From: a virus
Lineage: Duplodnaviria > Caudoviricetes
Strand: one strand, 5' to 3'
DNA: 64,000 bases
Virus record (IMG/VR): IMGVR_UViG_3300037312_001491
Coordinates: 24,096-88,095 of that record
Shown here: positions 1-64,000 of the stretch, piece after piece
How positions within the stretch are numbered: position 1 is the first letter of the stretch
Layout of the letters: every line of letters starts with the position of its first letter
Position numbers and translations under genes: made by a program
Notes under the pieces: generated by a model
Told to the model about the DNA's origin: nothing
Seen by the model: only the letters and a program-made list of their open reading frames with translations
Databases searched by the model: none

Positions 1-202
1 TGGTAGCGACGTCGGATGGGCAGCAGACGTTGGCGTCAGCGACGAAGAATAGACCGTCGGCGCAGTCAACGAGCACGCCGAGCCTCGGGAAGTGACCAGG
101 CTCGACGTCGCGCGAGTTCTTGATGGGAAGCATCGGCCAGCGCGGCCAGTCGGACGTATTCTGGACGCACCAGGCGAGAGATGGGATGGTCGGGCGGTTC
201 AT
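1..202 (-). CDS. hypothetical protein, partial (runs off window start)
   Basis: ATG at 202 overlaps the upstream stop; the frame MNRPTIPSLAWCVQNTSDWPRWPMLPIK... stays open to base 1; read manually, not in the ORF track. Confidence 0.7.
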   Translation of the reverse strand, partial: MNRPTIPSLAWCVQNTSDWPRWPMLPIKNSRDVEPGHFPRLGVLVDCADGLFFVADANVCCPSDVAT

Positions 203-651
203 GGGGTCTCCTTGAACAGGTCGGTGTAGTACGCGACGTCCTCGTCGGTGACGCTGGCGATGCCGCCCTCCTCGTCGACGCGGGCGATGAAGAAGTCACC
301 GCGGATGCGCCACTCCCCGGGCTCGCCTGGGCGCGCGAGGCGGCCGCCGTCCTCGTCGAACGCGTCAGCGTAGATGACGGTGAAGCCCTCGGGCGGCTCG
401 GGCACCGGCGGCGCAGCGATGATGCGGTTCATCGGCAAGCCGAGCAGGAGCCCCTCCTCGTTGCACCAGAGGTCGGTGCCGCGGCCGTCGAAGCCGCCGA
501 CGCACTCGACCAGGCCGCCGACGATCTTCTGCATTGCGGCGAGGTGGCCGTCGCGGTCGGGGTCGACCGGCAGCTCCTCGACGGTCGGGGGCTGGGCGAT
601 GCCGGTCTCCTTGTCGACGCGGCAGACGATGACGCGGACGGGCTCGCTCAC
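199..651 (-). CDS. DUF3846-like phage protein
   Basis: MQKIVGGLVECV...LWCNEEGLL..LPMNR...IRGDFFI pattern typical of DUF3846; GTGA overlap with the upstream gene. Confidence 0.7.
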   Translation of the reverse strand: MSEPVRVIVCRVDKETGIAQPPTVEELPVDPDRDGHLAAMQKIVGGLVECVGGFDGRGTDLWCNEEGLLLGLPMNRIIAAPPVPEPPEGFTVIYADAFDEDGGRLARPGEPGEWRIRGDFFIARVDEEGGIASVTDEDVAYYTDLFKETP

Positions 652-974
652 TGGGCACCTCGCAGTTCGAGTTCCTTGCGGAGCGCCTCGGGCCGCGGCA
701 CGGGGCCGTGCACGATGGTCGCGCGGTCGATGCCGGCGGTCACGTCGAGCACGAGCCAGTTGCGCTGCTGCCCCCAGCGGCCGCCGGGGTTGCCGTCCTT
801 GTCGGACGGCCAGATGGTGTAGATGCGCTTCGCCGGCGTGATGGTGTATGGCTCGCCGCGGTCAACGTCGGCGATGGCCTTGGCGTCGACGCTGCGTGCC
901 GCCTCGACGACCTCGGCCCGTGAGAAGCGGCGGAGGCGCCCGGCGGCGTCGTTGCGTTTGAGTTGCGGTTTCAC
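648..974 (-). CDS. hypothetical protein (108 aa)
   Basis: GTG start at 974 with GGAGG RBS; coupled stops/starts on both sides. Confidence 0.7.
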   Translation of the reverse strand: MKPQLKRNDAAGRLRRFSRAEVVEAARSVDAKAIADVDRGEPYTITPAKRIYTIWPSDKDGNPGGRWGQQRNWLVLDVTAGIDRATIVHGPVPRPEALRKELELRGAQ

Positions 975-1792
975 GATGCCTCCGAAGGTAGCTCCGCCGC
1001 GGGCGCTTCGCAAGGGGTAATCGTAGTGGTCGGCCCCTCGGGCACGGCGCCGGCCTCGGGACCGAGCCAGCGGCGCACGACCTCGGTGCACGCCTTGTGG
1101 TACTCGAACCGGTCCCCGGTGCAGACGGGCCGCTCGCCGGTGACTTCCTCGACAGCATCGGCGAAGCACGCACGCCAGGCGGGGCCGTGGCCGCGGTCGT
1201 CGGCGGTCGCGACGTGGGCGATCTCGTGGAGGATGGTCGCGAGGGCGTCGGCGTAGTCGGTGCCGGCCGTGACGACGAAGCGGCGCTGGCGGTACCACGC
1301 GTGGCCAGTCGACCACGTCTGGCGCTTGTACTTCGTCGTGACCTCTTCGTAGTACACGTCGCCGAGCACCTGGCCGGGCTTGGGCTTCTCCTCGACGCGC
1401 TGGAGCGTCTTGCGCACGCGCTGCCCGGCGAGCCGGATCTGGAACTGCACCGGACGTAGCCGGATGCCGCGGTCGGTGAACCACGAGCTGTTCAGGCCGT
1501 CCTTGAACGCGTCGAGCTTGAGCCACTCGCGGCACTTCGCTTCGAGCCGACCGCGCTCGGTCTGCTCGTGCGCCGTCGCCTTCGCGGCCGCGCGGTCCTT
1601 CGCCTTGATCTCGGCGGCTTTGCGCTCGGCCTCGCGGCGCTCGCGTTCGGCAGCCGCGCTCGGGCACACGCGTTCGACGAGCTTGCCGGTCTTGCCTGAG
1701 CACGTCAGGCAATAGCGGAGCGCGTTGTCGCGTCGCATGCGCGCGGGCGCGCGCTTGCCGTCATCGCACAGGGGACAGCGCCAGATCTTCAC
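971..1792 (-). CDS. SprT-like HExxH metalloprotease with N-terminal Cys motifs
   Basis: CPLC...CLTC at N-terminus; TILHEIAH...HGPAW..C near C-terminus; GTG start 1792 overlapping the upstream stop. Confidence 0.6.
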   Translation of the reverse strand: MKIWRCPLCDDGKRAPARMRRDNALRYCLTCSGKTGKLVERVCPSAAAERERREAERKAAEIKAKDRAAAKATAHEQTERGRLEAKCREWLKLDAFKDGLNSSWFTDRGIRLRPVQFQIRLAGQRVRKTLQRVEEKPKPGQVLGDVYYEEVTTKYKRQTWSTGHAWYRQRRFVVTAGTDYADALATILHEIAHVATADDRGHGPAWRACFADAVEEVTGERPVCTGDRFEYHKACTEVVRRWLGPEAGAVPEGPTTTITPCEAPAAELPSEAS

Positions 1793-2094
1793 TCCGCCCT
1801 CGCCTTCTCCGCCGCGACGCGAGCCTTCGCGGCGATGCGTTCGAGTACCGGGACGTCGTTGGCCTCGCCGAACTTCTGTGCGACCGCGATGAGGGACTCG
1901 GCCTCCTCGGCGAGGCGGCTTGCGAGGTACGCGAACCACTCGGCATCCGTCTCGCAGTAGCGCGGGCGGATGCTGCCACGGCGGAGCGCGCCGGTGGACG
2001 CGATGGCGTAGAGCATGCTGCTCTGGCCGCCGTGCCACTGCTCGGCGACGGTCAGTTCGTCGGCGTCAAACTCGATAACGTATGGGTCGGTCAT
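1789..2094 (-). CDS. hypothetical protein (101 aa)
   Basis: ATG 2094 preceded by AAGGAGG; GC3-rich codons. Confidence 0.7.
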   Translation of the reverse strand: MTDPYVIEFDADELTVAEQWHGGQSSMLYAIASTGALRRGSIRPRYCETDAEWFAYLASRLAEEAESLIAVAQKFGEANDVPVLERIAAKARVAAEKARAE

Positions 2095-2096
2095 TG

Positions 2097-2459
2097 TCAG
2101 GCCCTCCTTGAGATGCGCGGATAGGCGAGCGCGTAGACGCGATCGTGTTCGGCGACCCCGCCGCGCCGCCACGCGAGCACGAGACACTCGATCTTGGACA
2201 GATTCAGACGCCCCCACGACTTGTCCATCGCATTCTCGCGACGACAGTCGCGAACGCAGGCGCGGATGTTGCCGATGAGCTGGTTGAACTGGTGAACCGG
2301 ATGCCCGTACAGCTGCCAGTTCTCGAACGCCTTTTTGTGGTCGACGGGCGGGCGGCGCGCCTGGAGGTCGAGCACGTCGGCTTCGAGCAGCCCGGCGCGG
2401 ACGGCGAGCGATAGGTGCTCGCGACCGGATTCGGTGATGAGATTGGGGTTTGGATTCAT
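2097..2459 (-). CDS. hypothetical protein (120 aa)
   Basis: ATG 2459 with GGAGGAG RBS. Confidence 0.65.
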   Translation of the reverse strand: MNPNPNLITESGREHLSLAVRAGLLEADVLDLQARRPPVDHKKAFENWQLYGHPVHQFNQLIGNIRACVRDCRRENAMDKSWGRLNLSKIECLVLAWRRGGVAEHDRVYALAYPRISRRA

Positions 2460-2668
2460 CGCTCCTCCACGACTGTTACGACGCGCGGGCAGTGCCCGCT
2501 CTGACAGAGCTTGCGATAGACGGTGTCGAGTTTCGTCGTACAGGACAAGAACAGCTGCGCCCCCGCCAGGCTCCACGCCGTCAGCACGCGGCCGCCCTTG
2601 CCGTGCCGAACGAAGTATCGGTCGCCTACCTTGATGGCGAGGCAGCGGTCGTTTGTCAAGTCCATCAT
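2456..2668 (-). CDS. hypothetical protein (70 aa)
   Basis: ORF track; overlapping start/stop with neighbours. Confidence 0.65.
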   Translation of the reverse strand: MMDLTNDRCLAIKVGDRYFVRHGKGGRVLTAWSLAGAQLFLSCTTKLDTVYRKLCQSGHCPRVVTVVEER

Positions 2669-3000
2669 GTAGCCTCTTTGAGCCTCTTGAGGACAATCTC
2701 ACGCCAGCCGTGGAGGATCTCGTCGCGGACGTCGGAGTCAACGCCGTCGAACAGGCTGCGGCAGTCGGTGTCGCGCTCGATGTCGCCGACGATGTCAGTG
2801 GCGACGCGCGCGACCTTGCCGGCGACGAGTGCGTGGCGCACGTCCCATTCCGGGTCGAGCGTTGCGATGAGCGCCGAGACGTCGGCCCACAGGGCCTTCG
2901 CCGCGGTCGTCATCTCGCCGTGCTCGCACGCCGCGCGCAGCCGCGCCATCGAGCGCCGCGCCTCGTAGAATGCTTCCTGTTGTTCGTGGCTCATCTTCAT
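2665..3000 (-). CDS. hypothetical protein (111 aa)
   Basis: ATG 3000 (MKMSHEQQEAF), GGAGG upstream. Confidence 0.7.
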   Translation of the reverse strand: MKMSHEQQEAFYEARRSMARLRAACEHGEMTTAAKALWADVSALIATLDPEWDVRHALVAGKVARVATDIVGDIERDTDCRSLFDGVDSDVRDEILHGWREIVLKRLKEAT

Positions 3001-3002
3001 GG

Positions 3003-3326
3003 TCAGCCCGCCTCCGGGGGCACGGGGATCGCTTCGCCGTCCTTGATGCCGAGCGCCTTGCGCCACGCGCGGACGGTGCGGCGGACGGCGGACACCTCGG
3101 TCTTGTCCTGGTCGGGCGCCCACGCGGTCGGGCACGACTCCAGGTAGTAGAGCGCGCCGAGCGCGTGCTTGCGATCGATCTCGGTCACGACCTTGTAGTG
3201 CGCGACGCCGCGGTTGTCAGTGCGGACGTAGATGCGGTCGAGGTGATCGATGGCGCCCTGGTGGGCATCCATGCCGGCGGCGACGCACGCGAGGCCGCCG
3301 AGGCGGAGACGGATGGGGGTGCTCAC
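3003..3326 (-). CDS. hypothetical protein (107 aa)
   Basis: ORF track; GTGA coupling with the upstream gene. Confidence 0.7.
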   Translation of the reverse strand: MSTPIRLRLGGLACVAAGMDAHQGAIDHLDRIYVRTDNRGVAHYKVVTEIDRKHALGALYYLESCPTAWAPDQDKTEVSAVRRTVRAWRKALGIKDGEAIPVPPEAG

Positions 3327-4975
3327 GACGCCACCGCCTCACCAGCCGCCTCGGCCTTCGCCGCGTCCTTGAGCAGGTCGCGCTCCAGCTCCTCCCAGAT
3401 CAGCTCGAACCGCTTGACCGTGCCGAGGCCGTCGTCGATGAGGCCGTCCAGCTCCTCGGTGGCCTTGGCGATCTTCGCCTTGACCTCCTTGACCATCGTC
3501 TCGCCGAGCAGGTGGCCGAACGCGAGCGCCTTCGCGCCGTGGTCCTTGAAGCGGCGGAGGTACGTGATGGCCGCCTTCTCGCCGACCTTGCCGCCGACGC
3601 ACTTGCTGCCGTCCTTCGCCAGCTCACGGAGTGTGTCGTCGACCTCGGACGCGAGGCCCTTCGCGATGCCGCGGGCGAGCTGCTCGCTCGTCGCGATCGG
3701 GGTGGGCGGGTCCATCCAGTCGGTGCCCCACGCCGGCGCGAACGCCGCGATGATTTTCTCGGCCGCGCCGCGGGTCGCCACGGGGACGTACCAGCATCCG
3801 CCATACTTCACGCCACCGAGGTGGTCGCGGAGCACGCCGCCGAGCCAGGTCGTGACGTGACCGGCCTGGAGGACCTCGCGGCTGGTCAGGTCCGCGAACA
3901 CCGCGGCAACCTTGGTCGCGATTTCGTCCGAGCCCGCGAACGTCAGCGTGCCCTCGTTCAGGGTGACGACCGTGACGATCGAGCCGGCACTCTCACCGGC
4001 ATCTGTGCCGGCCGTGCTCGGGTCCGCAATGCGCCAGCGGGCGTCGTACGCCGCGCCGGCATCCTTGTGGGTCTTCTTCTCGCGAGTCGCGACAAACTTG
4101 AACTCGCGCGCCACCGCGTTGACCGCGTGGTTGGCCTGGGTCTCGGCGGACTTCGCCTTGGGTAGCCACGCGTCCGGGATCTCGGCGGTCGCCGCCAGCT
4201 CACGGATCTTCGCGAGGGTGAGCGACTTCTCGCCGTTCCAGTGGGTGAGGATGCCGTTGCCCTCGGCGACGGCGCCAGCGACCACGTTGCCGTGCGTCAG
4301 CCGCACGCGGCTGGTGTCGTCATCGGCAATGATCTTGAGGCCATCGGGGGTGCCGTTCGCCTGGCGGGCCTTCGCCGCCTTGATCGCCGCGGAGTGCGCC
4401 TTGATGGCTGCGACGGCCGCATCGGTGTCGCCATCGTGGAGCTGCACGCCCGCGCCGACCGGCAGGGCCGAGCCGACGATGAGGTTGACGGGAAGCTGGT
4501 TGACCGCCTCGCGGGTGTAACCGTAGCTGCTCACCAGGATGTTCTTGTACTGCTCGGCCGTCTCGGCCTTCACACCGTTCGCGAGCGCCTGGACGTAGCC
4601 CTCGGCGCTGTTGAACCCGACGTAGCGCCGGGCGCCCTCGTTCAGGCTGCCACTCGACACCGCGCCAGCGTTGGCCGCGGAGTCCGCGAGCACGCCAGCG
4701 AAGTCCTGCGCCGGCTGGGCCGAGGTCGGGACGACCGCGCGGTCCTCGTAGCAGGCGCGGCAGACGCCCTCGTCGTTGACGGCGCCCTCGGCGCCGCAGT
4801 CGATGCACTTGGGGTGCTTGACGTCGTCGCACAGGTCGAGCTGCGGGGCGGTGTCGTACGGGACCGGCGCGACTGCGGCCTTGGCCGCCGGGCGGTCCAG
4901 GTCGAGTTCGAGCAGGTCAGCGAAACCGGGTTCAGAAGTGGTGTCGGTGGTGTCAGCCATTTGCGTGCCCTCCAT
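3323..4975 (-). CDS. large hypothetical protein with N-terminal Cys cluster; C-terminal half possibly DUF6744-like
   Basis: 550 aa ORF, CIDC...CRAC; start 4975 (leaderless) or 4960 (GGAGG RBS); domain assignment weak. Confidence 0.6.
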   Translation of the reverse strand: MEGTQMADTTDTTSEPGFADLLELDLDRPAAKAAVAPVPYDTAPQLDLCDDVKHPKCIDCGAEGAVNDEGVCRACYEDRAVVPTSAQPAQDFAGVLADSAANAGAVSSGSLNEGARRYVGFNSAEGYVQALANGVKAETAEQYKNILVSSYGYTREAVNQLPVNLIVGSALPVGAGVQLHDGDTDAAVAAIKAHSAAIKAAKARQANGTPDGLKIIADDDTSRVRLTHGNVVAGAVAEGNGILTHWNGEKSLTLAKIRELAATAEIPDAWLPKAKSAETQANHAVNAVAREFKFVATREKKTHKDAGAAYDARWRIADPSTAGTDAGESAGSIVTVVTLNEGTLTFAGSDEIATKVAAVFADLTSREVLQAGHVTTWLGGVLRDHLGGVKYGGCWYVPVATRGAAEKIIAAFAPAWGTDWMDPPTPIATSEQLARGIAKGLASEVDDTLRELAKDGSKCVGGKVGEKAAITYLRRFKDHGAKALAFGHLLGETMVKEVKAKIAKATEELDGLIDDGLGTVKRFELIWEELERDLLKDAAKAEAAGEAVAS

Positions 4976-4981
4976 GCCTTC

Positions 4982-5009
4982 AACCTGCGTACGCAGGGGA
5001 TTTCGTCAA
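4982..5009 (-). promoter_or_regulatory. sigma70-like promoter with 14-bp palindrome
   Basis: TTGACG-16-CAGGTT, ATG 6 nt downstream; perfect palindrome CCTGCGTACGCAGG at 4984-4997. Confidence 0.65.
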
Positions 5010-5016
5010 GGTGTAA

Positions 5017-5343
5017 TCAGAGCATCTCGATGGCAGCGTACCGGGCCGCCTGCTCACGCCCGAGGAGGTCCTCGGCCCGGCCCTCGATGACCTGGCGGAC
5101 GGCCTTGATGGCCGCGTCGCCCTGCTTCGTGCCGGCGACGGCGTAGCCCAGCCAGTCCTCCGCGGTGACGCTGGAGTGGTCCTCGCCGGGGCACATGGTG
5201 TACATCTCGACCTTGCCGGAGGTCGGCAGGTCCTCGCGCCAGAAGCGGCGGAGGCGGTGCGGGATGCCCATGATGACGGTGTCGACGACCGTCATGGTCG
5301 CCTTGCAGCCGTACTGGGCCGAGAGATCGATGTGCTTGTTCAT
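5017..5343 (-). CDS. hypothetical protein (108 aa)
   Basis: ATG 5343 directly downstream of a promoter. Confidence 0.7.
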   Translation of the reverse strand: MNKHIDLSAQYGCKATMTVVDTVIMGIPHRLRRFWREDLPTSGKVEMYTMCPGEDHSSVTAEDWLGYAVAGTKQGDAAIKAVRQVIEGRAEDLLGREQAARYAAIEML

Positions 5344-5350
5344 GGACTCC

Positions 5351-5379
5351 AACCTACGCACGCAGGGGGGTCGTGTCAA
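5351..5379 (-). promoter_or_regulatory. sigma70-like promoter (leftward of divergent pair)
   Basis: TTGACA-17-TAGGTT, ATG 7 nt downstream. Confidence 0.75.
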
Positions 5380-5420
5380 GGGCTATTACAACTAGCTGAT
5401 TCCCTTAGTGCAAATAGCCC

Positions 5421-5449
5421 TTGACGAGGAACCCTAGCATCCTTATGAT
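5421..5449 (+). promoter_or_regulatory. sigma70-like promoter (rightward of divergent pair)
   Basis: TTGACG-17-TATGAT, ATG 7 nt downstream at 5457. Confidence 0.75.
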
Positions 5450-5456
5450 GTTGGGC

Positions 5457-5648
5457 ATGAGGAACTGGATCGTCGAGGTCAAGGACAACGCGGGCCGCTG
5501 GTACCAGACCGGCGCCAGCCGCTACACGCAGGAGGACGCGCGCGAGTACGCGCGCTACTGCCGCCTGCGGATGGTCGGCCGGGTCACGGGTGCCATCCCG
5601 GGCTACGGGGTCGCCGAAGACGTCCGGGCAAAGGAGGTCACATGCTGA
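5457..5648 (+). CDS. hypothetical protein (63 aa)
   Basis: MRNWIVEVKDNAGRWYQTGASRY...; first gene of the rightward early operon. Confidence 0.65.
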   Translation: MRNWIVEVKDNAGRWYQTGASRYTQEDAREYARYCRLRMVGRVTGAIPGYGVAEDVRAKEVTC

Positions 5649-5749
5649 TTCACGGAATTTTCGCCATGGGTTGCGTATTCTTTTCCGGCGTCGCGGCGCT
5701 CGTGGTGGCCGGCTGGGGGACCTTCCGTTCCCCGAAGGAGGATGCATGA
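5642..5749 (+). CDS. small membrane peptide (35 aa)
   Basis: GGAGG RBS, MLIHGIFAMGCVFFSGVAALVVAGWG hydrophobic stretch, ATGA coupling to the next gene; below ORF-track cutoff. Confidence 0.55.
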   Translation: MLIHGIFAMGCVFFSGVAALVVAGWGTFRSPKEDA

Positions 5750-6012
5750 ACAAGACGATGAAGGAACTCGCCAGGGAGGCGCTCGCCGTCCAGGACGCGT
5801 GCAACCTCTCGGGCGTCGCGCACGGGTTCGCCCGCGCGCTCGGCGAGCTGCGCACGCTGCTGCCGAACGCCGGCACGGACGCCATCAACCGCCACCCCGT
5901 GGCCCTGCTGTGGGCCGACAAGATCGCGCACCTGACTGGCACGCAGGACCTCGGCAACAGCGAGGTGATGAAGGCGTACAGCTGGGCGCACGACGAGGTG
6001 AAGAAGTGCTGA
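5746..6012 (+). CDS. hypothetical protein (88 aa)
   Basis: GGAGG RBS; MNKTMKELAREALAVQDACNLSG... Confidence 0.7.
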   Translation: MNKTMKELAREALAVQDACNLSGVAHGFARALGELRTLLPNAGTDAINRHPVALLWADKIAHLTGTQDLGNSEVMKAYSWAHDEVKKC

Positions 6013-6257
6013 CCGGCGAGAACATCACGGATCGGCAGATCCGCGAGCTGCGGATGGCGGCTGTCAGGGCCGACGACTGGCAACTCGTCAGCACCTGCAC
6101 GGCGGCGCTCAAGGTCATGTCGAAGTCGGACCAGCGGTGGCTGCTGGAGCCGTACCGCACGCCGGCGCTCAAGGTCGACGCGCTCGCCAAGGAGGCGCGT
6201 GCCAAGTGCGCTGACGTCTACAACGGGCTCGCCAAAGCCGTCGCGGGGGTCAAGTGA
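6006..6257 (+). CDS. hypothetical protein (83 aa)
   Basis: GTG start at 6006 after GAGG; GC3-rich. Confidence 0.6.
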   Translation: MLTGENITDRQIRELRMAAVRADDWQLVSTCTAALKVMSKSDQRWLLEPYRTPALKVDALAKEARAKCADVYNGLAKAVAGVK

Positions 6258-6574
6258 GACCCGCGCTCCACCCCGTCACCTCGCCGAACTCGCCGGGCTC
6301 CGGCGGGCTGTGGCGCTCGCGCTTCGAGCGTGACGCGCGCCGCGTTGGCGAGGAGCACCCCGCGTCGCAGGCAGCGCTCGGGCGCTGGCATGGGCACACC
6401 CAGGCCGTCGTCCCGGCGTTCAACGCGACCGGGCCGGCTGCGGTTGCGTGGTTCCGCGTCACCGGTGCTCGCGCTGGGTACATGAACCGCCACGAGCGTC
6501 GCGCTCGCCGCCGGCTGGCACAATCCAAAAAGAACTTGACAGATCTCGACCAGGGAATCACCCTGGCTGCGTAG
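6254..6574 (+). CDS. hypothetical protein (106 aa)
   Basis: ORF track; GTGA coupling. Confidence 0.45.
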   Translation: MRPALHPVTSPNSPGSGGLWRSRFERDARRVGEEHPASQAALGRWHGHTQAVVPAFNATGPAAVAWFRVTGARAGYMNRHERRARRRLAQSKKNLTDLDQGITLAA

Positions 6575-6588
6575 GAAGGAACCCACCC

Positions 6589-7059
6589 ATGACCAAGACC
6601 CAGACCACGCGCGTCGCTGACGCGTCCCCCGCCCCGAAGGGCGGCGTGACCATCTTCTCTGCGAAGGACGCGGCCGCGGCCGCGCGTCCGTTCATGCGGC
6701 TCGACGAGCAGGAGACTCTCGTCGTGCTGCACCTCGACGTGCACAACAAGGTGATCGGGGATCCGCGCATCGCGGCCATCGGCACCATGACGAGCGTCGA
6801 GTGTCACCCACGCGACGTGTTCCGTGCCGCCATCGCGACCAACGCGGCCGCTGTCGTCGTGCTCCACAACCACCCGGTCGGCGACCCGACGCCGAGCGAC
6901 GCGGACATCGGCGTCACCCAGCGGCTCCTCGCCGCGGGCATCGCGCTCGGTATTCCGGTCCTCGACCATGTAGTCGTGACGGCCGACAACCACGTGTCGA
7001 TCCGCGAGCAGGGCGGTGGCGGTGTGGCCTACGAGCGCGTGCCGGAGGTGACGCTGTGA
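6589..7059 (+). CDS. radC: RadC-family JAB/MPN domain protein
   Basis: E..VVLHLD..NKVI, HPRDVF, LHNHPVGDPTPSDAD, LDHVVV signature. Confidence 0.9.
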   Translation: MTKTQTTRVADASPAPKGGVTIFSAKDAAAAARPFMRLDEQETLVVLHLDVHNKVIGDPRIAAIGTMTSVECHPRDVFRAAIATNAAAVVVLHNHPVGDPTPSDADIGVTQRLLAAGIALGIPVLDHVVVTADNHVSIREQGGGGVAYERVPEVTL

Positions 7060-9221
7060 AGCCCAACCAGGAAGTTCAGACCGTCGCCACGAGCGCGACA
7101 GCGTCGGCGTCGTTCGGCATCTCGCGCGCGGACGAGGCCCACATCATGGGCATCCTGCGCAGCACCCTCTACTCCGACAAGATCCTCGCGGTCCTGCGCG
7201 AGTACGGCGCGAACGCGTGGGACGCCCACCGCTCCGTCGGCCGCGGCGATGTCCCCATCGAGGTGACGTTGCCGACGTACGACGCGCCCGTCCTGCGCAT
7301 CCGCGACCGCGGCCCCGGCCTGTCGCGCAACGAGGTGTTCACCGTCTACACCCAGTACGGCGCGAGTAGCAAGCGCGACGACGACAACGCGGTCGGCATG
7401 CTCGGTATCGGCTCCAAGTCGGGCTTCTCGTACGCGAGCAGCTTCACGATCACGAGCTGGCACGCCGGCACCAAAGCGATCTACGTCGCGGCGCTCGACC
7501 CGAGCAACCGCGGCCTCATCAACCTCATCCACGAGCAGTGCCTGTGCTGCGAACGCCCCGTCGGCACGAAGAAGGACGAGGCCGACGAGACGGTCTACTG
7601 CGAGTGCACCGCGCGGCTCGCGCCCGAGACCGGCATCGAGATCCAGATCGTCGTGAAGCCGGCCGACGTCGACAAGTTCGAGGAGCGCGCCGAGCGGCTG
7701 TACGTCCACTTCGAGCCGCGTCCGACCATCAACATCCAGCTCCCTCCGCCCCCCGAGGGCGGGCTCACGAACGAGCATGGAACCATCCGTCCAGGTGGCC
7801 ACGGTGACTGGGTTGCGGTGATGGGCTGCGTGCCGTACCGCATCCGCCTGGGCGAGCTGGACCTGTGCGCCGAGCACCAGTGCCTGCACAACCTGTCCGG
7901 CATCATCCGGTTCGGCATCGGCGACGTGCAGATCGCCGCCTCGCGCGAGGACCTCGACTACACCGACGCGACGCGCGCCGCCATCACGGCGAAGTTCACG
8001 GAGCTGGTCGACGCGTTCGTCACGCAGTCGGTCGCCGAGCTGGAGGCGATGAGCCTGTGGGACCGGCGCCTCCGCGCGCAGGTGCTCAGCAACCTTGGTA
8101 TCACCCTGCCGGCCGAGTACGGCGAAATCGCCAAGGGCTGGGTGAAGTTGTTCGAGCCGAGCGACGACGGCGTGCCGTTCCGCATGTGGCACGTCAGCGA
8201 GCAGACCAGCCAGATCCAGGTCGAACCGGACACGCGCATCTACATCGACGACACCGGCAAGCTCCTCAAGGGCTACGCCCGCTCGATGGAGCGGCACTAC
8301 TACGTGGTGCGCGCCAAGACGCGCGGCATGTCGTACGACGACCTCAAGGCCGTCGTCGACGAGCACATCAACGCGTGCCTCGTCACCGGCATCCCCATCC
8401 ATCGGCTCTCCGAGCTGCACTGGGACTCGACCGCCAGCTCGCGTGGCGGCCGCTCGTGGGGTGCCGACAAGAGCAAGCACAAGGCGTCGATGTTCGTCCT
8501 CGACCCCGAGGCGCAGTTCAAGCACCCGTTCTCCAACGCGTGGTCGACGGTGACGCGTGTCCCCGAGGACACCGACGTGTTCGTCATCCTGGAGAACTTC
8601 AAACCCAACGGGGTCGACTCGTTCTTCCTGGAGTACCGCGACGACCGCGTGCTCGCCGAGGCGTTCGGCGTCGAGATGCCGCAGGTCTACGGGTACAAGT
8701 CGACGACGAAGAAGACCGTCCGCCCGTCTGACTGCAAGGGGCTCACGTACGACGCGTGGCGCAAGCAGTTCATCAAGGACCTCGGCACGCCCGAGCGCCT
8801 CGCCGAGATCTCCGAGATGTGGTGGGGGCACGTGCTCCGCTACACGGCCGACAGGTACGACCGCAAGTTTCTGCGCGAGCAGCTCGGCCGCGACCACGCC
8901 GTCGTCCGCCTCGTCTCTCGGTGCGCACACGCCGACAGCATGAAGAACCGGGACGCGCTGCTCGCGCTCGCGACTCGGCTTGGCATCGCGAAGGACACGT
9001 CGGCCGCGCACGCGGCACTCGAAGAGATCCTCAACCGCTACCCGCTGCTCCGGTGCAGCGACTACGGCGTCCGGTCGCTGTGGTTGAACTACACCCGGAA
9101 CCACCGCAACGAGTGGTGCAAGTACGTACGCCTCGTTGACGAAAGCCTAAATCGTACCCAGACTGTCGACACCAAGAAAGGAACCGCCACCGATGCAGCC
9201 GATTCCGTACAGCCTGTCTAA
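7056..9221 (+). CDS. rIIA: rIIA-like protein (GHKL ATPase N-terminus)
   Basis: LYSDKILAVLREYGANAWDAH, IRDRGPGLS, GMLGIGSKSGFSY motifs; followed by an rIIB-like gene; GTG start 7056. Confidence 0.85.
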   Translation: MKPNQEVQTVATSATASASFGISRADEAHIMGILRSTLYSDKILAVLREYGANAWDAHRSVGRGDVPIEVTLPTYDAPVLRIRDRGPGLSRNEVFTVYTQYGASSKRDDDNAVGMLGIGSKSGFSYASSFTITSWHAGTKAIYVAALDPSNRGLINLIHEQCLCCERPVGTKKDEADETVYCECTARLAPETGIEIQIVVKPADVDKFEERAERLYVHFEPRPTINIQLPPPPEGGLTNEHGTIRPGGHGDWVAVMGCVPYRIRLGELDLCAEHQCLHNLSGIIRFGIGDVQIAASREDLDYTDATRAAITAKFTELVDAFVTQSVAELEAMSLWDRRLRAQVLSNLGITLPAEYGEIAKGWVKLFEPSDDGVPFRMWHVSEQTSQIQVEPDTRIYIDDTGKLLKGYARSMERHYYVVRAKTRGMSYDDLKAVVDEHINACLVTGIPIHRLSELHWDSTASSRGGRSWGADKSKHKASMFVLDPEAQFKHPFSNAWSTVTRVPEDTDVFVILENFKPNGVDSFFLEYRDDRVLAEAFGVEMPQVYGYKSTTKKTVRPSDCKGLTYDAWRKQFIKDLGTPERLAEISEMWWGHVLRYTADRYDRKFLREQLGRDHAVVRLVSRCAHADSMKNRDALLALATRLGIAKDTSAAHAALEEILNRYPLLRCSDYGVRSLWLNYTRNHRNEWCKYVRLVDESLNRTQTVDTKKGTATDAADSVQPV

Positions 9222-10491
9222 CGACGTCCTGACCGTCACGGTCGAGGGCTCACCCAAGTTCGTCCGCAAGGGTGCCTCCGAGTTCGAGGCCCTGCGCGCC
9301 GCGCTCATCGCCGAGGACTGGGACACCGCGCACTCCTTGCTCAAGCCGGGAGGGGGCGTCGCGCACTACCTCGCGGCCCACAACACCGTCGCCGGTATCG
9401 CGCAGTTCCAGCTGCGCGACGGCCAGCTCTACTTCAACGACGAGCGGGTCCACCCCAACGTCGCTTCGCGCATCGACCGCATGGCGGCCTCTGGCGAGGA
9501 CCCGACGCCGGTGATCCGCTTCTACGAGCGTCTCCAGCAGAACCCGAGCAAGCGGTCCGTCGACCAGCTGTTCGACTTCCTCCAGCACCTCGGCCTGCCG
9601 TTCGAGGCGGACGGCACGTTCCTCGCGTACAAGGGCGTCAACGACGACCTGTCCGACAAGTACACCGGCCGCATCTTCAACACGCCGGGTGCGGTCATCA
9701 AGATCAACCGCAACCTCGTGTCGGACGACCCGCGCACGCCCTGCCACGAGGGACTCCACGTCGGCGCCCACGCGTACGCGAGCACGTTCGCCTCGACCAC
9801 CATCGCGGTGCGCGTCGACCCCAAGAACGTCGTCTGCGTGCCGTACGACTCTAGCAGCCAGAAGATGCGCGTCTGCGAGTACGAGGTCATCGGCCTCCAC
9901 TCGGGTGAGCTGATGCCGAACAACACGATCCCGGCCGCGGACGTGCCGGCGAAGTCCACCGCAGCGAACCTCGCGCCGTGCGCGAATTGCGGTATCCAGA
10001 CGCACGCGGTGGAGAACTTCTGCCACGGCTGCAAGCAGGTCGTGTGCAACGACTGCGACCAGGACCACGACCGCGCGATGGGCCCGCACGAGCTGAGCGA
10101 CCACCTGACCCTCGACTCGCCGGCGGCCGACAGCCGCAAGGGCGAGATCGACCCGGAGTACGAGAACGTCGCGGAGACGGTCGACGCCGTCACCGTCGCG
10201 AACGAGCCGGCGGTCGAGGCGTTCACCGGCGAGCAGCTCGACCAGGCCGTCACCGAGCACGCGCACGAGGCCGAACAGGCCAAGAAGTTTCGTCAGTTCA
10301 AGAAGTTGACGACGCGCCAGCTCCTGGAGCAGACGCTGACCGACCTCCGCGAGTACGCCCTCAAGCTCAAGATCGTCGGCTCGGGGCACATCAAGGGCGG
10401 CAAGACGGCCCTGGTGCCCCACATCGTCAAGGCACGCAGCCTGGCGAACCGCAAGCGCCTCAAGGTGCGCGGCAAGAAGGCCCGGAAGTAG
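9193..10491 (+). CDS. rIIB: rIIB-like protein with C-terminal extension
   Basis: NPSKRSVDQLFDFL, FLAYKGV, DDP..PCHEGLHVGA..YA, VDPKNVVCVP.D...KMRVCEYEV. Confidence 0.85.
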   Translation: MQPIPYSLSNDVLTVTVEGSPKFVRKGASEFEALRAALIAEDWDTAHSLLKPGGGVAHYLAAHNTVAGIAQFQLRDGQLYFNDERVHPNVASRIDRMAASGEDPTPVIRFYERLQQNPSKRSVDQLFDFLQHLGLPFEADGTFLAYKGVNDDLSDKYTGRIFNTPGAVIKINRNLVSDDPRTPCHEGLHVGAHAYASTFASTTIAVRVDPKNVVCVPYDSSSQKMRVCEYEVIGLHSGELMPNNTIPAADVPAKSTAANLAPCANCGIQTHAVENFCHGCKQVVCNDCDQDHDRAMGPHELSDHLTLDSPAADSRKGEIDPEYENVAETVDAVTVANEPAVEAFTGEQLDQAVTEHAHEAEQAKKFRQFKKLTTRQLLEQTLTDLREYALKLKIVGSGHIKGGKTALVPHIVKARSLANRKRLKVRGKKARK

Positions 10492-10503
10492 TCTGAAAAT
10501 CCC

Positions 10504-10532
10504 TTGACGTCCGTCAGCCCAGGCCCTACAAC
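10504..10532 (+). promoter_or_regulatory. sigma70-like promoter
   Basis: TTGACG-17-TACAAC, ATG 7 nt downstream at 10540. Confidence 0.65.
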
Positions 10533-10539
10533 GTGGAAC

Positions 10540-10704
10540 ATGAGCACCGACAAAACGACCGAGACGACTCCCCAGGAGCCGGCCCAGGCCGCCCCGGCGC
10601 CCAAGCAGTGGGGCCGGTTCCACGCCTGGCTGGATGCGCTGCACGCGCACGCCGCGAAAAAGGCGGAACAACGGCCGGGTCCCGACACGTCTTCCGAGGC
10701 GTGA
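10540..10704 (+). CDS. hypothetical protein (54 aa)
   Basis: MSTDKTTETT...; follows the promoter. Confidence 0.55.
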   Translation: MSTDKTTETTPQEPAQAAPAPKQWGRFHAWLDALHAHAAKKAEQRPGPDTSSEA

Positions 10705-10868
10705 ACGACTTCGACGACGAGGAGCCCACCACGGAGGTGGTGGACATACCGATGGCCGAGCTGGTCACCCAGCCGGTCCCCGCCAGGACCTACACCCGCG
10801 AGCGCCGTGAGACTCGGCGCTACGGTTCGCCCGGGCGGATGGTCCTCTCCGTCGGCGGTGGCTCGTGA
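10701..10868 (+). CDS. hypothetical protein (55 aa)
   Basis: GTGA coupling on both sides. Confidence 0.5.
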   Translation: MNDFDDEEPTTEVVDIPMAELVTQPVPARTYTRERRETRRYGSPGRMVLSVGGGS

Positions 10869-11209
10869 CCGCCGAGATGCAGGTCGCCAACGCGGTAGCG
10901 ACCGCCAGGCTCCGCGCGGCGGCCGAACTGATCGCGCTCGGGTGTCCGGCCGACATGATCTGCTGGTACACCCCGCGCACGCAGGGGGGTAACTGCGGGC
11001 TATTGGTCGGCGGGTTCCTCGTCTGGGAAGCCCACGTCGAGTGGGACCGGTCAGGCGAGGTCCCGGTCGCGACCATCGCGACCTGGTGGTGCGGTGGCAC
11101 TTGGGCCGAGACCGGCACCGCGCGCGACTGGCTGCCGGACGCCGAGGTCCAGGCGCACTGGGCCAAGAACGGGGACCCACGAGTTCCCTGGATGGGCCCG
11201 AACCTGTGA
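10865..11209 (+). CDS. hypothetical protein (114 aa, Trp-rich)
   Basis: ORF track; coupled. Confidence 0.6.
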   Translation: MTAEMQVANAVATARLRAAAELIALGCPADMICWYTPRTQGGNCGLLVGGFLVWEAHVEWDRSGEVPVATIATWWCGGTWAETGTARDWLPDAEVQAHWAKNGDPRVPWMGPNL

Positions 11210-11421
11210 CCCACGCCGAGCTGTCCGCCGCGGTCGAGGCCGCCGTCGATGCCGTCGACTTCACCCCGCCCGTGTCCGCCGCGTACTGCCAGGCGGTGTA
11301 TGACGAGCTGGGTCGCCGCGTGCCTGGTGCCATCCGCGACGTTTGCCATAGGTATCGCGAGGTTTACGTCGAGGTCCGCGTCGGGCAGGTCGTCGTTCGC
11401 CTGGTTCTGCCCTGCTCCTGA
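11206..11421 (+). CDS. hypothetical protein (71 aa)
   Basis: GTGA coupling. Confidence 0.55.
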   Translation: MTHAELSAAVEAAVDAVDFTPPVSAAYCQAVYDELGRRVPGAIRDVCHRYREVYVEVRVGQVVVRLVLPCS

Positions 11422-11423
11422 CC

Positions 11424-11439
11424 TGGTACGCAGGTTGCA
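11424..11439 (+). promoter_or_regulatory. sigma54-like -24/-12 element upstream of portal
   Basis: TGGTACGCAGGTTGCA (GG-N10-GC); a second copy TGGCACAGTGGGTGCA at 11455-11470. Confidence 0.5.
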
Positions 11440-11469
11440 GAGGGACCCGTAGGCTGGCACAGTGGGTGC

Positions 11470-14214
11470 ATGGCCGACGAGAAGTCCGGGCGCACGAAGC
11501 GAGGCACGTTTGCACCTGGCACCTCCGGCAACCCCAGCGGCAGGGCGAAGCCCCGAACCGACGCCGCGCCGGTTACCAGGCTGGACGGCTGGCAGAACTT
11601 CTTCTCCGGCCATGGTGTCTACGGCCGCGACAAGCGCCAGGGGACGAGCTTCAAGGCCGCCACCCTGACGTTCGACCAGCTCGCCGAGCTGTGGCGCGGC
11701 GACGACCTCGCGGCACGCGCCGTCGAGACGCTGCCGAAAGAGTCTCTCCGCGAGGGTTACGATCTGTCGATCCCCGAGGCGGCGCTGGGTGGCGAGGACG
11801 AGGCCGAGCGCATCGCCGAGATCGTCGACGCCCTGTCGACACTGGGGGCGGACGAGACGATCCGTACCGGCCTCTGCTACGAGCGTGGCCTAGGTGGTGG
11901 CGCCGTCCTCATCGGCGCGAACGACGGCCAGGACGACCTGACCAAGCCGCTGCGCCTCGAATCCATCCGTTCGCTCGACTGGCTGACCCCGCTCGAACCG
12001 CGCGAGATCATGCCGGTGTACGGCTACGCCGACCCGCGCGCCCCGAAGTACGGCCAGCCCGAGATCTACCGCATCACGAGCCGCACCATCCTGCCACCGC
12101 AGGATGGCAAGTACGGCAACCAGGTGATGGACATCCACGAGTCGCGGCTCCTGGTGTTCCCCGGCATCCGCGTCAGCCGCTACCAGTACATGGCCTCCCA
12201 GGGCGGTTGGGGTGACTCGGTGCTCATCCGCATGTGGCGCGTGCTCCGCGACTTCAACCTCGCGTGGGGCTCCGCCGGCGCGCTCGTCACCGAGTTCGCC
12301 TCGGCGACGTACAAGATGAAGGACCTGTGGACGGCGCTGTCGACGAAGGGCGGCGCGCAGGCGTTCGCCGAACGCCTCCAGGCGATGGACCTGGCACGGT
12401 CGACCATCAACGCGACTGTCATCGACGGCGACGACGACTTCAAGCGCGAGCAGACGCCGATCTCCGGCCTGCCCGACCTCATGGACAAGTTCTCGACGCG
12501 CCTCGCGGCGGCCGCGGACATGCCGCTCACGCTCCTGTTCGGCACGAGCCCGGCGGGCCTCAACGCCACCGGCGAGTCTGACATTCGCTTCTTCTACGAC
12601 CGCGTCGCCGCGTTCCAGCGCGACAAGGTGCTGCCGCAGCTCAAGACGCTGATCCGGATTCTGTTCCGCACACTCGGCTCAAAGGTGGAGCCCGAGAAGT
12701 GGGACGTCGAGTTCCGTCCACTGTGGCAGGAGAGCGCCAAGGACAAGGCCGCCGCGATGCTCACGCAGGCGCAGGCCGACCACATCTGGGTCACCGACGG
12801 CATGCTGTCGGCCGAGGAGGTGGCGGACGCACACTGGGGCACCGGCAAGTGGGTCCCCGACCTCCGCGTCGACTTCGAGGCGCGCGAGCGCCAGGAGGCT
12901 GCGGCCGCCGCGCCGGTCACGCAAGCTGACTTCGCGGCGATGGGTCGCGGCCCCAACGGCCAGCCGCTCCAGCCAATGCCGGGCCAGCGCCAACTCCAGC
13001 CGGGCCCCGCGCAGTTCGGTCGCCCGCAGCCGCAGCCTGGCTTCGGACAGCCGGTGCAGCGCCAGCTCCAGCCCGGCCCGGCGATGCCAGGTCAGAAGCC
13101 GGTCCCTGGCCAGCAGTCACCCGGTCAGGCGCCAGGCGCGGCCGCCGCTCAGGGTGCCGCCCCCGGCGCAGCTCCGGGCGCGAAGGCGTCGAAGCTCGGC
13201 GCCAGCGGCTACCGCTACGCACCGGACGTCACCCAGCGTGGCCAGGGGGCCGACGACGACATCGACCGCAAGCCGCGCTCGATGGTGCTGTCGAACGACG
13301 CCGACGACCGTCCGCAGCTCAGCGTGGTGCGCGAGGACGTGATCGAGCATGCGTCCGACGGATGGCACGTCTACTCCGAGACCGAGCCGCGCAAGCATCT
13401 CGGCGGCCCGTACCAGACGAAGGAAGGCGCGATTGAACGACTGCGCCAGGTCGAGGGCCACGCCCGTGACGACAGCTTCAACCCGGACCAGCCACGCGCC
13501 GAGAATGGCGAGTGGGGCGAGGGCGGCGCCGGTGGCGCGCACCCGAGCGCACCGACGTCCGGCGAGCACGCCGCAGCGCAGGGCACCTCGTTCGAGCAGG
13601 CCGTCCACGCGGTCTCAGCCGGCGAGAAGCACGGCATGACCGCCGAGCACTTCAAGGCGCTCGTCGAGAGGAAGAAGGCGGAGTCCGACGCGCACAAGAA
13701 CGCGGTCCAGGCGTTCGCCGCCAAGCTCACGCCGATCGAGACGCAGGTCTCCAATGGCTACGGCGTGTTCGGAGAGGTCGTCAACGGTGCACTCCGCGCC
13801 GGTCGCCCGCCCAGCTCGGCCGACGAGAAGGCCGCGATCGGTGCGCTCGATAGTGCCATCAGGAAGTCGAAGGCGCCGGCCGACATGATCGTGTACCGCG
13901 GCATCCACAGTGACCGGGACCCGATGGCCAAGCTCAAGCCCGGTGTCGTCATCCGCGACAAGGGTTACGTGTCGACGACAGGTTCCCGAGACATTGCGGC
14001 CGAGTTCGCGCACCGGGAACACACCGGCAAGCTCGATCCGTCGTCCACGAGCGTCATCGTGAGGATCAAGGTTCCCAAGGGCCACCCAGCCGCGCCGATT
14101 CCGTCGACGTACCGGTTCGAGCACGAGTACCTCCTGCCTCGCGGCAGCAAGTTCAAGATCACCTCGGTCGCGAAAGAGGGCGGGGACACCGTCGTCGAAG
14201 CGGAGGCCCTGTGA
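11470..14214 (+). CDS. portal protein (DUF1073-type) fused to C-terminal ADP-ribosyltransferase
   Basis: aa ~30-470 portal-like (LWRGDDLAARAVETLP, IHESRLL, WGDSVL, GTSPAGLNATGESDIRFFYD, EFRPLWQ); Q/P linker; ART motifs VYRG (13894), STT (13972), EHE (14119). Confidence 0.85.
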   Translation: MADEKSGRTKRGTFAPGTSGNPSGRAKPRTDAAPVTRLDGWQNFFSGHGVYGRDKRQGTSFKAATLTFDQLAELWRGDDLAARAVETLPKESLREGYDLSIPEAALGGEDEAERIAEIVDALSTLGADETIRTGLCYERGLGGGAVLIGANDGQDDLTKPLRLESIRSLDWLTPLEPREIMPVYGYADPRAPKYGQPEIYRITSRTILPPQDGKYGNQVMDIHESRLLVFPGIRVSRYQYMASQGGWGDSVLIRMWRVLRDFNLAWGSAGALVTEFASATYKMKDLWTALSTKGGAQAFAERLQAMDLARSTINATVIDGDDDFKREQTPISGLPDLMDKFSTRLAAAADMPLTLLFGTSPAGLNATGESDIRFFYDRVAAFQRDKVLPQLKTLIRILFRTLGSKVEPEKWDVEFRPLWQESAKDKAAAMLTQAQADHIWVTDGMLSAEEVADAHWGTGKWVPDLRVDFEARERQEAAAAAPVTQADFAAMGRGPNGQPLQPMPGQRQLQPGPAQFGRPQPQPGFGQPVQRQLQPGPAMPGQKPVPGQQSPGQAPGAAAAQGAAPGAAPGAKASKLGASGYRYAPDVTQRGQGADDDIDRKPRSMVLSNDADDRPQLSVVREDVIEHASDGWHVYSETEPRKHLGGPYQTKEGAIERLRQVEGHARDDSFNPDQPRAENGEWGEGGAGGAHPSAPTSGEHAAAQGTSFEQAVHAVSAGEKHGMTAEHFKALVERKKAESDAHKNAVQAFAAKLTPIETQVSNGYGVFGEVVNGALRAGRPPSSADEKAAIGALDSAIRKSKAPADMIVYRGIHSDRDPMAKLKPGVVIRDKGYVSTTGSRDIAAEFAHREHTGKLDPSSTSVIVRIKVPKGHPAAPIPSTYRFEHEYLLPRGSKFKITSVAKEGGDTVVEAEAL

Positions 14215-16205
14215 GCAATAAGCGTTTCACCTGGACCGACGGCGACTTCGAGGTCGTCGAGTCGGGCGACCGCACCGACGACTTCAACCCCGACGAGCCT
14301 CGCGCGGCGGATGGGAAATGGGGCGAGGGCGGCGCCGGCGCCGCACAGAAGACTCCGGCCGCCGGCAAGGCCGGTCCGAAGGGTGAGGCTAAGGAGGCCG
14401 CGGAGTCCAAGGACAAGCCGAAGGCCGAAGACAAGCCGGCCGCGGAGGTGAAGGCGACCACCGCGCACACCGGCGCGTCGTTCGAGGACTGGCACAAGGT
14501 CAACCCGAACGGCAACGGTGAGGTGTTCTCGGACGCGCGCAAGGCGCTCGCGACCGAGACCGTCGGCCAGAACGCGTGGTTCAACTTCTCGAAGGCGAAC
14601 GAGGGCAAGCCGGTCAGCCAGCGCAGCTTCGCCGATCAGAAGGCGTTCCTGCTCGACCCCAAGCTGTACCAGCCGCTCATCGACCGTGCGACGAAGCACG
14701 ACGCCGCGGACGACGAGGACACGGACCTCTACTTCACGTGCCCGTGCCACCGCCGAGCGGCGGCCGCCCGCGCTGACTACGATGAGAGCGAGCCGCGCGA
14801 CGAGAACGGCAAGTGGAGTGGTGGCGGTGGCGGCAGCGCGGCCGCCCCCCACGCACACGGGGGCGAGCACGGCGCACCGCACGGCGGCGCCAAGGAGCTG
14901 GCTGAGAAGGCGAACGCCGGCGGCGGCTTCACCTACGACCCGCACCACGGCAAGTACCCGACGGAAGGCTACGCGGTCTCGATCCACCCGGGCCACGAAG
15001 AGGTCATCCGCTCGAAGGAGCTTTCGCCGGAGGCCGTGAAGGGTTACCTTGACCGGCACGGAGACTACATCCAGAAGCACCCCGGTGCTCACGTCGGCGG
15101 TTGGTATGACGCCGAGGCGGGCAAATGGTACCTGGACGTCAGCCACATCACGCACGACCCACACGAGGCGGAATCCCTCGCGAAGCAGCACAACCAGGAA
15201 GCGTACTACGACCTCGGCAAGCACGAGACCGTCTACGTCAAGTCTGGAAAGGAACGACGACTCGATGAGCGACAAGCCCAAGACACCGCCCGCCGGCGCA
15301 CGAAAGATCTTCTTCGACCCCGCCAAGATGTCCCCCGAGGAGATCGCGGAGGCGATGAAGAAGCACGAGGAGCAGGAGCACGCGCGCCGGGGAATCCCCC
15401 GGAAGCCCGAGTAGACTACTCCCCCGACGAGCCGCGCGCGGCCGATGGGAAGTGGGGCGATGGCGGTGGCGGTGGCCGCGCGGCCGCGTCGTCGCACGTC
15501 GAGCACGCCAAGACCTCGTCGGTCCGCTCGCGCGAGCACGCCGGGAAGGCCGAGACGGAGGCCGACCGCGCGAAGGCGTCGAAGGGCAAGGCGCAGGCCA
15601 AGCACGTCGAGGCGGCGCACGACCACGCCCGCGAGGCCGAGCGTCACGCCCGCGAGGCGAGCGCCGCGGCTGACCGCGCGAAGGAGGCCGGCGGCGAGGA
15701 CTCGCCGTCCGCCAAGGAGGCGTCCAAGCACGCCGTCGAGGCGACCTCCAACGCGAAGGCAGCCCGCACGCAGGCGTCCGGTGCACAGAAGGCCGCGTCG
15801 TCTGGCGGGCAGGCCGGTGCCGCGCGCGCCGCCGCCGACAAGGCGACGAAGGTGGCGGAGAATCTCCACGCCGCCGCGGTTGAGCACCCGACGAAGGCCG
15901 GGCCGACCGCCGAGGAGGCGGACAAACACGCCAAGGCCGCACGCGACCACGCCCGCGCAGCCGCCGGCGCAAAGACGCCCGAGGACGCCGCACAGCACAC
16001 GGCGAAAGCACACGAGCACGCCGCCGCGGCGGAAGAGGCGGCCGCCAAGCTGACCCGCGAGGCCGCGAAGCACGCGCAGCATGAAGGCCACGGCAAGCAC
16101 GCCGAACACGGCGGCCATGGCAAGCACGAGCGCGCCGAGCACAACCACAAGCACGTCGCCGAGAGTTGGCAGGCCCTGCTCAAGATGCTCATGGGTGCCG
16201 GATGA
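14211..16205 (+). CDS. multi-module head-associated protein with three tag repeats
   Basis: 664 aa; three R-x-D..PR...GKW repeats separate distinct modules; Ala/His-rich C-terminus. Confidence 0.7.
   Translation: MSNKRFTWTDGDFEVVESGDRTDDFNPDEPRAADGKWGEGGAGAAQKTPAAGKAGPKGEAKEAAESKDKPKAEDKPAAEVKATTAHTGASFEDWHKVNPNGNGEVFSDARKALATETVGQNAWFNFSKANEGKPVSQRSFADQKAFLLDPKLYQPLIDRATKHDAADDEDTDLYFTCPCHRRAAAARADYDESEPRDENGKWSGGGGGSAAAPHAHGGEHGAPHGGAKELAEKANAGGGFTYDPHHGKYPTEGYAVSIHPGHEEVIRSKELSPEAVKGYLDRHGDYIQKHPGAHVGGWYDAEAGKWYLDVSHITHDPHEAESLAKQHNQEAYYDLGKHETVYVKSGKERRLDERQAQDTARRRTKDLLRPRQDVPRGDRGGDEEARGAGARAPGNPPEARVDYSPDEPRAADGKWGDGGGGGRAAASSHVEHAKTSSVRSREHAGKAETEADRAKASKGKAQAKHVEAAHDHAREAERHAREASAAADRAKEAGGEDSPSAKEASKHAVEATSNAKAARTQASGAQKAASSGGQAGAARAAADKATKVAENLHAAAVEHPTKAGPTAEEADKHAKAARDHARAAAGAKTPEDAAQHTAKAHEHAAAAEEAAAKLTREAAKHAQHEGHGKHAEHGGHGKHERAEHNHKHVAESWQALLKMLMGAG
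15265..15414 (+). CDS. nested out-of-frame small ORF (49 aa)
   Basis: MSDKPKTPPAGARKIFFDPAKMSPEEIAEAM...; G/C-ending codons in this frame while the host frame has many A/T-ending codons; AGGAA upstream. Confidence 0.55.
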   Translation: MSDKPKTPPAGARKIFFDPAKMSPEEIAEAMKKHEEQEHARRGIPRKPE

Positions 16206-17569
16206 GCTGCTGTCGCCTCGACCGCGGGGCGCTGCCGAAGCCGAAGCGGCCGCGTACCCTGCCCATCCAGGTCCCGCCGACAGCGATCGAGGCCCAGTAC
16301 GCCAAGGCGCTCGTCCGGTACGTCATCGGCGCGATGCGCTGGGCGTACGCGCCGCTGCTGCGCGAGGCCCCCAAGCTCGTCAAGGCGCGCGCGGCCGCGC
16401 GGCACGACTCCGCCGACGAGTGCACTACGACGATGTTCGCCGGGCTACCGATCGTAATCGAGAACCCGGCCGGCTCGTTCCGGTACTGGGTCGACACGAC
16501 CGGGCGCGCCGGCACGACGGTGATGCGGTACCCGTACGGCTACGTCCGCGGCGTGCGTGGCGCCGACGGTGACGAGGTCGACGTGTTTATCGGTCCAGAC
16601 GAAGCGGCGCAGTGGGTGTACATCGTGCACCAGCGGTTCGCGCCGAAGTTCGTCGACTTCGACGAGGACAAGGTGATGCTCGGGTTCCCGAGCGCCGACG
16701 CCGCGCGCGCGGCGTACCTCGCGCACTACGACGACCCCCGCTACTTCGGGGGGATGACCCAGGTCCAGCGCGAGGCGTTCGAGCGCGCGGTCGCGGCCGC
16801 TCGCGGCGGCAAGATCACCCACGTCGACTCGCTGACGGCCGTCGCTCGCTACGACTCCCCGGAGTCGCGTCGGGTGCAGAAGCTCATCCGCGAGGCCGCA
16901 CGCCGGCTCCGGCTCAAGCTCAACAAGCGCGAGATCGCGCGGCTGGCGAAAAAGTTCGCCGAGCAGACGAGCACGTACCAGCGCGTGCAGCTCCACCGCC
17001 AGGTCCACGCGGCCCTGGGCATCGCGGCGCCGCTCGCCGCCGAGTACACGCAGAGTCGCATCGCCGACTTCGTTCGCGAGAACGTCGCGCTCATCTCGCG
17101 GATTCCACAGGAGCACCACGGCGAAATCGAGACGATGGTCCACCGTGCGGTCACCAGCGGCCAGCTCACCGACGATCTCGCCGACGACCTGGAGGACGAG
17201 TTCGCGCTCTCCGAACGCCACGCGCGTTTCATCGCTCGTGATCAGATCGGCAAGCTCCAGGCCGACCTCAACCACGCGCGCCAGCGTGACCTCGGCGTCA
17301 AAAAGTTTGTGTGGCGGACGATGCGCGACGAGCGCGTCCGCGGCACGCCCGGCGGCCTGTACCCCAACGCGCAGCCCAGCCACTTCGACCTCGATGGCCA
17401 GGAGTTCTCCTACGACGACCCTCCGCAGCCACCTGGTGCCCAGGGGCCGCTTCTACCCGGGGATGACTACAACTGCCGCTGCTACGCCGAACCAGTTTTT
17501 GATGAGCTGGTGGAGGACCTGCGCGTGGCCGAAGTCGATCCGGACGAAGCGTCGATGGAAGCGGAATAG
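16202..17569 (+). CDS. MuF/SPP1 gp7-like minor head protein with inserted inorganic-pyrophosphatase-like domain
   Basis: ARFIARDQIGKL, KKFVWRTMRDERVR, H..LDG..F, PGDDYNCRC (MuF); insert IENPAGS.R..YPYGY..GADGDEVDVFIG..DEDKVMLGF at ~16400-16855. Confidence 0.85.
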   Translation: MSCCRLDRGALPKPKRPRTLPIQVPPTAIEAQYAKALVRYVIGAMRWAYAPLLREAPKLVKARAAARHDSADECTTTMFAGLPIVIENPAGSFRYWVDTTGRAGTTVMRYPYGYVRGVRGADGDEVDVFIGPDEAAQWVYIVHQRFAPKFVDFDEDKVMLGFPSADAARAAYLAHYDDPRYFGGMTQVQREAFERAVAAARGGKITHVDSLTAVARYDSPESRRVQKLIREAARRLRLKLNKREIARLAKKFAEQTSTYQRVQLHRQVHAALGIAAPLAAEYTQSRIADFVRENVALISRIPQEHHGEIETMVHRAVTSGQLTDDLADDLEDEFALSERHARFIARDQIGKLQADLNHARQRDLGVKKFVWRTMRDERVRGTPGGLYPNAQPSHFDLDGQEFSYDDPPQPPGAQGPLLPGDDYNCRCYAEPVFDELVEDLRVAEVDPDEASMEAE

Positions 17570-17623
17570 CTCCAGAACTTACGCGAGCATGGCGCGATCC
17601 GGAGGGGGTGCCATCCTGACAGG

Positions 17624-17875
17624 ATGAAGTCGCCCCGCCAGTTCACCCCGGTCCGTCCACGCACCGGTGGGCTCACCCATGCGACGACCCTGGACGCCCC
17701 CAGGAAGACCGCCTGCAACCGCCCCTGCGACGGCTGGGTGGTAGTGTCCGGCCGGCTCCAGGGACGTCGGGTGGTGTCACCGGTGCTGACCTGCGAAGAC
17801 TGCAAGGATGCCATCCTCGGCATCGGCGCCGAGGCCGGCGTGCACGCGGCATGCGGAAAGAGGAGGCGCTCGTGA
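17624..17875 (+). CDS. hypothetical Cys-containing protein
   Basis: ORF track; C..PC, CEDC, HAAC. Confidence 0.5.
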   Translation: MKSPRQFTPVRPRTGGLTHATTLDAPRKTACNRPCDGWVVVSGRLQGRRVVSPVLTCEDCKDAILGIGAEAGVHAACGKRRRS

Positions 17876-18132
17876 CCGCCGAGGCGTTCCTCCTGGGCAT
17901 CGTCGTATTCGTCGCGGCCGCGCTGTACGACGCCATCTTCGCGGCGTACGTGCGGTTCGCCGCAGGCGGCCAGGCAACGAAGGCGGCGCTGACCTCCGTC
18001 ATGACCTACGTCGTAGGCGCCGTGGGACTTTTGGCGCTCGTCAAAGTGTCGATCTGGTACAGCCTCCCTGAGGCCGCCGGGCTGTACACCGGCACGCTCG
18101 CTGGGGTATGGGCCGGAAGGGACAAGGATTGA
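17872..18132 (+). CDS. small multi-pass membrane protein (86 aa)
   Basis: GAGGAGG RBS, GTG 17872, about three hydrophobic segments. Confidence 0.65.
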   Translation: MTAEAFLLGIVVFVAAALYDAIFAAYVRFAAGGQATKAALTSVMTYVVGAVGLLALVKVSIWYSLPEAAGLYTGTLAGVWAGRDKD

Positions 18133-18341
18133 TGCTGCTCGGACTGCTCCTCGCTGCCGTCGTTGGATTCGAGGTCGCCAGGACTGGACCAGCATTCGAG
18201 GAGCGGCGACGCGCAAGACTGGAACGGCAGCTCGCCCCGGCAAAAGTCATGTACTTACCGAGCGCTGTAGGGCGCGGGCTCGGCCAAGCCGGCGGCCGGT
18301 GCACGTCTCCCACATGCGCCATCTGCCACGGCCGTTCCTGA
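18132..18341 (+). CDS. hypothetical protein with N-terminal hydrophobic segment
   Basis: TGATG coupling; C-terminal CTSPTCAICH. Confidence 0.45.
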   Translation: MLLGLLLAAVVGFEVARTGPAFEERRRARLERQLAPAKVMYLPSAVGRGLGQAGGRCTSPTCAICHGRS

Positions 18342-18343
18342 AC

Positions 18344-18359
18344 TGGCACGATTCTTGCG
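18344..18359 (+). promoter_or_regulatory. sigma54-like -24/-12 promoter
   Basis: TGGCACGATTCTTGCG, near-consensus; 33 nt upstream of an ATG with GGGGAG RBS. Confidence 0.7.
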
Positions 18360-18392
18360 CTGAGCCCATCCCCCTGTCATCATGGGGGAGTA

Positions 18393-20120
18393 ATGGCGAC
18401 CCATCGCCGGCTCGACCTCGGAGAACTGCGGCCCATGACCCGCCGCGGGGACGGGACCGTCCGCGTCCAGGCGCACCTCACGCGCTGTGGCGTGTTTCCA
18501 TACCTCCAGCCCGACGGCACCATTCGCCGCGAGCTGCGCCCCCGCGACGAGGTGATGGATCCGGAGTCCCTGGCGTCGTTCGCCGGCGTGCCTGTCACCA
18601 ACGACCACCCGCCCGAGATGGTCGACTCGAAGAACGCCCGCAAGTACGCGGTCGGCTCGCTCCAGGGGACGCCGATTCCCGACGACGACCACGTCCGCGG
18701 CGATCTCTCCGTCTACGACGGCGAGACCATCGGCCAGATGGACAGCGGCTCGCGGCGCCAGGTTAGCCTGGGCTACACCTGTGACCTCGAAGAGACGCCA
18801 GGCGTCGATCCGGTCTACGGCCCCTACGATGCCATCCAGCGGAACATCCGCGGCAACCACGTCGCCCTGGTGACGACGGCCCGCGCCGGTGGCACGGCAC
18901 GCGTCCGCCTCGACGCTGCGGAGCAGCTTGATGGCACGGTTCTTGCGCTCTGCACGAACTGTGCCAAGATGCATTTCATGGCGACCAACGCCGCGCACGC
19001 CGACGCAAGCGAGACCGACAAGCCGCAGGGTGGCAAGCCCGAGGCTGGTGACCCGGACACGGGTGACGAGGCTTCGCGCAACGCCGCCGGCGCGAACGAC
19101 GCGCAGGCCGGCGATAAGGCCAAGAAGCCGCCGGCGACCGCCGACGACACCGACACGAAGGTCGAGCGCGACAGCGCCGACGACGACGAGGAAGACGACA
19201 CCCCCACCGATGGCGGCGATGACGACGACACCTCGGACGACGACGACGATGAAGGCGACGACTCGGACGACGACACCGACGCCGGTGACGACGACGAGGA
19301 AGACCGCGACGATGACGGCGAGCAGCTGTCGGACGAGGACCGCCACAAGATGGCGACCAGCTCGTTCGCGGTGCCAGACCGAGAAGGTCTGCCCATCCAC
19401 GACCCCGATCACACGCGGGCCGCGATGGCGCGCTTCAACCAGTACAAGTTCAAGTCGCCCGAAGAGAAGCACGCAGCGTTCAACCGGATCACCCGGCGCG
19501 CGTCGCACTTCGGCATCGACAGCAAGGGTTTCGAGGAGGCGCATCGCGACCGCCTCGACCGCGAGGACGACGAGATGAAGAAGATCGCCCAGCTCCAGAC
19601 TAAGCTCGACGCGGCCGAGAAGAAGCTCGCAACGGCCGAAGGCCAGGTCGCCAGCCTCACCAAGGACCTCGAAGCCGCGAAGAAGACGACCGAGTCGGCC
19701 CGCAAGGACGCCGCCGATCGCTTCGACGCGATGGTCGCCGAGCGCGTCGCGCTCCTGACCGAGGCCGCCGCGACTGGCGCGAAGGTCGACGCGAAGATGT
19801 CGTCGATCGAGATCAAGCGCACCGTCGTCAAGCACGTCGACGGCGAGGACATCCCGGCCGAGAAGCCGGAGCCGTACGTCGACGCGTACTACGAGGGCGC
19901 TCTCAAGCGCGCTCGCAGGGACGCCGAGGACACGAAGAAGGGCGCAGACGCCCTCGCCGCCGCGCGCGCCACCGCCGCGGGTGCGACGCAGCCGGTCCCG
20001 CAGCCGGTCCCGCACAACGACGCCGACGACACCGATGAGCAGGCGGCCTACGCCCGCGCGAACGCCCGCAACGCCGAGGCGTGGACCCACTCGTGGGGCC
20101 GCACTCAGGAGAACAAGTAA
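18393..20120 (+). CDS. DUF2213 prohead protease/scaffold with acidic linker and DUF6582-like insert
   Basis: LTRCGVFPY, RPRDEV..PESLASF.G.PVTNDHP, QVSLGYTCDL, IQRNIRGNHVALV..ARAG; insert FAVP.R..LPIHD..H.RAAMARFNQ; coiled-coil scaffold tail. Confidence 0.85.
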   Translation: MATHRRLDLGELRPMTRRGDGTVRVQAHLTRCGVFPYLQPDGTIRRELRPRDEVMDPESLASFAGVPVTNDHPPEMVDSKNARKYAVGSLQGTPIPDDDHVRGDLSVYDGETIGQMDSGSRRQVSLGYTCDLEETPGVDPVYGPYDAIQRNIRGNHVALVTTARAGGTARVRLDAAEQLDGTVLALCTNCAKMHFMATNAAHADASETDKPQGGKPEAGDPDTGDEASRNAAGANDAQAGDKAKKPPATADDTDTKVERDSADDDEEDDTPTDGGDDDDTSDDDDDEGDDSDDDTDAGDDDEEDRDDDGEQLSDEDRHKMATSSFAVPDREGLPIHDPDHTRAAMARFNQYKFKSPEEKHAAFNRITRRASHFGIDSKGFEEAHRDRLDREDDEMKKIAQLQTKLDAAEKKLATAEGQVASLTKDLEAAKKTTESARKDAADRFDAMVAERVALLTEAAATGAKVDAKMSSIEIKRTVVKHVDGEDIPAEKPEPYVDAYYEGALKRARRDAEDTKKGADALAAARATAAGATQPVPQPVPHNDADDTDEQAAYARANARNAEAWTHSWGRTQENK

Positions 20121-20121
20121 C

Positions 20122-20649
20122 ATGCCCGTCCAGACCTCCGTCTCCGTCGCCCCCGCCATCGCCTTCGCCGGCCAGCTCGCCGACGACGCCGAGAACGATG
20201 CGATCACGCTCCTGAACGCCGAGGCGTCGGCCTCGATGCCGTTCGGCTCGATCGTCGCGTTCAAGACCGCAGCGCCCGTCAGCGAGAAGGACGCGATCCT
20301 GCCCGCCGCTTCAACCGCGAAGATCGCCGGCATCATCATCCACCGTCACAACTACGCCAAGGCGTTCCCGATGAACGGCGTGACGGTCGGTGAGCTGGAT
20401 GACACCGGCCTCCTGGTCGGCATCCCGTTCAGCTGCCTCCGCAGCGGTCGCATCTTCGTCATCTGCGAGGACGGCTGCAACCCGGGCGACCCGCTGTTCG
20501 TTCGCTACGCCGGCGGCACGCTCGGCGCGGCGCGCTCGACGGACGCCGGCAGCTCGACGTGCACCGACCTCACGAACCGCGGCACCTGGCTCTCGAAGGC
20601 CAGCGCCGGCGGCATCGCGAAGCTCGAAGTCGACTTCCGCAACAAGTAA
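20122..20649 (+). CDS. capsid decoration/cement protein
   Basis: Between scaffold and capsid; MPVQTSV...AFAGQLAD; glycine-rich beta pattern. Confidence 0.65.
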   Translation: MPVQTSVSVAPAIAFAGQLADDAENDAITLLNAEASASMPFGSIVAFKTAAPVSEKDAILPAASTAKIAGIIIHRHNYAKAFPMNGVTVGELDDTGLLVGIPFSCLRSGRIFVICEDGCNPGDPLFVRYAGGTLGAARSTDAGSSTCTDLTNRGTWLSKASAGGIAKLEVDFRNK

Positions 20650-20675
20650 CCCCCTCCTGAGGAGCTGAGCACGCC

Positions 20676-21074
20676 ATGAGCGTCACACGCCGTGAGAACA
20701 AGACCCTCCAGGAGAGGGATCGGGTCGAGGCGACCATCGTCGCCGCGGTCGCCGCCACCTCCAGCATCGCGCTGGGCACGATGGACCGCGACTACGTCGT
20801 CGACTCGTTCGAGGTCGAAGCCCCCGGCGGCTACACCGCCGATGACGCCAACCGGTACACCATCACGCTCCAAGCGGGCGCGACGGTGCTGGCGACGCTC
20901 GACCTCACCACCGCAACCGGCAGCCTCGTGGACCTCGTGTTCAAGGCCGCCACGCTCGCCGCGACGCACTACGGCTCGGCCGGGGACACCCTCAAGGCCG
21001 TCCTCACCAAGAACGGCACGGCCGCCAACATCCCCGCCGGTACTCGCCTCGTGGCGAAGTGCCACCTGCTCTAA
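20676..21074 (+). CDS. virion-associated hypothetical protein (132 aa)
   Basis: RBS GAGGAG; position in the head module. Confidence 0.6.
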   Translation: MSVTRRENKTLQERDRVEATIVAAVAATSSIALGTMDRDYVVDSFEVEAPGGYTADDANRYTITLQAGATVLATLDLTTATGSLVDLVFKAATLAATHYGSAGDTLKAVLTKNGTAANIPAGTRLVAKCHLL

Positions 21075-21088
21075 GAGAGGCCACGATC

Positions 21089-22165
21089 ATGTCCTTCAAC
21101 GTCACCGCCCGTTTCTCCCAGGAGCGTCTCGACAAGATGCTCGCCCAGTCGCGTGGGTATGACCCCCGCGCGCCGCGTGCTGCCCGCATCGACAGCCTGA
21201 GTGACAACCAGCGCCACCTGCTCGAAGGCATCTTCCACCGTGACGCCTCGGAGAGCATCTGGTTCGCGCGCCAGCTGGAGTACATCCGCCCCGGCCTGCT
21301 CGACGTCCTCTACCCGGCGCTCAACGGCCGGTCGCTCGTGCCGATCGAGTCGTCGATGGGTCCGGGTGCGTCGATGTGGACCTACCGCTCGTTCGACAAG
21401 GTCGGTAGCGCCGCCCTCGTCGACGACTACGCGATGGACCCGCCGCGCGCCGACGTGAAGGGCCGCGAGGACACGCAGGTCATCAAGCCGTACGGCGTCA
21501 TGTACGGCTACAACTTCCAGGAGCTTCGCGCCGGCATGATGGCGCAGCTGCCCCTGGACACGCGCAAGGCGATGGCCGCGCGCTACGCCATGGAGAGGAA
21601 GATCGACGAGATCATCTTCTACGGCGACACGGCCGGCGGCCTCAAGGGCCTCCTGAACCAGGCGAACACGACCACGTTCAACGTGGCGAACGGCGCCAAG
21701 GGCACCACGTTCTGGAAGGACAAGAGCCCGGACGAGATCGTGCGTGACATGCACGACTTCGTGAACAACGTCGTGTCGACGAGCCTGGGCGTGTACCAGC
21801 CGACGACCCTGGTGCTGCCGCTCCGCGCGCATCAGATCGCGTCGACGACCCGCATGGGCGACGGCTCGAACGAGACGGTCCTCTCGTTCTTCCAGAAGAC
21901 GAACCCGTACATCCAGGAGGTCATCGCCTCCTACCGCCTCAACTACTCGCAGCGCGCGAACTGGGGTGGCTCGTCGGGTCGCATGATGTGCTACGAGAAG
22001 TCGCCGGACCGGCTGGTCATGATCCTGCCGGTCGAGTTCGAGCAGCTCCCCCCGCAGCAGGAAGGCTACGAGTACAAGACGCTCTGCCACATGCGCACGG
22101 GCGGCGTCGTCTCGCTGCACCCGCAGGCGATCTCGTACGGCGACGGCATCACCAACAGCGACTAA
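21089..22165 (+). CDS. major capsid protein (DUF2184-like HK97 fold)
   Basis: FARQLEYI, YGYNFQELRA, ERKIDEIIFYGD...KGLLN, PVEFEQLPPQ, RTGGV...P..I.Y.DGI. Confidence 0.85.
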   Translation: MSFNVTARFSQERLDKMLAQSRGYDPRAPRAARIDSLSDNQRHLLEGIFHRDASESIWFARQLEYIRPGLLDVLYPALNGRSLVPIESSMGPGASMWTYRSFDKVGSAALVDDYAMDPPRADVKGREDTQVIKPYGVMYGYNFQELRAGMMAQLPLDTRKAMAARYAMERKIDEIIFYGDTAGGLKGLLNQANTTTFNVANGAKGTTFWKDKSPDEIVRDMHDFVNNVVSTSLGVYQPTTLVLPLRAHQIASTTRMGDGSNETVLSFFQKTNPYIQEVIASYRLNYSQRANWGGSSGRMMCYEKSPDRLVMILPVEFEQLPPQQEGYEYKTLCHMRTGGVVSLHPQAISYGDGITNSD

Positions 22166-22201
22166 CGTCGCGTAGGGGCGCCTTCCAGGGACATCCCCCG
22201 T

Positions 22202-22240
22202 GGCCCCGCCACCTCCAGGTGCGCGGGGCCTTTCGCTTTT
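22202..22240 (+). terminator. intrinsic terminator after capsid gene
   Basis: GGCCCCGC-CACCT-CC-AGGTG-C-GCGGGGCC hairpin followed by TTTCGCTTTT. Confidence 0.75.
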
Positions 22241-22253
22241 CTAGGAGCCAATC

Positions 22254-22559
22254 GTGTCCGACCTCATCCCCATGACCGCACTCGCCGACGAAGTCGCCGC
22301 AGGCGCCGGCTCCCTCCAGTTCGCCACCCTGGCGATGGACATCACCGGCTCGCGCGGGCAGCACCTGTACCGTTACTGCGCCAACGTCGCCACCTGGATT
22401 GCCCAAGGGGCCAACCCGACGGCCACCGCCGGTGCCGGTTCGATGTACGTGCCGGCAGGATCGCCGGTCCTCCTCGACGGCTTCGACGGCGCAAAGCTCG
22501 CGGTCATCGAAGACGGCTCGGCTGGTAAGGCCAACCTGGTGCCCGTTCTGAGGGTCTAG
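22254..22559 (+). CDS. hypothetical virion protein (101 aa)
   Basis: AGGAG RBS, GTG start. Confidence 0.6.
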   Translation: MSDLIPMTALADEVAAGAGSLQFATLAMDITGSRGQHLYRYCANVATWIAQGANPTATAGAGSMYVPAGSPVLLDGFDGAKLAVIEDGSAGKANLVPVLRV

Positions 22560-22561
22560 CC

Positions 22562-22957
22562 GTGGCCGCCATCACCTGGACCGACGTCACCAACGTGGCG
22601 CCCGAGCTGTCGACCATCGCGTCGACGGTGCAGACCGCACTGCTCCTGTTGGTCAACGACTACCTCGATCCGGACACGTGGGGTGGCGAGGACTCGCAGA
22701 AGCTCCTCAGCGGCCGCGCCTACCTCGCTGCGCACCTCGCGACGCTCGGCAAGCGCAAGGGCGTCAACGGCCAGCTCACCGCGGAGGCCGGAGGCGGACT
22801 CAGCCGTTCGTACGGGATGCTGACCAACCCGACGATGTACTCGATGACGACGTACGGCGAAATCTTCGCGATGCTCGCCAAGACGACCGTGGCGCGTGTC
22901 GGGTTCTCGCTCGCCGCTGGCGCGCAGGTCCCGAGCGACCCTGGCTGGGACGGCTAA
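22562..22957 (+). CDS. head-tail adaptor (DUF4054-like)
   Basis: APEL, YLAAHL, S.SYG, T.YG..F pattern and position. Confidence 0.7.
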   Translation: MAAITWTDVTNVAPELSTIASTVQTALLLLVNDYLDPDTWGGEDSQKLLSGRAYLAAHLATLGKRKGVNGQLTAEAGGGLSRSYGMLTNPTMYSMTTYGEIFAMLAKTTVARVGFSLAAGAQVPSDPGWDG

Positions 22958-23443
22958 GTGGCGCGCCAGGGCAAAGTCGACACCGCGGCCTGGGTCAAGC
23001 TCCGCGAGCGCCTGGGCCAGGTGAAGCACGCCGGTCGCGTCAAGATCGGTGTGCTCGCGTCCGCCGGCCCTGTGCCTGGCGAGTCGTTCACGATGGCCGA
23101 GCTGGCCGCCGTGCATGAGTTCGGCTCGCCCGCCGCGCACATCCCCGAGCGCTCGTTCCTCCGCCGCACGTTCGACCTGCGCCGCCGCGACATCCACAAG
23201 CTCGTCGAGAACGTCACCGAGCACTTCGTCGAGGGGACGTACGACATCGACAAGGCCCTGGGCATCCTCGGCGAGTGGATGGTCGCGGCTGTCCGCAACA
23301 CCATCGTGTCACGCCAGGTCGTGCCGCGCCTCGAAGAGTCCGAGGCTGGGCGGCGCACCATCGCACGCAAGAAGTCGACGCTCACCCTCGTCGATACCGG
23401 GCGCCTCCTGTCCTCCATCGCCTGGGAGAAGGAAAACAAGTGA
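22958..23443 (+). CDS. neck/tail completion (virion morphogenesis) protein
   Basis: VKIGV, LAAVHEFG...IPERSFLR, KKS..TLVDTGRL. Confidence 0.75.
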   Translation: MARQGKVDTAAWVKLRERLGQVKHAGRVKIGVLASAGPVPGESFTMAELAAVHEFGSPAAHIPERSFLRRTFDLRRRDIHKLVENVTEHFVEGTYDIDKALGILGEWMVAAVRNTIVSRQVVPRLEESEAGRRTIARKKSTLTLVDTGRLLSSIAWEKENK

Positions 23444-23799
23444 GCCTCCTCGACTCCCTCGCGGACTTCGTCACCGGGACGTACACGGTCACGCGCACTG
23501 TCACCGGCGGCTACGACGTGCACGGCAAGAATGTCGCCGGCAGCACGAGCACGCTGTCCGTCGACGCGTCGCTCCAGCCGCTGACCGGCCGCGACCTGAT
23601 GGCGCTCCCCGAAGGTCAACGATCCCAGGAGACGCAGTGGTTCTACGCGGCCGTCCAGATGCACGGTCGCGAGCCCGGCTTCGAGCCCGACAAGGTCACC
23701 ATCGACGGTGAGCCGTGGGTCATCACTTCCGTCGAGAAGTGGGTCGACGGCGACGACGTCTGGTACCGCTGCAAGGTCTCGCGGAGGGCTGCACCGTGA
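23440..23799 (+). CDS. head closure/stopper protein
   Basis: ASLQPL...L..LPEGQR; position in the neck module. Confidence 0.65.
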   Translation: MSLLDSLADFVTGTYTVTRTVTGGYDVHGKNVAGSTSTLSVDASLQPLTGRDLMALPEGQRSQETQWFYAAVQMHGREPGFEPDKVTIDGEPWVITSVEKWVDGDDVWYRCKVSRRAAP

Positions 23800-24620
23800 G
23801 CGGCCCAGGCATCGCATGGACGACGGTCGAGGATGCTCTCCACGACTGGATCACGTACGCCACCGGCCTCGCGAACGACCACGTCATCTGGTCCGGGCAG
23901 AACGCCGACCGGCCTTCGACGCCGTTTGTCGAGATGACGCTTGGCGTGGTCCAGCGCGTCGGCCTGGACGGCGTGCAGTTCGTCGACGCGCCGCTCGTGC
24001 TCGCGCCACTCGTGGCGACGCCGACGGTCGCGACGAGCACGTTCCTCTCCGTCGCCCACGGCCGCAACACCGGTGACGGTCCGGTCCGCCCGACCGCGGA
24101 CGGCTACGGTCTGCTCGCCGACACCAACTACTGGTTCATCGTCATCGACGCCGACCACTTCCAGCTGGCGACGTCGTTCCAGCTCGCGATGGCGCTGACG
24201 GCGCTCGCGCTCTCCGCGGGATCGGGCAACGTGACGTTCGCCTCCACCGCGGACACCGTGGCCGCCGGCGCCGAGATGACTGCGAAGTCTTTCGGCATGC
24301 GGAGGGTGCGCGTCACGTTCCAGGCGTTCGCCACCGACGCCTTCGGGAACAACGCCGCCGGGCCGCTGCTCGACTCGGTGGTCACCGCTCTGCCGCGCCG
24401 CGCCAGCACCCTGCGTGCGGCGGGGGTTTGCGTGCTGGACTGCAACGCCGTCACCACGAGCGGCGGGGTCATTGATTCCAGCATCTTCGAGCCACGGGCG
24501 GTCCTGGAGATCGTCCTGTCGCTCGCCAGTGAAGTCGACGAACCGACCACGCGGATCGAACGCGCCCTGGTCACCCCCACCGTCGATGGGGTCGTCAAGC
24601 CGACCACCACGGTGGCCTGA
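23796..24620 (+). CDS. tail terminator/neck protein with internal beta-rich insertion
   Basis: Precedes sheath; VIWSGQNADRP.TPF N-terminus; insert AHG..TGD..V...NTYWF..DADHFQLA. Confidence 0.6.
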   Translation: MSGPGIAWTTVEDALHDWITYATGLANDHVIWSGQNADRPSTPFVEMTLGVVQRVGLDGVQFVDAPLVLAPLVATPTVATSTFLSVAHGRNTGDGPVRPTADGYGLLADTNYWFIVIDADHFQLATSFQLAMALTALALSAGSGNVTFASTADTVAAGAEMTAKSFGMRRVRVTFQAFATDAFGNNAAGPLLDSVVTALPRRASTLRAAGVCVLDCNAVTTSGGVIDSSIFEPRAVLEIVLSLASEVDEPTTRIERALVTPTVDGVVKPTTTVA

Positions 24621-24636
24621 TGCAAAAACTGTGCCA
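24621..24636 (-). promoter_or_regulatory. inverted sigma54-like element upstream of sheath
   Basis: Reverse complement is TGGCACAGTTTTTGCA, identical to 30884-30899. Confidence 0.5.
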
Positions 24637-24653
24637 TAACAGCTAGGAGTCCC

Positions 24654-26003
24654 ATGGCCACGCTGACCGACTACGTCCAGATCACGATTACCCGGGACAC
24701 GGTGGGCATCACCGCGCCTGGCTATGGCACCCCGCTGGTCCTGGGGTACTCGGCCACCTGGGCTGATCGCATTCGCTTCTACGAGGACCTGCCGTCGATG
24801 GTAACGGACGGGTTCGCCACCGACTCGCCCGAGTACCTGGCGGTCCAGGCGATGCTCTCGCAGAACCCCAGGCCAGTCCAGGTCGCGGTCGGCAAGGGCC
24901 TCCTCAAGCCGACGCAGGTCTACGTGGTCGGCGTGAACTCGGTCGCGAACACGACGAACTACGTCGTGACCGTGGCAGGCCACGGCGTGACCACCACGAC
25001 GCTGACGTACACGTCGGACAGCTCGGCCACCAACGACGAGATCGTCGCCGGTCTGGTGACGGCGCTCAACGGTGTCGTTGGCAAGAACTACACGGCGGTG
25101 GCAACCGGTTCGGCAGGCTCACAGGTCGTGACCATCACCGCCTCCTCGGCAGGTGAGTGGTTCTCGATCGCCATCGACGACCCGGCGTTCCTGTCGAACA
25201 AGCAGACCCAGGCGGACCCCGGCATCGCCACCGACCTCGCGGCCATCCTCAACGCGAACCCAGGCTTCTACGGCGTCTACACGACGTTCAACAGCCAGGC
25301 GATCGTCGCGGCGACGGCGGCGTGGGTCGAAGCGAACACGCGCATCTACGTACCGGACGTCCCCGAGACGCTCGCGGTCACGACGACCGGAGGCTCCGGC
25401 GGTTCGGCGGACACGCTCGACGCGCTCCACACGTCGAACTACGCGCGCACGCTCGGCGCCTACCACCCCAGCCCGGTGAACATGCTCGGCGCGGCGTGGC
25501 TCGGCAAGATGCTTCCGCTCGACCCCGGCTCGGCGACGTGGAAGTTCAAGACGCTCGGCGGCGTTGCGTTCACCAAGTACACGACGACTCAGCGCAACAA
25601 CCTGCTGAGCCGCCAGGCGAATGGCTACGAGAACGTCGCCGGTCTGTCGGTGACCTTCGAGGGCACCTCGGCTGACGGTGAGTACCTCGACGCCATCGTC
25701 GGCGACGACTGGGTCACGACGGACATGCAGGTCCGCATCCTGACCGTGATGGCGGCCGCGAACAAGACGGAGTTCGAGGACACCGGCATCGCGCGCGTCG
25801 AGGCGGCTGTCCGCGCGACGCTCAAGGAAGCTGTGCGCCGCAAGATCTACGCGGCGAGCCCGCGCCCGCAGGTCACCGTCCCACTGGCCGCGAACGTCTC
25901 GACGGCTGACAAGTCCACCCGGACCCTGCCCGACATCAAGTGGACCGCGACCCGTAGCGGCGCGATCCACAAGACGAAGGTCCAGGGGACCGTGTCCCTC
26001 TAG
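24654..26003 (+). CDS. tail sheath protein (DUF3383-like)
   Basis: DSPEYLA...SQNPRP, PGSATWKFKTL.GV, G.Y.D.I.G.DW; followed by the tube gene. Confidence 0.85.
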   Translation: MATLTDYVQITITRDTVGITAPGYGTPLVLGYSATWADRIRFYEDLPSMVTDGFATDSPEYLAVQAMLSQNPRPVQVAVGKGLLKPTQVYVVGVNSVANTTNYVVTVAGHGVTTTTLTYTSDSSATNDEIVAGLVTALNGVVGKNYTAVATGSAGSQVVTITASSAGEWFSIAIDDPAFLSNKQTQADPGIATDLAAILNANPGFYGVYTTFNSQAIVAATAAWVEANTRIYVPDVPETLAVTTTGGSGGSADTLDALHTSNYARTLGAYHPSPVNMLGAAWLGKMLPLDPGSATWKFKTLGGVAFTKYTTTQRNNLLSRQANGYENVAGLSVTFEGTSADGEYLDAIVGDDWVTTDMQVRILTVMAAANKTEFEDTGIARVEAAVRATLKEAVRRKIYAASPRPQVTVPLAANVSTADKSTRTLPDIKWTATRSGAIHKTKVQGTVSL

Positions 26004-26018
26004 TGAGGTAGCCCCGCC

Positions 26019-26459
26019 ATGGCCGTCAACCAGTACGACCCGCTCGCCATTCTCGCCAACTTCGGCGAGGTGCAGTTCATTCAGCTCGCGGAGGGCACCT
26101 TCCTGGAGGCCCAGCGCGACGAGGACTCCTTCACGAAGAAGGTCGGCGCCACCGGCGACGTGGTCCGCATCAAGAACCGCAACCGCTCGGGAACCGTCAA
26201 GGTGACGTTCCTCCAGACGTCGCCGACGAACGCCCAGCTGTCGTCGTACCACAAGAAGGGCGAGCTGATTCCGCTCACGACCGCCGACGTCCAGCCGCTC
26301 CAGGTCAAGGACCTGCTCGGCAACGTCCTCATCCACGCGACGAACGCCTGGATCAAGAAGGTCACCAACGTCACCTACGGCAAGGACCTCCAGGGCCGCG
26401 AGTGGACGTTCGACTGCGAAGTCCTCGACTTCGACTACGCGGGCGACGACCTGGAGTAA
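26019..26459 (+). CDS. tail tube protein (DUF3277-like)
   Basis: YDP, KKVGATGDV, G.VKVT..QTSP.N..L, REWTF. Confidence 0.8.
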   Translation: MAVNQYDPLAILANFGEVQFIQLAEGTFLEAQRDEDSFTKKVGATGDVVRIKNRNRSGTVKVTFLQTSPTNAQLSSYHKKGELIPLTTADVQPLQVKDLLGNVLIHATNAWIKKVTNVTYGKDLQGREWTFDCEVLDFDYAGDDLE

Positions 26460-26462
26460 TCC

Positions 26463-26915
26463 ATGCAACGTACAGAAGATCGCACCTTCACCGACGAGCA
26501 GGGCTCGCTGGACGTCAAGACGACCCAGCTCCCTGCCATGCGCGCGTTCCGCCTTCTCAACCGCCTGGCGAAGCTCGTCGGCGGCTCGCTCGGCGCGCTG
26601 CGGGGCGTCGGCTTCAAGGCCGACGTCAAGCACCTGGCGCCCATCCTGGCCGAGCTGTTCGACCGGCTCGACCCGGAGGAGACCGACGCGCTCGCGCTCC
26701 AAATCCTCGGCGGCACACTCGTGGTCGCGAACGGCAAGGCCGTCTCGCTCCACAATGCCGACGCCATCGACGGCGTGTTCGGCGGCCGCCTGATGACGAT
26801 GCTCAAGGTGCTGGCCTTCGCGCTGGAGGTCAACTACAAGGATTTTTTTCACGAGCTGCTCAAGGTCGCGGGCGACGTCAAGCCGCCGGCGATCCCGGAG
26901 CCACCGAGCCCCTAG
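26463..26915 (+). CDS. tail assembly chaperone (G)
   Basis: Between tube and tape measure; EVNYKDFF end motif. Confidence 0.8.
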   Translation: MQRTEDRTFTDEQGSLDVKTTQLPAMRAFRLLNRLAKLVGGSLGALRGVGFKADVKHLAPILAELFDRLDPEETDALALQILGGTLVVANGKAVSLHNADAIDGVFGGRLMTMLKVLAFALEVNYKDFFHELLKVAGDVKPPAIPEPPSP

Positions 26916-27097
26916 ACCTCCCCGAGGAGGTCGCCGAGGCGTTCCCCTGCTACCGCCTATGGCTGGCACAGCGGACGACCTTGACCGAGCTGGAGCACCT
27001 CTCAATCGACGACGTCGACCTGGCGTTCAAGGCGCTGGAGGAGTGGGAGGACGCCGAGCGGCGACTCCACCGGCGCCTCAACCCTCCTAGGAGCTGA
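26841..27097 (+). other. programmed -1 frameshift site and G-T extension
   Basis: GAT TTT TTT slippery run (26843-26849); the -1 frame is open to the stop at 27097 (..LEHLSIDDVDLAFKAL..), immediately before the tape measure gene. Confidence 0.8.
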
Positions 27098-27100
27098 GCC

Positions 27101-28690
27101 ATGGACGTCGCAGAACTCGTCGCATACCTCGGCCTCGCCATTGACGAGGAGGCGTGGAACCGTGGCCAGGAGCTGATCGAGAAGGCGCGCCACGGTGTCG
27201 AGGGCCTGAGCGAGGCGTCGAAGAAGCACCACAAGGAGGCCGACGAGGAGAAGTCGAAGTTCGGCGAGCTGAATGAGGTCCTGGAGAAGGGCCTCGAAAC
27301 GCTGATCGGCTACGAGGGCGTCAAGTCGTTTGGTGAACTACTCGAACACACGTCGAGGATGGTGTTCGAGGCCGGCAAGATGGCCCAGCGCATCGGCATG
27401 AGCGTCGAGTCCCTCCAAGCTCTCCAGTACGCCGCATCGCAGTCGGACGTCGCCGTCGACTCTCTCCAGTACGGCCTCCAGCGCCTCGCCTTCAACCTGT
27501 CGCTGACTGGCGAGCGCGGAAAGTTCGCCGACGAGGCTCTGCGCAAGATCGGGATGACTCAGGCCGGCGTGCAGGCGCAGCTCAAGAGCGGCCACGGCCT
27601 TGACGATGTCCTCGGCGAGATGGCCGACAAGTTCAAAAGCATGCCCGATGGTGCCGAAAAGGCGGCCATTGCGATGCAGCTGTTCGGTCGCACCGCCGGC
27701 CCTGAGATGATCCCCCTGCTCGACAAAGGGCGCGAGGGCCTGGCGCAACTCAAGGAGGAGGCGGAGGACCTCGGCGCGACGATGGGCGAGGAGGACGTCG
27801 AGCAGGTCAACGAGCTGGAAAAGGCGCAGAAGCGCCTGCATGCGCGTTGGGAGGGCCTCAAATTCCAGCTCATCACCGCGGTCATTCCGGCGATTCACGC
27901 GCTGGTCGACGCGTTCGCGTTCGCGTCGAAGGTCATTAGCCACAACACGCCGGTCATGATCGGCATTTTGGCGGCGCTGTCGGCCGCCATGCTCGCAACC
28001 GCGGCATCGGCGGCGATGGCCTGGTACGCGATTGTGGCTCCGTTTCTCGCCGTCATTGCGCCAATCGCGGTAGCCGTCGCCGTCATCGCTACCGCGGTCA
28101 CGTACCTTGTCGAGGCGGTCGAGGGCAAGCTCACCAAGTTCGGGCAGGTGCTCGTCGCGGTGGGTCTGCTCATCATGTACGTATTCGCGCCGTGGATGGC
28201 CGTCGTCACCGCCATCGTCGCGCTCGGCACGCTGCTGTACCGTCACTGGGATGAGGTCGCCGACAAGTTCTCCGAGATCTGGAACAAGCTGACCGGCGGC
28301 ATGGAGGGTGTGCGCGACCTGTTCGACGAGTACGGCCCCGAGATCGCGGCAGCGCTCACCATCGCGTTCGGACCCATCGGTGCCGCGGTCGCTGGCATCG
28401 CCTGGATCATCACGCACTGGGACCAGGTCAAGGACGCGGTCGGCGCATTCGTCGGCGGCATCGACGGTGGTGCAGTCGGCCTCATGGATCGCATGCAGAA
28501 CCCGTCGCGTGCCGGCGATGCGAACGCCATCGGCAAGCCTGCCGACAATGGCACCAACAACAACGTCGAGGTGCACAACAACGTCACCATCAACACCGGA
28601 GCGAGCAAGGACGACGTGAAGCAGGTGGTCAAGGAGCACTTCGACAACACGATGGTTCACACGATGAACGCCGTGAAGAAGGGAGGCTAG
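27101..28690 (+). CDS. tape measure protein (529 aa)
   Basis: Helical, Ala-rich; IGMSVESLQALQYAA, A.AMQLFG; hydrophobic central segment; position. Confidence 0.85.
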   Translation: MDVAELVAYLGLAIDEEAWNRGQELIEKARHGVEGLSEASKKHHKEADEEKSKFGELNEVLEKGLETLIGYEGVKSFGELLEHTSRMVFEAGKMAQRIGMSVESLQALQYAASQSDVAVDSLQYGLQRLAFNLSLTGERGKFADEALRKIGMTQAGVQAQLKSGHGLDDVLGEMADKFKSMPDGAEKAAIAMQLFGRTAGPEMIPLLDKGREGLAQLKEEAEDLGATMGEEDVEQVNELEKAQKRLHARWEGLKFQLITAVIPAIHALVDAFAFASKVISHNTPVMIGILAALSAAMLATAASAAMAWYAIVAPFLAVIAPIAVAVAVIATAVTYLVEAVEGKLTKFGQVLVAVGLLIMYVFAPWMAVVTAIVALGTLLYRHWDEVADKFSEIWNKLTGGMEGVRDLFDEYGPEIAAALTIAFGPIGAAVAGIAWIITHWDQVKDAVGAFVGGIDGGAVGLMDRMQNPSRAGDANAIGKPADNGTNNNVEVHNNVTINTGASKDDVKQVVKEHFDNTMVHTMNAVKKGG

Positions 28691-28694
28691 CACC

Positions 28695-29516
28695 GTGTCC
28701 GACCAGCCCATCATCAACGACTACAAGCTCGCGACCTGCATGATCGACGGGTTTCCGATTGACGCGACCGTCTCAGAGAATCACGAACACGAAGCCGAGG
28801 TCACGGAGTTCCCCGTCGAGAAGGGGGCGGACACGACCGACAACCGCCGGCGCAAAAACCTCCGCGTGACGATGGAAGGCATCGTCAGCGACACGCCGCT
28901 CGGAGCCATCGCGCGGCACCAGACCCGTCAGTCGGGTATCCCGTCGGACACCGCGTACGCCAAGCTCATCGCGCTCGACGGCAGCGACGAGACGGTCACC
29001 ATCGTCTCGTCCAAGGGCGTCTTCAAGAACATGCTCATGACCTCGCTGGAATTCCCGGCCGAGGGCGCGGAACCACACCAGCTCCACTTCCGCGCGCAGT
29101 TCAAGCAGGTCAACTTCGTCACGAACAACCGCACGACGATTCGCGTAGCGACACCGGCCGGCGTACGCGGCCCGCTCGTCACCGGCGCGACCCTGGCGAA
29201 GCTGGGGAACATGCGCATCCTCGTGTTCACGCTCAAGGCGAAGGACCCACGGCGTCCGAGCTATCCGCTCATCCTTGTCGAGAAAAACGGCGACCGCCAC
29301 TACGAGACCTTCCCTGGCGTGTTCGGTACGCCGAAGCCCGACGGCGCCGTAGAGTCCGATGGCTACCACCCGTTCGACGCATTCGGCGCGACGCTCGACG
29401 GTCACACCGGGCAGTGGAACTACAAGGGCAAGCCGGTGACGGCGCGTCCGAACGCCTCCAAGACCGACACCAGCAACGGGTGGCACGAGTTCACCGCGGG
29501 CATGACGAACTTCTAG
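28695..29516 (+). CDS. baseplate/tail-tube initiator-like protein
   Basis: DAT.SE.H..EAEVTEFPVEKGA..TDN pattern. Confidence 0.7.
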   Translation: MSDQPIINDYKLATCMIDGFPIDATVSENHEHEAEVTEFPVEKGADTTDNRRRKNLRVTMEGIVSDTPLGAIARHQTRQSGIPSDTAYAKLIALDGSDETVTIVSSKGVFKNMLMTSLEFPAEGAEPHQLHFRAQFKQVNFVTNNRTTIRVATPAGVRGPLVTGATLAKLGNMRILVFTLKAKDPRRPSYPLILVEKNGDRHYETFPGVFGTPKPDGAVESDGYHPFDAFGATLDGHTGQWNYKGKPVTARPNASKTDTSNGWHEFTAGMTNF

Positions 29517-29526
29517 GAGGACGACG

Positions 29527-29874
29527 ATGGCGGTACACCTCATCCCACTCCTTCCGTCGCAGCCCGACTACCTATTCTCCGTCGTGCTGGAGACGACGCC
29601 GTACGGCATGCACGTGTGCTGGAACGACCGCGATGCGGCCTGGTACTTCGACGTGCTCGATGCCGGCGGCACCATCATCCAGGCCGGCATCAAGATTGTG
29701 CTCGGTGCCTACCTCGGCCGCGCAATGCGTGTGTCGCCGTTCACCGACGGCGTGTTCATCGCGGTCGATACTTCGCGTGCCGGTCTCGACGCGACGTTCA
29801 ACGACCTCGGCACGCGCGTCCTCCTCTACTACGTGCCAGCACTCGACCTGCTCGCCGGCATGATGATCGCATGA
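29527..29874 (+). CDS. small baseplate protein
   Basis: WN.RD.AWYFDV.D, GIKIV.G..L; position. Confidence 0.7.
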   Translation: MAVHLIPLLPSQPDYLFSVVLETTPYGMHVCWNDRDAAWYFDVLDAGGTIIQAGIKIVLGAYLGRAMRVSPFTDGVFIAVDTSRAGLDATFNDLGTRVLLYYVPALDLLAGMMIA

Positions 29875-30881
29875 GCACGCGCCTCTATAAGCGCGGCTGC
29901 AAGGTCACGCTCATCACGCCGAAGCGGCTGCCCAACGCGTTCTTCGACCGCGAGCCGGGCTCACAGAACGCGATCGAGATCACTGACATGCGCGTGCGGT
30001 TCGAGATTGAACGGCACGTCAAGAGTGACCCGAACCACTGCGAGGTCATCATCACGAACCTCGCGGAGCGCACGCGCAGCCTCTGCGAGAAAAAGCCGCT
30101 CCAGGTGTGGATCGACGCTGGCTACGACGGTGTGCTCTACCAGCTGTTCACCGGCGACCTGCGCCTGGGCTACTCGAAGCTGGAGAAGCCAGAGTGGCAC
30201 ACGCACATGAAGCTCGGCGACGGCGACCGCGCGCTGCGCCTGGCGCGCGTGAACCGCTCGTATTCCAGCGGCACGCCGATCCTGACGGCGGTGCGAGACA
30301 CCGCGGCCTCGATGGGGCTGACGATCAACCCGGCGGAGGCGTCGAGGCTCGCCTCGCTCCAGATCCAATTCCTGGCCCCCAAGGCAGTTCAGGGGTCATC
30401 GCGCGATGAGCTGACGCGTCTGCTGTCGCCGTACGGGATTACCTGGTCCATCCAGAACGGCCGGCTCCAGCTCCTCCGCGACACCGACGCGCTCCAGGGC
30501 CAGACGGTACTGGTTAGCCAGGACACCGGTCTCATCGGCTCGCCATCGTTCACCACGCCGACGCAGGGGAGCAGCCTCAACGGCAAGCCATCCCAAATCC
30601 GATTCAAGATGCTGCTCTACCCCCTGCTTACGCCGGGGCAGCTGGTCGAGGTGCATTCGCGCGACGTCGCCGGTCGCACCTTCCGGGTCGAACGCTTGAC
30701 ACATCGCGGAGATACGCATGGCGATGAGTGGTTCACCGAGGTCGAAGCGTCGCCGGCGCAGCCCAGCACCGGTACCAAGCCGTCCGTCGTATCTCCGATT
30801 GCGCCAGATCACCCGTTCACGGACCATGTGAAGGAGTTCGGCCAGCAGCTCACTAAGAAGTTTTCCGGAAAGAAGACCTAA
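29871..30881 (+). CDS. baseplate hub protein
   Basis: F.IE...KS.PN.....I.NL, AGY, GDG, WSIQNG.LQ, GLIGSP, G..HG.EW. Confidence 0.8.
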   Translation: MSTRLYKRGCKVTLITPKRLPNAFFDREPGSQNAIEITDMRVRFEIERHVKSDPNHCEVIITNLAERTRSLCEKKPLQVWIDAGYDGVLYQLFTGDLRLGYSKLEKPEWHTHMKLGDGDRALRLARVNRSYSSGTPILTAVRDTAASMGLTINPAEASRLASLQIQFLAPKAVQGSSRDELTRLLSPYGITWSIQNGRLQLLRDTDALQGQTVLVSQDTGLIGSPSFTTPTQGSSLNGKPSQIRFKMLLYPLLTPGQLVEVHSRDVAGRTFRVERLTHRGDTHGDEWFTEVEASPAQPSTGTKPSVVSPIAPDHPFTDHVKEFGQQLTKKFSGKKT

Positions 30882-30883
30882 GC

Positions 30884-30899
30884 TGGCACAGTTTTTGCA
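30884..30899 (+). promoter_or_regulatory. sigma54-like -24/-12 element upstream of spike gene
   Basis: TGGCACAGTTTTTGCA (GG-N10-GC). Confidence 0.6.
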
Positions 30900-30918
30900 T
30901 TAGGCTAGACTGGGCGGT

Positions 30919-31629
30919 ATGGGCTCGGAGCCGCAGCCGCTACAGACGCCGTCCCTGCCCCAGGTCCTGGCGGCAGCCCTGGACGCCGCCCTGGAGGACG
31001 TACACACGTGCTCCTGGGGGTCGGTTCTGTCATACGACGCCGCCTCCCAGACCTGCTCGGTGCAGATCATCCAGCGGCGGCCGTACACGGACGAGGACGG
31101 CGCGCGCCAGACCGAGCGCCCGGCGCCGCTGCTCGAAGTCCCGGTCCTGTTCATGGGCGCCGGCGCGTACTCGATCACGTGGCCACTCATCCCTGGCGAT
31201 GTCGTGCTCCTGCTGTTCATGGAGCGCGCGATGGACGCGTGGCACGCGAGCGGCCAGACCGACGTCGACGCCGGCGACGACCGCAGGCACTCGCTGTCGG
31301 ACGCCATCGCGGTCCCCGGCCTGCGCAGCCGCAAGAACAAGATCGACACGCCGCCGTCGGACGCGATGGTCCTCACCGGGCCCAAGATCCAACTCGGCAG
31401 CAAGAATGCCTCGAACGGCGTGCTCACCACGAGCGACGGGACCGCGTTCATCGAGGCACTCGCGTACGCGATTGCACAGAGCGCCGCAGTTCCGGCGCAG
31501 GCCCCCGGAACGGCAGCTCTGACGAATCTCTACAACGCCCTGACCAGCGGTGCTTCTCCACCGACGTCTCCTCCGACACCCGGGGGCGCGTGGCCGACCG
31601 GATCATCGAAGGTGAAGGCAGACGACTAA
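30919..31629 (+). CDS. baseplate spike (Gp138-like N-terminal OB domain)
   Basis: VPVLF.G.G...ITWP..PGD..LL.F.ER..D.W, R.HSLSDA..VPG. Confidence 0.8.
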   Translation: MGSEPQPLQTPSLPQVLAAALDAALEDVHTCSWGSVLSYDAASQTCSVQIIQRRPYTDEDGARQTERPAPLLEVPVLFMGAGAYSITWPLIPGDVVLLLFMERAMDAWHASGQTDVDAGDDRRHSLSDAIAVPGLRSRKNKIDTPPSDAMVLTGPKIQLGSKNASNGVLTTSDGTAFIEALAYAIAQSAAVPAQAPGTAALTNLYNALTSGASPPTSPPTPGGAWPTGSSKVKADD

Positions 31630-32036
31630 TGGCGCTGCTCTCGACCGACCCCATTGACCTCCTGCTCGACTCCAGCGGGGACCTCGTCATCCAGGACGGG
31701 GACCTGGTGTTCTCGTCGGGCGCGGCCGGCGTCGCCCAGGCCATCCGCCAGGTCGTGCTCCTGGTGCGCGGCGAGTGGTTCCTCGACCTCGACGCTGGCC
31801 TCCCCTACTTTGAACGCGACGGCGTGCCGGCGTCGGACGCCATCATGGGCCAGCAGTTCAACCAGGTCCATACGGAGTCGGTGTTCCGCGAGGCCATCGA
31901 GACCGCGCCTGGCGTCGGCGAAATCGTCTCGGTCAGCGCCACATACGACAACAGCACGCGCCAGCTGACGGTCGCGTGGGTCGTGGTCGCGACGTTCGGC
32001 GACACCATCTCGGACTCGCTGTCCCGGGGGATTTAG
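31629..32036 (+). CDS. baseplate wedge/sheath initiator (gp25-like)
   Basis: GDLV, GEWFLDL.AGLPY. Confidence 0.75.
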   Translation: MALLSTDPIDLLLDSSGDLVIQDGDLVFSSGAAGVAQAIRQVVLLVRGEWFLDLDAGLPYFERDGVPASDAIMGQQFNQVHTESVFREAIETAPGVGEIVSVSATYDNSTRQLTVAWVVVATFGDTISDSLSRGI

Positions 32037-32037
32037 C

Positions 32038-33393
32038 GTGGCGACCACCTACGGGCTCACCGACCTCGGTCTCGTCATCAAGACGCTGACCATCATCCGC
32101 GCCGACCTCGAAGCGGCGATGCGCGCGGCCTTCGGCGCATCGCTCAAGCTCGGCGATACGACACTGCTTGGCCAGATCTGCGGCATCATGGCGGAGCGGT
32201 ACGCGGAGCTATGGGCACTCCTCGCGGCGGTCTATGCGTCGCAGGACCCGAACGCGGCGACCGGCCTGTCACTCGACAACGTCTCGGCGATCACCGGCAC
32301 GACCCGTCCACCGGCGTCGTACTCGACCGTCACACTGACCGGCACCGGCACCCCGAGCACGGTGGTCCCGGCGTCGACGCAGGTCGAGACGGCGAGCACG
32401 GCCATCAAGTTCACGACGACCGCGGACGAGACGCTGGTCGCTGTGTCGGCGTGGGCGGCCAACCACACGTACGTCATCGGCGACCGCGTGACGAACGGCG
32501 GCAACGTCTACCAGTGCACCATCGCCGGCGTCAGCGCCAGCTCGGGTGGGCCGAGCGGCACCGGCACGGCCATCGTCGACAACTTCGCAACATGGGCGTA
32601 CGTCGGTGCGGGCACCGCGGCTGCGGACATTGCCGCACGCGCCGTCGACACCGGTGACATCGCGGCGGCCGCCGGTGACCTCACGGTCATCGACACACCC
32701 GTCGCCGGCCTGTCGAACATCACGAACCTGCTCGATGCCGCGCGCGGCCGCGACGTCGCCACGGACGAGGAGCTGCGCCTGCTCCGCGAGGCCGAGCTGT
32801 CTGGTGATGGCGTCAGCACCGAGGACGCCATCGAGGCGGCCGTCCTCCAGATCGCCAACGTCGTCGCGTGCACGGTCTACGTCAACGACACCGACACGAC
32901 GAATGTGGACGGCATGCCGCCTCACTCCGTCGAGGTCGTCGTCCTCGGCGGCGCCGATCAGGACATCGCCAACACGCTGTTCGCCGAGGTCGCCGCCGGC
33001 ATCGCGACGCACTCGTCCAGCTCGAACTCGGCCACGGTCGTCGACAGTCAGGGCGTCTCGCACACCATCTACTTCACGCGGCCGGCGCAGATCCTCGTCT
33101 ACGTCGACCTGACACTGACCTACGACGCCGAGCTGTACCCGTCGGACGGCGACGCGGAGATCCAGGCCGCCATCACGGCGTTCGGCGCGAAGTTCCCGTC
33201 CGGCAAGAACGTGACGTCGTCCGGCGTCGGTGCACAGGCGTTCTCGGTGCCCGGTGTGCTCGACGTCACCCCGGTCTACATCGGCACGTCCCCGAGTCCG
33301 GGCTCCAGCGCGACCATCGCCGTGTCCACGCGGCAGCTCGCCGTGTTCGACACCAGCCGCATCAACATCCACTCCAGCGCGGCCACCCCATGA
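32038..33393 (+). CDS. baseplate J-like protein with CBM5/12-like insertion
   Basis: A.G..LD......G..R, GR..ETD.ELR.R-like, PPHSVEVVV.GG; insert AWAANHTYVIGDRVTNGGNVYQC. Confidence 0.85.
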   Translation: MATTYGLTDLGLVIKTLTIIRADLEAAMRAAFGASLKLGDTTLLGQICGIMAERYAELWALLAAVYASQDPNAATGLSLDNVSAITGTTRPPASYSTVTLTGTGTPSTVVPASTQVETASTAIKFTTTADETLVAVSAWAANHTYVIGDRVTNGGNVYQCTIAGVSASSGGPSGTGTAIVDNFATWAYVGAGTAAADIAARAVDTGDIAAAAGDLTVIDTPVAGLSNITNLLDAARGRDVATDEELRLLREAELSGDGVSTEDAIEAAVLQIANVVACTVYVNDTDTTNVDGMPPHSVEVVVLGGADQDIANTLFAEVAAGIATHSSSSNSATVVDSQGVSHTIYFTRPAQILVYVDLTLTYDAELYPSDGDAEIQAAITAFGAKFPSGKNVTSSGVGAQAFSVPGVLDVTPVYIGTSPSPGSSATIAVSTRQLAVFDTSRINIHSSAATP

Positions 33394-36300
33394 ACACTCG
33401 ATACCTCCGATACCTCCTGGCCGCCCTCTTCCTGACGGCGTGGTGCTCGAACGCCGGCTGCGGCACGGGCGACAACGCCACCGCCGACGCAGGGGGCGCT
33501 GGCAACTTCGACCACCCGTCGACTGGCTTCGGGGGACCCATCGCCCCCCAGGGTGGCACCATCACCGGCATCACCGGCACGAGTGGTGTTACCGGCAACT
33601 GCGCCGCCGGCCCGTGCACACTCAGCGCCGACACGACGTTCGTCCAGAAGCGTGTCACCGGCACGTGCGCGAGCGGTCTCGCCATCGGTACCGTGAACGC
33701 GGACGGCACGGTGAGCTGCAACACCGCCGGCATCTCTGGCACGGGCACGACCGGTGACCTCACGGCGTGGGCAACGTCGACGTCGCTCGGCAACTATGCT
33801 GGCTCGTCGCCGGCGCCGTGCACCGTCGGCAACGTGACCACCGGTGTCTCGATCGGCGCGAATGGTGTACTCGCGAACACCTGCACGGCGATCGGCACGC
33901 AGGGCGGTACGACCGGCACGGGCACCGCGAACACGCTCGCCATGTTCACCGGCCCGACGGCGATCGGCAACGGCCCGCTCGTCTACAACGGCACGGACAC
34001 AATTACTGGCCCGCGCGTCTACGCGGTCTCGTCGTCGTCGTCCAACCCGGTCTTCCAGGCCACGCAGAGCGGGGCGACCCCGAGCAACTGGTGGATGGGC
34101 AGCGTGATTGGCACGACAACGTGGTTCCTTGGGAACGACAACGCCGCGACGACCGCAATGACCGCGACCTACGCGGGCGACGTGACGCTGCCGCACAACG
34201 TGACGCTCGGGTCGTCGTCGGGCAACCTCCACACGTTCTTTGGCACGACGCAGACAACCGACGGCGCCGGATACCTTAGGCACACCTCGGCGTCGGGCAT
34301 CAACTACATCGAGAGCGGCACGACCCAGTCGAGCGGTAGCACCGCGCCGCTGCTGTTCACCGATATGCTGGCCGCGCACACGTGGGGGGAGTTCGACGCG
34401 AGCGGCAACTTCCTCGCGTTCAACAACGCGACGATCACCAAAAAGGTCAGCACGTCCAACGACTCGTCCGGCGGCGGTTATCAGATCGATGGCATCGATA
34501 CGCTCTATCGGCATGGCGCGGATGGCCACCTCTACCTCGTCAATCCGTACAGCGTTGGCGGTTCGGGTGCATACAACGTGGTGATCAAGCCGTCGTCGAC
34601 CGGCGGCGCAGACGTGCTCAGCACGAACGGTGGAACGTTCACGCTCGACGCAAGCGCCAACGCGACATTGACCGGCGCACTCGTTACGGGTCTCAACGTC
34701 GATGTCGGCGGGACGAACTGGCACACAATCCTCAACTGGAACGGCTCGACAAACGAGGACAGCTATCTTCGAGCAGGCAAGACAGCCGGTGCTGTTTACG
34801 TCGGTGACGTGAACACGGGCGGCGTCTACCTCGGTGGCGGTGCCAACTACTCGGATGCGACCGGCGGCCTGTACGCCGGCACGGCCGGCGACTTCGCCGA
34901 CGAGCTTCAGGTCTCGAAGGTTCGTAAGAACGCCGCGCCGAATTCGGATGCCGTCGGTGACAACTCGGGCGCCAGCTGCACGGGCGCTCCGAGCTGGACG
35001 GTGTGCAATTACACCGATACGCTTACGTATGCGACAGCCACGACGACATCGCCTCGTGGCCTGTCCGAGACCGTCGGCAAACTCACCGCGAGTGGGACGG
35101 CGGGCAGTGATTATCGCTTCTACGCGAAGTCCGCTAGTCACGGCGTCTCCGATGTTCGGTCGCAGACGTGGACGTTCTCGGTCTGGATGAAGCTCGTCAG
35201 CGGCGGCCCAGCAACGCTGGCCGTCCAACTCGCGCGCAACAACTTCGCGAACGATGTCACCGCCGCCTCCTGCTCCGTCGGCAGTTCAGCGTGGACGCGG
35301 TGCTCGGTCGTCGCCACGTTCAGCGCGACCAGCTACACCGACAACAGTGAGATCGACGCAAGCATCTTCGATGTCACCACTTCGACAGGTGCCGTCTACA
35401 TCTACGGTTCGCAGATCGAACAGCACAACGGCCCGACGCCGTACCAGCGCAACGACGCGACGCTCGACACCACGGTGTCGTCGGGCACGCTTTCGATGCA
35501 CGCGCCGATGGCTCGGTTCGGGCAGTACGAGCAGGATCCCGACGTCTACGTTCGCTACTTCGACGATACCAGCGGCGCCTACTACGGCCTTCTGTCAAGG
35601 GCGCCAGCGAGCGGAGGCACCGTCTGTGTGGATGGCGGCACCTGCACGCCTGCATCGGCCAGCGAGGCGATCACCGGACGCACGCTCGGTGGGGGCGCCA
35701 TTGCAATCCACGGCGATGCGACCGCGGGTGGCACGGCCGGGCAGTTCGACGGCGGCGTGAACGTGACGGGAACGCTGACCGTCCCCACCGTCACCGGATC
35801 TTCGACGCTGGATATCAGTGCATTCGACCAGCTCACGATCTCCACGAGCGACAGCCATGCAGTCGGTATGACACTCGAAGAGTCAGGCTTCGGCTCCCTC
35901 GACATCAAGGCGACCGGCATCGGCAACGCGGTCAATATCTCCAGCGCGTCGGGCCCTGTGACCATTAGCGGCCAGCTCGTGTTCGGTGTGTTCTCGCCAG
36001 CGTCGATCAGCGGCATGCAGAACAACTGGGCGCCGAGCGGCATCGCAAGCGCCATCATCGTCCGCATCGCGACGAGCACGGTCGCCGACATCACGGGCAT
36101 CTCCACATGCACGGTCGATGGCCGCTACCTGATCCTGCGCAACGTCTCCTCGAACGTGGTGCGGCTGTGGGACCACGACAGTCGGAGTTCGGCGGCGAAC
36201 GAGTTCGCGCTCAACAACGATATCGTGTCGCTGCCGCCCGGCGAGGCGATGGCGATCACCTGCTCGACGAATGACAGCAAGTGGCATCAGACCGCGCTCT

Positions 36301-37094
36301 CCTACTCGCCGACAGAGAACAAGTACAAGTCGCAGCACCTGGAGATGAACGAGGAGTTTATCGGCGGTTTTAATAACCCGACGAACGGTATGTTCTTTGA
36401 CGGGTGGTTCAGCGCTGCGTTTTCTGGAGCCTCGGCAACAGTTGGGACAATCAGCGCAACGACCGCCGTGGCTGGGCGACCCGGAGTCTGGACGGTATTT
36501 AGTGGCACAGCCTCTACCGGGTTCTCCTATATCTACACGAGCCGCAGTACATTCAATCTCGCCGACGAGACAGGATGGATTGCCTCTACAGTCGAAGTGC
36601 CGCAACTTAGCAACGGCACCGATGATTTCGTGCTGGTCGATGGCTGGTACGACAACACGAACGCGGCGCCGACGGATGCGATTTACTTCCTGTACGACGG
36701 ACAAAATCATTTGGCTGGTGGTGCAAATCCAAGCAAGCTGGACAAGTGGGAGGCATGTGTGGCCAAGAGCGGTTCGCGGCTGTGCTATCTGCTTGATGGG
36801 ACGACTGCCTGCGACGGTGGATTCACGTCAGTGAACGTTCCGGTTTCAACTACAAGCTACGAACGGTTCATTGTCGTGTACTCGCCGAACGAGGCAGATT
36901 TCTATGTCGACCAGGGCAGTGGCAGGACAAAGGTATGCCAGATCACGACGGCAGCCGACCTACCGATCGGGGGCGTAGGCAACGCGACGGGCGCCGCGTT
37001 TGGAATCCTGAAGGCTACGGGGACAACCGCAGTGCAGGCATTCATCGATCAGATGAACGTCGCGATCGACCTCAACGCCGCAAGGAGCCCGTGA
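33390..37094 (+). CDS. large Gly/Thr/Ser-rich fibre- or adhesin-like protein (1234 aa) with N-terminal signal/lipobox-like sequence
   Basis: ATG 33390; MNTRYLRYLLAALFLTAWCSNAGC; repeats GTGT.G.L..(W/F)T....LGN; carbohydrate-binding-like segment WTFSVWMK...YG.QIEQ..GPTPYQ. Confidence 0.7.
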   Translation: MNTRYLRYLLAALFLTAWCSNAGCGTGDNATADAGGAGNFDHPSTGFGGPIAPQGGTITGITGTSGVTGNCAAGPCTLSADTTFVQKRVTGTCASGLAIGTVNADGTVSCNTAGISGTGTTGDLTAWATSTSLGNYAGSSPAPCTVGNVTTGVSIGANGVLANTCTAIGTQGGTTGTGTANTLAMFTGPTAIGNGPLVYNGTDTITGPRVYAVSSSSSNPVFQATQSGATPSNWWMGSVIGTTTWFLGNDNAATTAMTATYAGDVTLPHNVTLGSSSGNLHTFFGTTQTTDGAGYLRHTSASGINYIESGTTQSSGSTAPLLFTDMLAAHTWGEFDASGNFLAFNNATITKKVSTSNDSSGGGYQIDGIDTLYRHGADGHLYLVNPYSVGGSGAYNVVIKPSSTGGADVLSTNGGTFTLDASANATLTGALVTGLNVDVGGTNWHTILNWNGSTNEDSYLRAGKTAGAVYVGDVNTGGVYLGGGANYSDATGGLYAGTAGDFADELQVSKVRKNAAPNSDAVGDNSGASCTGAPSWTVCNYTDTLTYATATTTSPRGLSETVGKLTASGTAGSDYRFYAKSASHGVSDVRSQTWTFSVWMKLVSGGPATLAVQLARNNFANDVTAASCSVGSSAWTRCSVVATFSATSYTDNSEIDASIFDVTTSTGAVYIYGSQIEQHNGPTPYQRNDATLDTTVSSGTLSMHAPMARFGQYEQDPDVYVRYFDDTSGAYYGLLSRAPASGGTVCVDGGTCTPASASEAITGRTLGGGAIAIHGDATAGGTAGQFDGGVNVTGTLTVPTVTGSSTLDISAFDQLTISTSDSHAVGMTLEESGFGSLDIKATGIGNAVNISSASGPVTISGQLVFGVFSPASISGMQNNWAPSGIASAIIVRIATSTVADITGISTCTVDGRYLILRNVSSNVVRLWDHDSRSSAANEFALNNDIVSLPPGEAMAITCSTNDSKWHQTALSYSPTENKYKSQHLEMNEEFIGGFNNPTNGMFFDGWFSAAFSGASATVGTISATTAVAGRPGVWTVFSGTASTGFSYIYTSRSTFNLADETGWIASTVEVPQLSNGTDDFVLVDGWYDNTNAAPTDAIYFLYDGQNHLAGGANPSKLDKWEACVAKSGSRLCYLLDGTTACDGGFTSVNVPVSTTSYERFIVVYSPNEADFYVDQGSGRTKVCQITTAADLPIGGVGNATGAAFGILKATGTTAVQAFIDQMNVAIDLNAARSP

Positions 37095-37336
37095 TGTCCA
37101 TCGCAGTCACCAAGGTCACGCGCAACAGCGACGGCAAGCAGGGCCGCGCGTTCCAGATCTCGATCGACTTCGCAACGGCGGATGCGACCAGCCTGCTCGT
37201 CGCAATACTGTTCCAGCATCAGGTCGCATTCACGTTCGGCGACTGGATCGTCCTCTACCTCGACGCGGAGGGCACCGCGCAGTGCGACCTCGGCACGCAG
37301 GCGATGCTCCTGACGCGGTGGACGGTGACGCCGTGA
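37094..37336 (+). CDS. hypothetical protein (80 aa)
   Basis: AGGAG RBS, TGATG coupling. Confidence 0.6.
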   Translation: MSIAVTKVTRNSDGKQGRAFQISIDFATADATSLLVAILFQHQVAFTFGDWIVLYLDAEGTAQCDLGTQAMLLTRWTVTP

Positions 37337-38082
37337 TTGCCGCTGGCGAAACCGATCCGACCGCGGCGGAAGTCCCGTTCTTCCTGCCGCTGACGGCCGA
37401 CACCTTCACGGGCCCCGGCCTGACCGGGCATACGTTCGTTCTGGGTGAGGTGCAGATCAAGCTCCCCGGCGCAGGCTGGGTGAACGCCGACCTCTCCGCC
37501 ATCAAGGAGAAGGGCTACGGCCGCTACGTCGTCCAGCTCGACTCCGCGCAGACGACGACGCCTGGCGTGGTCTACATCCGCGCCAACGTCTCGGGCGCAC
37601 AGCCGTACTCAGGCGTCGAGGAAATCGGCACCGCCGGCGGCGACATCATCGAGAACGACGCGACTGCGCGTATCCCGTTCTACCTGGCCAGCCGAACCAA
37701 TCCGGTTAACACCCCCATCACCGGCTGGGGCTTCTCGGCTGGCGAGGTCCGCGTCTGCCTGCCAGGCGGCACGTATGCCGACGCCGTCGTTGCGAACATC
37801 GCCGAGGTCGGATTCGGTGCGTACGAGCTGATCCTCACGACAGCCCAGACCGCGCACCGCGGCAAGATCTTCATCTACGTCCTCACGGCGACAGCACAGC
37901 GCTACGAGGCGGCTGCGACCATCCTGTCACCGGCGGTGGGCATCGGTGGCACGGTCGGCGGCGGCACCGGGACCATCCCGAGCACGGCGGTCACGAGCCC
38001 GCTCTCGACCAACGCGGCCGGCTACGTCGACCACGTCGCGGCGGCGCTCAATCGTCTGCCGATGCAGTACAGGAGCAGCTAG
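37333..38082 (+). CDS. protein with two tandem ~100-aa beta domains and a wedge-like C-terminal tail
   Basis: Internal duplication (VPFFL..GEVQIKLPG..GYGRY / IPFYL..GEVRVCLPG..GFGAY); ends DHVAAALNRLPMQYRSS. Confidence 0.65.
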   Translation: MIAAGETDPTAAEVPFFLPLTADTFTGPGLTGHTFVLGEVQIKLPGAGWVNADLSAIKEKGYGRYVVQLDSAQTTTPGVVYIRANVSGAQPYSGVEEIGTAGGDIIENDATARIPFYLASRTNPVNTPITGWGFSAGEVRVCLPGGTYADAVVANIAEVGFGAYELILTTAQTAHRGKIFIYVLTATAQRYEAAATILSPAVGIGGTVGGGTGTIPSTAVTSPLSTNAAGYVDHVAAALNRLPMQYRSS

Positions 38083-38085
38083 CTC

Positions 38086-38592
38086 ATGGCACAGACCAAA
38101 GTCGAGAAGCTCGTCGCCGCGCTTGCCGCCTCGGCGCAGGACATCGAGAACTGCCTCCAGCAGCTGCTGCTCAATCGCGCCGTCTCCACGGCGACTGGCG
38201 TGCAGCTCGACCTGCTCGGCCGCGTCGTCGGCCAGCTGCGGCTCGGTCTCGTCGACGACGACTACCGCCGGTACATCCGCGCGCGCATCGCGACGAACCG
38301 GTCCGGCGGCGTCACCGAGGACCTGGTCACCGTCATGTCGCTCGTCGTGAACGACGTGACCGCGCAGTACAACGTGGAGCGCAACGGCACCGCGACGGTA
38401 GTCGCGCGCATCGACGGCATCGCGGTCACCGACTCGCTCGGAGCCATCGTGTTCTCGTTCCTCAAGTCGGCAAAGTCCGGCGGCGTCCGCCTGGTCGTTC
38501 AGTGGTCCGAGTCGGTGCCTTCGAGCACGTTCCGTCTCGACGCCGGCCCTGGCCTGGACGTAGGCCACCTCGCCAGCGAGCTGTCGACCTGA
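38086..38592 (+). CDS. baseplate wedge protein (DUF2612-like)
   Basis: A.GVQLDLLGRVVG..R...DDDYR..IRARI..N.S.G. Confidence 0.8.
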   Translation: MAQTKVEKLVAALAASAQDIENCLQQLLLNRAVSTATGVQLDLLGRVVGQLRLGLVDDDYRRYIRARIATNRSGGVTEDLVTVMSLVVNDVTAQYNVERNGTATVVARIDGIAVTDSLGAIVFSFLKSAKSGGVRLVVQWSESVPSSTFRLDAGPGLDVGHLASELST

Positions 38593-38644
38593 GAGTCAAC
38601 CTGAGGCTGGTGCGGTCCACCCGCCGTGCTAGTCTGCAAGAAGC

Positions 38645-39148
38645 ATGCCAGCCCCGACGTCATTCAACGACTGGGATACGAACGGGACGCACACCACGCC
38701 CGTCCTGTCCGGCCATACGACCGACGGGTTCGTCAACAACGAGATCCCCGGGTCGGCCGAGCTGAATCAGTGGATGATGCTCACGGGACAGTGGACCCGT
38801 TATCTGAACAGTCTCGTGGATTTCCGGTGGTACCGCATTCCGCCGACCGCGCAGTCTGCCTCCGACCGAAACGCGGTGTCCATCGGGTTCCTTCCCGCCG
38901 GCGCGATCGTGCGTAGCATCGGGTTGAAGATCTCGGACGCGACCCTGACCACGTCGACGATCAACCTCGCGACAGAGCTGACGGTGATTGCCTCGTTCAG
39001 TGTGACTCCGACCGCCACCGGCACTGAGTACCTGTTCGATCTCACTTCGGACTTCACGATCGATTCCAGGGGCTTCACCCTGCTCTGGGACCCATCTGCC
39101 GGTGGTAGCCCGGTATTCAGCTGGTTCACCATCCAAGCCCACGTCTAG
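38645..39148 (+). CDS. short tail-fibre-like protein
   Basis: N-terminal W........GF...E.P.S.E.NQW....QW..YL resembles fibre baseplate-anchor domains; follows the wedge gene. Confidence 0.55.
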   Translation: MPAPTSFNDWDTNGTHTTPVLSGHTTDGFVNNEIPGSAELNQWMMLTGQWTRYLNSLVDFRWYRIPPTAQSASDRNAVSIGFLPAGAIVRSIGLKISDATLTTSTINLATELTVIASFSVTPTATGTEYLFDLTSDFTIDSRGFTLLWDPSAGGSPVFSWFTIQAHV

Positions 39149-39152
39149 CGCC

Positions 39153-39326
39153 ATGGACTCCGAGAAGAAGAAGAAGCCCAGCATCAAGCAGGACCTGTCG
39201 CGCCTCAAGCGCCTGGCCCGCATCTCGGTCGCCGTGGGGACGCTGCTGGCCATCGCCTGCCACTTCTTGCCGACCCACTACCGCGCGGTGTGCAACGCCG
39301 TCGCCACTCTCTGCACAGGGGGCTGA
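39153..39326 (+). CDS. small membrane protein (57 aa), possible lysis accessory
   Basis: Basic N-terminus followed by one hydrophobic helix. Confidence 0.55.
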   Translation: MDSEKKKKPSIKQDLSRLKRLARISVAVGTLLAIACHFLPTHYRAVCNAVATLCTGG

Positions 39327-39327
39327 T

Positions 39328-39876
39328 ATGTCACCGACCCGCATCCTGCTCGCGCCCATCGTCGCCTTCGCCTCTGGGCTTCTGGCCTTCACCGGCGTCG
39401 CCCACGCGGCCACCGCCGTCGAGCCGACGAACGGCACCCTCCTCGACCTCCTCAAGCCCGTCCTCGCCGCGTTCGGGCACGGCCAGAAACTCTACGCCGG
39501 ATGTCTGGCGCTCGTGCTGCTCGTTGCCCTCGTGCGCCGGCAGTTCGACAAGGACGCCTGGGTCCACACCGACCTCGGCGCGGCTGCGCTGACTCTCGCC
39601 GGCTCGTTCGGAGCAACCCTGGCGGTCTCCCTGGCCGGCGGCGCCGGCGTCACCTGGACGATGGTGTGGCACGCCATTTCGATCGCGTTCGGCGCGGCGG
39701 GCGGCTACACGATGGTCAAGCATCTGCTTGTCGTCCCGTACCTGACCCACCTGGCGGACAAAGGCCCGGCGTGGCTGCACTCCCCGGCCAAGCTGGTGCT
39801 GTGGATCTTCCAGGCGGCCGTCCCCGACGCGCCCCAGGCGACCGGGAATACCCAGGCACCGCCGAGCGCTCAATAG
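39328..39876 (+). CDS. multi-pass membrane protein, holin candidate
   Basis: Signal-like start plus several hydrophobic helices; lies between tail genes and endolysin. Confidence 0.55.
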   Translation: MSPTRILLAPIVAFASGLLAFTGVAHAATAVEPTNGTLLDLLKPVLAAFGHGQKLYAGCLALVLLVALVRRQFDKDAWVHTDLGAAALTLAGSFGATLAVSLAGGAGVTWTMVWHAISIAFGAAGGYTMVKHLLVVPYLTHLADKGPAWLHSPAKLVLWIFQAAVPDAPQATGNTQAPPSAQ

Positions 39877-39890
39877 CTGCGTACCCCAAC

Positions 39891-39951
39891 GGGGCCGCGC
39901 GCCCGAGACCCTCCCCCTCATCACTCGGACGACGCGCGGCCCCATTATTTT
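39891..39951 (+). terminator. long GC hairpin followed by an A/T tract
   Basis: GGGGCCGCGCG...CGCGCGGCCCC stem, inner CCGAG/CTCGG, then ATTATTTT. Confidence 0.55.
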
Positions 39952-39959
39952 CGGAAGGT

Positions 39960-40367
39960 ATGCAGATGAAGAAGCTCACCTCTCTCCTCGTCGTGGTCGC
40001 TCTGGCCGCACCCACCGTCGGCTGCGGCTCGCACGCCGGCACCATCGTCAAGAACGACCTCATCGACTGCGGCAAGCAGGACCTGGGGCAGACGGTCAAG
40101 GAGGCGGGCGTGTCCCTGCTCATGACCGTCATGGGCATCCTCGTCCAGGGCGGCACGAACTGGCGCCAGGACCTGTCGGCGCTCGGCGGCGAGTACGGCT
40201 CGGACGCCGTGTCGTGCGCAGCGAAGATCGCGGCCGACCTGTTCAAGAACGCGACCGGAACGGACACCGGCTCGGGCTCGGGCTCGGACTCGCTGGCCAC
40301 CTCGGCCGAGATCGGCGACCCGTACGCGCGCGCCGTGCTGTTCAACCAGGGCAAGTCGTTCAAGTAG
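39960..40367 (+). CDS. lipoprotein (o-spanin candidate)
   Basis: MKKLTSLLVVVALAAPTVGC lipobox; start 39960 or 39966. Confidence 0.6.
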   Translation: MQMKKLTSLLVVVALAAPTVGCGSHAGTIVKNDLIDCGKQDLGQTVKEAGVSLLMTVMGILVQGGTNWRQDLSALGGEYGSDAVSCAAKIAADLFKNATGTDTGSGSGSDSLATSAEIGDPYARAVLFNQGKSFK

Positions 40368-40375
40368 GCGGCGTC

Positions 40376-40729
40376 ATGGACCCCCGCGCCGAATTGAAGG
40401 TGTGGCTGTCCGGTGTGCTTGAGGGCCTAGACGCCCCCTCGCACCTGCTGGACCGCGTCATGAAGCGCATCGACGCCACGTACGGCGCGGCGCCGGCGCA
40501 GCCGGTCCAGTACAACGCGGACCCGACAGCGGTCGCGTACCGTCAGCCGGAGAGTGCTGCTCCGCACACGACCCCGACCGCACCGCCGGACGAGGTCGCG
40601 CAGAAGTTCCCACCGCGCCGCAAGGGCGCGCTGGCTCAGGCTGCTACGAGGACGCCGGAGACCCGTAAGGGAGACCCGCTCAAGGCCCCGTACAAGCCCG
40701 AGGACCCCGAAGTCCTCTTGATGGAGTAG
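40376..40729 (+). CDS. hypothetical protein (117 aa)
   Basis: ATG 40376; Pro-rich C-terminus. Confidence 0.55.
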   Translation: MDPRAELKVWLSGVLEGLDAPSHLLDRVMKRIDATYGAAPAQPVQYNADPTAVAYRQPESAAPHTTPTAPPDEVAQKFPPRRKGALAQAATRTPETRKGDPLKAPYKPEDPEVLLME

Positions 40730-40730
40730 C

Positions 40731-41483
40731 GTGATCGGCTTCCCCACGTTCGTCGTCGTCGACGTCGATGCCCACACCACCCTGGACGAGCGCACGCGGT
40801 ACGCCGCCGCGCAACAGCTCCAGGTCACCCGCGACTTCGGGCCGCGCTGGGGCCGCAACGCGACCTTCCGCGTCGGCACGCCGGACGCGCTGGCGAAGCC
40901 TGGCGAAATCGAGTGCCGGCTGCTCCAGCAGCCGACGCAGTCGGGTGCCATCGGCTACCACAGCTGCAAGCCCGACGGCACTCCCATCGTCAACGTGTTC
41001 GTGGGCCTGGCCCGCGTGCTCGGCATGCGGTGGGAGACCGTCGGCTCGCACGAGGTCCTGGAGACCTTGGCGGACCCGCTGCTCCGCCGTGCGACCGAGA
41101 TCGACGGCGCGTTCTGGGACACCGAGGTCTGCGACCGCGTCGAGCGCGAGCAGTACCTCGTCGAGGACGGCTTCGGCGGCACGGTGCCGCTGTCCAACTT
41201 CAACTACCCCGAGGCGTTCGAGCCCCCCGCCGACCTGACCGGCGTGAAGTTCGACCACCTGGGGACCTCTACCAAGCCCAACGAGGTTCGGCCGGGTGGC
41301 TATGCCCAGAAGTTCGATCCGAGCAAGGGCTGGGTCCAAGTCGGTGAGATGAGCACGTACCGTTCGATCCTGGCCGAGAACGGCCTGTCCCGCGGCGCCC
41401 GTCGGGCTGCGCGCTATGACCTGCGTCCCTGGTGGACCCGCTTCGCGGCCAAGATCTTCGGATCTCGGCGGCTGGCAGCGTGA
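40731..41483 (+). CDS. putative zinc metallopeptidase-like protein
   Basis: GAIGYH, SHEVLETLADP, EVCD.VE, V.LSNF..P pattern. Confidence 0.55.
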   Translation: MIGFPTFVVVDVDAHTTLDERTRYAAAQQLQVTRDFGPRWGRNATFRVGTPDALAKPGEIECRLLQQPTQSGAIGYHSCKPDGTPIVNVFVGLARVLGMRWETVGSHEVLETLADPLLRRATEIDGAFWDTEVCDRVEREQYLVEDGFGGTVPLSNFNYPEAFEPPADLTGVKFDHLGTSTKPNEVRPGGYAQKFDPSKGWVQVGEMSTYRSILAENGLSRGARRAARYDLRPWWTRFAAKIFGSRRLAA

Positions 41484-42778
41484 ACCGCCGCTGTAAGGGC
41501 CCCTGCGGCCAAGACCTGCCAGAGAGCGCGTTCCTGGAGTACATGCCAGGAAAGCGCCGCGGCGTCTGCAAGACGTGCTTCAACAACGGCCGCACCGCGC
41601 ACGGCAAGATCCGCAGCGAGCGCCCGGCGCCGCTGCCGCTCGCGAAGGGCCCGAACCTCGCCGCGTTCGACGCCCAAGAGACCGGAACGCTCCGAATCCC
41701 CGTGGGGACACCGGCCGCGCCGCCCGAGCCTCGCATCGAGATTGTCGAGGAGGTCATCACCCAGGTCGAGGAGCACCGTCTCAAGAAGCAGCTCAAGGAG
41801 CTGCAAGGCAAGCTCAAGGGCGCGGTCGCCGACCTCTCCGACGCGTCGGAGATGAACGACCTCATCCGCGAGGTCGAGGCGCAGCCGCCCGTCCCAGGCA
41901 TCGAGCCGCGCGAGCGGACCTCGCACCTGGCCGAGGCGACGCCACTCGTGCTCGCGTCGGACTGGCACATCGAGGAACCCGTTCGCCCGGAGGCGGTCGC
42001 CTTCCGCAACCGCTACGACCTCGACATCTCGAAGCGCCGCATGGAGCGCTTCTTCGAGGCGACGCGCTGGGGCATCAACAACCAGCGCCAGGTGTTCAAG
42101 ATCCGGGACCTCGTGCTGTGGCTCGGCGGAGACATCATCACGAACTACCTACACGACGACAACGTCGAGACGAACCTGCTCTCGCCAGTCGAGGCAATCG
42201 CGTACGCGCAGGCGTCGATCAGCGATGGGCTCCGGTTCCTCCTCCAGGACCCCGAGCTGGAGCGCATCGTCGTCCCGTGCAACGACGGCAACCACGGCCG
42301 CCTGACGGACAAGATGCACTGCGCGTCGCGCATCGAGAACTCGATCGAGTGGTTGCTGTACTACCAGCTCCAGCGCGAGTTCAAGGACGAGCCGCGCGTG
42401 CAGTTCATCCTGCCGACCTGCGAGTTTACGTTCTTCGACGTGTACGACCGGACCATCCGGTTCACGCACGGCGACACGATCAACTACCAGGGTGGCGTGG
42501 GTGGCATCCACATCCCGCTCAACAAGGCCATCGCGCGCTGGCAGACGCTCAAGCACGCCGACCTGACGTGCATCGGGCACTTCCACCAGCGCATCTGCCT
42601 CCCGAACCTGATGGTGAACGGTAGCCTCATTGGCTACAACAGCTACGCGATGAGCAAGGGCTTCACGTTCGAGGCCCCGTCGCAGAGCCTCCGCATGCTG
42701 GAGCCGCGGCGCTGGTGCTCCACCGACATCCCTCTCTGGGTCTCGTCCCTCTCGGACGACGACGATAACGCGCTGTGA
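41480..42778 (+). CDS. calcineurin-like metallophosphoesterase with N-terminal zinc finger
   Basis: SDWH, GGD, GNHG, THGD, GHFHQ motifs; CKGPC...CKTC. Confidence 0.85.
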   Translation: MNRRCKGPCGQDLPESAFLEYMPGKRRGVCKTCFNNGRTAHGKIRSERPAPLPLAKGPNLAAFDAQETGTLRIPVGTPAAPPEPRIEIVEEVITQVEEHRLKKQLKELQGKLKGAVADLSDASEMNDLIREVEAQPPVPGIEPRERTSHLAEATPLVLASDWHIEEPVRPEAVAFRNRYDLDISKRRMERFFEATRWGINNQRQVFKIRDLVLWLGGDIITNYLHDDNVETNLLSPVEAIAYAQASISDGLRFLLQDPELERIVVPCNDGNHGRLTDKMHCASRIENSIEWLLYYQLQREFKDEPRVQFILPTCEFTFFDVYDRTIRFTHGDTINYQGGVGGIHIPLNKAIARWQTLKHADLTCIGHFHQRICLPNLMVNGSLIGYNSYAMSKGFTFEAPSQSLRMLEPRRWCSTDIPLWVSSLSDDDDNAL

Positions 42779-43395
42779 CCATCCTCATCGGCCTCCTGGG
42801 CCCAGCCGGTGCCGGCAAGTCGTCGGTCGCCGGTCACCTCGTCGAGAAGTACGGCGCCGTTCGCTACTCGCTCGCTGCTCCGCTCAAGGAGATCGCGATG
42901 CGCGCGTTCGACTTCACCTACGAGCAGTGCTGGGGCACCCAGGCGCAGAAGGAGGCGCCCGACGAGCGCTACGGCGGTCACTCGGCGCGCTGGTTTCTCC
43001 AGCGCCTCGGCACCGAGGGCATCCGCGGCGTGTTCGGCCCCGACGTGTGGACCGATCTCCTCGTGAAGAAGATCAGCGAGGAGCGCCCGGACGTCGCCGT
43101 CATCGAGGACGTCCGCTTCATCGACGAGGCGGTCAAGCTCCGCGAGTTTGGCATCGGCATGGTGCACGGCAACCACATGCAGATGGATCGGAGCGGCTAC
43201 ATCTGGCGCCTGGAGTCCCCGGGCCGCGAGACCCAGGCCGACGCCACCCACGCCAGCGAGGCCGAGTGGTCGAAGGCTCCGTGGGATTACGCCATCGCGC
43301 CGACCGAGCGTGGTCTCGACAAGCTGTTCACGCTCGTCGACGACGCATGCCGGCACTACAAGATCTTCCCCAAGCTCGCGCCGGTGGCGTACTAG
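42775..43395 (+). CDS. deoxynucleoside monophosphate kinase
   Basis: G.AGAGKS P-loop, LA.PLKE, R..LQ.LGTE..R, IEDVRF..E, HASE. Confidence 0.85.
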   Translation: MTILIGLLGPAGAGKSSVAGHLVEKYGAVRYSLAAPLKEIAMRAFDFTYEQCWGTQAQKEAPDERYGGHSARWFLQRLGTEGIRGVFGPDVWTDLLVKKISEERPDVAVIEDVRFIDEAVKLREFGIGMVHGNHMQMDRSGYIWRLESPGRETQADATHASEAEWSKAPWDYAIAPTERGLDKLFTLVDDACRHYKIFPKLAPVAY

Positions 43396-43397
43396 TC

Positions 43398-43640
43398 ATG
43401 GCGCGACCCTTCCACGTGCTCTCGTTCGTCGGGTTCAAGCTCTACACGAGCGCCGAGTTCGACACGCTCGCCGAGGCAGACGCCTACGCGCACGGGATGA
43501 ACCACGGCTACACGCTCGCCGTGACGGGCCGCGACCACCTAATTCTCTACGTCGCGGTCCTGCCCCGCGACGAGGCCGAGATGCGGAGCATGATCTCACC
43601 GGACGAGATCGAGCGCGTGTTCCGCGAGGTGAACCTATGA
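43398..43640 (+). CDS. hypothetical protein (80 aa)
   Basis: ATG 43398; ATGA coupling to the next gene. Confidence 0.6.
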   Translation: MARPFHVLSFVGFKLYTSAEFDTLAEADAYAHGMNHGYTLAVTGRDHLILYVAVLPRDEAEMRSMISPDEIERVFREVNL

Positions 43641-43972
43641 TTCGCAGCAAGCCGGCCAACCAGGCGTACCTCGACAACTGGGACCGCATCTTCGGCGAGG
43701 CCGACGCACCCAAGCCCATCCCCAGCGAGGGGGCCGTCATCCCGATGCCCGCGGACCGCATCCGGTACAACGGCAGCGGCACGCCGTGCGACGTGCTCAA
43801 GGGACCGTGTTCGTGCGGCGCCTGGCACACCGGCGACGAACCGACGGAGGTGGCGGCGCAGGGCGACGTCCGGGTGACCTGCCGGCACTGTGACTGCCAC
43901 GTGTTCGTCGCGAAGCGTGCCGAGATGCTGACCTGCCCGCGCTGCGGTGGGGTGTCGGAGATCAGGCCGTGA
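43637..43972 (+). CDS. hypothetical protein with Cys motifs
   Basis: Y.DNWDRIFG; PC...GPCSCGAWH; CRHC...CPRC. Confidence 0.6.
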   Translation: MIRSKPANQAYLDNWDRIFGEADAPKPIPSEGAVIPMPADRIRYNGSGTPCDVLKGPCSCGAWHTGDEPTEVAAQGDVRVTCRHCDCHVFVAKRAEMLTCPRCGGVSEIRP

Positions 43973-44862
43973 TGCTCGGTCCCGACTACGCCCGCATGGA
44001 TGGCAACAGCGCACCCGACTGGACCGCCGCGTTCAAGATGGGCGCCCGGTTCACCTTCATCCGCAAGGGCCACTGCTACTTCGACGACGCGCACCGGGCC
44101 TGGCGCCTCGCGTTCGACCCGACGTACGCTCGGGACTGCGCCGCTGCCCGCGCCGCCGGCGTCGTCGTCGGCTCGTACATGCTCCCCCGGTATGGCCAGG
44201 GGGCTCCGTCGCCTGCCGAGCAAGTCGCCAACTTCAAGGCAGCACCGGGCGACATCCTCCGCGGCAAGGACCTGCCACCGTGTCTCGACGTCGAGTTCCC
44301 CGGCGGCGCATCGTCGACCGGACTGACGGCGCAGGAACTGCTCAAGCTCGTCGAGGCGACCGTGATCGAGCTAGCGACCCAGTTCAAGTGTCGGCCGATT
44401 GTCTACACGTCGTACAACCAGATGTACGACCTCGGGCTGCCCAAGTCGGACGTCCTCGCGGACTGCGACCTGTGGCTCAAGACCGCCTACATCCACACCG
44501 CGCACGCGCCCGTCGACAGCCCGCCGCACATGCTGCCTCACGTCGGCGAGTCAGAGGACGACAAGCGAAGCTACTACCAGATCCCGCCGTCATGGGACAC
44601 GTGGATGGCCGACCAGTACCAGGGCGACGCCATCGGATTCGGCGGCTTCGACCACCAGGTCGACGTCAGCCGCTGGAACGTGGTCGTCGTCGGCGACAGC
44701 CACTGGACCGCGGACCACACACTCATCGCCAAGCGCATCGGCTCCGGCGCGCTCGACGCTGCCGCCCTGCGACGTGACCTGCTGGCGTTCCAGGCCGCGC
44801 ACGGGCTCGAAGCCGACGCCGTCGTCGGCCCGATGACCCGCGCCGCGATGAGCTGGCTGTAG
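43969..44862 (+). CDS. endolysin, GH25-like muramidase with C-terminal peptidoglycan-binding domain
   Basis: LPPCLDVE, P.VYT, LW, W...QY.GD, VD....; C-terminal FQAAHGLEADAVVGPMT. Confidence 0.85.
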   Translation: MMLGPDYARMDGNSAPDWTAAFKMGARFTFIRKGHCYFDDAHRAWRLAFDPTYARDCAAARAAGVVVGSYMLPRYGQGAPSPAEQVANFKAAPGDILRGKDLPPCLDVEFPGGASSTGLTAQELLKLVEATVIELATQFKCRPIVYTSYNQMYDLGLPKSDVLADCDLWLKTAYIHTAHAPVDSPPHMLPHVGESEDDKRSYYQIPPSWDTWMADQYQGDAIGFGGFDHQVDVSRWNVVVVGDSHWTADHTLIAKRIGSGALDAAALRRDLLAFQAAHGLEADAVVGPMTRAAMSWL

Positions 44863-44943
44863 ATCTCCTAGCGCATCGCGTCGGTCGATTTTCTCGTCGA
44901 AGAAGTTGCGTCACCGCGCTCACGGTGGCATCGTGATTCGCGC

Positions 44944-45318
44944 ATGGGGAGTAAACGCTGGCTTCCTGACCTGCGGGCTCAGGTTCGCGTCAATGCGATT
45001 CGGTTAGCGTACACGACTCCACTGGAATTCGAGCTGGGGGCTCGTGCCGACGATGCGCGCATGCACCGCGCACTCTACGTCGGCATCCAGTTGATGCCGT
45101 CCCTGACCGATTCGCAGATTCTCAAGGTCGCACTGGGCGACGCGACGCTTAGGTACAACCGTGGCCGGTGGACCTTTCACGAGGTACCCTGCCAGATGTG
45201 TCGAGGTCGAGGGAAGCTCCGTGAGGGAGTCATCGTCACACGCGGCGGCCGGCGGAAGCGGACCGACGTCGCGTGCCCGACCTGTGGTGGGGATGGGTTC
45301 TCGCCGCCTGTGAAGTAG
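44944..45318 (+). CDS. hypothetical protein with zinc-finger-like C-terminus
   Basis: CQMCRGRG...CPTCGGDG; A/T-richer codons than neighbours. Confidence 0.55.
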   Translation: MGSKRWLPDLRAQVRVNAIRLAYTTPLEFELGARADDARMHRALYVGIQLMPSLTDSQILKVALGDATLRYNRGRWTFHEVPCQMCRGRGKLREGVIVTRGGRRKRTDVACPTCGGDGFSPPVK

Positions 45319-45337
45319 CTGCCAGGCCGCGTGCCTG

Positions 45338-46060
45338 GTGAGAGGGAGTCAAGTCGTGGTTGCTGTTCCTCGCAGTGTGACCTACTCGTACGCGGACCTC
45401 GTTCCGCAACACAGGCCGGACCTCGTCGCGTTCGCCATCCGTCTCTGCCGATCGCGCTCGCAGGCCGAAGACGTCGTCCAGGCGGCTCTGGTTCGAGCCC
45501 TGGAGGCGTGGCACAGCTTCCGCGGCGGCGACCACGGCCCCGACATCGAGCGGACCGTGCGCGCCTGGCTGTTCACCATCGTCCGCCACGTCCACGCGAC
45601 GCAGTGCCGGCGCAACCACCTCCGCCAGGCGGCCAACGTGGCCAAGCGCGAGGTCGTCGTCGAGGCCACCTACGGCTCGGCAGAGGACGTCTGCGACCCC
45701 TGGGCGGCCCAGCCGGAGACCGAATACAGCGACGAGGTCGCCGACGCCCTAATGGGCCTGGACGACACCCAGCGCGCGGTGGTCGAGCTGTCGACGGAGG
45801 GGCGGTCCTACAAAGAGATTGCCGTCCAGCTCAACATCCCGATCGGCACCGTGATGTCCAGGCTTAACCGCGCGCGCCGGCGTTTGGAGATCAGCCTGGC
45901 CGGCTACGCGCGCGCCGAGTACGGCATCGGGCTGCCAGGCCGCGAGCCTGGGCCTGAGCCCATCGACTCAGCCGGGGACGGCGCCGGGGCGGACATGCTT
46001 GCGGGCGAAGCGGCCGAGAGCGAAGAGGCCGATTCCGATTGCATCGACGCTGTCGTGTGA
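45338..46060 (+). CDS. ECF-type RNA polymerase sigma factor
   Basis: L..FA.RL......AEDVVQ.A...A, ..AWLF.I (region 2); SYKEIA..L.IPIGTVMSRL.RAR (region 4); start uncertain (45338-45377). Confidence 0.9.
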   Translation: MRGSQVVVAVPRSVTYSYADLVPQHRPDLVAFAIRLCRSRSQAEDVVQAALVRALEAWHSFRGGDHGPDIERTVRAWLFTIVRHVHATQCRRNHLRQAANVAKREVVVEATYGSAEDVCDPWAAQPETEYSDEVADALMGLDDTQRAVVELSTEGRSYKEIAVQLNIPIGTVMSRLNRARRRLEISLAGYARAEYGIGLPGREPGPEPIDSAGDGAGADMLAGEAAESEEADSDCIDAVV

Positions 46061-46558
46061 CGGCACGACCGCCGCGCGTTCGGCCTCGCTCAGGCGTCCG
46101 TGCACCCGCTGGCCGCGGGCGGACGCCCAGGGATCACCGGTGGTGGCCTTGGGTAGCTGACCAACCCACTCGGCTGGCGTGTATGACACCAGCATGATGG
46201 CCTGGTCGATGCGCGCTCCGTAGATGTGCAGGAGCGCCGCGAACGCGCCGTCGATGCCGGCGAGGAGGAGGAGGTCGTTGGGGTCGCCCTTGCTCTTGGT
46301 CGCCCTGTACACCTGGGGCCACTCGGCGCACAGGTAGCGCGGCCGTGCGCCCAGGCCGATCGCCCATTCGAGGACGGCGACCCCGACGCGCACGCAGCGG
46401 TCGAGTCGGTCGAGCGCCGGCGGGGCGTCGACGGGGACGCGCTCGGCACGAACCAGCACGCCGCCGCGGTACAGCGCACCGGCAGGGTGCACGACGCCAG
46501 GGTCGAACGCGACCAGATCGCCGACGGGCTGGATCTGGCGCGGCGCCTGGCCGCTCAC
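45968..46558 (-). CDS. RuvC-like Holliday junction resolvase
   Basis: VAFDPG, CAEWPQ, HDSVDAIGI acidic triad. Confidence 0.7.
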   Translation of the reverse strand: MSGQAPRQIQPVGDLVAFDPGVVHPAGALYRGGVLVRAERVPVDAPPALDRLDRCVRVGVAVLEWAIGLGARPRYLCAEWPQVYRATKSKGDPNDLLLLAGIDGAFAALLHIYGARIDQAIMLVSYTPAEWVGQLPKATTGDPWASARGQRVHGRLSEAERAAVVPSHDSVDAIGIGLFALGRFARKHVRPGAVPG

Positions 46559-47214
46559 TGCGGCGTCAGGAGCGTCCCGTCGGCAGGAGCTTGGACAACC
46601 AGACCCACGCCGAGCTTCTCGGCGTAGTGGCGGGCGACGTTGAGCGAGTCCTCGCAGTCGGCCATCGCGCGGTGCGCGGCGGACTGCGGCATGCGCGGCC
46701 GTGCCTCGTAGACCGCCGGCGCGAACCGGCGCGCGAACTCGTTGAGCGAGCTGACGTCGAAGTTGCGGTAGTGCAACTGCGCCTCGGCGTTGGGGAGGTG
46801 CCGCTTCATGAACGCGCGGTCGAACGAGATCGTGTTGCCGGCGAGCGGCGCGCGGTCGAGCTTGACGTACTCGTTGCCCGGCTTCTTCGGGTCGGCGACC
46901 GTCTCACACTTCACCGTGTACTTGATGAGGAACTGCGACAGCAGCTCATCCACCCCATCGACCGAACGGGGACCTTTGTATTCTGTCGCCGAGAATGTGT
47001 CGTAATTGGCTTTCAGCACCGCCCACAGCCCGTTCTTCGTGTGCATGTCGCGCACGAACTCGTCGAGCTGGTAGAACTCGCGCGACGGGGTGACGAGCTG
47101 GTTGAAGCGCGCCACCTCGACGAGCTTGTCGTCGGTGACGATAGCGGCGACTTCGAGGATCTCCTCGCGGTCGGCGTTGAGACCGGTGGTTTCGAGATCG
47201 AGAAAGACGAGCAT
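46555..47214 (-). CDS. orn: oligoribonuclease (DEDDh)
   Basis: DLETTGL....EILEVA.IVTD, MHTKNGL, LAGNTI.FDR.F...H.P......HYR..DVSS..E, HRA..D..DS. Confidence 0.85.
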   Translation of the reverse strand: MLVFLDLETTGLNADREEILEVAAIVTDDKLVEVARFNQLVTPSREFYQLDEFVRDMHTKNGLWAVLKANYDTFSATEYKGPRSVDGVDELLSQFLIKYTVKCETVADPKKPGNEYVKLDRAPLAGNTISFDRAFMKRHLPNAEAQLHYRNFDVSSLNEFARRFAPAVYEARPRMPQSAAHRAMADCEDSLNVARHYAEKLGVGLVVQAPADGTLLTPQ

Positions 47215-47403
47215 GGTTCTATCCTTTGGCGGCCGCGCCGCAGTCGCAGGGGTTCGGGAACATCCCAGGCACGAGCGAGTCGCACTCCGGTCTGCATGTC
47301 TGGCGCTTGGCGAGGTACGCTGCATCGCGCTCGCGGATTTGCTCTCGCATCTCCACGCAGTCCGGATCAGCACACCGCGGATCGTTGCAATAGCGGGATG
47401 GCA

Positions 47404-47925
47404 TCACCCCTCCTTGCCCAGGTGCTTCTTCCACGGCACGTGCTCGCCGTCGACGAAGAAGCCCCAGTCCTTGTTCTCTGGACCGACGACGAACAGCGTC
47501 CACACGTCGCCGTGGAGGCGCGTCACGCGGTGGTAGTCGGTATCGGCGATGAAGTTCGCCCGATGCACGTGCTTGTGCTCGGACAGCAGCTCGTCCTCGG
47601 TGAGCACGCCGAGGCGGCGAAACGTCTTGGTGGCGGAGGCGGTCGCCTCGTCGAGGCGGTCCTCCTCGTACGAGCCCGACAGCAGCAGCGACGCGGCCCA
47701 CTTCCACGGGTGGTTGTGGAGGTGCCGGCCAGCGTCGGGCCGGTGGAAGTGGTGGAGGTAGATCCGGCAGCCGAACAGTCGCGGCGACAGGATGCGCGTC
47801 AGGTACTTCTCGCCGTCGACGACGATGGTGTACGCCCAGCGCGTGTCGTCCTCGCCCCGGTACGGTCCGGGCGGGTTCTGCGCGAGCGCCCAGTCCGCGA
47901 CCTTCGCGAGCAGCCGGCGGATCAC
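47404..47925 (-). CDS. cupin-like protein
   Basis: YLHHF.RPD....HNHPW...S..L.G.Y.E ... HRV, WTLF..GP....WGF. Confidence 0.65.
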   Translation of the reverse strand: MIRRLLAKVADWALAQNPPGPYRGEDDTRWAYTIVVDGEKYLTRILSPRLFGCRIYLHHFHRPDAGRHLHNHPWKWAASLLLSGSYEEDRLDEATASATKTFRRLGVLTEDELLSEHKHVHRANFIADTDYHRVTRLHGDVWTLFVVGPENKDWGFFVDGEHVPWKKHLGKEG

Positions 47926-48194
47926 TTGGCCACCTTGCGCTCGTTCGCAGCGAACGTCGCCTGCTTGAGCGCCTCCATGAGCGGCTTGACGACGTCGCGC
48001 CAGTAGACCTCGCCGTCCTCTTCCTTCCAGTCGTGGACCTGGACCCAGCGCAGCCCACCGAGCGAGTCCGTCTCCGCCTTCTCCAGCAGGTAGACGTCCT
48101 CGTAGCCCGCGGACCACTTGCCGATCGCAACGACACGGTACTCCGCGTCGCCCGACTTCCACTGGTGGACGAGCTTGCCGGTGGGCAGCGCCAT
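47922..48194 (-). CDS. hypothetical protein (90 aa)
   Basis: GAGG RBS, TGATG coupling. Confidence 0.65.
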   Translation of the reverse strand: MALPTGKLVHQWKSGDAEYRVVAIGKWSAGYEDVYLLEKAETDSLGGLRWVQVHDWKEEDGEVYWRDVVKPLMEALKQATFAANERKVAK

Positions 48195-48460
48195 CACACC
48201 ACCTCGGGCGCGGTCGGGATGGCGACGTCGGTGCGGCACTCGATGCCGTAGCGGCGCTCCTTGTTCGTCTCGGAGCACACGAAGATGTGCTCCCAGGCGG
48301 GCGTGGGGGAGGACGGCGCCTCGTCCTTGCTGCTCCTCTGCGACGCCATCGTCGGCCTGGTCTCGAAGTAGACGTGCTTCGTCGCCTTCCGGTAGTCGTA
48401 GCCGGCGGACGGCAGGATGGCGATGCGGGTGCTCGGACGCGGGATCGGTTGCTTGTTCAT
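48194..48460 (-). CDS. hypothetical protein (88 aa)
   Basis: ORF track; EHIF.CSET.KER.YG. Confidence 0.65.
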   Translation of the reverse strand: MNKQPIPRPSTRIAILPSAGYDYRKATKHVYFETRPTMASQRSSKDEAPSSPTPAWEHIFVCSETNKERRYGIECRTDVAIPTAPEVV

Positions 48461-49119
48461 CGCGGAGTAGACGCGCGACCCGCGCGCAACATTCCGACGG
48501 CGGCGCGCCAGCGCTGCCCCTCGTCAGCCAGGGGGCCGTGCGAGATTTGCCCAAGCGGTTTGTACGCGCGCTCGAACAGCTCGGGCCGGGTGCCGACGCC
48601 GATGACGAAGTTCGCGTGCCCAGGACGGTCAGGACGGTCAGGGCGCTTAGCGTCGATGAAGTGGATGCGGTGGCGCAGGTAGCAGACCGAGAAGTCCTGC
48701 GGCACGTAGCAGCCGCGCGCCCACCGCTGCTGGTCGGTCTCCTGCACGCCAGGCACGATCTCCATGTTCGGCTCGGCGAGCACGCAGACCTGCTCCACCG
48801 AGAAGCCCATCCACAGGAGCGCGAAGTGGTGCTTGACGTACTCGTAGCACGACTTGGCCCACGCCCGCTTCGTCGTGCCGCCAGGGTGGTTCTCGAACAC
48901 CGTCGACGCTGCCCAGTCAGCTTTGAAGCCGTCGCGGCGTTCAGGGTCTGGATGGTCGAGGCCGAAGTAATCGGTAGCGCGCACGCGGAGCTGCGCCGAC
49001 GCGCACGAGAACGGATCCAGCTCGATCACGCCGCCGAGTGCGACCCGTGCCGCGTCAAGGTCCGGCTCCGGCGTCTGCCAGTCCGGGTTCTCCTTCGAGT
49101 GTCGGGCGTTCGCGCTCAC
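48457..49119 (-). CDS. phage DNA adenine methyltransferase-like protein (variant motif)
   Basis: DWQTP, IELDP.S, DG...DW..TVF.NHPG where NPPY/F is usual. Confidence 0.55.
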   Translation of the reverse strand: MSANARHSKENPDWQTPEPDLDAARVALGGVIELDPFSCASAQLRVRATDYFGLDHPDPERRDGFKADWAASTVFENHPGGTTKRAWAKSCYEYVKHHFALLWMGFSVEQVCVLAEPNMEIVPGVQETDQQRWARGCYVPQDFSVCYLRHRIHFIDAKRPDRPDRPGHANFVIGVGTRPELFERAYKPLGQISHGPLADEGQRWRAAVGMLRAGRASTPR

Positions 49120-49784
49120 CAGACCCCGCTGAGCAACACGACGCTGGGTGACGCCGGCTGCGGCGAGCGGTCGTCGAAGTGCGAAACGAGCGCGCCGATG
49201 CCCACGCCCACGGCCGCGCCGGCGAGGACGTCGGTCAGGTAGTGCTTGCCGGCGCCCATGCGCAGGTACGCCGTGAGGCCGGCGAGCACGAAGCCCGTCG
49301 GCGACCGCGCCGCAGTGGCGGCAGCGAACGCGATGGCCGTGTGACCCGAGCAGAATGACACGTCGTCGTCATCATCGTGGATGAACAGCCGGCGCAGGTT
49401 GTAGTGCACGAACGGGCGCTCGCGGCCGACGGTGAACTTGATGGCCTGGGTCACCAGCGCTGTCGCGGCGATCGACTCCGCTACCGGCGCGAGGTCGTGC
49501 TGGCGGTCCCAGCCGACGACGCCGAGGTCGAGGGCAAGCGTCGCGTACGACAGCCGGTCCGCGAGCGTCAGGTGGCTACCCCAGACCGCGGCTCGCGCGG
49601 CCGCGTCGTCAAGGTCGTCGGGGTCGCACCAGCGGCACGCTTTGGGGGCGAGCAGCGGCTTGAGCGGGACCTCGGTGGCCACGACGACGGCGCCTTCGCC
49701 GCCCGCGCGCCACCAGGTGGTGGAGTCAGCGGACGCCCCTCGTGCCGTGCACACGAGGAGCGCCGCGATGACGAGGGCCCTCAC
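49116..49784 (-). CDS. PAP2-family phosphatase with signal peptide
   Basis: K.TVGRERP, SFCSGH, RMGAGKHY.TDV; MRALVIAALLVCTARGASA leader. Confidence 0.8.
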   Translation of the reverse strand: MRALVIAALLVCTARGASADSTTWWRAGGEGAVVVATEVPLKPLLAPKACRWCDPDDLDDAAARAAVWGSHLTLADRLSYATLALDLGVVGWDRQHDLAPVAESIAATALVTQAIKFTVGRERPFVHYNLRRLFIHDDDDDVSFCSGHTAIAFAAATAARSPTGFVLAGLTAYLRMGAGKHYLTDVLAGAAVGVGIGALVSHFDDRSPQPASPSVVLLSGVW

Positions 49785-50204
49785 TCAGTCGAGGCCGGAG
49801 CCGGCCGGGCTGTTGCGGAAGATCTCCGCAATCGCCTCGAATGCGCGAGCCATGGCCTCGCGCCGCTCCTTCGACTTCGGCAACCAGAACGTGATGGCGC
49901 TGCGGTCGTCGTCGAACGGCGGGTGGTGCAGCATCGGCGACGAGTGGAGAACGAGCTGAGCGGCGTGGTAGACGACCAGCTCCTCGCGAACATTCCGATA
50001 CGGATTCGTGGCGTCCACGAAGTCGGGGCGGCCGGACTTCTCCCAGATTTCGACGAGGTACTGGGGGAGCACCTCGCGCGAGCGGCCCGGCATCGGCTCT
50101 CCGTTCGGCAGGCACAGCACGCCCGTTACCACGCGGCCGTCGCTCTCCTTCGAGACCCGCCGGACCTCGTCCGTCAGCTCCTGGCTGTAGACGTTGACCC
50201 TCAC
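49785..50204 (-). CDS. hypothetical protein (139 aa)
   Basis: GTG 50204, coupled; LHSSPMLHHPPFDDDRSAITFW. Confidence 0.65.
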   Translation of the reverse strand: MRVNVYSQELTDEVRRVSKESDGRVVTGVLCLPNGEPMPGRSREVLPQYLVEIWEKSGRPDFVDATNPYRNVREELVVYHAAQLVLHSSPMLHHPPFDDDRSAITFWLPKSKERREAMARAFEAIAEIFRNSPAGSGLD

Positions 50205-50575
50205 TTGCGACCGCCAGAGCCGGAGCCGGAGCCGACTCCGGCGTCGGCCGTCGGCGTCGGCGTCGGCGCCGGCGCCGACGCCTTGGCCGCGGTCTGCTTC
50301 TCGACAGGCGTCGCCGGGCGCAGCGGGTACACCTGCCACGGGCCATGGCCATACACGGAGACATACGTCTCTTTGTTCGGCGTCGACGGCAGCGTGCAGA
50401 CCGAGACCTCGATGCCGGCGTGCGAACCGTACTCGGTGCACACAGCATCAGGGGCCTGAGCCTTGACCATGACGGTGGCCTTGCTCTCGCTCCGACCCTC
50501 GATGAGGGCGTGCAGATCCATCCCGAGGAACAGCAGCGCCAGAGCGATGACGATGTATGGCAGCGCCTTCTTCAC
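50201..50575 (-). CDS. membrane-anchored hypothetical protein
   Basis: N-terminal TM helix, P/T/G/S-rich tail. Confidence 0.6.
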   Translation of the reverse strand: MKKALPYIVIALALLFLGMDLHALIEGRSESKATVMVKAQAPDAVCTEYGSHAGIEVSVCTLPSTPNKETYVSVYGHGPWQVYPLRPATPVEKQTAAKASAPAPTPTPTADAGVGSGSGSGGRK

Positions 50576-50907
50576 GACGCCCTCCGCGGCCAGCCCCAGG
50601 TGCCAGGCTGATCCGGTCCGCCCTTGCTCACCGAGGTGCGGGCGTAGAGCTGCCCGTTCTCGTCGAACACGGCGAGGTTGACGCACGCGTTCGGGCCATC
50701 GCCCCACACCTTCACGACGTGGGCGGTGTGCTCGACGATCTCGTCGTTGATGTGCGCGTAGTACATGACCACGCGACCCTTCGACGGGACCTGCGGCGCG
50801 CTCTGCGCGAGGCGCGGCTCCGGCGTGTTCGGCTTGGTCGGGGTGGTGGTTGCCGGGGCGTCCGGCGCGGTTGCCGGCGGGGTGCCGGACTCGTTGGTGT
50901 TGCCCAT
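50572..50907 (-). CDS. hypothetical protein (111 aa)
   Basis: P.KGRVV.Y...A.V..VW....VNL.VFD..G pattern. Confidence 0.65.
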   Translation of the reverse strand: MGNTNESGTPPATAPDAPATTTPTKPNTPEPRLAQSAPQVPSKGRVVMYYAHINDEIVEHTAHVVKVWGDGPNACVNLAVFDENGQLYARTSVSKGGPDQPGTWGWPRRAS

Positions 50908-50945
50908 GCCCGGAGAGACGTCGCGGGGGTGGCGACTTGTTCCGC

Positions 50946-53591
50946 TTACGCAGCCTTCTTCGCAGCTAGGCAGGCTTCGCAGGTCTTCTCGTCGTGCTCG
51001 GGCGTCCACGGCACGAGGCGGCCGTAGTGGTAGACCGGCTCCGCGGCCTTGAACCACTGCCGCATGAGCGCCGGAGGAGCCTTACACTTCGCGGCCATGT
51101 CCGGGCAGACCTCCTGGAACGCGCGCACCATGATTTCGGAGAGGCGCTCTGCGGCCTCGTGCGAGATGTGCTCCGGGAACTCGCCGATGATTTCGTCGTG
51201 CTGGAGGACGATGCAGCGCGAGCCCAGGAGCGGCGACACCTGGCCGGCGTACTTGCTGACCTTGCCACCAGGGCACGCGTCGGTGGGCACGCGCACCGTG
51301 ACGTCGCAACACTCGCGCTGCGCGACGCGGAGGGCGCGCTTACTGGCGACCGCGAGCAAGCTCTGGAAGTAGCCGTTGCTCGCGTCGCAGAACGCCACCC
51401 CGCCACGGATGATGTTCGAGACGTGCTGGATCATCTCGCCGGGTTCGAGCTGGCTGCCCGGCGGCAGGCCGTGGACCGCGCACTGCTCGTCCGTCAGCGG
51501 CTGGCCCTCGTCGACGACCATCGACGTGAACTTGAAGTATTCCTTGGCCTCGGGGAACGTGTCGAAATACTGCTGCTGGAGTCGCTCGGCGCAGACCAGG
51601 CAGCGGCGGCACGTCGGCGAGATGCGACGCTCGAACCCGGGCTTACCCCAGTGCGTCACCTTGTCGACGCCGCATGCCTCAGCGCCATCCATCAGGACGC
51701 AGAAACGCAGACCGCGATAGCCGGGCACCTTGCCGCCCTTGCCGTCGTCGATCATCGCCGGGCCGTTCTTGCACGGCGTGTCGGGGCCCTGCTTGCGCTG
51801 CTGGAGCACGAGCTTGACCGCGCCCATGCCACCCGGCTTGCCGAACACCCACGGCTTGGCGGCCTGGCGCGCGTTGGCGTACGCCGTGACCTTCTTCTTC
51901 TTCGCGAAGAACTCGTCGTAGTCTACGCCGAGCACGGCGGCGCCGAACTCGGAGTGTGGCTCGCGACCGGCGAGCACCATCTCGGCCTGGCGCGAGTACC
52001 CGAGGATCCACAGGCAGCTCTGCGCGTGGGTGATGACCTCGCCCTGGTTGTAGTCGCACGAGCACAGCACGTAGCCCTTGCGCGCGCGGATGCACTCGCG
52101 CAGCGACGGGATCCACCTCTTGGACCCGTCGGGCATGTCGACGAAGTACCCTGGGTCGCGCGGAAACTGCTGGATGGCGTCGGAGTACGAGGTGCGGTCG
52201 GTCTCCAGAAGGACGTTCGGCCACAGGGTCAGTGGCACGCTCGCCCAGCCGCCGCCGGGGAAGTGCTTGCGCGCCTTGCGCAGGTACGGCCCGTAGTTCG
52301 TGACCGTCTTAGCGTCCTCCTTGTAGTCCGCGAGCATGCGGAGCCGGTCGTCGGCAGCCTCGTTGAGCGTGTCGGCGTCGGCCTTGACCTGGCCGGAGGG
52401 GAACTTGTCGCTGGGCTCGGTGCGCGGCAGGTCCGGGCACGTCAATAGATCGAACCCGGTGCCGCAGCAGTCAGTGCAGTTGATGCCGTCCTTCTCCGGG
52501 TCCCACGCCCGGCGCACCGGCATCTTCTTGGACGGCGAGACGACCTTTCCAAAGCCCTTGCACGTCGGACACTGGCCTTCGGCTCCGTACGCCGCGGCGA
52601 CGTCATGAGCGACGCGAGATTTGCTCTCGCCGAGCTTCATCTCGCCCTTCTCGCGCTTCCACTTGAGGTATCCCAGCTCGATCAGCTTGGGGGCGATCTC
52701 CGCTCGAACCTTCTCGACCTGGGCAACCACGACACTGACGGCGTCCTGGTCGACGTCGAAGCCCCACGCCGCGCCGAGGTGCATGGCCCACGCGGTGTAC
52801 GTCTGGTCCGCCATCGAGTGGAGGTTGCGCGCCGGCCGCGGCGCCCAGCACGCGCCGGGGATGTCGGCCTCGTTCGCCTCGTCGAGCTGGTAGCCACAGA
52901 ACTCGCAGTGGAGCGTGTGGTCGTGGTGGCGGGCCCAGCGGTGGCGGCCACACGACGGCCAGTGCCCGACCTGCGCCAGGCAGTCCTCCAGCGTGTTCCG
53001 CACGTCGTCGATCGGGTACTCGCGCGCCGCCGGCGGCCACAGCTCGATGGGGATTCCGTCGAGAGTGGCGTACTTGAGCCGGAACTCGTCGTTCGCCTTC
53101 GCGTCCTTGCGGCCGAGCCGGAGGTCCGTGACGATGGCGAGGGAGTAGTATTTGTTCGGCGCCCCAGAGATCGGGTCGCGCAGGCCACCACCGGTGCGCG
53201 GGTCCTTGCCGAGCGTGCCGTCCGCGATGGCGTTGAGCGCCTCACCGATGAGTACGTCGTAGATCCGCCCCTGCTCGTAGGCGCGGAAGATGAGCGGCAT
53301 GATGTCGCGGCCGCGCTTGGACCACTCCACCGCGCAGACCAGGAGGTCGTACACGATGTTCGCGCCGACGATGACCCGCCGCTCGTCCTCCAGCAGCTCG
53401 ATGAGGACCTGGAGCGCGTGCTCCTTGTCGAGCAGCTCGCCGACGATGTTGCCGTCGGGGCCGACGATGGCAATCGACGCGCAGACCAGCGGCGGAGCCT
53501 TGAGCCCTGGCTGCTCAGGGTCGCCGAGGTGGGTCTCGCAGTCAAACGCGACGGCCCACTTGGGCAGTGACGCGAGCCGCTCGGGTGTCAC
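50946..53591 (-). CDS. polA: family A DNA polymerase with 3'-5' exonuclease domain
   Basis: AFDCETH, GANIVYDL (exo); CDYNQGE (motif A); RQAAKPWVFG (motif B); QHDEI (motif C). Confidence 0.9.
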   Translation of the reverse strand: MTPERLASLPKWAVAFDCETHLGDPEQPGLKAPPLVCASIAIVGPDGNIVGELLDKEHALQVLIELLEDERRVIVGANIVYDLLVCAVEWSKRGRDIMPLIFRAYEQGRIYDVLIGEALNAIADGTLGKDPRTGGGLRDPISGAPNKYYSLAIVTDLRLGRKDAKANDEFRLKYATLDGIPIELWPPAAREYPIDDVRNTLEDCLAQVGHWPSCGRHRWARHHDHTLHCEFCGYQLDEANEADIPGACWAPRPARNLHSMADQTYTAWAMHLGAAWGFDVDQDAVSVVVAQVEKVRAEIAPKLIELGYLKWKREKGEMKLGESKSRVAHDVAAAYGAEGQCPTCKGFGKVVSPSKKMPVRRAWDPEKDGINCTDCCGTGFDLLTCPDLPRTEPSDKFPSGQVKADADTLNEAADDRLRMLADYKEDAKTVTNYGPYLRKARKHFPGGGWASVPLTLWPNVLLETDRTSYSDAIQQFPRDPGYFVDMPDGSKRWIPSLRECIRARKGYVLCSCDYNQGEVITHAQSCLWILGYSRQAEMVLAGREPHSEFGAAVLGVDYDEFFAKKKKVTAYANARQAAKPWVFGKPGGMGAVKLVLQQRKQGPDTPCKNGPAMIDDGKGGKVPGYRGLRFCVLMDGAEACGVDKVTHWGKPGFERRISPTCRRCLVCAERLQQQYFDTFPEAKEYFKFTSMVVDEGQPLTDEQCAVHGLPPGSQLEPGEMIQHVSNIIRGGVAFCDASNGYFQSLLAVASKRALRVAQRECCDVTVRVPTDACPGGKVSKYAGQVSPLLGSRCIVLQHDEIIGEFPEHISHEAAERLSEIMVRAFQEVCPDMAAKCKAPPALMRQWFKAAEPVYHYGRLVPWTPEHDEKTCEACLAAKKAA

Positions 53592-54049
53592 CGTTGCTTG
53601 GCGCGGGGCGGTAGCTCGAACCGCTCGCGGTGCTGGTCGATGTAGTAGTTGTTCGCCCAGGCGCGACCGTACTTCGACTCATCGGCGTCGCCGTGAGTGT
53701 CAATCGTGTTGGCGAACAGCCCCCGGTACAGGTACTTGAACACGACCCCGGCGGCTTTGCTGGTGTCGCGGTCCTTCCAGTCGAGGTCGTAGTCGTCGAA
53801 CAGGAGCCGGTTGCGCTCGCCGGTGTACGGGCAGAGGAACTGCCACTCACCCTCGCGCCAGTAGTCGCCCCCTGTGCAGCCGTGGGGCTCGATGTAGTAG
53901 TGCGTCACGAGCAGGTCGAGCTTCCCGATCGGGTGCATCTTCCCGCACGAGCACAGGATGCGGCGCCGGCGGCGCTCCTCCTGCTGGTCCGCGATGGCCT
54001 CGTCGAGCTGGGCTCGCGCCTTCGCCACCTTCGCCTGCGCTGCGGTCAT
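53588..54049 (-). CDS. hypothetical protein (153 aa)
   Basis: CSCGKMH, HYYIEPHGCTGGDYW..GE..F.CP. Confidence 0.65.
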   Translation of the reverse strand: MTAAQAKVAKARAQLDEAIADQQEERRRRRILCSCGKMHPIGKLDLLVTHYYIEPHGCTGGDYWREGEWQFLCPYTGERNRLLFDDYDLDWKDRDTSKAAGVVFKYLYRGLFANTIDTHGDADESKYGRAWANNYYIDQHRERFELPPRAKQR

Positions 54050-54711
54050 CCTGCCATCCGATACGCCAGCTGGGCGCGCCGGAATTCCAGCTGGGTGTGA
54101 CGCTTGAGCCACCGCCGCTCGGCTTCCTCGGGCGAGTAGCAGTGGATGGTCGCGCCGAGACGCTCGCCGAACTGCGCGCGCACCCGGTTCATGTCGGGGA
54201 ACGCGATGAGCGCCTCGATCTCATCGACCAGGATGCGCGAGTCGACCTCGTCGACCAGCTCGCGCACGCGCTTGTTCGGGCGCAGCTGAAGCGCGTCCTT
54301 GACCACCTTCTCGACGTCGACCTCCGCACGGCGGAATCCGCGGAGCGCGCTCTCGTACTTGAGCGGGCGGATGATGTCGCCGATGTACGCCTCGGTGTCG
54401 TCGTGGTGGTGTCCCCACCGCCCGGCGTCGAGGACCTCCGACGGCGTGAAGCCTCGGCACTCGGCGATGTACTCGGCCCAGCCGCCGACCATGTACGCGT
54501 GCTCGGCGACCGAGTAGAACTGGCCGGGCGCGGCGTCACTGATCTGGCCGGCGTAGCGGCATTCGTTCGAGATGCCGCGCGCGATGTCGTGGACGTGGAC
54601 CTCGTCCGGCCTCGGGTCGAGCGGCCAGAAGTGCTGCCCCGACGAACACCACATCCAGTCGCCGTAGCGGCGGCCGCGCAGGTGCGCCCACGCGCGAGCG
54701 ACGGACCTCAC
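54046..54711 (-). CDS. HD-domain 5'-deoxynucleotidase-like protein
   Basis: DIA..ISN.CRY.G...FYSVAEH, HHDD.EAY.GD...PLK. Confidence 0.8.
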   Translation of the reverse strand: MRSVARAWAHLRGRRYGDWMWCSSGQHFWPLDPRPDEVHVHDIARGISNECRYAGQISDAAPGQFYSVAEHAYMVGGWAEYIAECRGFTPSEVLDAGRWGHHHDDTEAYIGDIIRPLKYESALRGFRRAEVDVEKVVKDALQLRPNKRVRELVDEVDSRILVDEIEALIAFPDMNRVRAQFGERLGATIHCYSPEEAERRWLKRHTQLEFRRAQLAYRMAG

Positions 54712-55364
54712 CAGTCCCCCGCGACGTAGTGCGCCGTGCTGGCGTAGCAGATGCCCTCGTAGCCACAACCCTTGGGACACTTGCCGTCGAGGCGCGGCCA
54801 GCGACGCCGGACCTCGTGGGTGAACACGGCGTTGAGCAGCACCTGGTCGGTCATACCGCGCGTGTCGGCCTTGAACCTCCGGTACGCCTCTTCCCACTGG
54901 CGCTCGTCGAACGTGACGCCGTGGTTGCAGATGTACGTGCGGTGGCGCGTCAGGCGTCGGTAGCGGCCGACCTTGCGAGCGAAGGGCCACGCGAAGCAGA
55001 AGCCCCAACCCGAGATCGTGTTGTCCTTCTCGACGTGGTACGTGAGCCGCACGCCGAGGAACTGGAGCACGAGCGTGTTGAGCCAGCCGACCCACGTCAG
55101 GCCACGCCAGCGGCGCAGCGGCCCCATGTGCTCGGGGGCCTCGCCCTTGCCGACGATGGCGCCGCGCTCGCGGATGACAGCGATGATGACGCTGTCGTCG
55201 CACCGCTTGACGGACCACATGCCGTTGCCTTCGAGGTTGCCGGCGAGCGCGACGCCGAGTTGCATCGTCAGTGCGACGATGGCGCTCTGGGGGTCAGGGT
55301 AGTCGCCGGAGAACTCCCAGTCCTCGCCGGTCTCCCCGGTCTTCATGCCGATTTCCCATGTCAT
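54708..55364 (-). CDS. hypothetical protein (218 aa)
   Basis: AGGAGG RBS, ATG 55364. Confidence 0.65.
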   Translation of the reverse strand: MTWEIGMKTGETGEDWEFSGDYPDPQSAIVALTMQLGVALAGNLEGNGMWSVKRCDDSVIIAVIRERGAIVGKGEAPEHMGPLRRWRGLTWVGWLNTLVLQFLGVRLTYHVEKDNTISGWGFCFAWPFARKVGRYRRLTRHRTYICNHGVTFDERQWEEAYRRFKADTRGMTDQVLLNAVFTHEVRRRWPRLDGKCPKGCGYEGICYASTAHYVAGDW

Positions 55365-55528
55365 CGGGTCCTCCTTGCGAACATCTGCGCGGCGACGACG
55401 TAACCGACGGCCATTCCTACGCCGACCATCATGTCGACTGGCGTCTTGGCGACCACGGCTTGGGCGGCATACGTGAGCGCACACAGCCACAGCAGTCGCA
55501 CGAACCACTTGAGCTGGCCTGCGTTCAC
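55361..55528 (-). CDS. small two-helix membrane protein (55 aa)
   Basis: Read manually: VNAGQLKWFVRLLWLCALTYAAQ...; GTGA and ATGA couplings on both sides. Confidence 0.55.
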   Translation of the reverse strand: MNAGQLKWFVRLLWLCALTYAAQAVVAKTPVDMMVGVGMAVGYVVAAQMFARRTR

Positions 55529-56403
55529 TTGAGACACCGGTTACACGGCCCGCAGCGACGGTTCTCGTCCTTGCCGTGCGCGTCGACCGGGCATACGAGG
55601 CCGCGGTGGAACTGCATGAGCCCCTGCCACCACGGCGACTCGGCGAGCGTCGCGAACTGGCGCGGCCGCAGGTTGTAGTCGGGGAAGACGACGTCGTCGG
55701 CGCGCAGGCCCGGGACCTCGCCGTCGACGGTGAGGTAACAGACGCGCAGCGGCTGACCCGGCTTGCCATGGATGAGTGATGCCTCGACCGCGGCCTGCCA
55801 GTTGTCCTTGTCGGCCGACAGGTTGACGGCGAGGTTGCCGCGCATGAGCGTCGACACCTCGACCAGCGGCGCGAGGAAGTCGAACGAGCGGGTGTAGATC
55901 CAGAGGCGAATCCACGGGCCCTTCTCCTGCACGCGCCGGCAGACGTCGGCGATCCACATCGCGTGGGTGAACGAGACGACGTCACCCGAGACGTGCCAGC
56001 GGAAGCCACCATCGGCGTTCTCGTAGATCCACGTCGCCAGCGCCTCGGCCCACGCGTTGCGGAAGTCGATGGGCGTTGTGTCGTCCCCGTTGAGGATGGC
56101 CCGCAGCGTCGCCGCGTTCTCCTCGTAGAGGGCGTAGAGGTCGGGCTGCGCCGCCTTGAGGTTCTCGACGTAGCACGCCTTGCGGCACGTCTCCGTCGAC
56201 TGCGGGCAGTGCTCCATCCCCGAGATGCCGGCCGACGGCAGCGACAGCGCGTTGGGCTTGGGGTCCTTGAGCGTTCCGTTCCCGGCCGTCACCTTGCCGT
56301 TGCCGTCGAGGTGGAGGACGAGGCCGCCCGGCCCTTCGAGGCGGGCGTGACAGAACGCTGTGGTCTTGGCCGTCGAGCCGACGACCGGCAAATGGGTCTT
56401 CAT
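55525..56403 (-). CDS. GP88-like Cys-rich protein
   Basis: SLP...CP.S...C..ACY, FRWHVSGD, W.YTRSF, NLSAD, CP......C..C..C. Confidence 0.7.
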   Translation of the reverse strand: MKTHLPVVGSTAKTTAFCHARLEGPGGLVLHLDGNGKVTAGNGTLKDPKPNALSLPSAGISGMEHCPQSTETCRKACYVENLKAAQPDLYALYEENAATLRAILNGDDTTPIDFRNAWAEALATWIYENADGGFRWHVSGDVVSFTHAMWIADVCRRVQEKGPWIRLWIYTRSFDFLAPLVEVSTLMRGNLAVNLSADKDNWQAAVEASLIHGKPGQPLRVCYLTVDGEVPGLRADDVVFPDYNLRPRQFATLAESPWWQGLMQFHRGLVCPVDAHGKDENRRCGPCNRCLK

Positions 56404-56412
56404 ACGATCCTC

Positions 56413-56625
56413 TTACTGGGTGAGTCCGTCGGCGATCGACTGGGGCATCCCAGCCAGCTGACGGAGGTGTTCGAGATGCTGCGCGTGCTTGAAGTCGCCG
56501 AGGGCACGGCGCTCCGCTTGGGCAGCCGTCCACTGCTTGTGCAGCCGGCCGCGCGTCCGGTGGTCGAGGCGGGCCCAGAGACGCTTGACGTCCTTGGGGA
56601 TCCGCGACGACTCCTGCCCGGACAC
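56413..56625 (-). CDS. hypothetical protein (70 aa)
   Basis: GTG 56625; start uncertain. Confidence 0.45.
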   Translation of the reverse strand: MSGQESSRIPKDVKRLWARLDHRTRGRLHKQWTAAQAERRALGDFKHAQHLEHLRQLAGMPQSIADGLTQ

Positions 56626-56663
56626 GCGCCGGTCAGCACGACAGGCCCTTGCCGCTCCCTGGT

Positions 56664-56873
56664 TCACGACGCGCGACCTTCCGAGTTCGGGGTCGCCCAC
56701 GCCTTGTGGGTGCGGATGACCTCGCGCGTCTCGGACTGGTGACCATCGACGCGGCGCGGGACTGCGCGCTGGTAGGTGAAGCGGGCATCCCCGGTCTGGG
56801 AGTCCCAGTGGTAGTGGATGAGGTTCCACCCTTGCGAGCCGTGGCGCGGCTCGGTTTCGGTCTCGGTCGTCAT
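56664..56873 (-). CDS. hypothetical protein (69 aa)
   Basis: AAGGAG RBS, ATG 56873. Confidence 0.55.
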   Translation of the reverse strand: MTTETETEPRHGSQGWNLIHYHWDSQTGDARFTYQRAVPRRVDGHQSETREVIRTHKAWATPNSEGRAS

Positions 56874-56886
56874 GTCGGCTCCTTGG

Positions 56887-57756
56887 CTAGAACGGGATGT
56901 CGCCGCCGCCGTTACCCTGCGGCCCACCACCCCAGCCACCACCGCCGCGACGGAGCATGCCGCCGCCTTGCTGGCCGCCCTGCGGCTGGCCCCAACCTCC
57001 GCCCTGGTTCTGCTGGCCCTGCGGAGGGGCCTGGTTCGGCTGCTGGCCCCAGCCCTGCGGCTGACCCTGGAAGCCACCCTGCGGGCCCTGCCCAGAGCCG
57101 TAGCCCTGGCCACCCTGCTGGTAGCCCTGGTTCTGCTGGCCGCCGCCGTAGCCCTGACCGCCCTGGCCACGGTGGTCCTCGACCATCGGGTGGCGCTTGT
57201 CCAGCTCCGCGCGAGCCGTGGCGACGTCCGCCTGCGTCTGAGGCAGCGGGGTCCACGTCTCCGACGTGTACTGGTTGCCCTTCGGGCCCTTCTTCGGGCT
57301 GCCGTCCTCGTTGATGTCGCCGGTGACCTCGACGTCGAGCACGACACCGCGGCCGCGCTGCTCGGGTCCGAGGACGCCGTCGCCAAACGCGGCGGTGTTG
57401 CGCACCTGCTCCGGCAGGTCCGTGATGGACGCCAGGAGTGCGTCGATCAGCTGGCGCGCGCGGTCGTACTCGTATTCCGGGAACTTGCTGCGGTTCACGA
57501 AGAATGCGATCGAGCCACGGGCACCCGGCTGGTACACCGTGCTCTGCTGGACCTCGAAGTCGGCCTGGAGGCGGACCTCGTGTCCCTTGTTGCTCTTGAC
57601 CTCCATGAAGGTCAGGAGGGCGACCCGGTGCTTGCCGATGGCAAGTGCGTTACGGGTCTTCATGCGCTGTGCGTTGGCGATCTTCGCCAACATGCTGTCT
57701 GCGTATCCCACTGCTGCTCGCTTGAACTCGTCTTCACGACGACGATCGGTGGTCAC
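56887..57756 (-). CDS. ssDNA-binding-like protein
   Basis: Beta-rich core and long G/Q-rich tail ending DIPF. Confidence 0.6.
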   Translation of the reverse strand: MTTDRRREDEFKRAAVGYADSMLAKIANAQRMKTRNALAIGKHRVALLTFMEVKSNKGHEVRLQADFEVQQSTVYQPGARGSIAFFVNRSKFPEYEYDRARQLIDALLASITDLPEQVRNTAAFGDGVLGPEQRGRGVVLDVEVTGDINEDGSPKKGPKGNQYTSETWTPLPQTQADVATARAELDKRHPMVEDHRGQGGQGYGGGQQNQGYQQGGQGYGSGQGPQGGFQGQPQGWGQQPNQAPPQGQQNQGGGWGQPQGGQQGGGMLRRGGGGWGGGPQGNGGGDIPF

Positions 57757-57819
57757 TAGACTGTGGCCTACCGTTTACGAGTGGGATTACGCCGCCGGCG
57801 GGATCCGCTATTCCACCAG

Positions 57820-58785
57820 CTATTTCCGCAGGTCAGCCAGCTCCTTCATGATGCGTTCGACCTGCTCGGTCGCCTCCGACGCGGTCAGCTGTGCCTCGGC
57901 CAGGAATGCCTTCGCCCGTGCCTCATGGGCCAGGGCTTCCGCCAGTTGTGTCGCGAGCTTGGCCGCCGACGAGTTGACCGGCGTTGGCGCGGGCGCGGGC
58001 TTGCCGACCGTCAGCAGCGGCGCCGGCGCGGGTACCGGGTTCGCCGACAGCTCACCGACCAGGGAGTCGCGGATCTGCTGGACGACCTGCTGGCTCATGC
58101 CGGTGCCGAACTTGGCCTTGATGAGCGCCTGGAGCCCGTCGGCGCCGCCGTAGCGGATGTTCGGTCGCGTGCGCAGGACCTCCTTCACGTACTCGATGCG
58201 CTCCACCACCGTGCCGCCACGGGCTGGGCCTGGCACCGGCGGCAACTCTGGCAGCACCGGTATGGCCTGCTTACGCGTAGCCGCGATGGGGACGACCGGA
58301 GCCTCCGGCTTGGGCGCCGGGGCGGGTGGCAGTGCCGGCGTCTCCTTCACCGGCCGCACGTTCGCGAGCTTGTCGGCCAGAGGCCGGTTCGGCACCTTCC
58401 AACGACCGTTGGCGTAGTTCGAGGACGCGGACTCGCTCGTCAGGACCGTGACGGCGTACGGCGCGGGCTTGCCTGGGCCGCCGACCACGCGCGGCCGCGG
58501 GTAGCCGCTGGGCTGGTACTGACGCATGACCACCATCGCGGTCTTGCCGTCGCGCGCCGTGACCGGCACGATGCGCGTGTCCTCGTCGGGGGCGTCGGAA
58601 TCGACGATGACGGTGAACTTGCGGTCGAGAATGGCCGCATGGATAAGGTCGTCTAGGTGGTGCCCGAGGTCGGGATCGCTGAGCTTGCGCTTCTCCTCGG
58701 CCACCATGTCGCGGAAGCGGTCAACCGCATTCAGCGACAGCCAATAACGGAACTCCCCAGTAACCTGGGGTGGCTTGTAAGTCAT
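57820..58785 (-). CDS. hypothetical protein (321 aa) with Pro-rich linkers
   Basis: ATG 58785 with GGAGG, downstream of its own promoter. Confidence 0.65.
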   Translation of the reverse strand: MTYKPPQVTGEFRYWLSLNAVDRFRDMVAEEKRKLSDPDLGHHLDDLIHAAILDRKFTVIVDSDAPDEDTRIVPVTARDGKTAMVVMRQYQPSGYPRPRVVGGPGKPAPYAVTVLTSESASSNYANGRWKVPNRPLADKLANVRPVKETPALPPAPAPKPEAPVVPIAATRKQAIPVLPELPPVPGPARGGTVVERIEYVKEVLRTRPNIRYGGADGLQALIKAKFGTGMSQQVVQQIRDSLVGELSANPVPAPAPLLTVGKPAPAPTPVNSSAAKLATQLAEALAHEARAKAFLAEAQLTASEATEQVERIMKELADLRK

Positions 58786-58804
58786 ACAGAAACCTCCGCC
58801 TGGC

Positions 58805-58833
58805 ACCCTAACCATCGATTTTAACCTTGTCAA
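58805..58833 (-). promoter_or_regulatory. sigma70-like promoter
   Basis: TTGACA-17-TAGGGT in an AT-rich island. Confidence 0.7.
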
Positions 58834-58849
58834 TGAGTACGATTTGCCC

Positions 58850-58877
58850 TTGACCGAGGGCCGCCCCTGCGTATGTT
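58850..58877 (+). promoter_or_regulatory. sigma70-like promoter (divergent)
   Basis: TTGACC-16-TATGTT, ATG 6 nt downstream. Confidence 0.65.
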
Positions 58878-58883
58878 GAGGGC

Positions 58884-59057
58884 ATGACCAAGACCAACGA
58901 AACCCTCTCGTTCGCATACGACGGCGTCGCGTACTCTCTCGGTGCGAAGAAGAACGCCCAGTGGAGCCTGGGCATCATGTTCAAGGCGCTGGACCCATTC
59001 CAGAACGCGGAGAACGCCTGGCGACGGGCACTGACTCGCACTGCGACGGCCTACTAG
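58884..59057 (+). CDS. small hypothetical protein (57 aa)
   Basis: MTKTNETLSFAYDGVAYSLGAKKNAQWSLGIMFKALDPFQNAENAWRRALTRTATAY; GC3-rich; below ORF-track cutoff. Confidence 0.6.
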   Translation: MTKTNETLSFAYDGVAYSLGAKKNAQWSLGIMFKALDPFQNAENAWRRALTRTATAY

Positions 59058-60934
59058 GCCGCGACCTTCCACCCGGCGTGGAGCTTCTGGACCGAGCCCA
59101 TCGTCCGCTGCACGTAGAGCGCGCGGCGGAGCGCGTCGTCGGTAGCGGCGCGGACCTCGGGCGTGTGGCGGTACAGCCACGCCGTGATGACCTGCGCCTC
59201 CTGGCCGATGCGCGACAGCCGGCCGAGCAGCTGCTCCCAGCCCACCGCGCTCGCAGGGGGCTGCGTGACGATCTGCGTCTTGAACAGGCGCTGGAGGCCG
59301 TCGCGACCGGTGCCGTGGCTGGCGATCGACGCGATGATGGTGCGGTCGCCGCGTTCCTTCGCGATGCGCTTGCCGGCGTCCGGGCCGCCGCCGTGGAGCG
59401 GGAACCCCGACAGCTCAGCGACCCACGCGCCGAACGCCACCGTCTGGTACCAGATGATGCCGCGCTCCTGCGCACCCCACGCCGCGGCGTCGGCGGCGAG
59501 GAACGGGTCGACGCGGACGGACTCGGTCAGCGGTTTGACGGTGCCGCGCACGGCGGCCCACCGCGGCCACGTCTCGGCCTTCCACATGGGCGCGCTCGGG
59601 TTGACGGCTGCGGACTCGATCGGCGTGCCGTCGTCGTCGTAGTCGAGGATGTTGCCCTGGCTGCCCCACGCGCGCGCGGCCGCGTTGGCGCACAGCAGCG
59701 GCGAGTCCAGATGCGGCTCGCGGCGGGCGAGCTTCTGGCGCAGCTCGCGGCGCCACGCCTTGCGCGCGGCCAGCCACTCATCGATCTGCGAGTCGGTCTC
59801 TCCGTTCTCGAACCGCCAGCGCAGGTAGAGCCCACACGCCAGCTCGCGGGCACACCGCGCCACGGCCAACGCGTCGACCAGTTCCTCACCGTCGGGGCGG
59901 AGCCACAGCGCGCGCAGCTGCGCGAGGTGGTCACGGACGACCACTGGCATGTGCGGTGGCGGCCTCTCCAGGATCTCCATCTCTGCGTCGATCGACGCAC
60001 CCTTGGTTGCGACGAAGCCCGGCGTCCACACGAGCCGGCGGTGGAACGCGTCCTGGATGTGCTCGTCGGGGTCGGCGAGCGCGAGCAGCGCACCCGGCGG
60101 AGCGACGAAGTCCTCCGGGTTGATGGCCGTGCCCCACTCGTCGACGACGTCGGGGTCGCGCGGCAGAGGCGAACCATCGCCGAGCGCGAAGTCGCAGTGG
60201 TGCGCGTAGTCCTGGATCTCGTCGTTGGTCAGCGTGCCGCTCCATACCGCGAACCGGCAGTTCGGGTGCGCCGCGGCGAACCGCAGGTAGCGGCCGGACC
60301 GCGTGCTCGTCATCGAGGCGAGGTTCTGCGCCTCGTCGACGATGAGCAGGTCGGGCTTGAGCACGTCGAGGAACACGGTCGCTTCGGCGAGCTGGAACCG
60401 CGAGTACGGCATCACGTGCACTACCGGAGCGCCGGGGACGACGCGCGTCTTAGGCGCCTTGAGGCCAGCGTGGAACTGCATCATCGGCACGCGGAAGTGC
60501 TCTGCCACGAGGTCGTACTCCAGCGCGAGCTGGTCCACGAGCGTCGACGGCACGAGCAGCACGGCGCACTGGCAGTTCTGGAACGCCATCGCCGCGAGGA
60601 TGTCGAGGAACGTCTTGCCCGAGCCGACGCCGAGCTGGCCGACCAGACCGCCGACCGTCGCCATCTCGTGCATCGCCCACGCCTGCGCGTAGTTCGGCTC
60701 CTTGATGCACGGCTTGGGGATGACGTGGGCGTCGTCCTGGATGCGCCGGCAGCGGCAGGTCCGTGGACCTCGCCCGTACTTCGCGACCACGTGGTCGATC
60801 AGCGCCTGGGCGCGGGCCGTGTTCGGTTCGACCGGCGGCCGCTTGGGCAGCGCCAGGATGCGCGCCAGGTCTGGCGACGGTCGAACCGGAGGCTTTCCGC
60901 CGGTGAACAGCGAGGCGATGGGGCGGGACGACAC
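59054..60934 (-). CDS. SF2 (SNF2-like) helicase
   Basis: GVGSGKT, IVDEAQ, SGT, GTGRDGLQ, EQLLGRLSRIGQ. Confidence 0.85.
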   Translation of the reverse strand: MSSRPIASLFTGGKPPVRPSPDLARILALPKRPPVEPNTARAQALIDHVVAKYGRGPRTCRCRRIQDDAHVIPKPCIKEPNYAQAWAMHEMATVGGLVGQLGVGSGKTFLDILAAMAFQNCQCAVLLVPSTLVDQLALEYDLVAEHFRVPMMQFHAGLKAPKTRVVPGAPVVHVMPYSRFQLAEATVFLDVLKPDLLIVDEAQNLASMTSTRSGRYLRFAAAHPNCRFAVWSGTLTNDEIQDYAHHCDFALGDGSPLPRDPDVVDEWGTAINPEDFVAPPGALLALADPDEHIQDAFHRRLVWTPGFVATKGASIDAEMEILERPPPHMPVVVRDHLAQLRALWLRPDGEELVDALAVARCARELACGLYLRWRFENGETDSQIDEWLAARKAWRRELRQKLARREPHLDSPLLCANAAARAWGSQGNILDYDDDGTPIESAAVNPSAPMWKAETWPRWAAVRGTVKPLTESVRVDPFLAADAAAWGAQERGIIWYQTVAFGAWVAELSGFPLHGGGPDAGKRIAKERGDRTIIASIASHGTGRDGLQRLFKTQIVTQPPASAVGWEQLLGRLSRIGQEAQVITAWLYRHTPEVRAATDDALRRALYVQRTMGSVQKLHAGWKVAA

Positions 60935-60964
60935 TCGGTCAGTTGTACCAGGCGGAGAGCCTGG

Positions 60965-61432
60965 TCACCGGATCGGCGAGGTCTGGATCCGCGAGAACAG
61001 GGAGCCCGGGTTGTCCTCGGTGCTGCTCGCCAGCTCGGCGAGGTACGGGGCGGCCTTGTCCTTGTCTCCGTCGTCGCCATGCTCGTCGGGGTCAACCCAC
61101 TCGGTGACGCGGGCCTCGACCTCGACGTTCTTCATGCCGCCACCGTCGCGCTTCTGGACCACCTGACGCTTGACCTCGGTCCGGCGCTCGCGGATCTCCA
61201 TGTCGGCGTCGCGGAACGCGCGGACGTCGGTGAAGACAGCGCGGAGGTTGTCCTTGCTACCCTCGTAGAACCGCAGGCAGACGCGGCCGTCGGAGCTTCC
61301 GCCCTTGCCGGAGAACGGCACCACCGGTCCGAACGTGAGCTTCCACGTCTCCGGCACCGTGATACGGCGAAGGTCTCCGTTGAGCAGCTCCAGGATGTAC
61401 GTCTTCTGACCCTTCTTCTTCTCGGTCTTCAT
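60965..61432 (-). CDS. hypothetical protein (155 aa)
   Basis: GAGAGG RBS; ITVP..WKLTFGP, LRFYE. Confidence 0.65.
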   Translation of the reverse strand: MKTEKKKGQKTYILELLNGDLRRITVPETWKLTFGPVVPFSGKGGSSDGRVCLRFYEGSKDNLRAVFTDVRAFRDADMEIRERRTEVKRQVVQKRDGGGMKNVEVEARVTEWVDPDEHGDDGDKDKAAPYLAELASSTEDNPGSLFSRIQTSPIR

Positions 61433-61442
61433 AGCTTTCCTC

Positions 61443-61583
61443 TCACTTCTTGGTGACCCGCTTGCCGCGTGAGCGGTACAGCGGTTGCGTGATGACATCG
61501 CGCGCGGCGATGAGCTTCTTCTGCGTCGCTCGCCACCAGCCGTCGGGCTTGCCGAGGTGGTCGTGCGGGTGATCCGGCTTCAC
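61443..61583 (-). CDS. small hypothetical protein (46 aa)
   Basis: GAGG RBS, GTGA coupling. Confidence 0.45.
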   Translation of the reverse strand: MKPDHPHDHLGKPDGWWRATQKKLIAARDVITQPLYRSRGKRVTKK

Positions 61584-61822
61584 AGCGACCTCTGGATCCC
61601 GAACGGCGACGGGAAGTGCATCATCACGAGCCACAGGTAGCCGCGCTTGCGAGCCTCCTGCCACTTGATGGCCTTGCCGACGCGGCGGGCGGCGTCGAAC
61701 GCGTGGCGCGTCGCGCGCGAGAGGTCCTCGCGCTTGAACGGCATCCCGCGCAGGGGGAGCTTGAGCTTGCCGGGGGTCGGCGCCGGTTCCGCCGGCGCGT
61801 CGGGGGCGGTCTCGTCGCTCAC
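61580..61822 (-). CDS. hypothetical protein (80 aa)
   Basis: GTG 61822 overlapping the nuclease stop. Confidence 0.5.
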   Translation of the reverse strand: MSDETAPDAPAEPAPTPGKLKLPLRGMPFKREDLSRATRHAFDAARRVGKAIKWQEARKRGYLWLVMMHFPSPFGIQRSL

Positions 61823-63780
61823 CGCACGCCCCAGATGACCTCGCCGCCCATCTCGCGGACGCGGAGGCTCAGGCCCTCGGCGATGGCGAGCATGACGGAC
61901 GAGAAGCGAGCCGAGAGAGAGTACGCGCCCGGGGGCAGCGGCGAGAGCTTCTCGTCGCGGCACCAGGCCACGAGCGCGCCCTTCCACTTGTCGTAGCCGA
62001 TGGCGCTGTCCTCGGCGCCGCAGCGGATGTCGATCGCTCCCCACTTCTTGGCGAGCTTGTCGGCCTGCTCCTGCGCCCAGTCGTTGAGCGACGCCGTCTT
62101 GCGGTTGGTCGCGCAGTCGATGTAGAGGACGAACTGCTCCGGATCCGAGTCAGCCGTCTGACCGGCGCCGGCGCCCTCGGTCGCCTCGGCGGCTGCCTTC
62201 GCGGCACGCGAGGCGCGGGGCTTCTTCGCGGGCGCGGTGGGCGGCGTGGTCGTGCCGGCAGCCGGCATCTGCTCGGGCTTCGCGGCCGTCATCGGGTCGG
62301 GCGGCGTCGACGCCTTCGGGACGAACGGCGGCATCGTCTCCTGCGCCGCCTGGGTGGTCGTCTCGGCGAACGTGGCGGCCGGTGCACCGACCTGCGCGGC
62401 GAGTGCCGGATCACTGGCCGGGGCATCCGGCGGGATCGGCGACACGCGCGGACCGGCAGCGGCGTCCTTCGCCAGCTCGCCAGCGAGCGCCGACACAGCC
62501 AGCGGGTCGTCGATCTCGACGTACGAGATCTCGCCCTGACCCGGGAACACGGCGTCCGGGGCGACCGCCTGGCCGCCCATCGCCGCGTACGCCTGCGCGG
62601 CCGCGCCGAACAGCTTGGGGAAGCCACGGTTGAACGCGCGGACGGCGCTGCACGCCTGGTCGAAGCCGGCAGGGACCAGGGCCTTGAGCCTGGCGGCGCG
62701 CTCCTCCATCTCCAGGCGCTGACGCTCGGCCGCGATCTCGGCAGCCGACGGGCCCTGCGGAGCGGCCTGGGGCGGGCGGAGCATACTCCCCGTCTGCGCG
62801 GGGGCGGGGGCGGGCTGGGTGTTCTGAGCGGGGGCGCCGGCGTTGGCGCGGTTGAGGAGCGATGCCACGGGGATGATCCTTTGGTCGGGGTTCTTGAGGG
62901 ACTCGGTCGCGGTCACGCCCGCGATAGCGGCGAACGTCTTCTTGCGCGGAGCCGAGCAGTACGGGCGATGCGGGCAGCCACCGAACTTGTCGCAAGCGTC
63001 GGTGTTGGCGTCGACCGTCTCGGGATCCGTGCACTGAGCTGCACGCTGCATAGTACGCGCGACGCCGGTGGCATGTTCCACCTGCGCCTGGATCTGCTCC
63101 CTGGTCACCAGGGTCGTCACCTTGCGGGGGCGGCCGCGCTCTACGAAGTAGCCGTGCGACAGGCGGACGTACGGGGTCTCCGGGCGCACCAGGAACACCC
63201 ACTCGCCGTAGCAGGCCATCTGCGTGGTCTCGCGCAGCTGGTCGGGCGTCTTGAGGTACTTGTCACCGCCGACGAACTTCCAGTCGCACACCTCGATGGT
63301 GCCGTCCGGGTCACGCTGGTCGGTCTCGTAGCCGTCCGCGCCGCGGTTGATGCCGCGGCCGTGCGAGAGGTCGAGCTGCCCGAGCACGCCGACGCCGGCG
63401 AGCTTGAGCGGCGCGTTGGCGAGCAGCGACGGCGAGTGCGCCTCGGTCAGCGGCTCGGGGTACGCGACGCCGGGACGCAGGAGCAGCTCCCACTCGACGA
63501 GCAGGTCCGGTCCCGGGTCGAGCAGCATGTGCGCGCCGCGCGCGACCATCGGCGAGAACGAACGGTCGCCGTACTGCTCGTAGCGAGCGACCTGCGCGTG
63601 CCCCTCGACGCCGCGTGCCTGCCACGGACTCTCGGGCGTCTTGCGGCCGTCGATCTTCTCGTACCACCACTTCCGGCCGCACGTGTCAGCCGACTCGATG
63701 GCCGAGACAGACAGGAACCGCAGCTCGCGCGTCTTGGGGTCAACTGCGCGGCCGTGGATCCACTTCTTGTCGCCAGGCAC
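61819..63780 (-). CDS. PD-(D/E)XK (RecB/Cas4-like) exonuclease with long C-terminal extension
   Basis: LSVSAI...C.RKWW, GQLDL, EVCDWKF, QMACY, C..FGGCP.R..C; Ala/Pro-rich linker. Confidence 0.8.
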   Translation of the reverse strand: MPGDKKWIHGRAVDPKTRELRFLSVSAIESADTCGRKWWYEKIDGRKTPESPWQARGVEGHAQVARYEQYGDRSFSPMVARGAHMLLDPGPDLLVEWELLLRPGVAYPEPLTEAHSPSLLANAPLKLAGVGVLGQLDLSHGRGINRGADGYETDQRDPDGTIEVCDWKFVGGDKYLKTPDQLRETTQMACYGEWVFLVRPETPYVRLSHGYFVERGRPRKVTTLVTREQIQAQVEHATGVARTMQRAAQCTDPETVDANTDACDKFGGCPHRPYCSAPRKKTFAAIAGVTATESLKNPDQRIIPVASLLNRANAGAPAQNTQPAPAPAQTGSMLRPPQAAPQGPSAAEIAAERQRLEMEERAARLKALVPAGFDQACSAVRAFNRGFPKLFGAAAQAYAAMGGQAVAPDAVFPGQGEISYVEIDDPLAVSALAGELAKDAAAGPRVSPIPPDAPASDPALAAQVGAPAATFAETTTQAAQETMPPFVPKASTPPDPMTAAKPEQMPAAGTTTPPTAPAKKPRASRAAKAAAEATEGAGAGQTADSDPEQFVLYIDCATNRKTASLNDWAQEQADKLAKKWGAIDIRCGAEDSAIGYDKWKGALVAWCRDEKLSPLPPGAYSLSARFSSVMLAIAEGLSLRVREMGGEVIWGVR

Positions 63781-63783
63781 CGG

Positions 63784-63939
63784 CTAGCCGCACACCTCGG
63801 TCGAGAACACCCACTGGCGGAGGTCCGGTCGGCCGGGGACGAAGAGGACGCTGGAGATGTGAACCTCCTTGCGCTTGAGCTTGGCCTTCGCGGTCTCGCG
63901 GGCCTCGATGCTGGTCTGTGCGATGACGGTGGTCTTCAT
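63784..63939 (-). CDS. small hypothetical protein (51 aa)
   Basis: Read manually: MKTTVIAQTSIEARETAKAKLK...; GC3-rich. Confidence 0.5.
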   Translation of the reverse strand: MKTTVIAQTSIEARETAKAKLKRKEVHISSVLFVPGRPDLRQWVFSTEVCG

Positions 63940-64000
63940 GTTCGGTTCCAGGTGTGGTGACAGTCGCGGCAGAAGTAGTCGGTGATGGGGGCAGTCGGGT

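What the first reader, a model, noticed from the sequence alone, without database searches (positions are those of the whole stretch)
15258..15416. 49-codon gene nested out of frame inside an unbroken ORF, flanked by R-L-D and R-V-D
Seen: within the 664-aa ORF, the stretch 15265-15414 uses many A/T-ending codons (CGA, CAA, AAA, GAT, GGA, GAA), unlike the rest of the gene. The shifted frame reads ATG AGC GAC AAG...GAG TAG with phage-typical G/C-ending codons. The ATG overlaps the RLD codons and the TAG overlaps the RVD codons (CGACTCGAT vs CGAGTAGAC). Inference: a small partner gene (immunity/chaperone for the preceding module) was captured while the polyprotein frame stayed open. R-x-D cleavage on both sides could excise the resulting junk peptide.
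Basis: partly seen in the sequence, partly recalled or inferred. Interest (0 to 1): 0.75.

Follow-up and report, generated by a model that had tools for sequence, protein, structure and literature searches.

The report
Conserved small gene nested in cargo ORF
A 49-codon gene really is written out of frame inside a large phage head "cargo" protein gene, and the same small peptide accompanies the same cargo domain in many unrelated phages, as a separate gene, a fused tail or a nested gene, so it is a conserved partner and not an accident.

Summary
Over 15265-15414, frame 1 carries the coding signature (GC3 45/49; frame 0 22/49). No other gene in the window shows such an excursion. An independently assembled contig has the same sequence.

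I first read it as a compensated frameshift. The closest relative (L004) has the same peptide in frame, and the window differs from it by -20 and +8 nt. Wider sampling overturned that reading.

The peptide belongs to a conserved family of about 35-50 aa that follows the "GGFT" cargo module in 11 loci:
- As a free-standing gene with its own ATG (L029).
- As a small ORF overlapping the module's 3' end (L020, L031, L032).
- Fused in frame (L004 and several proteins).
- Nested in the +1 frame of an ORF that runs on to further cargo domains (the window and five other phage loci, some with ART or Zeta-toxin domains downstream).

Selection acts on the +1 frame. Frame 0 there is only an open spacer.

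Most likely the window's peptide starts at its own ATG. The eight codons before it are extremely atypical and form an SD-like GAAAGGA. A +1 ribosomal frameshift is the main rival. The peptide's function (immunity, chaperone or adaptor) and R-x-D cleavage are untested.

The parts
14211..16205 (+). 664-aa multi-module head cargo ('polyvalent') ORF in frame 0. It has three units, each headed by a tag. Its GTG start overlaps the stop of the portal-ART gene.
   Evidence: Neighbours: portal+ART at 11470-14214, InPase+MuF at 16166-17569, DUF2213 and the major capsid protein downstream.
14880..15263 (+). GGFT cargo module (unit 2), ending in the family-conserved ..K-E-R-R-L(-D).
   Evidence: 2761 representative proteins match at E<=1e-3. 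In 36 of 145 mapped hits the protein ends within 8 residues of this point. The AF2 model has pLDDT 86. No Pfam family; PHROG 3170 and 17808, function unknown.
15243..15264 (+). Probable translation-initiation region of the nested gene. Eight frame-0 codons are highly atypical (TCT GGA AAG GAA CGA CGA CTC GAT) and contain an SD-like GAAAGGA at 15247-15253.
   Evidence: The synonymous-codon score is as low in only 8 of 10,399 eight-codon windows of the window's genes. CGA is 3.1% of Arg codons and GGA 4.0% of Gly codons. GAAAGGA occurs twice in 128 kb of both strands.
15265..15414 (+). Nested small gene in frame 1 (+1 relative to the host ORF): 49 codons plus TAG. The peptide has a basic N-terminus, a short hydrophobic strand, D-P, and an amphipathic helix (..SPEEIAEAM..).
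   Evidence: GC3 is 45/49. A profile built from nine homologous peptides of other phages hits only this frame among 1074 six-frame fragments of the window, E=8.6e-7. It is 37% identical to the free-standing L029 gene product, E=8e-7. Alignment A8.
15267..15413 (+). Frame-0 reading of the same DNA: an R/D/G/A-rich spacer of 49 residues that links unit 2 to tag 3. It carries an off-frame codon signature.
   Evidence: GC3 is 22/49. Equivalent spacers occur in P0005, P0014 and P0008; their shared D-R-R-G is the off-frame reading of E-I-A-E-A.
15408..15475 (+). Tag 3 (R-V-D-Y-S-P-D-E-P-R-..-G-K-W-G-x-G-G-G-G) in frame 0. Its GTA GAC codons supply the TAG of the nested gene.
   Evidence: GTA is 2.2% of Val codons. 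The +1 stop sits in a frame-0 GTA in 5 of 6 nested loci and in a CTA in the sixth.

Best explanation
15265-15414 is a genuine small gene overprinted in the +1 frame on the linker of a packaged multi-domain cargo protein.

The ancestral unit is a two-part cassette: a GGFT cargo module followed by a peptide of about 35-50 aa (basic N-terminus, short strand, D-P, amphipathic helix). Different phages encode that peptide in three ways:
- As a separate downstream or overlapping ORF.
- As an in-frame C-terminal tail of the module.
- Nested. The module ORF has no stop, reads through the peptide gene in its -1 frame as a meaningless but open spacer, and rejoins the next tagged cargo unit.

Shown here:
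- The peptide family is conserved.
- Selection acts on the +1 frame.
- The nested layout recurs in several loci.
- Recognised domains lie downstream in frame 0.

Inferred: in the window the peptide is made from its own ATG at 15265, which is served by the atypical, SD-like stretch 15243-15264. The 664-aa protein is made in parallel from the same mRNA.

The peptide's role is unknown. It most plausibly acts on or with the module, as an antidote, chaperone or packaging adaptor, because it is repeatedly fused to it.
For: 1. Frame signature in the window.

2. Homologous peptide in the +1 frame after the module's R-R codons in five other phage loci whose ORF continues in frame 0: L026/P0005, L027/P0014, L028/P0008, L021 and L022 (L023, a second contig, reads the same there). 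GC3 is 0.73-0.87 in +1 and 0.42-0.58 in frame 0.

3. Downstream of the nested peptide, the same frame-0 ORF carries an ART domain in P0014 (E=3e-25) and a Zeta-toxin domain in P0005 (E=1e-13). Frame 0 must therefore be read through.

4. Free-standing versions exist:
- L029 has an ATG 2 nt after the module stop; the gene is 51 aa with GC3 0.97 and starts M-S-N-D-Q-K, against M-S-D-K-P-K in the window.
- L020, L031 and L032 have ORFs that overlap the module's 3' end.

5. In-frame versions exist: L004/P0011, and P0107, P0042, P0019, P0036, P0070 and others at E<0.01.

6. Substitutions among nested loci concentrate at +1 third positions (29/23/42). Amino-acid identity is higher in +1 than in frame 0 in five of six pairs.

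7. A profile of foreign peptides finds only this frame in the whole window, E=8.6e-7.

8. The eight codons before the ATG are in the lowest 0.08% by synonymous-codon score and form GAAAGGA.

9. The same sequence appears in an independent contig. P0014 is carried by 6 contigs.
Against:
- The SD-like element is 11 nt from the ATG, longer than at the other gene starts I inspected. Part of it (AAGGA) follows automatically from a Lys-Glu dipeptide.
- Start codons in the other out-of-frame loci are not at homologous positions.
- Ten of the eleven out-of-frame cases, counting L022 and L023 separately and the P0004 contig (coordinates only, no DNA), are +1 rather than +2. That hints at a frame-specific mechanism such as frameshifting.
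- Many relatives carry the peptide covalently on the module, which a frameshift product would mimic.
- The closest relative, L004, has the peptide in frame, so the window's state could be young.
Confidence: 0.68

Rival explanations
1. Programmed +1 ribosomal frameshift. Ribosomes translating the module shift +1 just after the R-R codons and append the peptide, terminating at TAG 15412. This gives module-plus-tail, the same product as in relatives with an in-frame tail. Non-shifted ribosomes continue into unit 3.
For: - In-frame tails are common, so a covalent product is functional.
- Ten of eleven out-of-frame cases, counted as in the best explanation, are +1.
- L020 and L031 have CGG CGG CTC followed directly by a stop (TGA C / TAA G), which loosely resembles a shifty stop.
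- The window and L027 have tandem rare CGA CGA at the junction.
- Several loci lack an ATG near the start of the tail.
Against: - No conserved slippery or re-pairing site exists across the loci.
- L029 is +2 and has an obvious start codon of its own.
- M-S-D-K at the peptide start is shared by the window, L004 and L029.
- Every locus has some start codon with a purine-rich element upstream in the peptide frame.
- No stimulatory RNA structure was found; only 15390-15500 at the 3' end was folded, z=-0.42.
- The shared +1 frame may be inherited. It is also mildly favoured because the -1 off-frame stays open more often (0.67 against 0.46).
Confidence: 0.2
2. Unexpressed relic of a recent compensated frameshift. 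An L004-like in-frame linker was thrown out of frame by a 20-nt deletion, and the frame was restored 150 nt later by an 8-nt insertion. Frame 1 still looks coding only because too little time has passed.
For: The DNA alignment with L004 shows exactly these indels, with a net change of -12 nt. L004 codes continuously in one frame. The second half of the peptide evolves fast. AF2 gives low confidence for the tail in an in-frame relative.
Against: - The same out-of-frame layout, with selection on the +1 frame, recurs in at least five other distantly related phage loci. That cannot all be recent accident.
- The start codon, the atypical upstream codons and the exactly placed stop in a rare GTA codon are unexplained by decay.
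Confidence: 0.08
3. Assembly or sequencing artefact: two compensating indel errors.
For: None specific. A C5 run at 15396-15400 and an A3 run at 15248-15250 could in principle host indel errors.
Against: - An independent contig from another sample is identical.
- No other frame break occurs in 64 kb.
- The differences from L004 are 20 and 8 nt, not homopolymer slips.
- The same layout is seen in other assemblies.
Confidence: 0.02

Closest known systems
Overprinted (nested, out-of-frame) phage genes such as lambda Rz1 inside Rz (own knowledge)
   Same: A small complete gene lies in the +1 frame wholly inside a larger gene. Both products are expected from one mRNA, and the two products are functionally linked.
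   Different: Here the host frame carries no information across the overlap; it is only an open spacer between domains. The same small gene also occurs free-standing or fused in frame in relatives. Expression is not demonstrated.
Polyvalent proteins of phages and conjugative elements (Iyer et al. 2017, PMC5512222)
   Same: Multi-domain proteins encoded beside portal and MuF and presumed to be packaged and injected. ART, InPase and Zeta-type domains occur in the same genes.
   Different: In the passages I searched, that paper does not mention a gene nested between domains. The GGFT module matched no Pfam family.
MuF polymorphic toxins followed by a small immunity ORF (Jamet et al. 2017, PMC5576092)
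   Same: In L032 the GGFT module is the C-terminal extension of a MuF protein and is followed by the small ORF. In that study 89% of MuF toxin genes are followed by an ORF of under 150 aa.
   Different: Toxicity of the module and protection by the peptide are untested. In-frame fusion of the peptide to the module is common, which is unusual for immunity proteins. At 35-50 aa the peptide is very short.
Pairs of compensatory frameshifting mutations (Biba et al. 2022, PMC8935012; RNA viruses, PMC8127213)
   Same: Relative to L004 the window has two indels, of 20 and 8 nt, that together restore the frame and scramble 49 residues.
   Different: The displaced frame is not abandoned. It remains conserved and bounded by a start and a stop, and the layout recurs across phages.

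Membership tests
Overprinted / nested overlapping gene | A complete ORF in another frame lies wholly inside a longer ORF. | tested here: met
   15265-15414 lies inside 14211-16205.
Overprinted / nested overlapping gene | Purifying selection acts on the nested frame across relatives. | tested here: met
   GC3, the third-position excess in +1 (29/23/42), and the profile hit at E=8.6e-7.
Overprinted / nested overlapping gene | The host frame is also translated across the overlap. | tested here: met
   By inference. Tag 3 has no start codon of its own. ART and Zeta-toxin domains lie downstream in frame 0 in P0014 and P0005.
Overprinted / nested overlapping gene | The nested ORF is translated independently. 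| tested here: inconclusive
   An ATG, an SD-like element and atypical upstream codons are present. The homologous start is used in L029. There is no expression data.
Compensated frameshift (pCFM) relic | Two indels whose lengths are not divisible by 3 sum to a multiple of 3 relative to a relative. | tested here: met
   -20 and +8 nt, plus -3/+3 inside, net -12.
Compensated frameshift (pCFM) relic | The old frame of the shifted segment is no longer under selection. | tested here: not met
   the +1 frame is conserved in several independent loci.
Programmed +1 ribosomal frameshift | A conserved shift-prone site lies at the frame junction. | tested here: not met
   only the R-R codons are shared, and they are conserved as protein in all family members.
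Programmed +1 ribosomal frameshift | A trans-frame product exists. | not testable with these tools
   Needs mass spectrometry or a reporter assay.
Toxin-immunity (MuF-type polymorphic toxin) pair | A variable C-terminal domain on a head-associated carrier is followed at once by a small ORF. | tested here: met
   (L032, MuF-module fusion plus small ORF); for the definition.
Toxin-immunity (MuF-type polymorphic toxin) pair | The domain is toxic and the small protein neutralises it. | not testable with these tools
Polyvalent protein (Iyer et al. 2017) | Several unrelated effector or unknown domains sit in one polypeptide encoded within the phage head module. | tested here: met
   three tagged units, between portal-ART and InPase-MuF.

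The most novel reading that the evidence does not exclude
The 150 nt are a dual-use element. In frame 0 they are a content-free spacer that strings cargo modules into one packaged polyprotein. In +1 they encode an antidote or adaptor peptide for the preceding module, so an immunity-type gene is hidden inside the effector polyprotein itself. Phages switch among separate, fused and nested states by small indels. In the strongest version the peptide is appended by a new kind of +1 ribosomal frameshift at tandem Arg (CGN CGN) codons, which would set the ratio of module-plus-tail to full polyprotein.
Probability: 0.2. Interest if true: 0.8.

Novelty: new variant of a known kind. Interest (0 to 1): 0.66.

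Why it matters
- Gene callers annotate only the 664-aa ORF, so this peptide family is invisible in most annotations. It appears only where the peptide is free-standing and gets called as a gene.
- The case shows how high-GC phage genomes can fuse neighbouring cargo genes by reading through a short intervening gene in its naturally open -1 frame without losing that gene.
- It defines a widespread cargo module (2761 representative proteins) with an obligate small companion. That is a concrete handle for testing what these packaged proteins do and how they are kept harmless or loaded into the capsid.

Tried and rejected
- Searches with the 49-aa peptide alone found nothing: phage tblastn, viral contigs, the 5.8-billion protein set with near and longer lengths, ESM Atlas, and Pfam at E<=10. 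A PDB profile search gave only weak hits, best E=0.005 to uL29.
- Exact-pattern scans for M-S-D-K-P-K-T-P-P in viral, metagenome and genome contigs gave only chance matches.
- The search for related loci with the module found no close relatives in viral contigs or metagenomes. Alignment A4 was too diverse to use.
- The listing of cluster members did not hold the M-start version of the ORF product.
- A first tail profile built from poorly chosen in-frame tails did not detect the window peptide. A shuffle test was positive, and the later profile was clearly positive.
- My first working explanation, a compensated-frameshift relic, was abandoned.
- The GC3 excursion in the portal ORF at 12991-13171 is a P/Q/G-rich linker and not a second nested gene.
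- I considered a -1 slip on the C5 run at 15396-15400. There is no canonical heptamer, and the downstream fold is unremarkable (z=-0.42).
- Complex prediction of the module with the peptide returned no verdict.
- AF2 of an in-frame relative (P0093) left the tail at pLDDT 52-59, so the model says nothing about docking.
- Fold searches with the module model gave no clear match: Foldseek best E=0.1, VIA-align best Z=4.4.
- The TAT-codon argument for a conserved +1 ATG at the Y-D codons is only weakly significant.

Full report
**Context.** The window is part of an 88-kb IMG/VR virus record with 67.8% GC. The finding lies in the head-morphogenesis module. The gene order is portal fused to an ADP-ribosyltransferase (11470-14214), the 664-aa ORF 14211-16205 (P0001, no Pfam family), InPase+MuF (16166-17569), DUF2213, and the major capsid protein. 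P0001 has three units. Each is headed by a repeated tag (R-x-D-Y/F-x-P-D-E-P-R-..-G-K-W-G-x-G-G-G), and a fourth tag precedes the ART in the portal gene. This is the polyvalent, packaged-cargo architecture described by Iyer et al. 2017 (PMC5512222).

- ATG 15265 to TAG 15414 is a 49-codon ORF in frame 1 inside the unbroken frame-0 ORF.
- G/C-ending codons are 45/49 in frame 1 and 22/49 in frame 0. The rest of the ORF is about 88% (p = 1e-12).
- Codon likelihood favours frame 1 by 56 natural-log units.
- Apart from the non-genic 5' extension of ORF 6621-9218, no internal 50-codon window of any confident gene in the window behaves like this. It is the only leave-and-return frame excursion of 100 nt or more among the + strand genes.
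- An open frame 0 is not evidence of anything on its own. The -1 off-frame stays open over 50 codons 67% of the time in this genome.
- A separately assembled 34-kb contig from another sample (L014) has the same sequence, with 1 SNP in 5995 nt. This is not a random assembly error.

**First reading, later abandoned.** A search with unit 2, the GGFT module (14811-15263), against 1.84 billion representatives gave 2761 hits. The closest informative one was P0011, from the syntenic 86-kb contig L004. It carries a homologue of the frame-1 peptide in frame between the module and the next tag. Its first nine residues are identical to the window's, with the serine encoded AGC in one and TCG in the other. 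The DNA alignment shows that the window lacks 20 nt just before the ATG and has 8 extra nt just before tag 3, for a net change of -12. L004 codes continuously in one frame. Taken alone, this looks like a compensated frameshift of the kind described by Biba et al. 2022 (PMC8935012).

**What changed the reading.** I fetched DNA for other family members, and the same peptide family turned up next to the module in several configurations (alignment A8).

1. Free-standing. In L029 the module ends ..E-R-R-N-stop. Two nucleotides later an ATG opens a 51-codon gene with GC3 0.97. Its product is 37% identical to the window peptide (E=8e-7) and starts M-S-N-D-Q-K, against M-S-D-K-P-K in the window.
2. 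Small ORF in +1 overlapping the module's 3' end. This occurs in L020, L031 and L032, and by coordinates in the contig of P0004.
3. Nested in +1 inside an ORF that continues in frame 0. This occurs in the window, L026 (P0005), L027 (P0014), L028 (P0008), L021, and L022, with L023 reading the same there.
4. In frame. This occurs in L004 and, at the protein level, in P0107, P0042, P0019, P0036, P0070 and others at E<0.01. In 36 of 145 mapped hits the protein ends at the module.

**Evidence that the nested frame is under selection.**
- In the five other nested loci GC3 is 0.73-0.87 in +1 and 0.42-0.58 in frame 0; the window itself reads 0.91 and 0.44.
- In a 14-codon core, pairwise differences fall 29/23/42 on +1 codon positions 1/2/3. 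Peptide identity is higher in +1 than in frame 0 in five of six pairs.
- A profile built from nine peptides of other phages, excluding the window and L004, hits exactly one of 1074 six-frame fragments of the window. That fragment is the frame-1 ORF, at E=8.6e-7; the next best has E=1.

**Frame 0 is also used.** Tag 3 has no start codon of its own. In P0014 an ART domain (E=3e-25) lies downstream of the nested peptide in the same ORF, and in P0005 a Zeta-toxin domain (E=1e-13) does. The frame-0 spacers resemble each other only as off-frame echoes. Their shared D-R-R-G is E-I-A-E-A read one base early. The +1 stop lies in a frame-0 GTA (Val) codon in five of six nested loci and in a CTA in the sixth. 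GTA is 2.2% of Val codons in this genome.

**How the peptide is made.** Two mechanisms fit.

- *Independent initiation.* I favour this for the window. The ATG is homologous to the start of the free-standing L029 gene. The eight frame-0 codons before it (TCT GGA AAG GAA CGA CGA CTC GAT) encode family-conserved residues with very rare codons. Only 8 of 10,399 windows score as low, and the codons create GAAAGGA. Every other out-of-frame locus also has a start codon with a purine-rich element in the peptide frame, though not at homologous positions.
- *A +1 ribosomal frameshift after the R-R codons.* This would append the peptide to the module, as in the in-frame relatives. It is suggested by the predominance of +1 (ten of eleven out-of-frame cases), by CTC-stop junctions in L020 and L031, and by tandem CGA CGA in the window and L027. 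Against it, no conserved shift site exists, L029 is +2, and no unusual RNA structure was found in the one junction region I folded, at the 3' end.

I cannot decide between the two without expression data.

**Function.** This remains open.
- The module gives a confident AF2 model (pLDDT 86) with no clear solved-structure relative.
- Its phage database matches are 'internal virion protein' or hypothetical.
- In L032 the module is the C-terminal extension of a MuF protein followed by the small ORF. That is the layout of MuF polymorphic toxins with their presumed immunity genes (PMC5576092).
- Repeated fusion to the module argues that the two act together.
- Whether R-x-D sites are cleaved was not testable.

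**Verdict.** The core of the interpretation, a small partner gene nested while the large frame stays open, is supported and shown to be a conserved, recurrent arrangement. 'Capture', immunity and cleavage remain unproven. It is a new variant of a known kind (overprinted phage genes) set in polyvalent cargo proteins.

Noticed in passing
window 13471-13560, 14283-14345, 14775-14835, 15414-15475: Four copies of a tag (D-x-F/Y-x-P-D-E/Q-P-R-..-G-K/E-W-G-x-G-G) each head a different cargo unit across the portal-ART gene and P0001. Copies 1 and 3 are 85% identical at the DNA level, which suggests concerted evolution or module shuffling at the tags. Free-standing relatives carry the core (P-R-D-x-x-G-R/Q-F) within about 20 residues of their N-terminus.
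   Followed up: partly
window 14880-15263: The GGFT module is a very widespread phage domain (2761 representative proteins) with no Pfam family. AF2 confidence is high (core pLDDT about 96). No convincing solved-structure match was found (Foldseek best E=0.1; VIA-align best Z=4.4).
   Followed up: partly
L004 6001-6930: In the closest relative the module lacks its N-terminal half; the GGFT strand region is missing after the tag. The peptide is in frame and is still preceded by an SD-like GAAGGA 7 nt before its Met. The Met might therefore serve as an internal start there too.
   Followed up: no
window 6621-7066: The stop-to-stop ORF of the 806-aa HATPase-like gene extends about 150 codons upstream over the preceding gene in an off-frame. 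This is an example of how readily off-frames stay open in this genome. It is not a gene extension.
   Followed up: yes
window 12940-13190: A P/Q/G-rich low-complexity linker between the portal domain and the downstream modules shifts the GC-by-position profile. It mimics a frame change but is not one.
   Followed up: yes
L020 1940-1954; L026 and L028 at the equivalent position: In three relatives the conserved Q-E-(A/G)-x-Y-D of the module is encoded CAG GAG/GAA G.. ... TAT GAC. This creates an AGGAGG-like element and an ATG in the +1 frame about 53-56 nt before the end of the R-R codons. It is a possible shared start for the overlapping peptide ORF. The statistical support is weak.
   Followed up: partly
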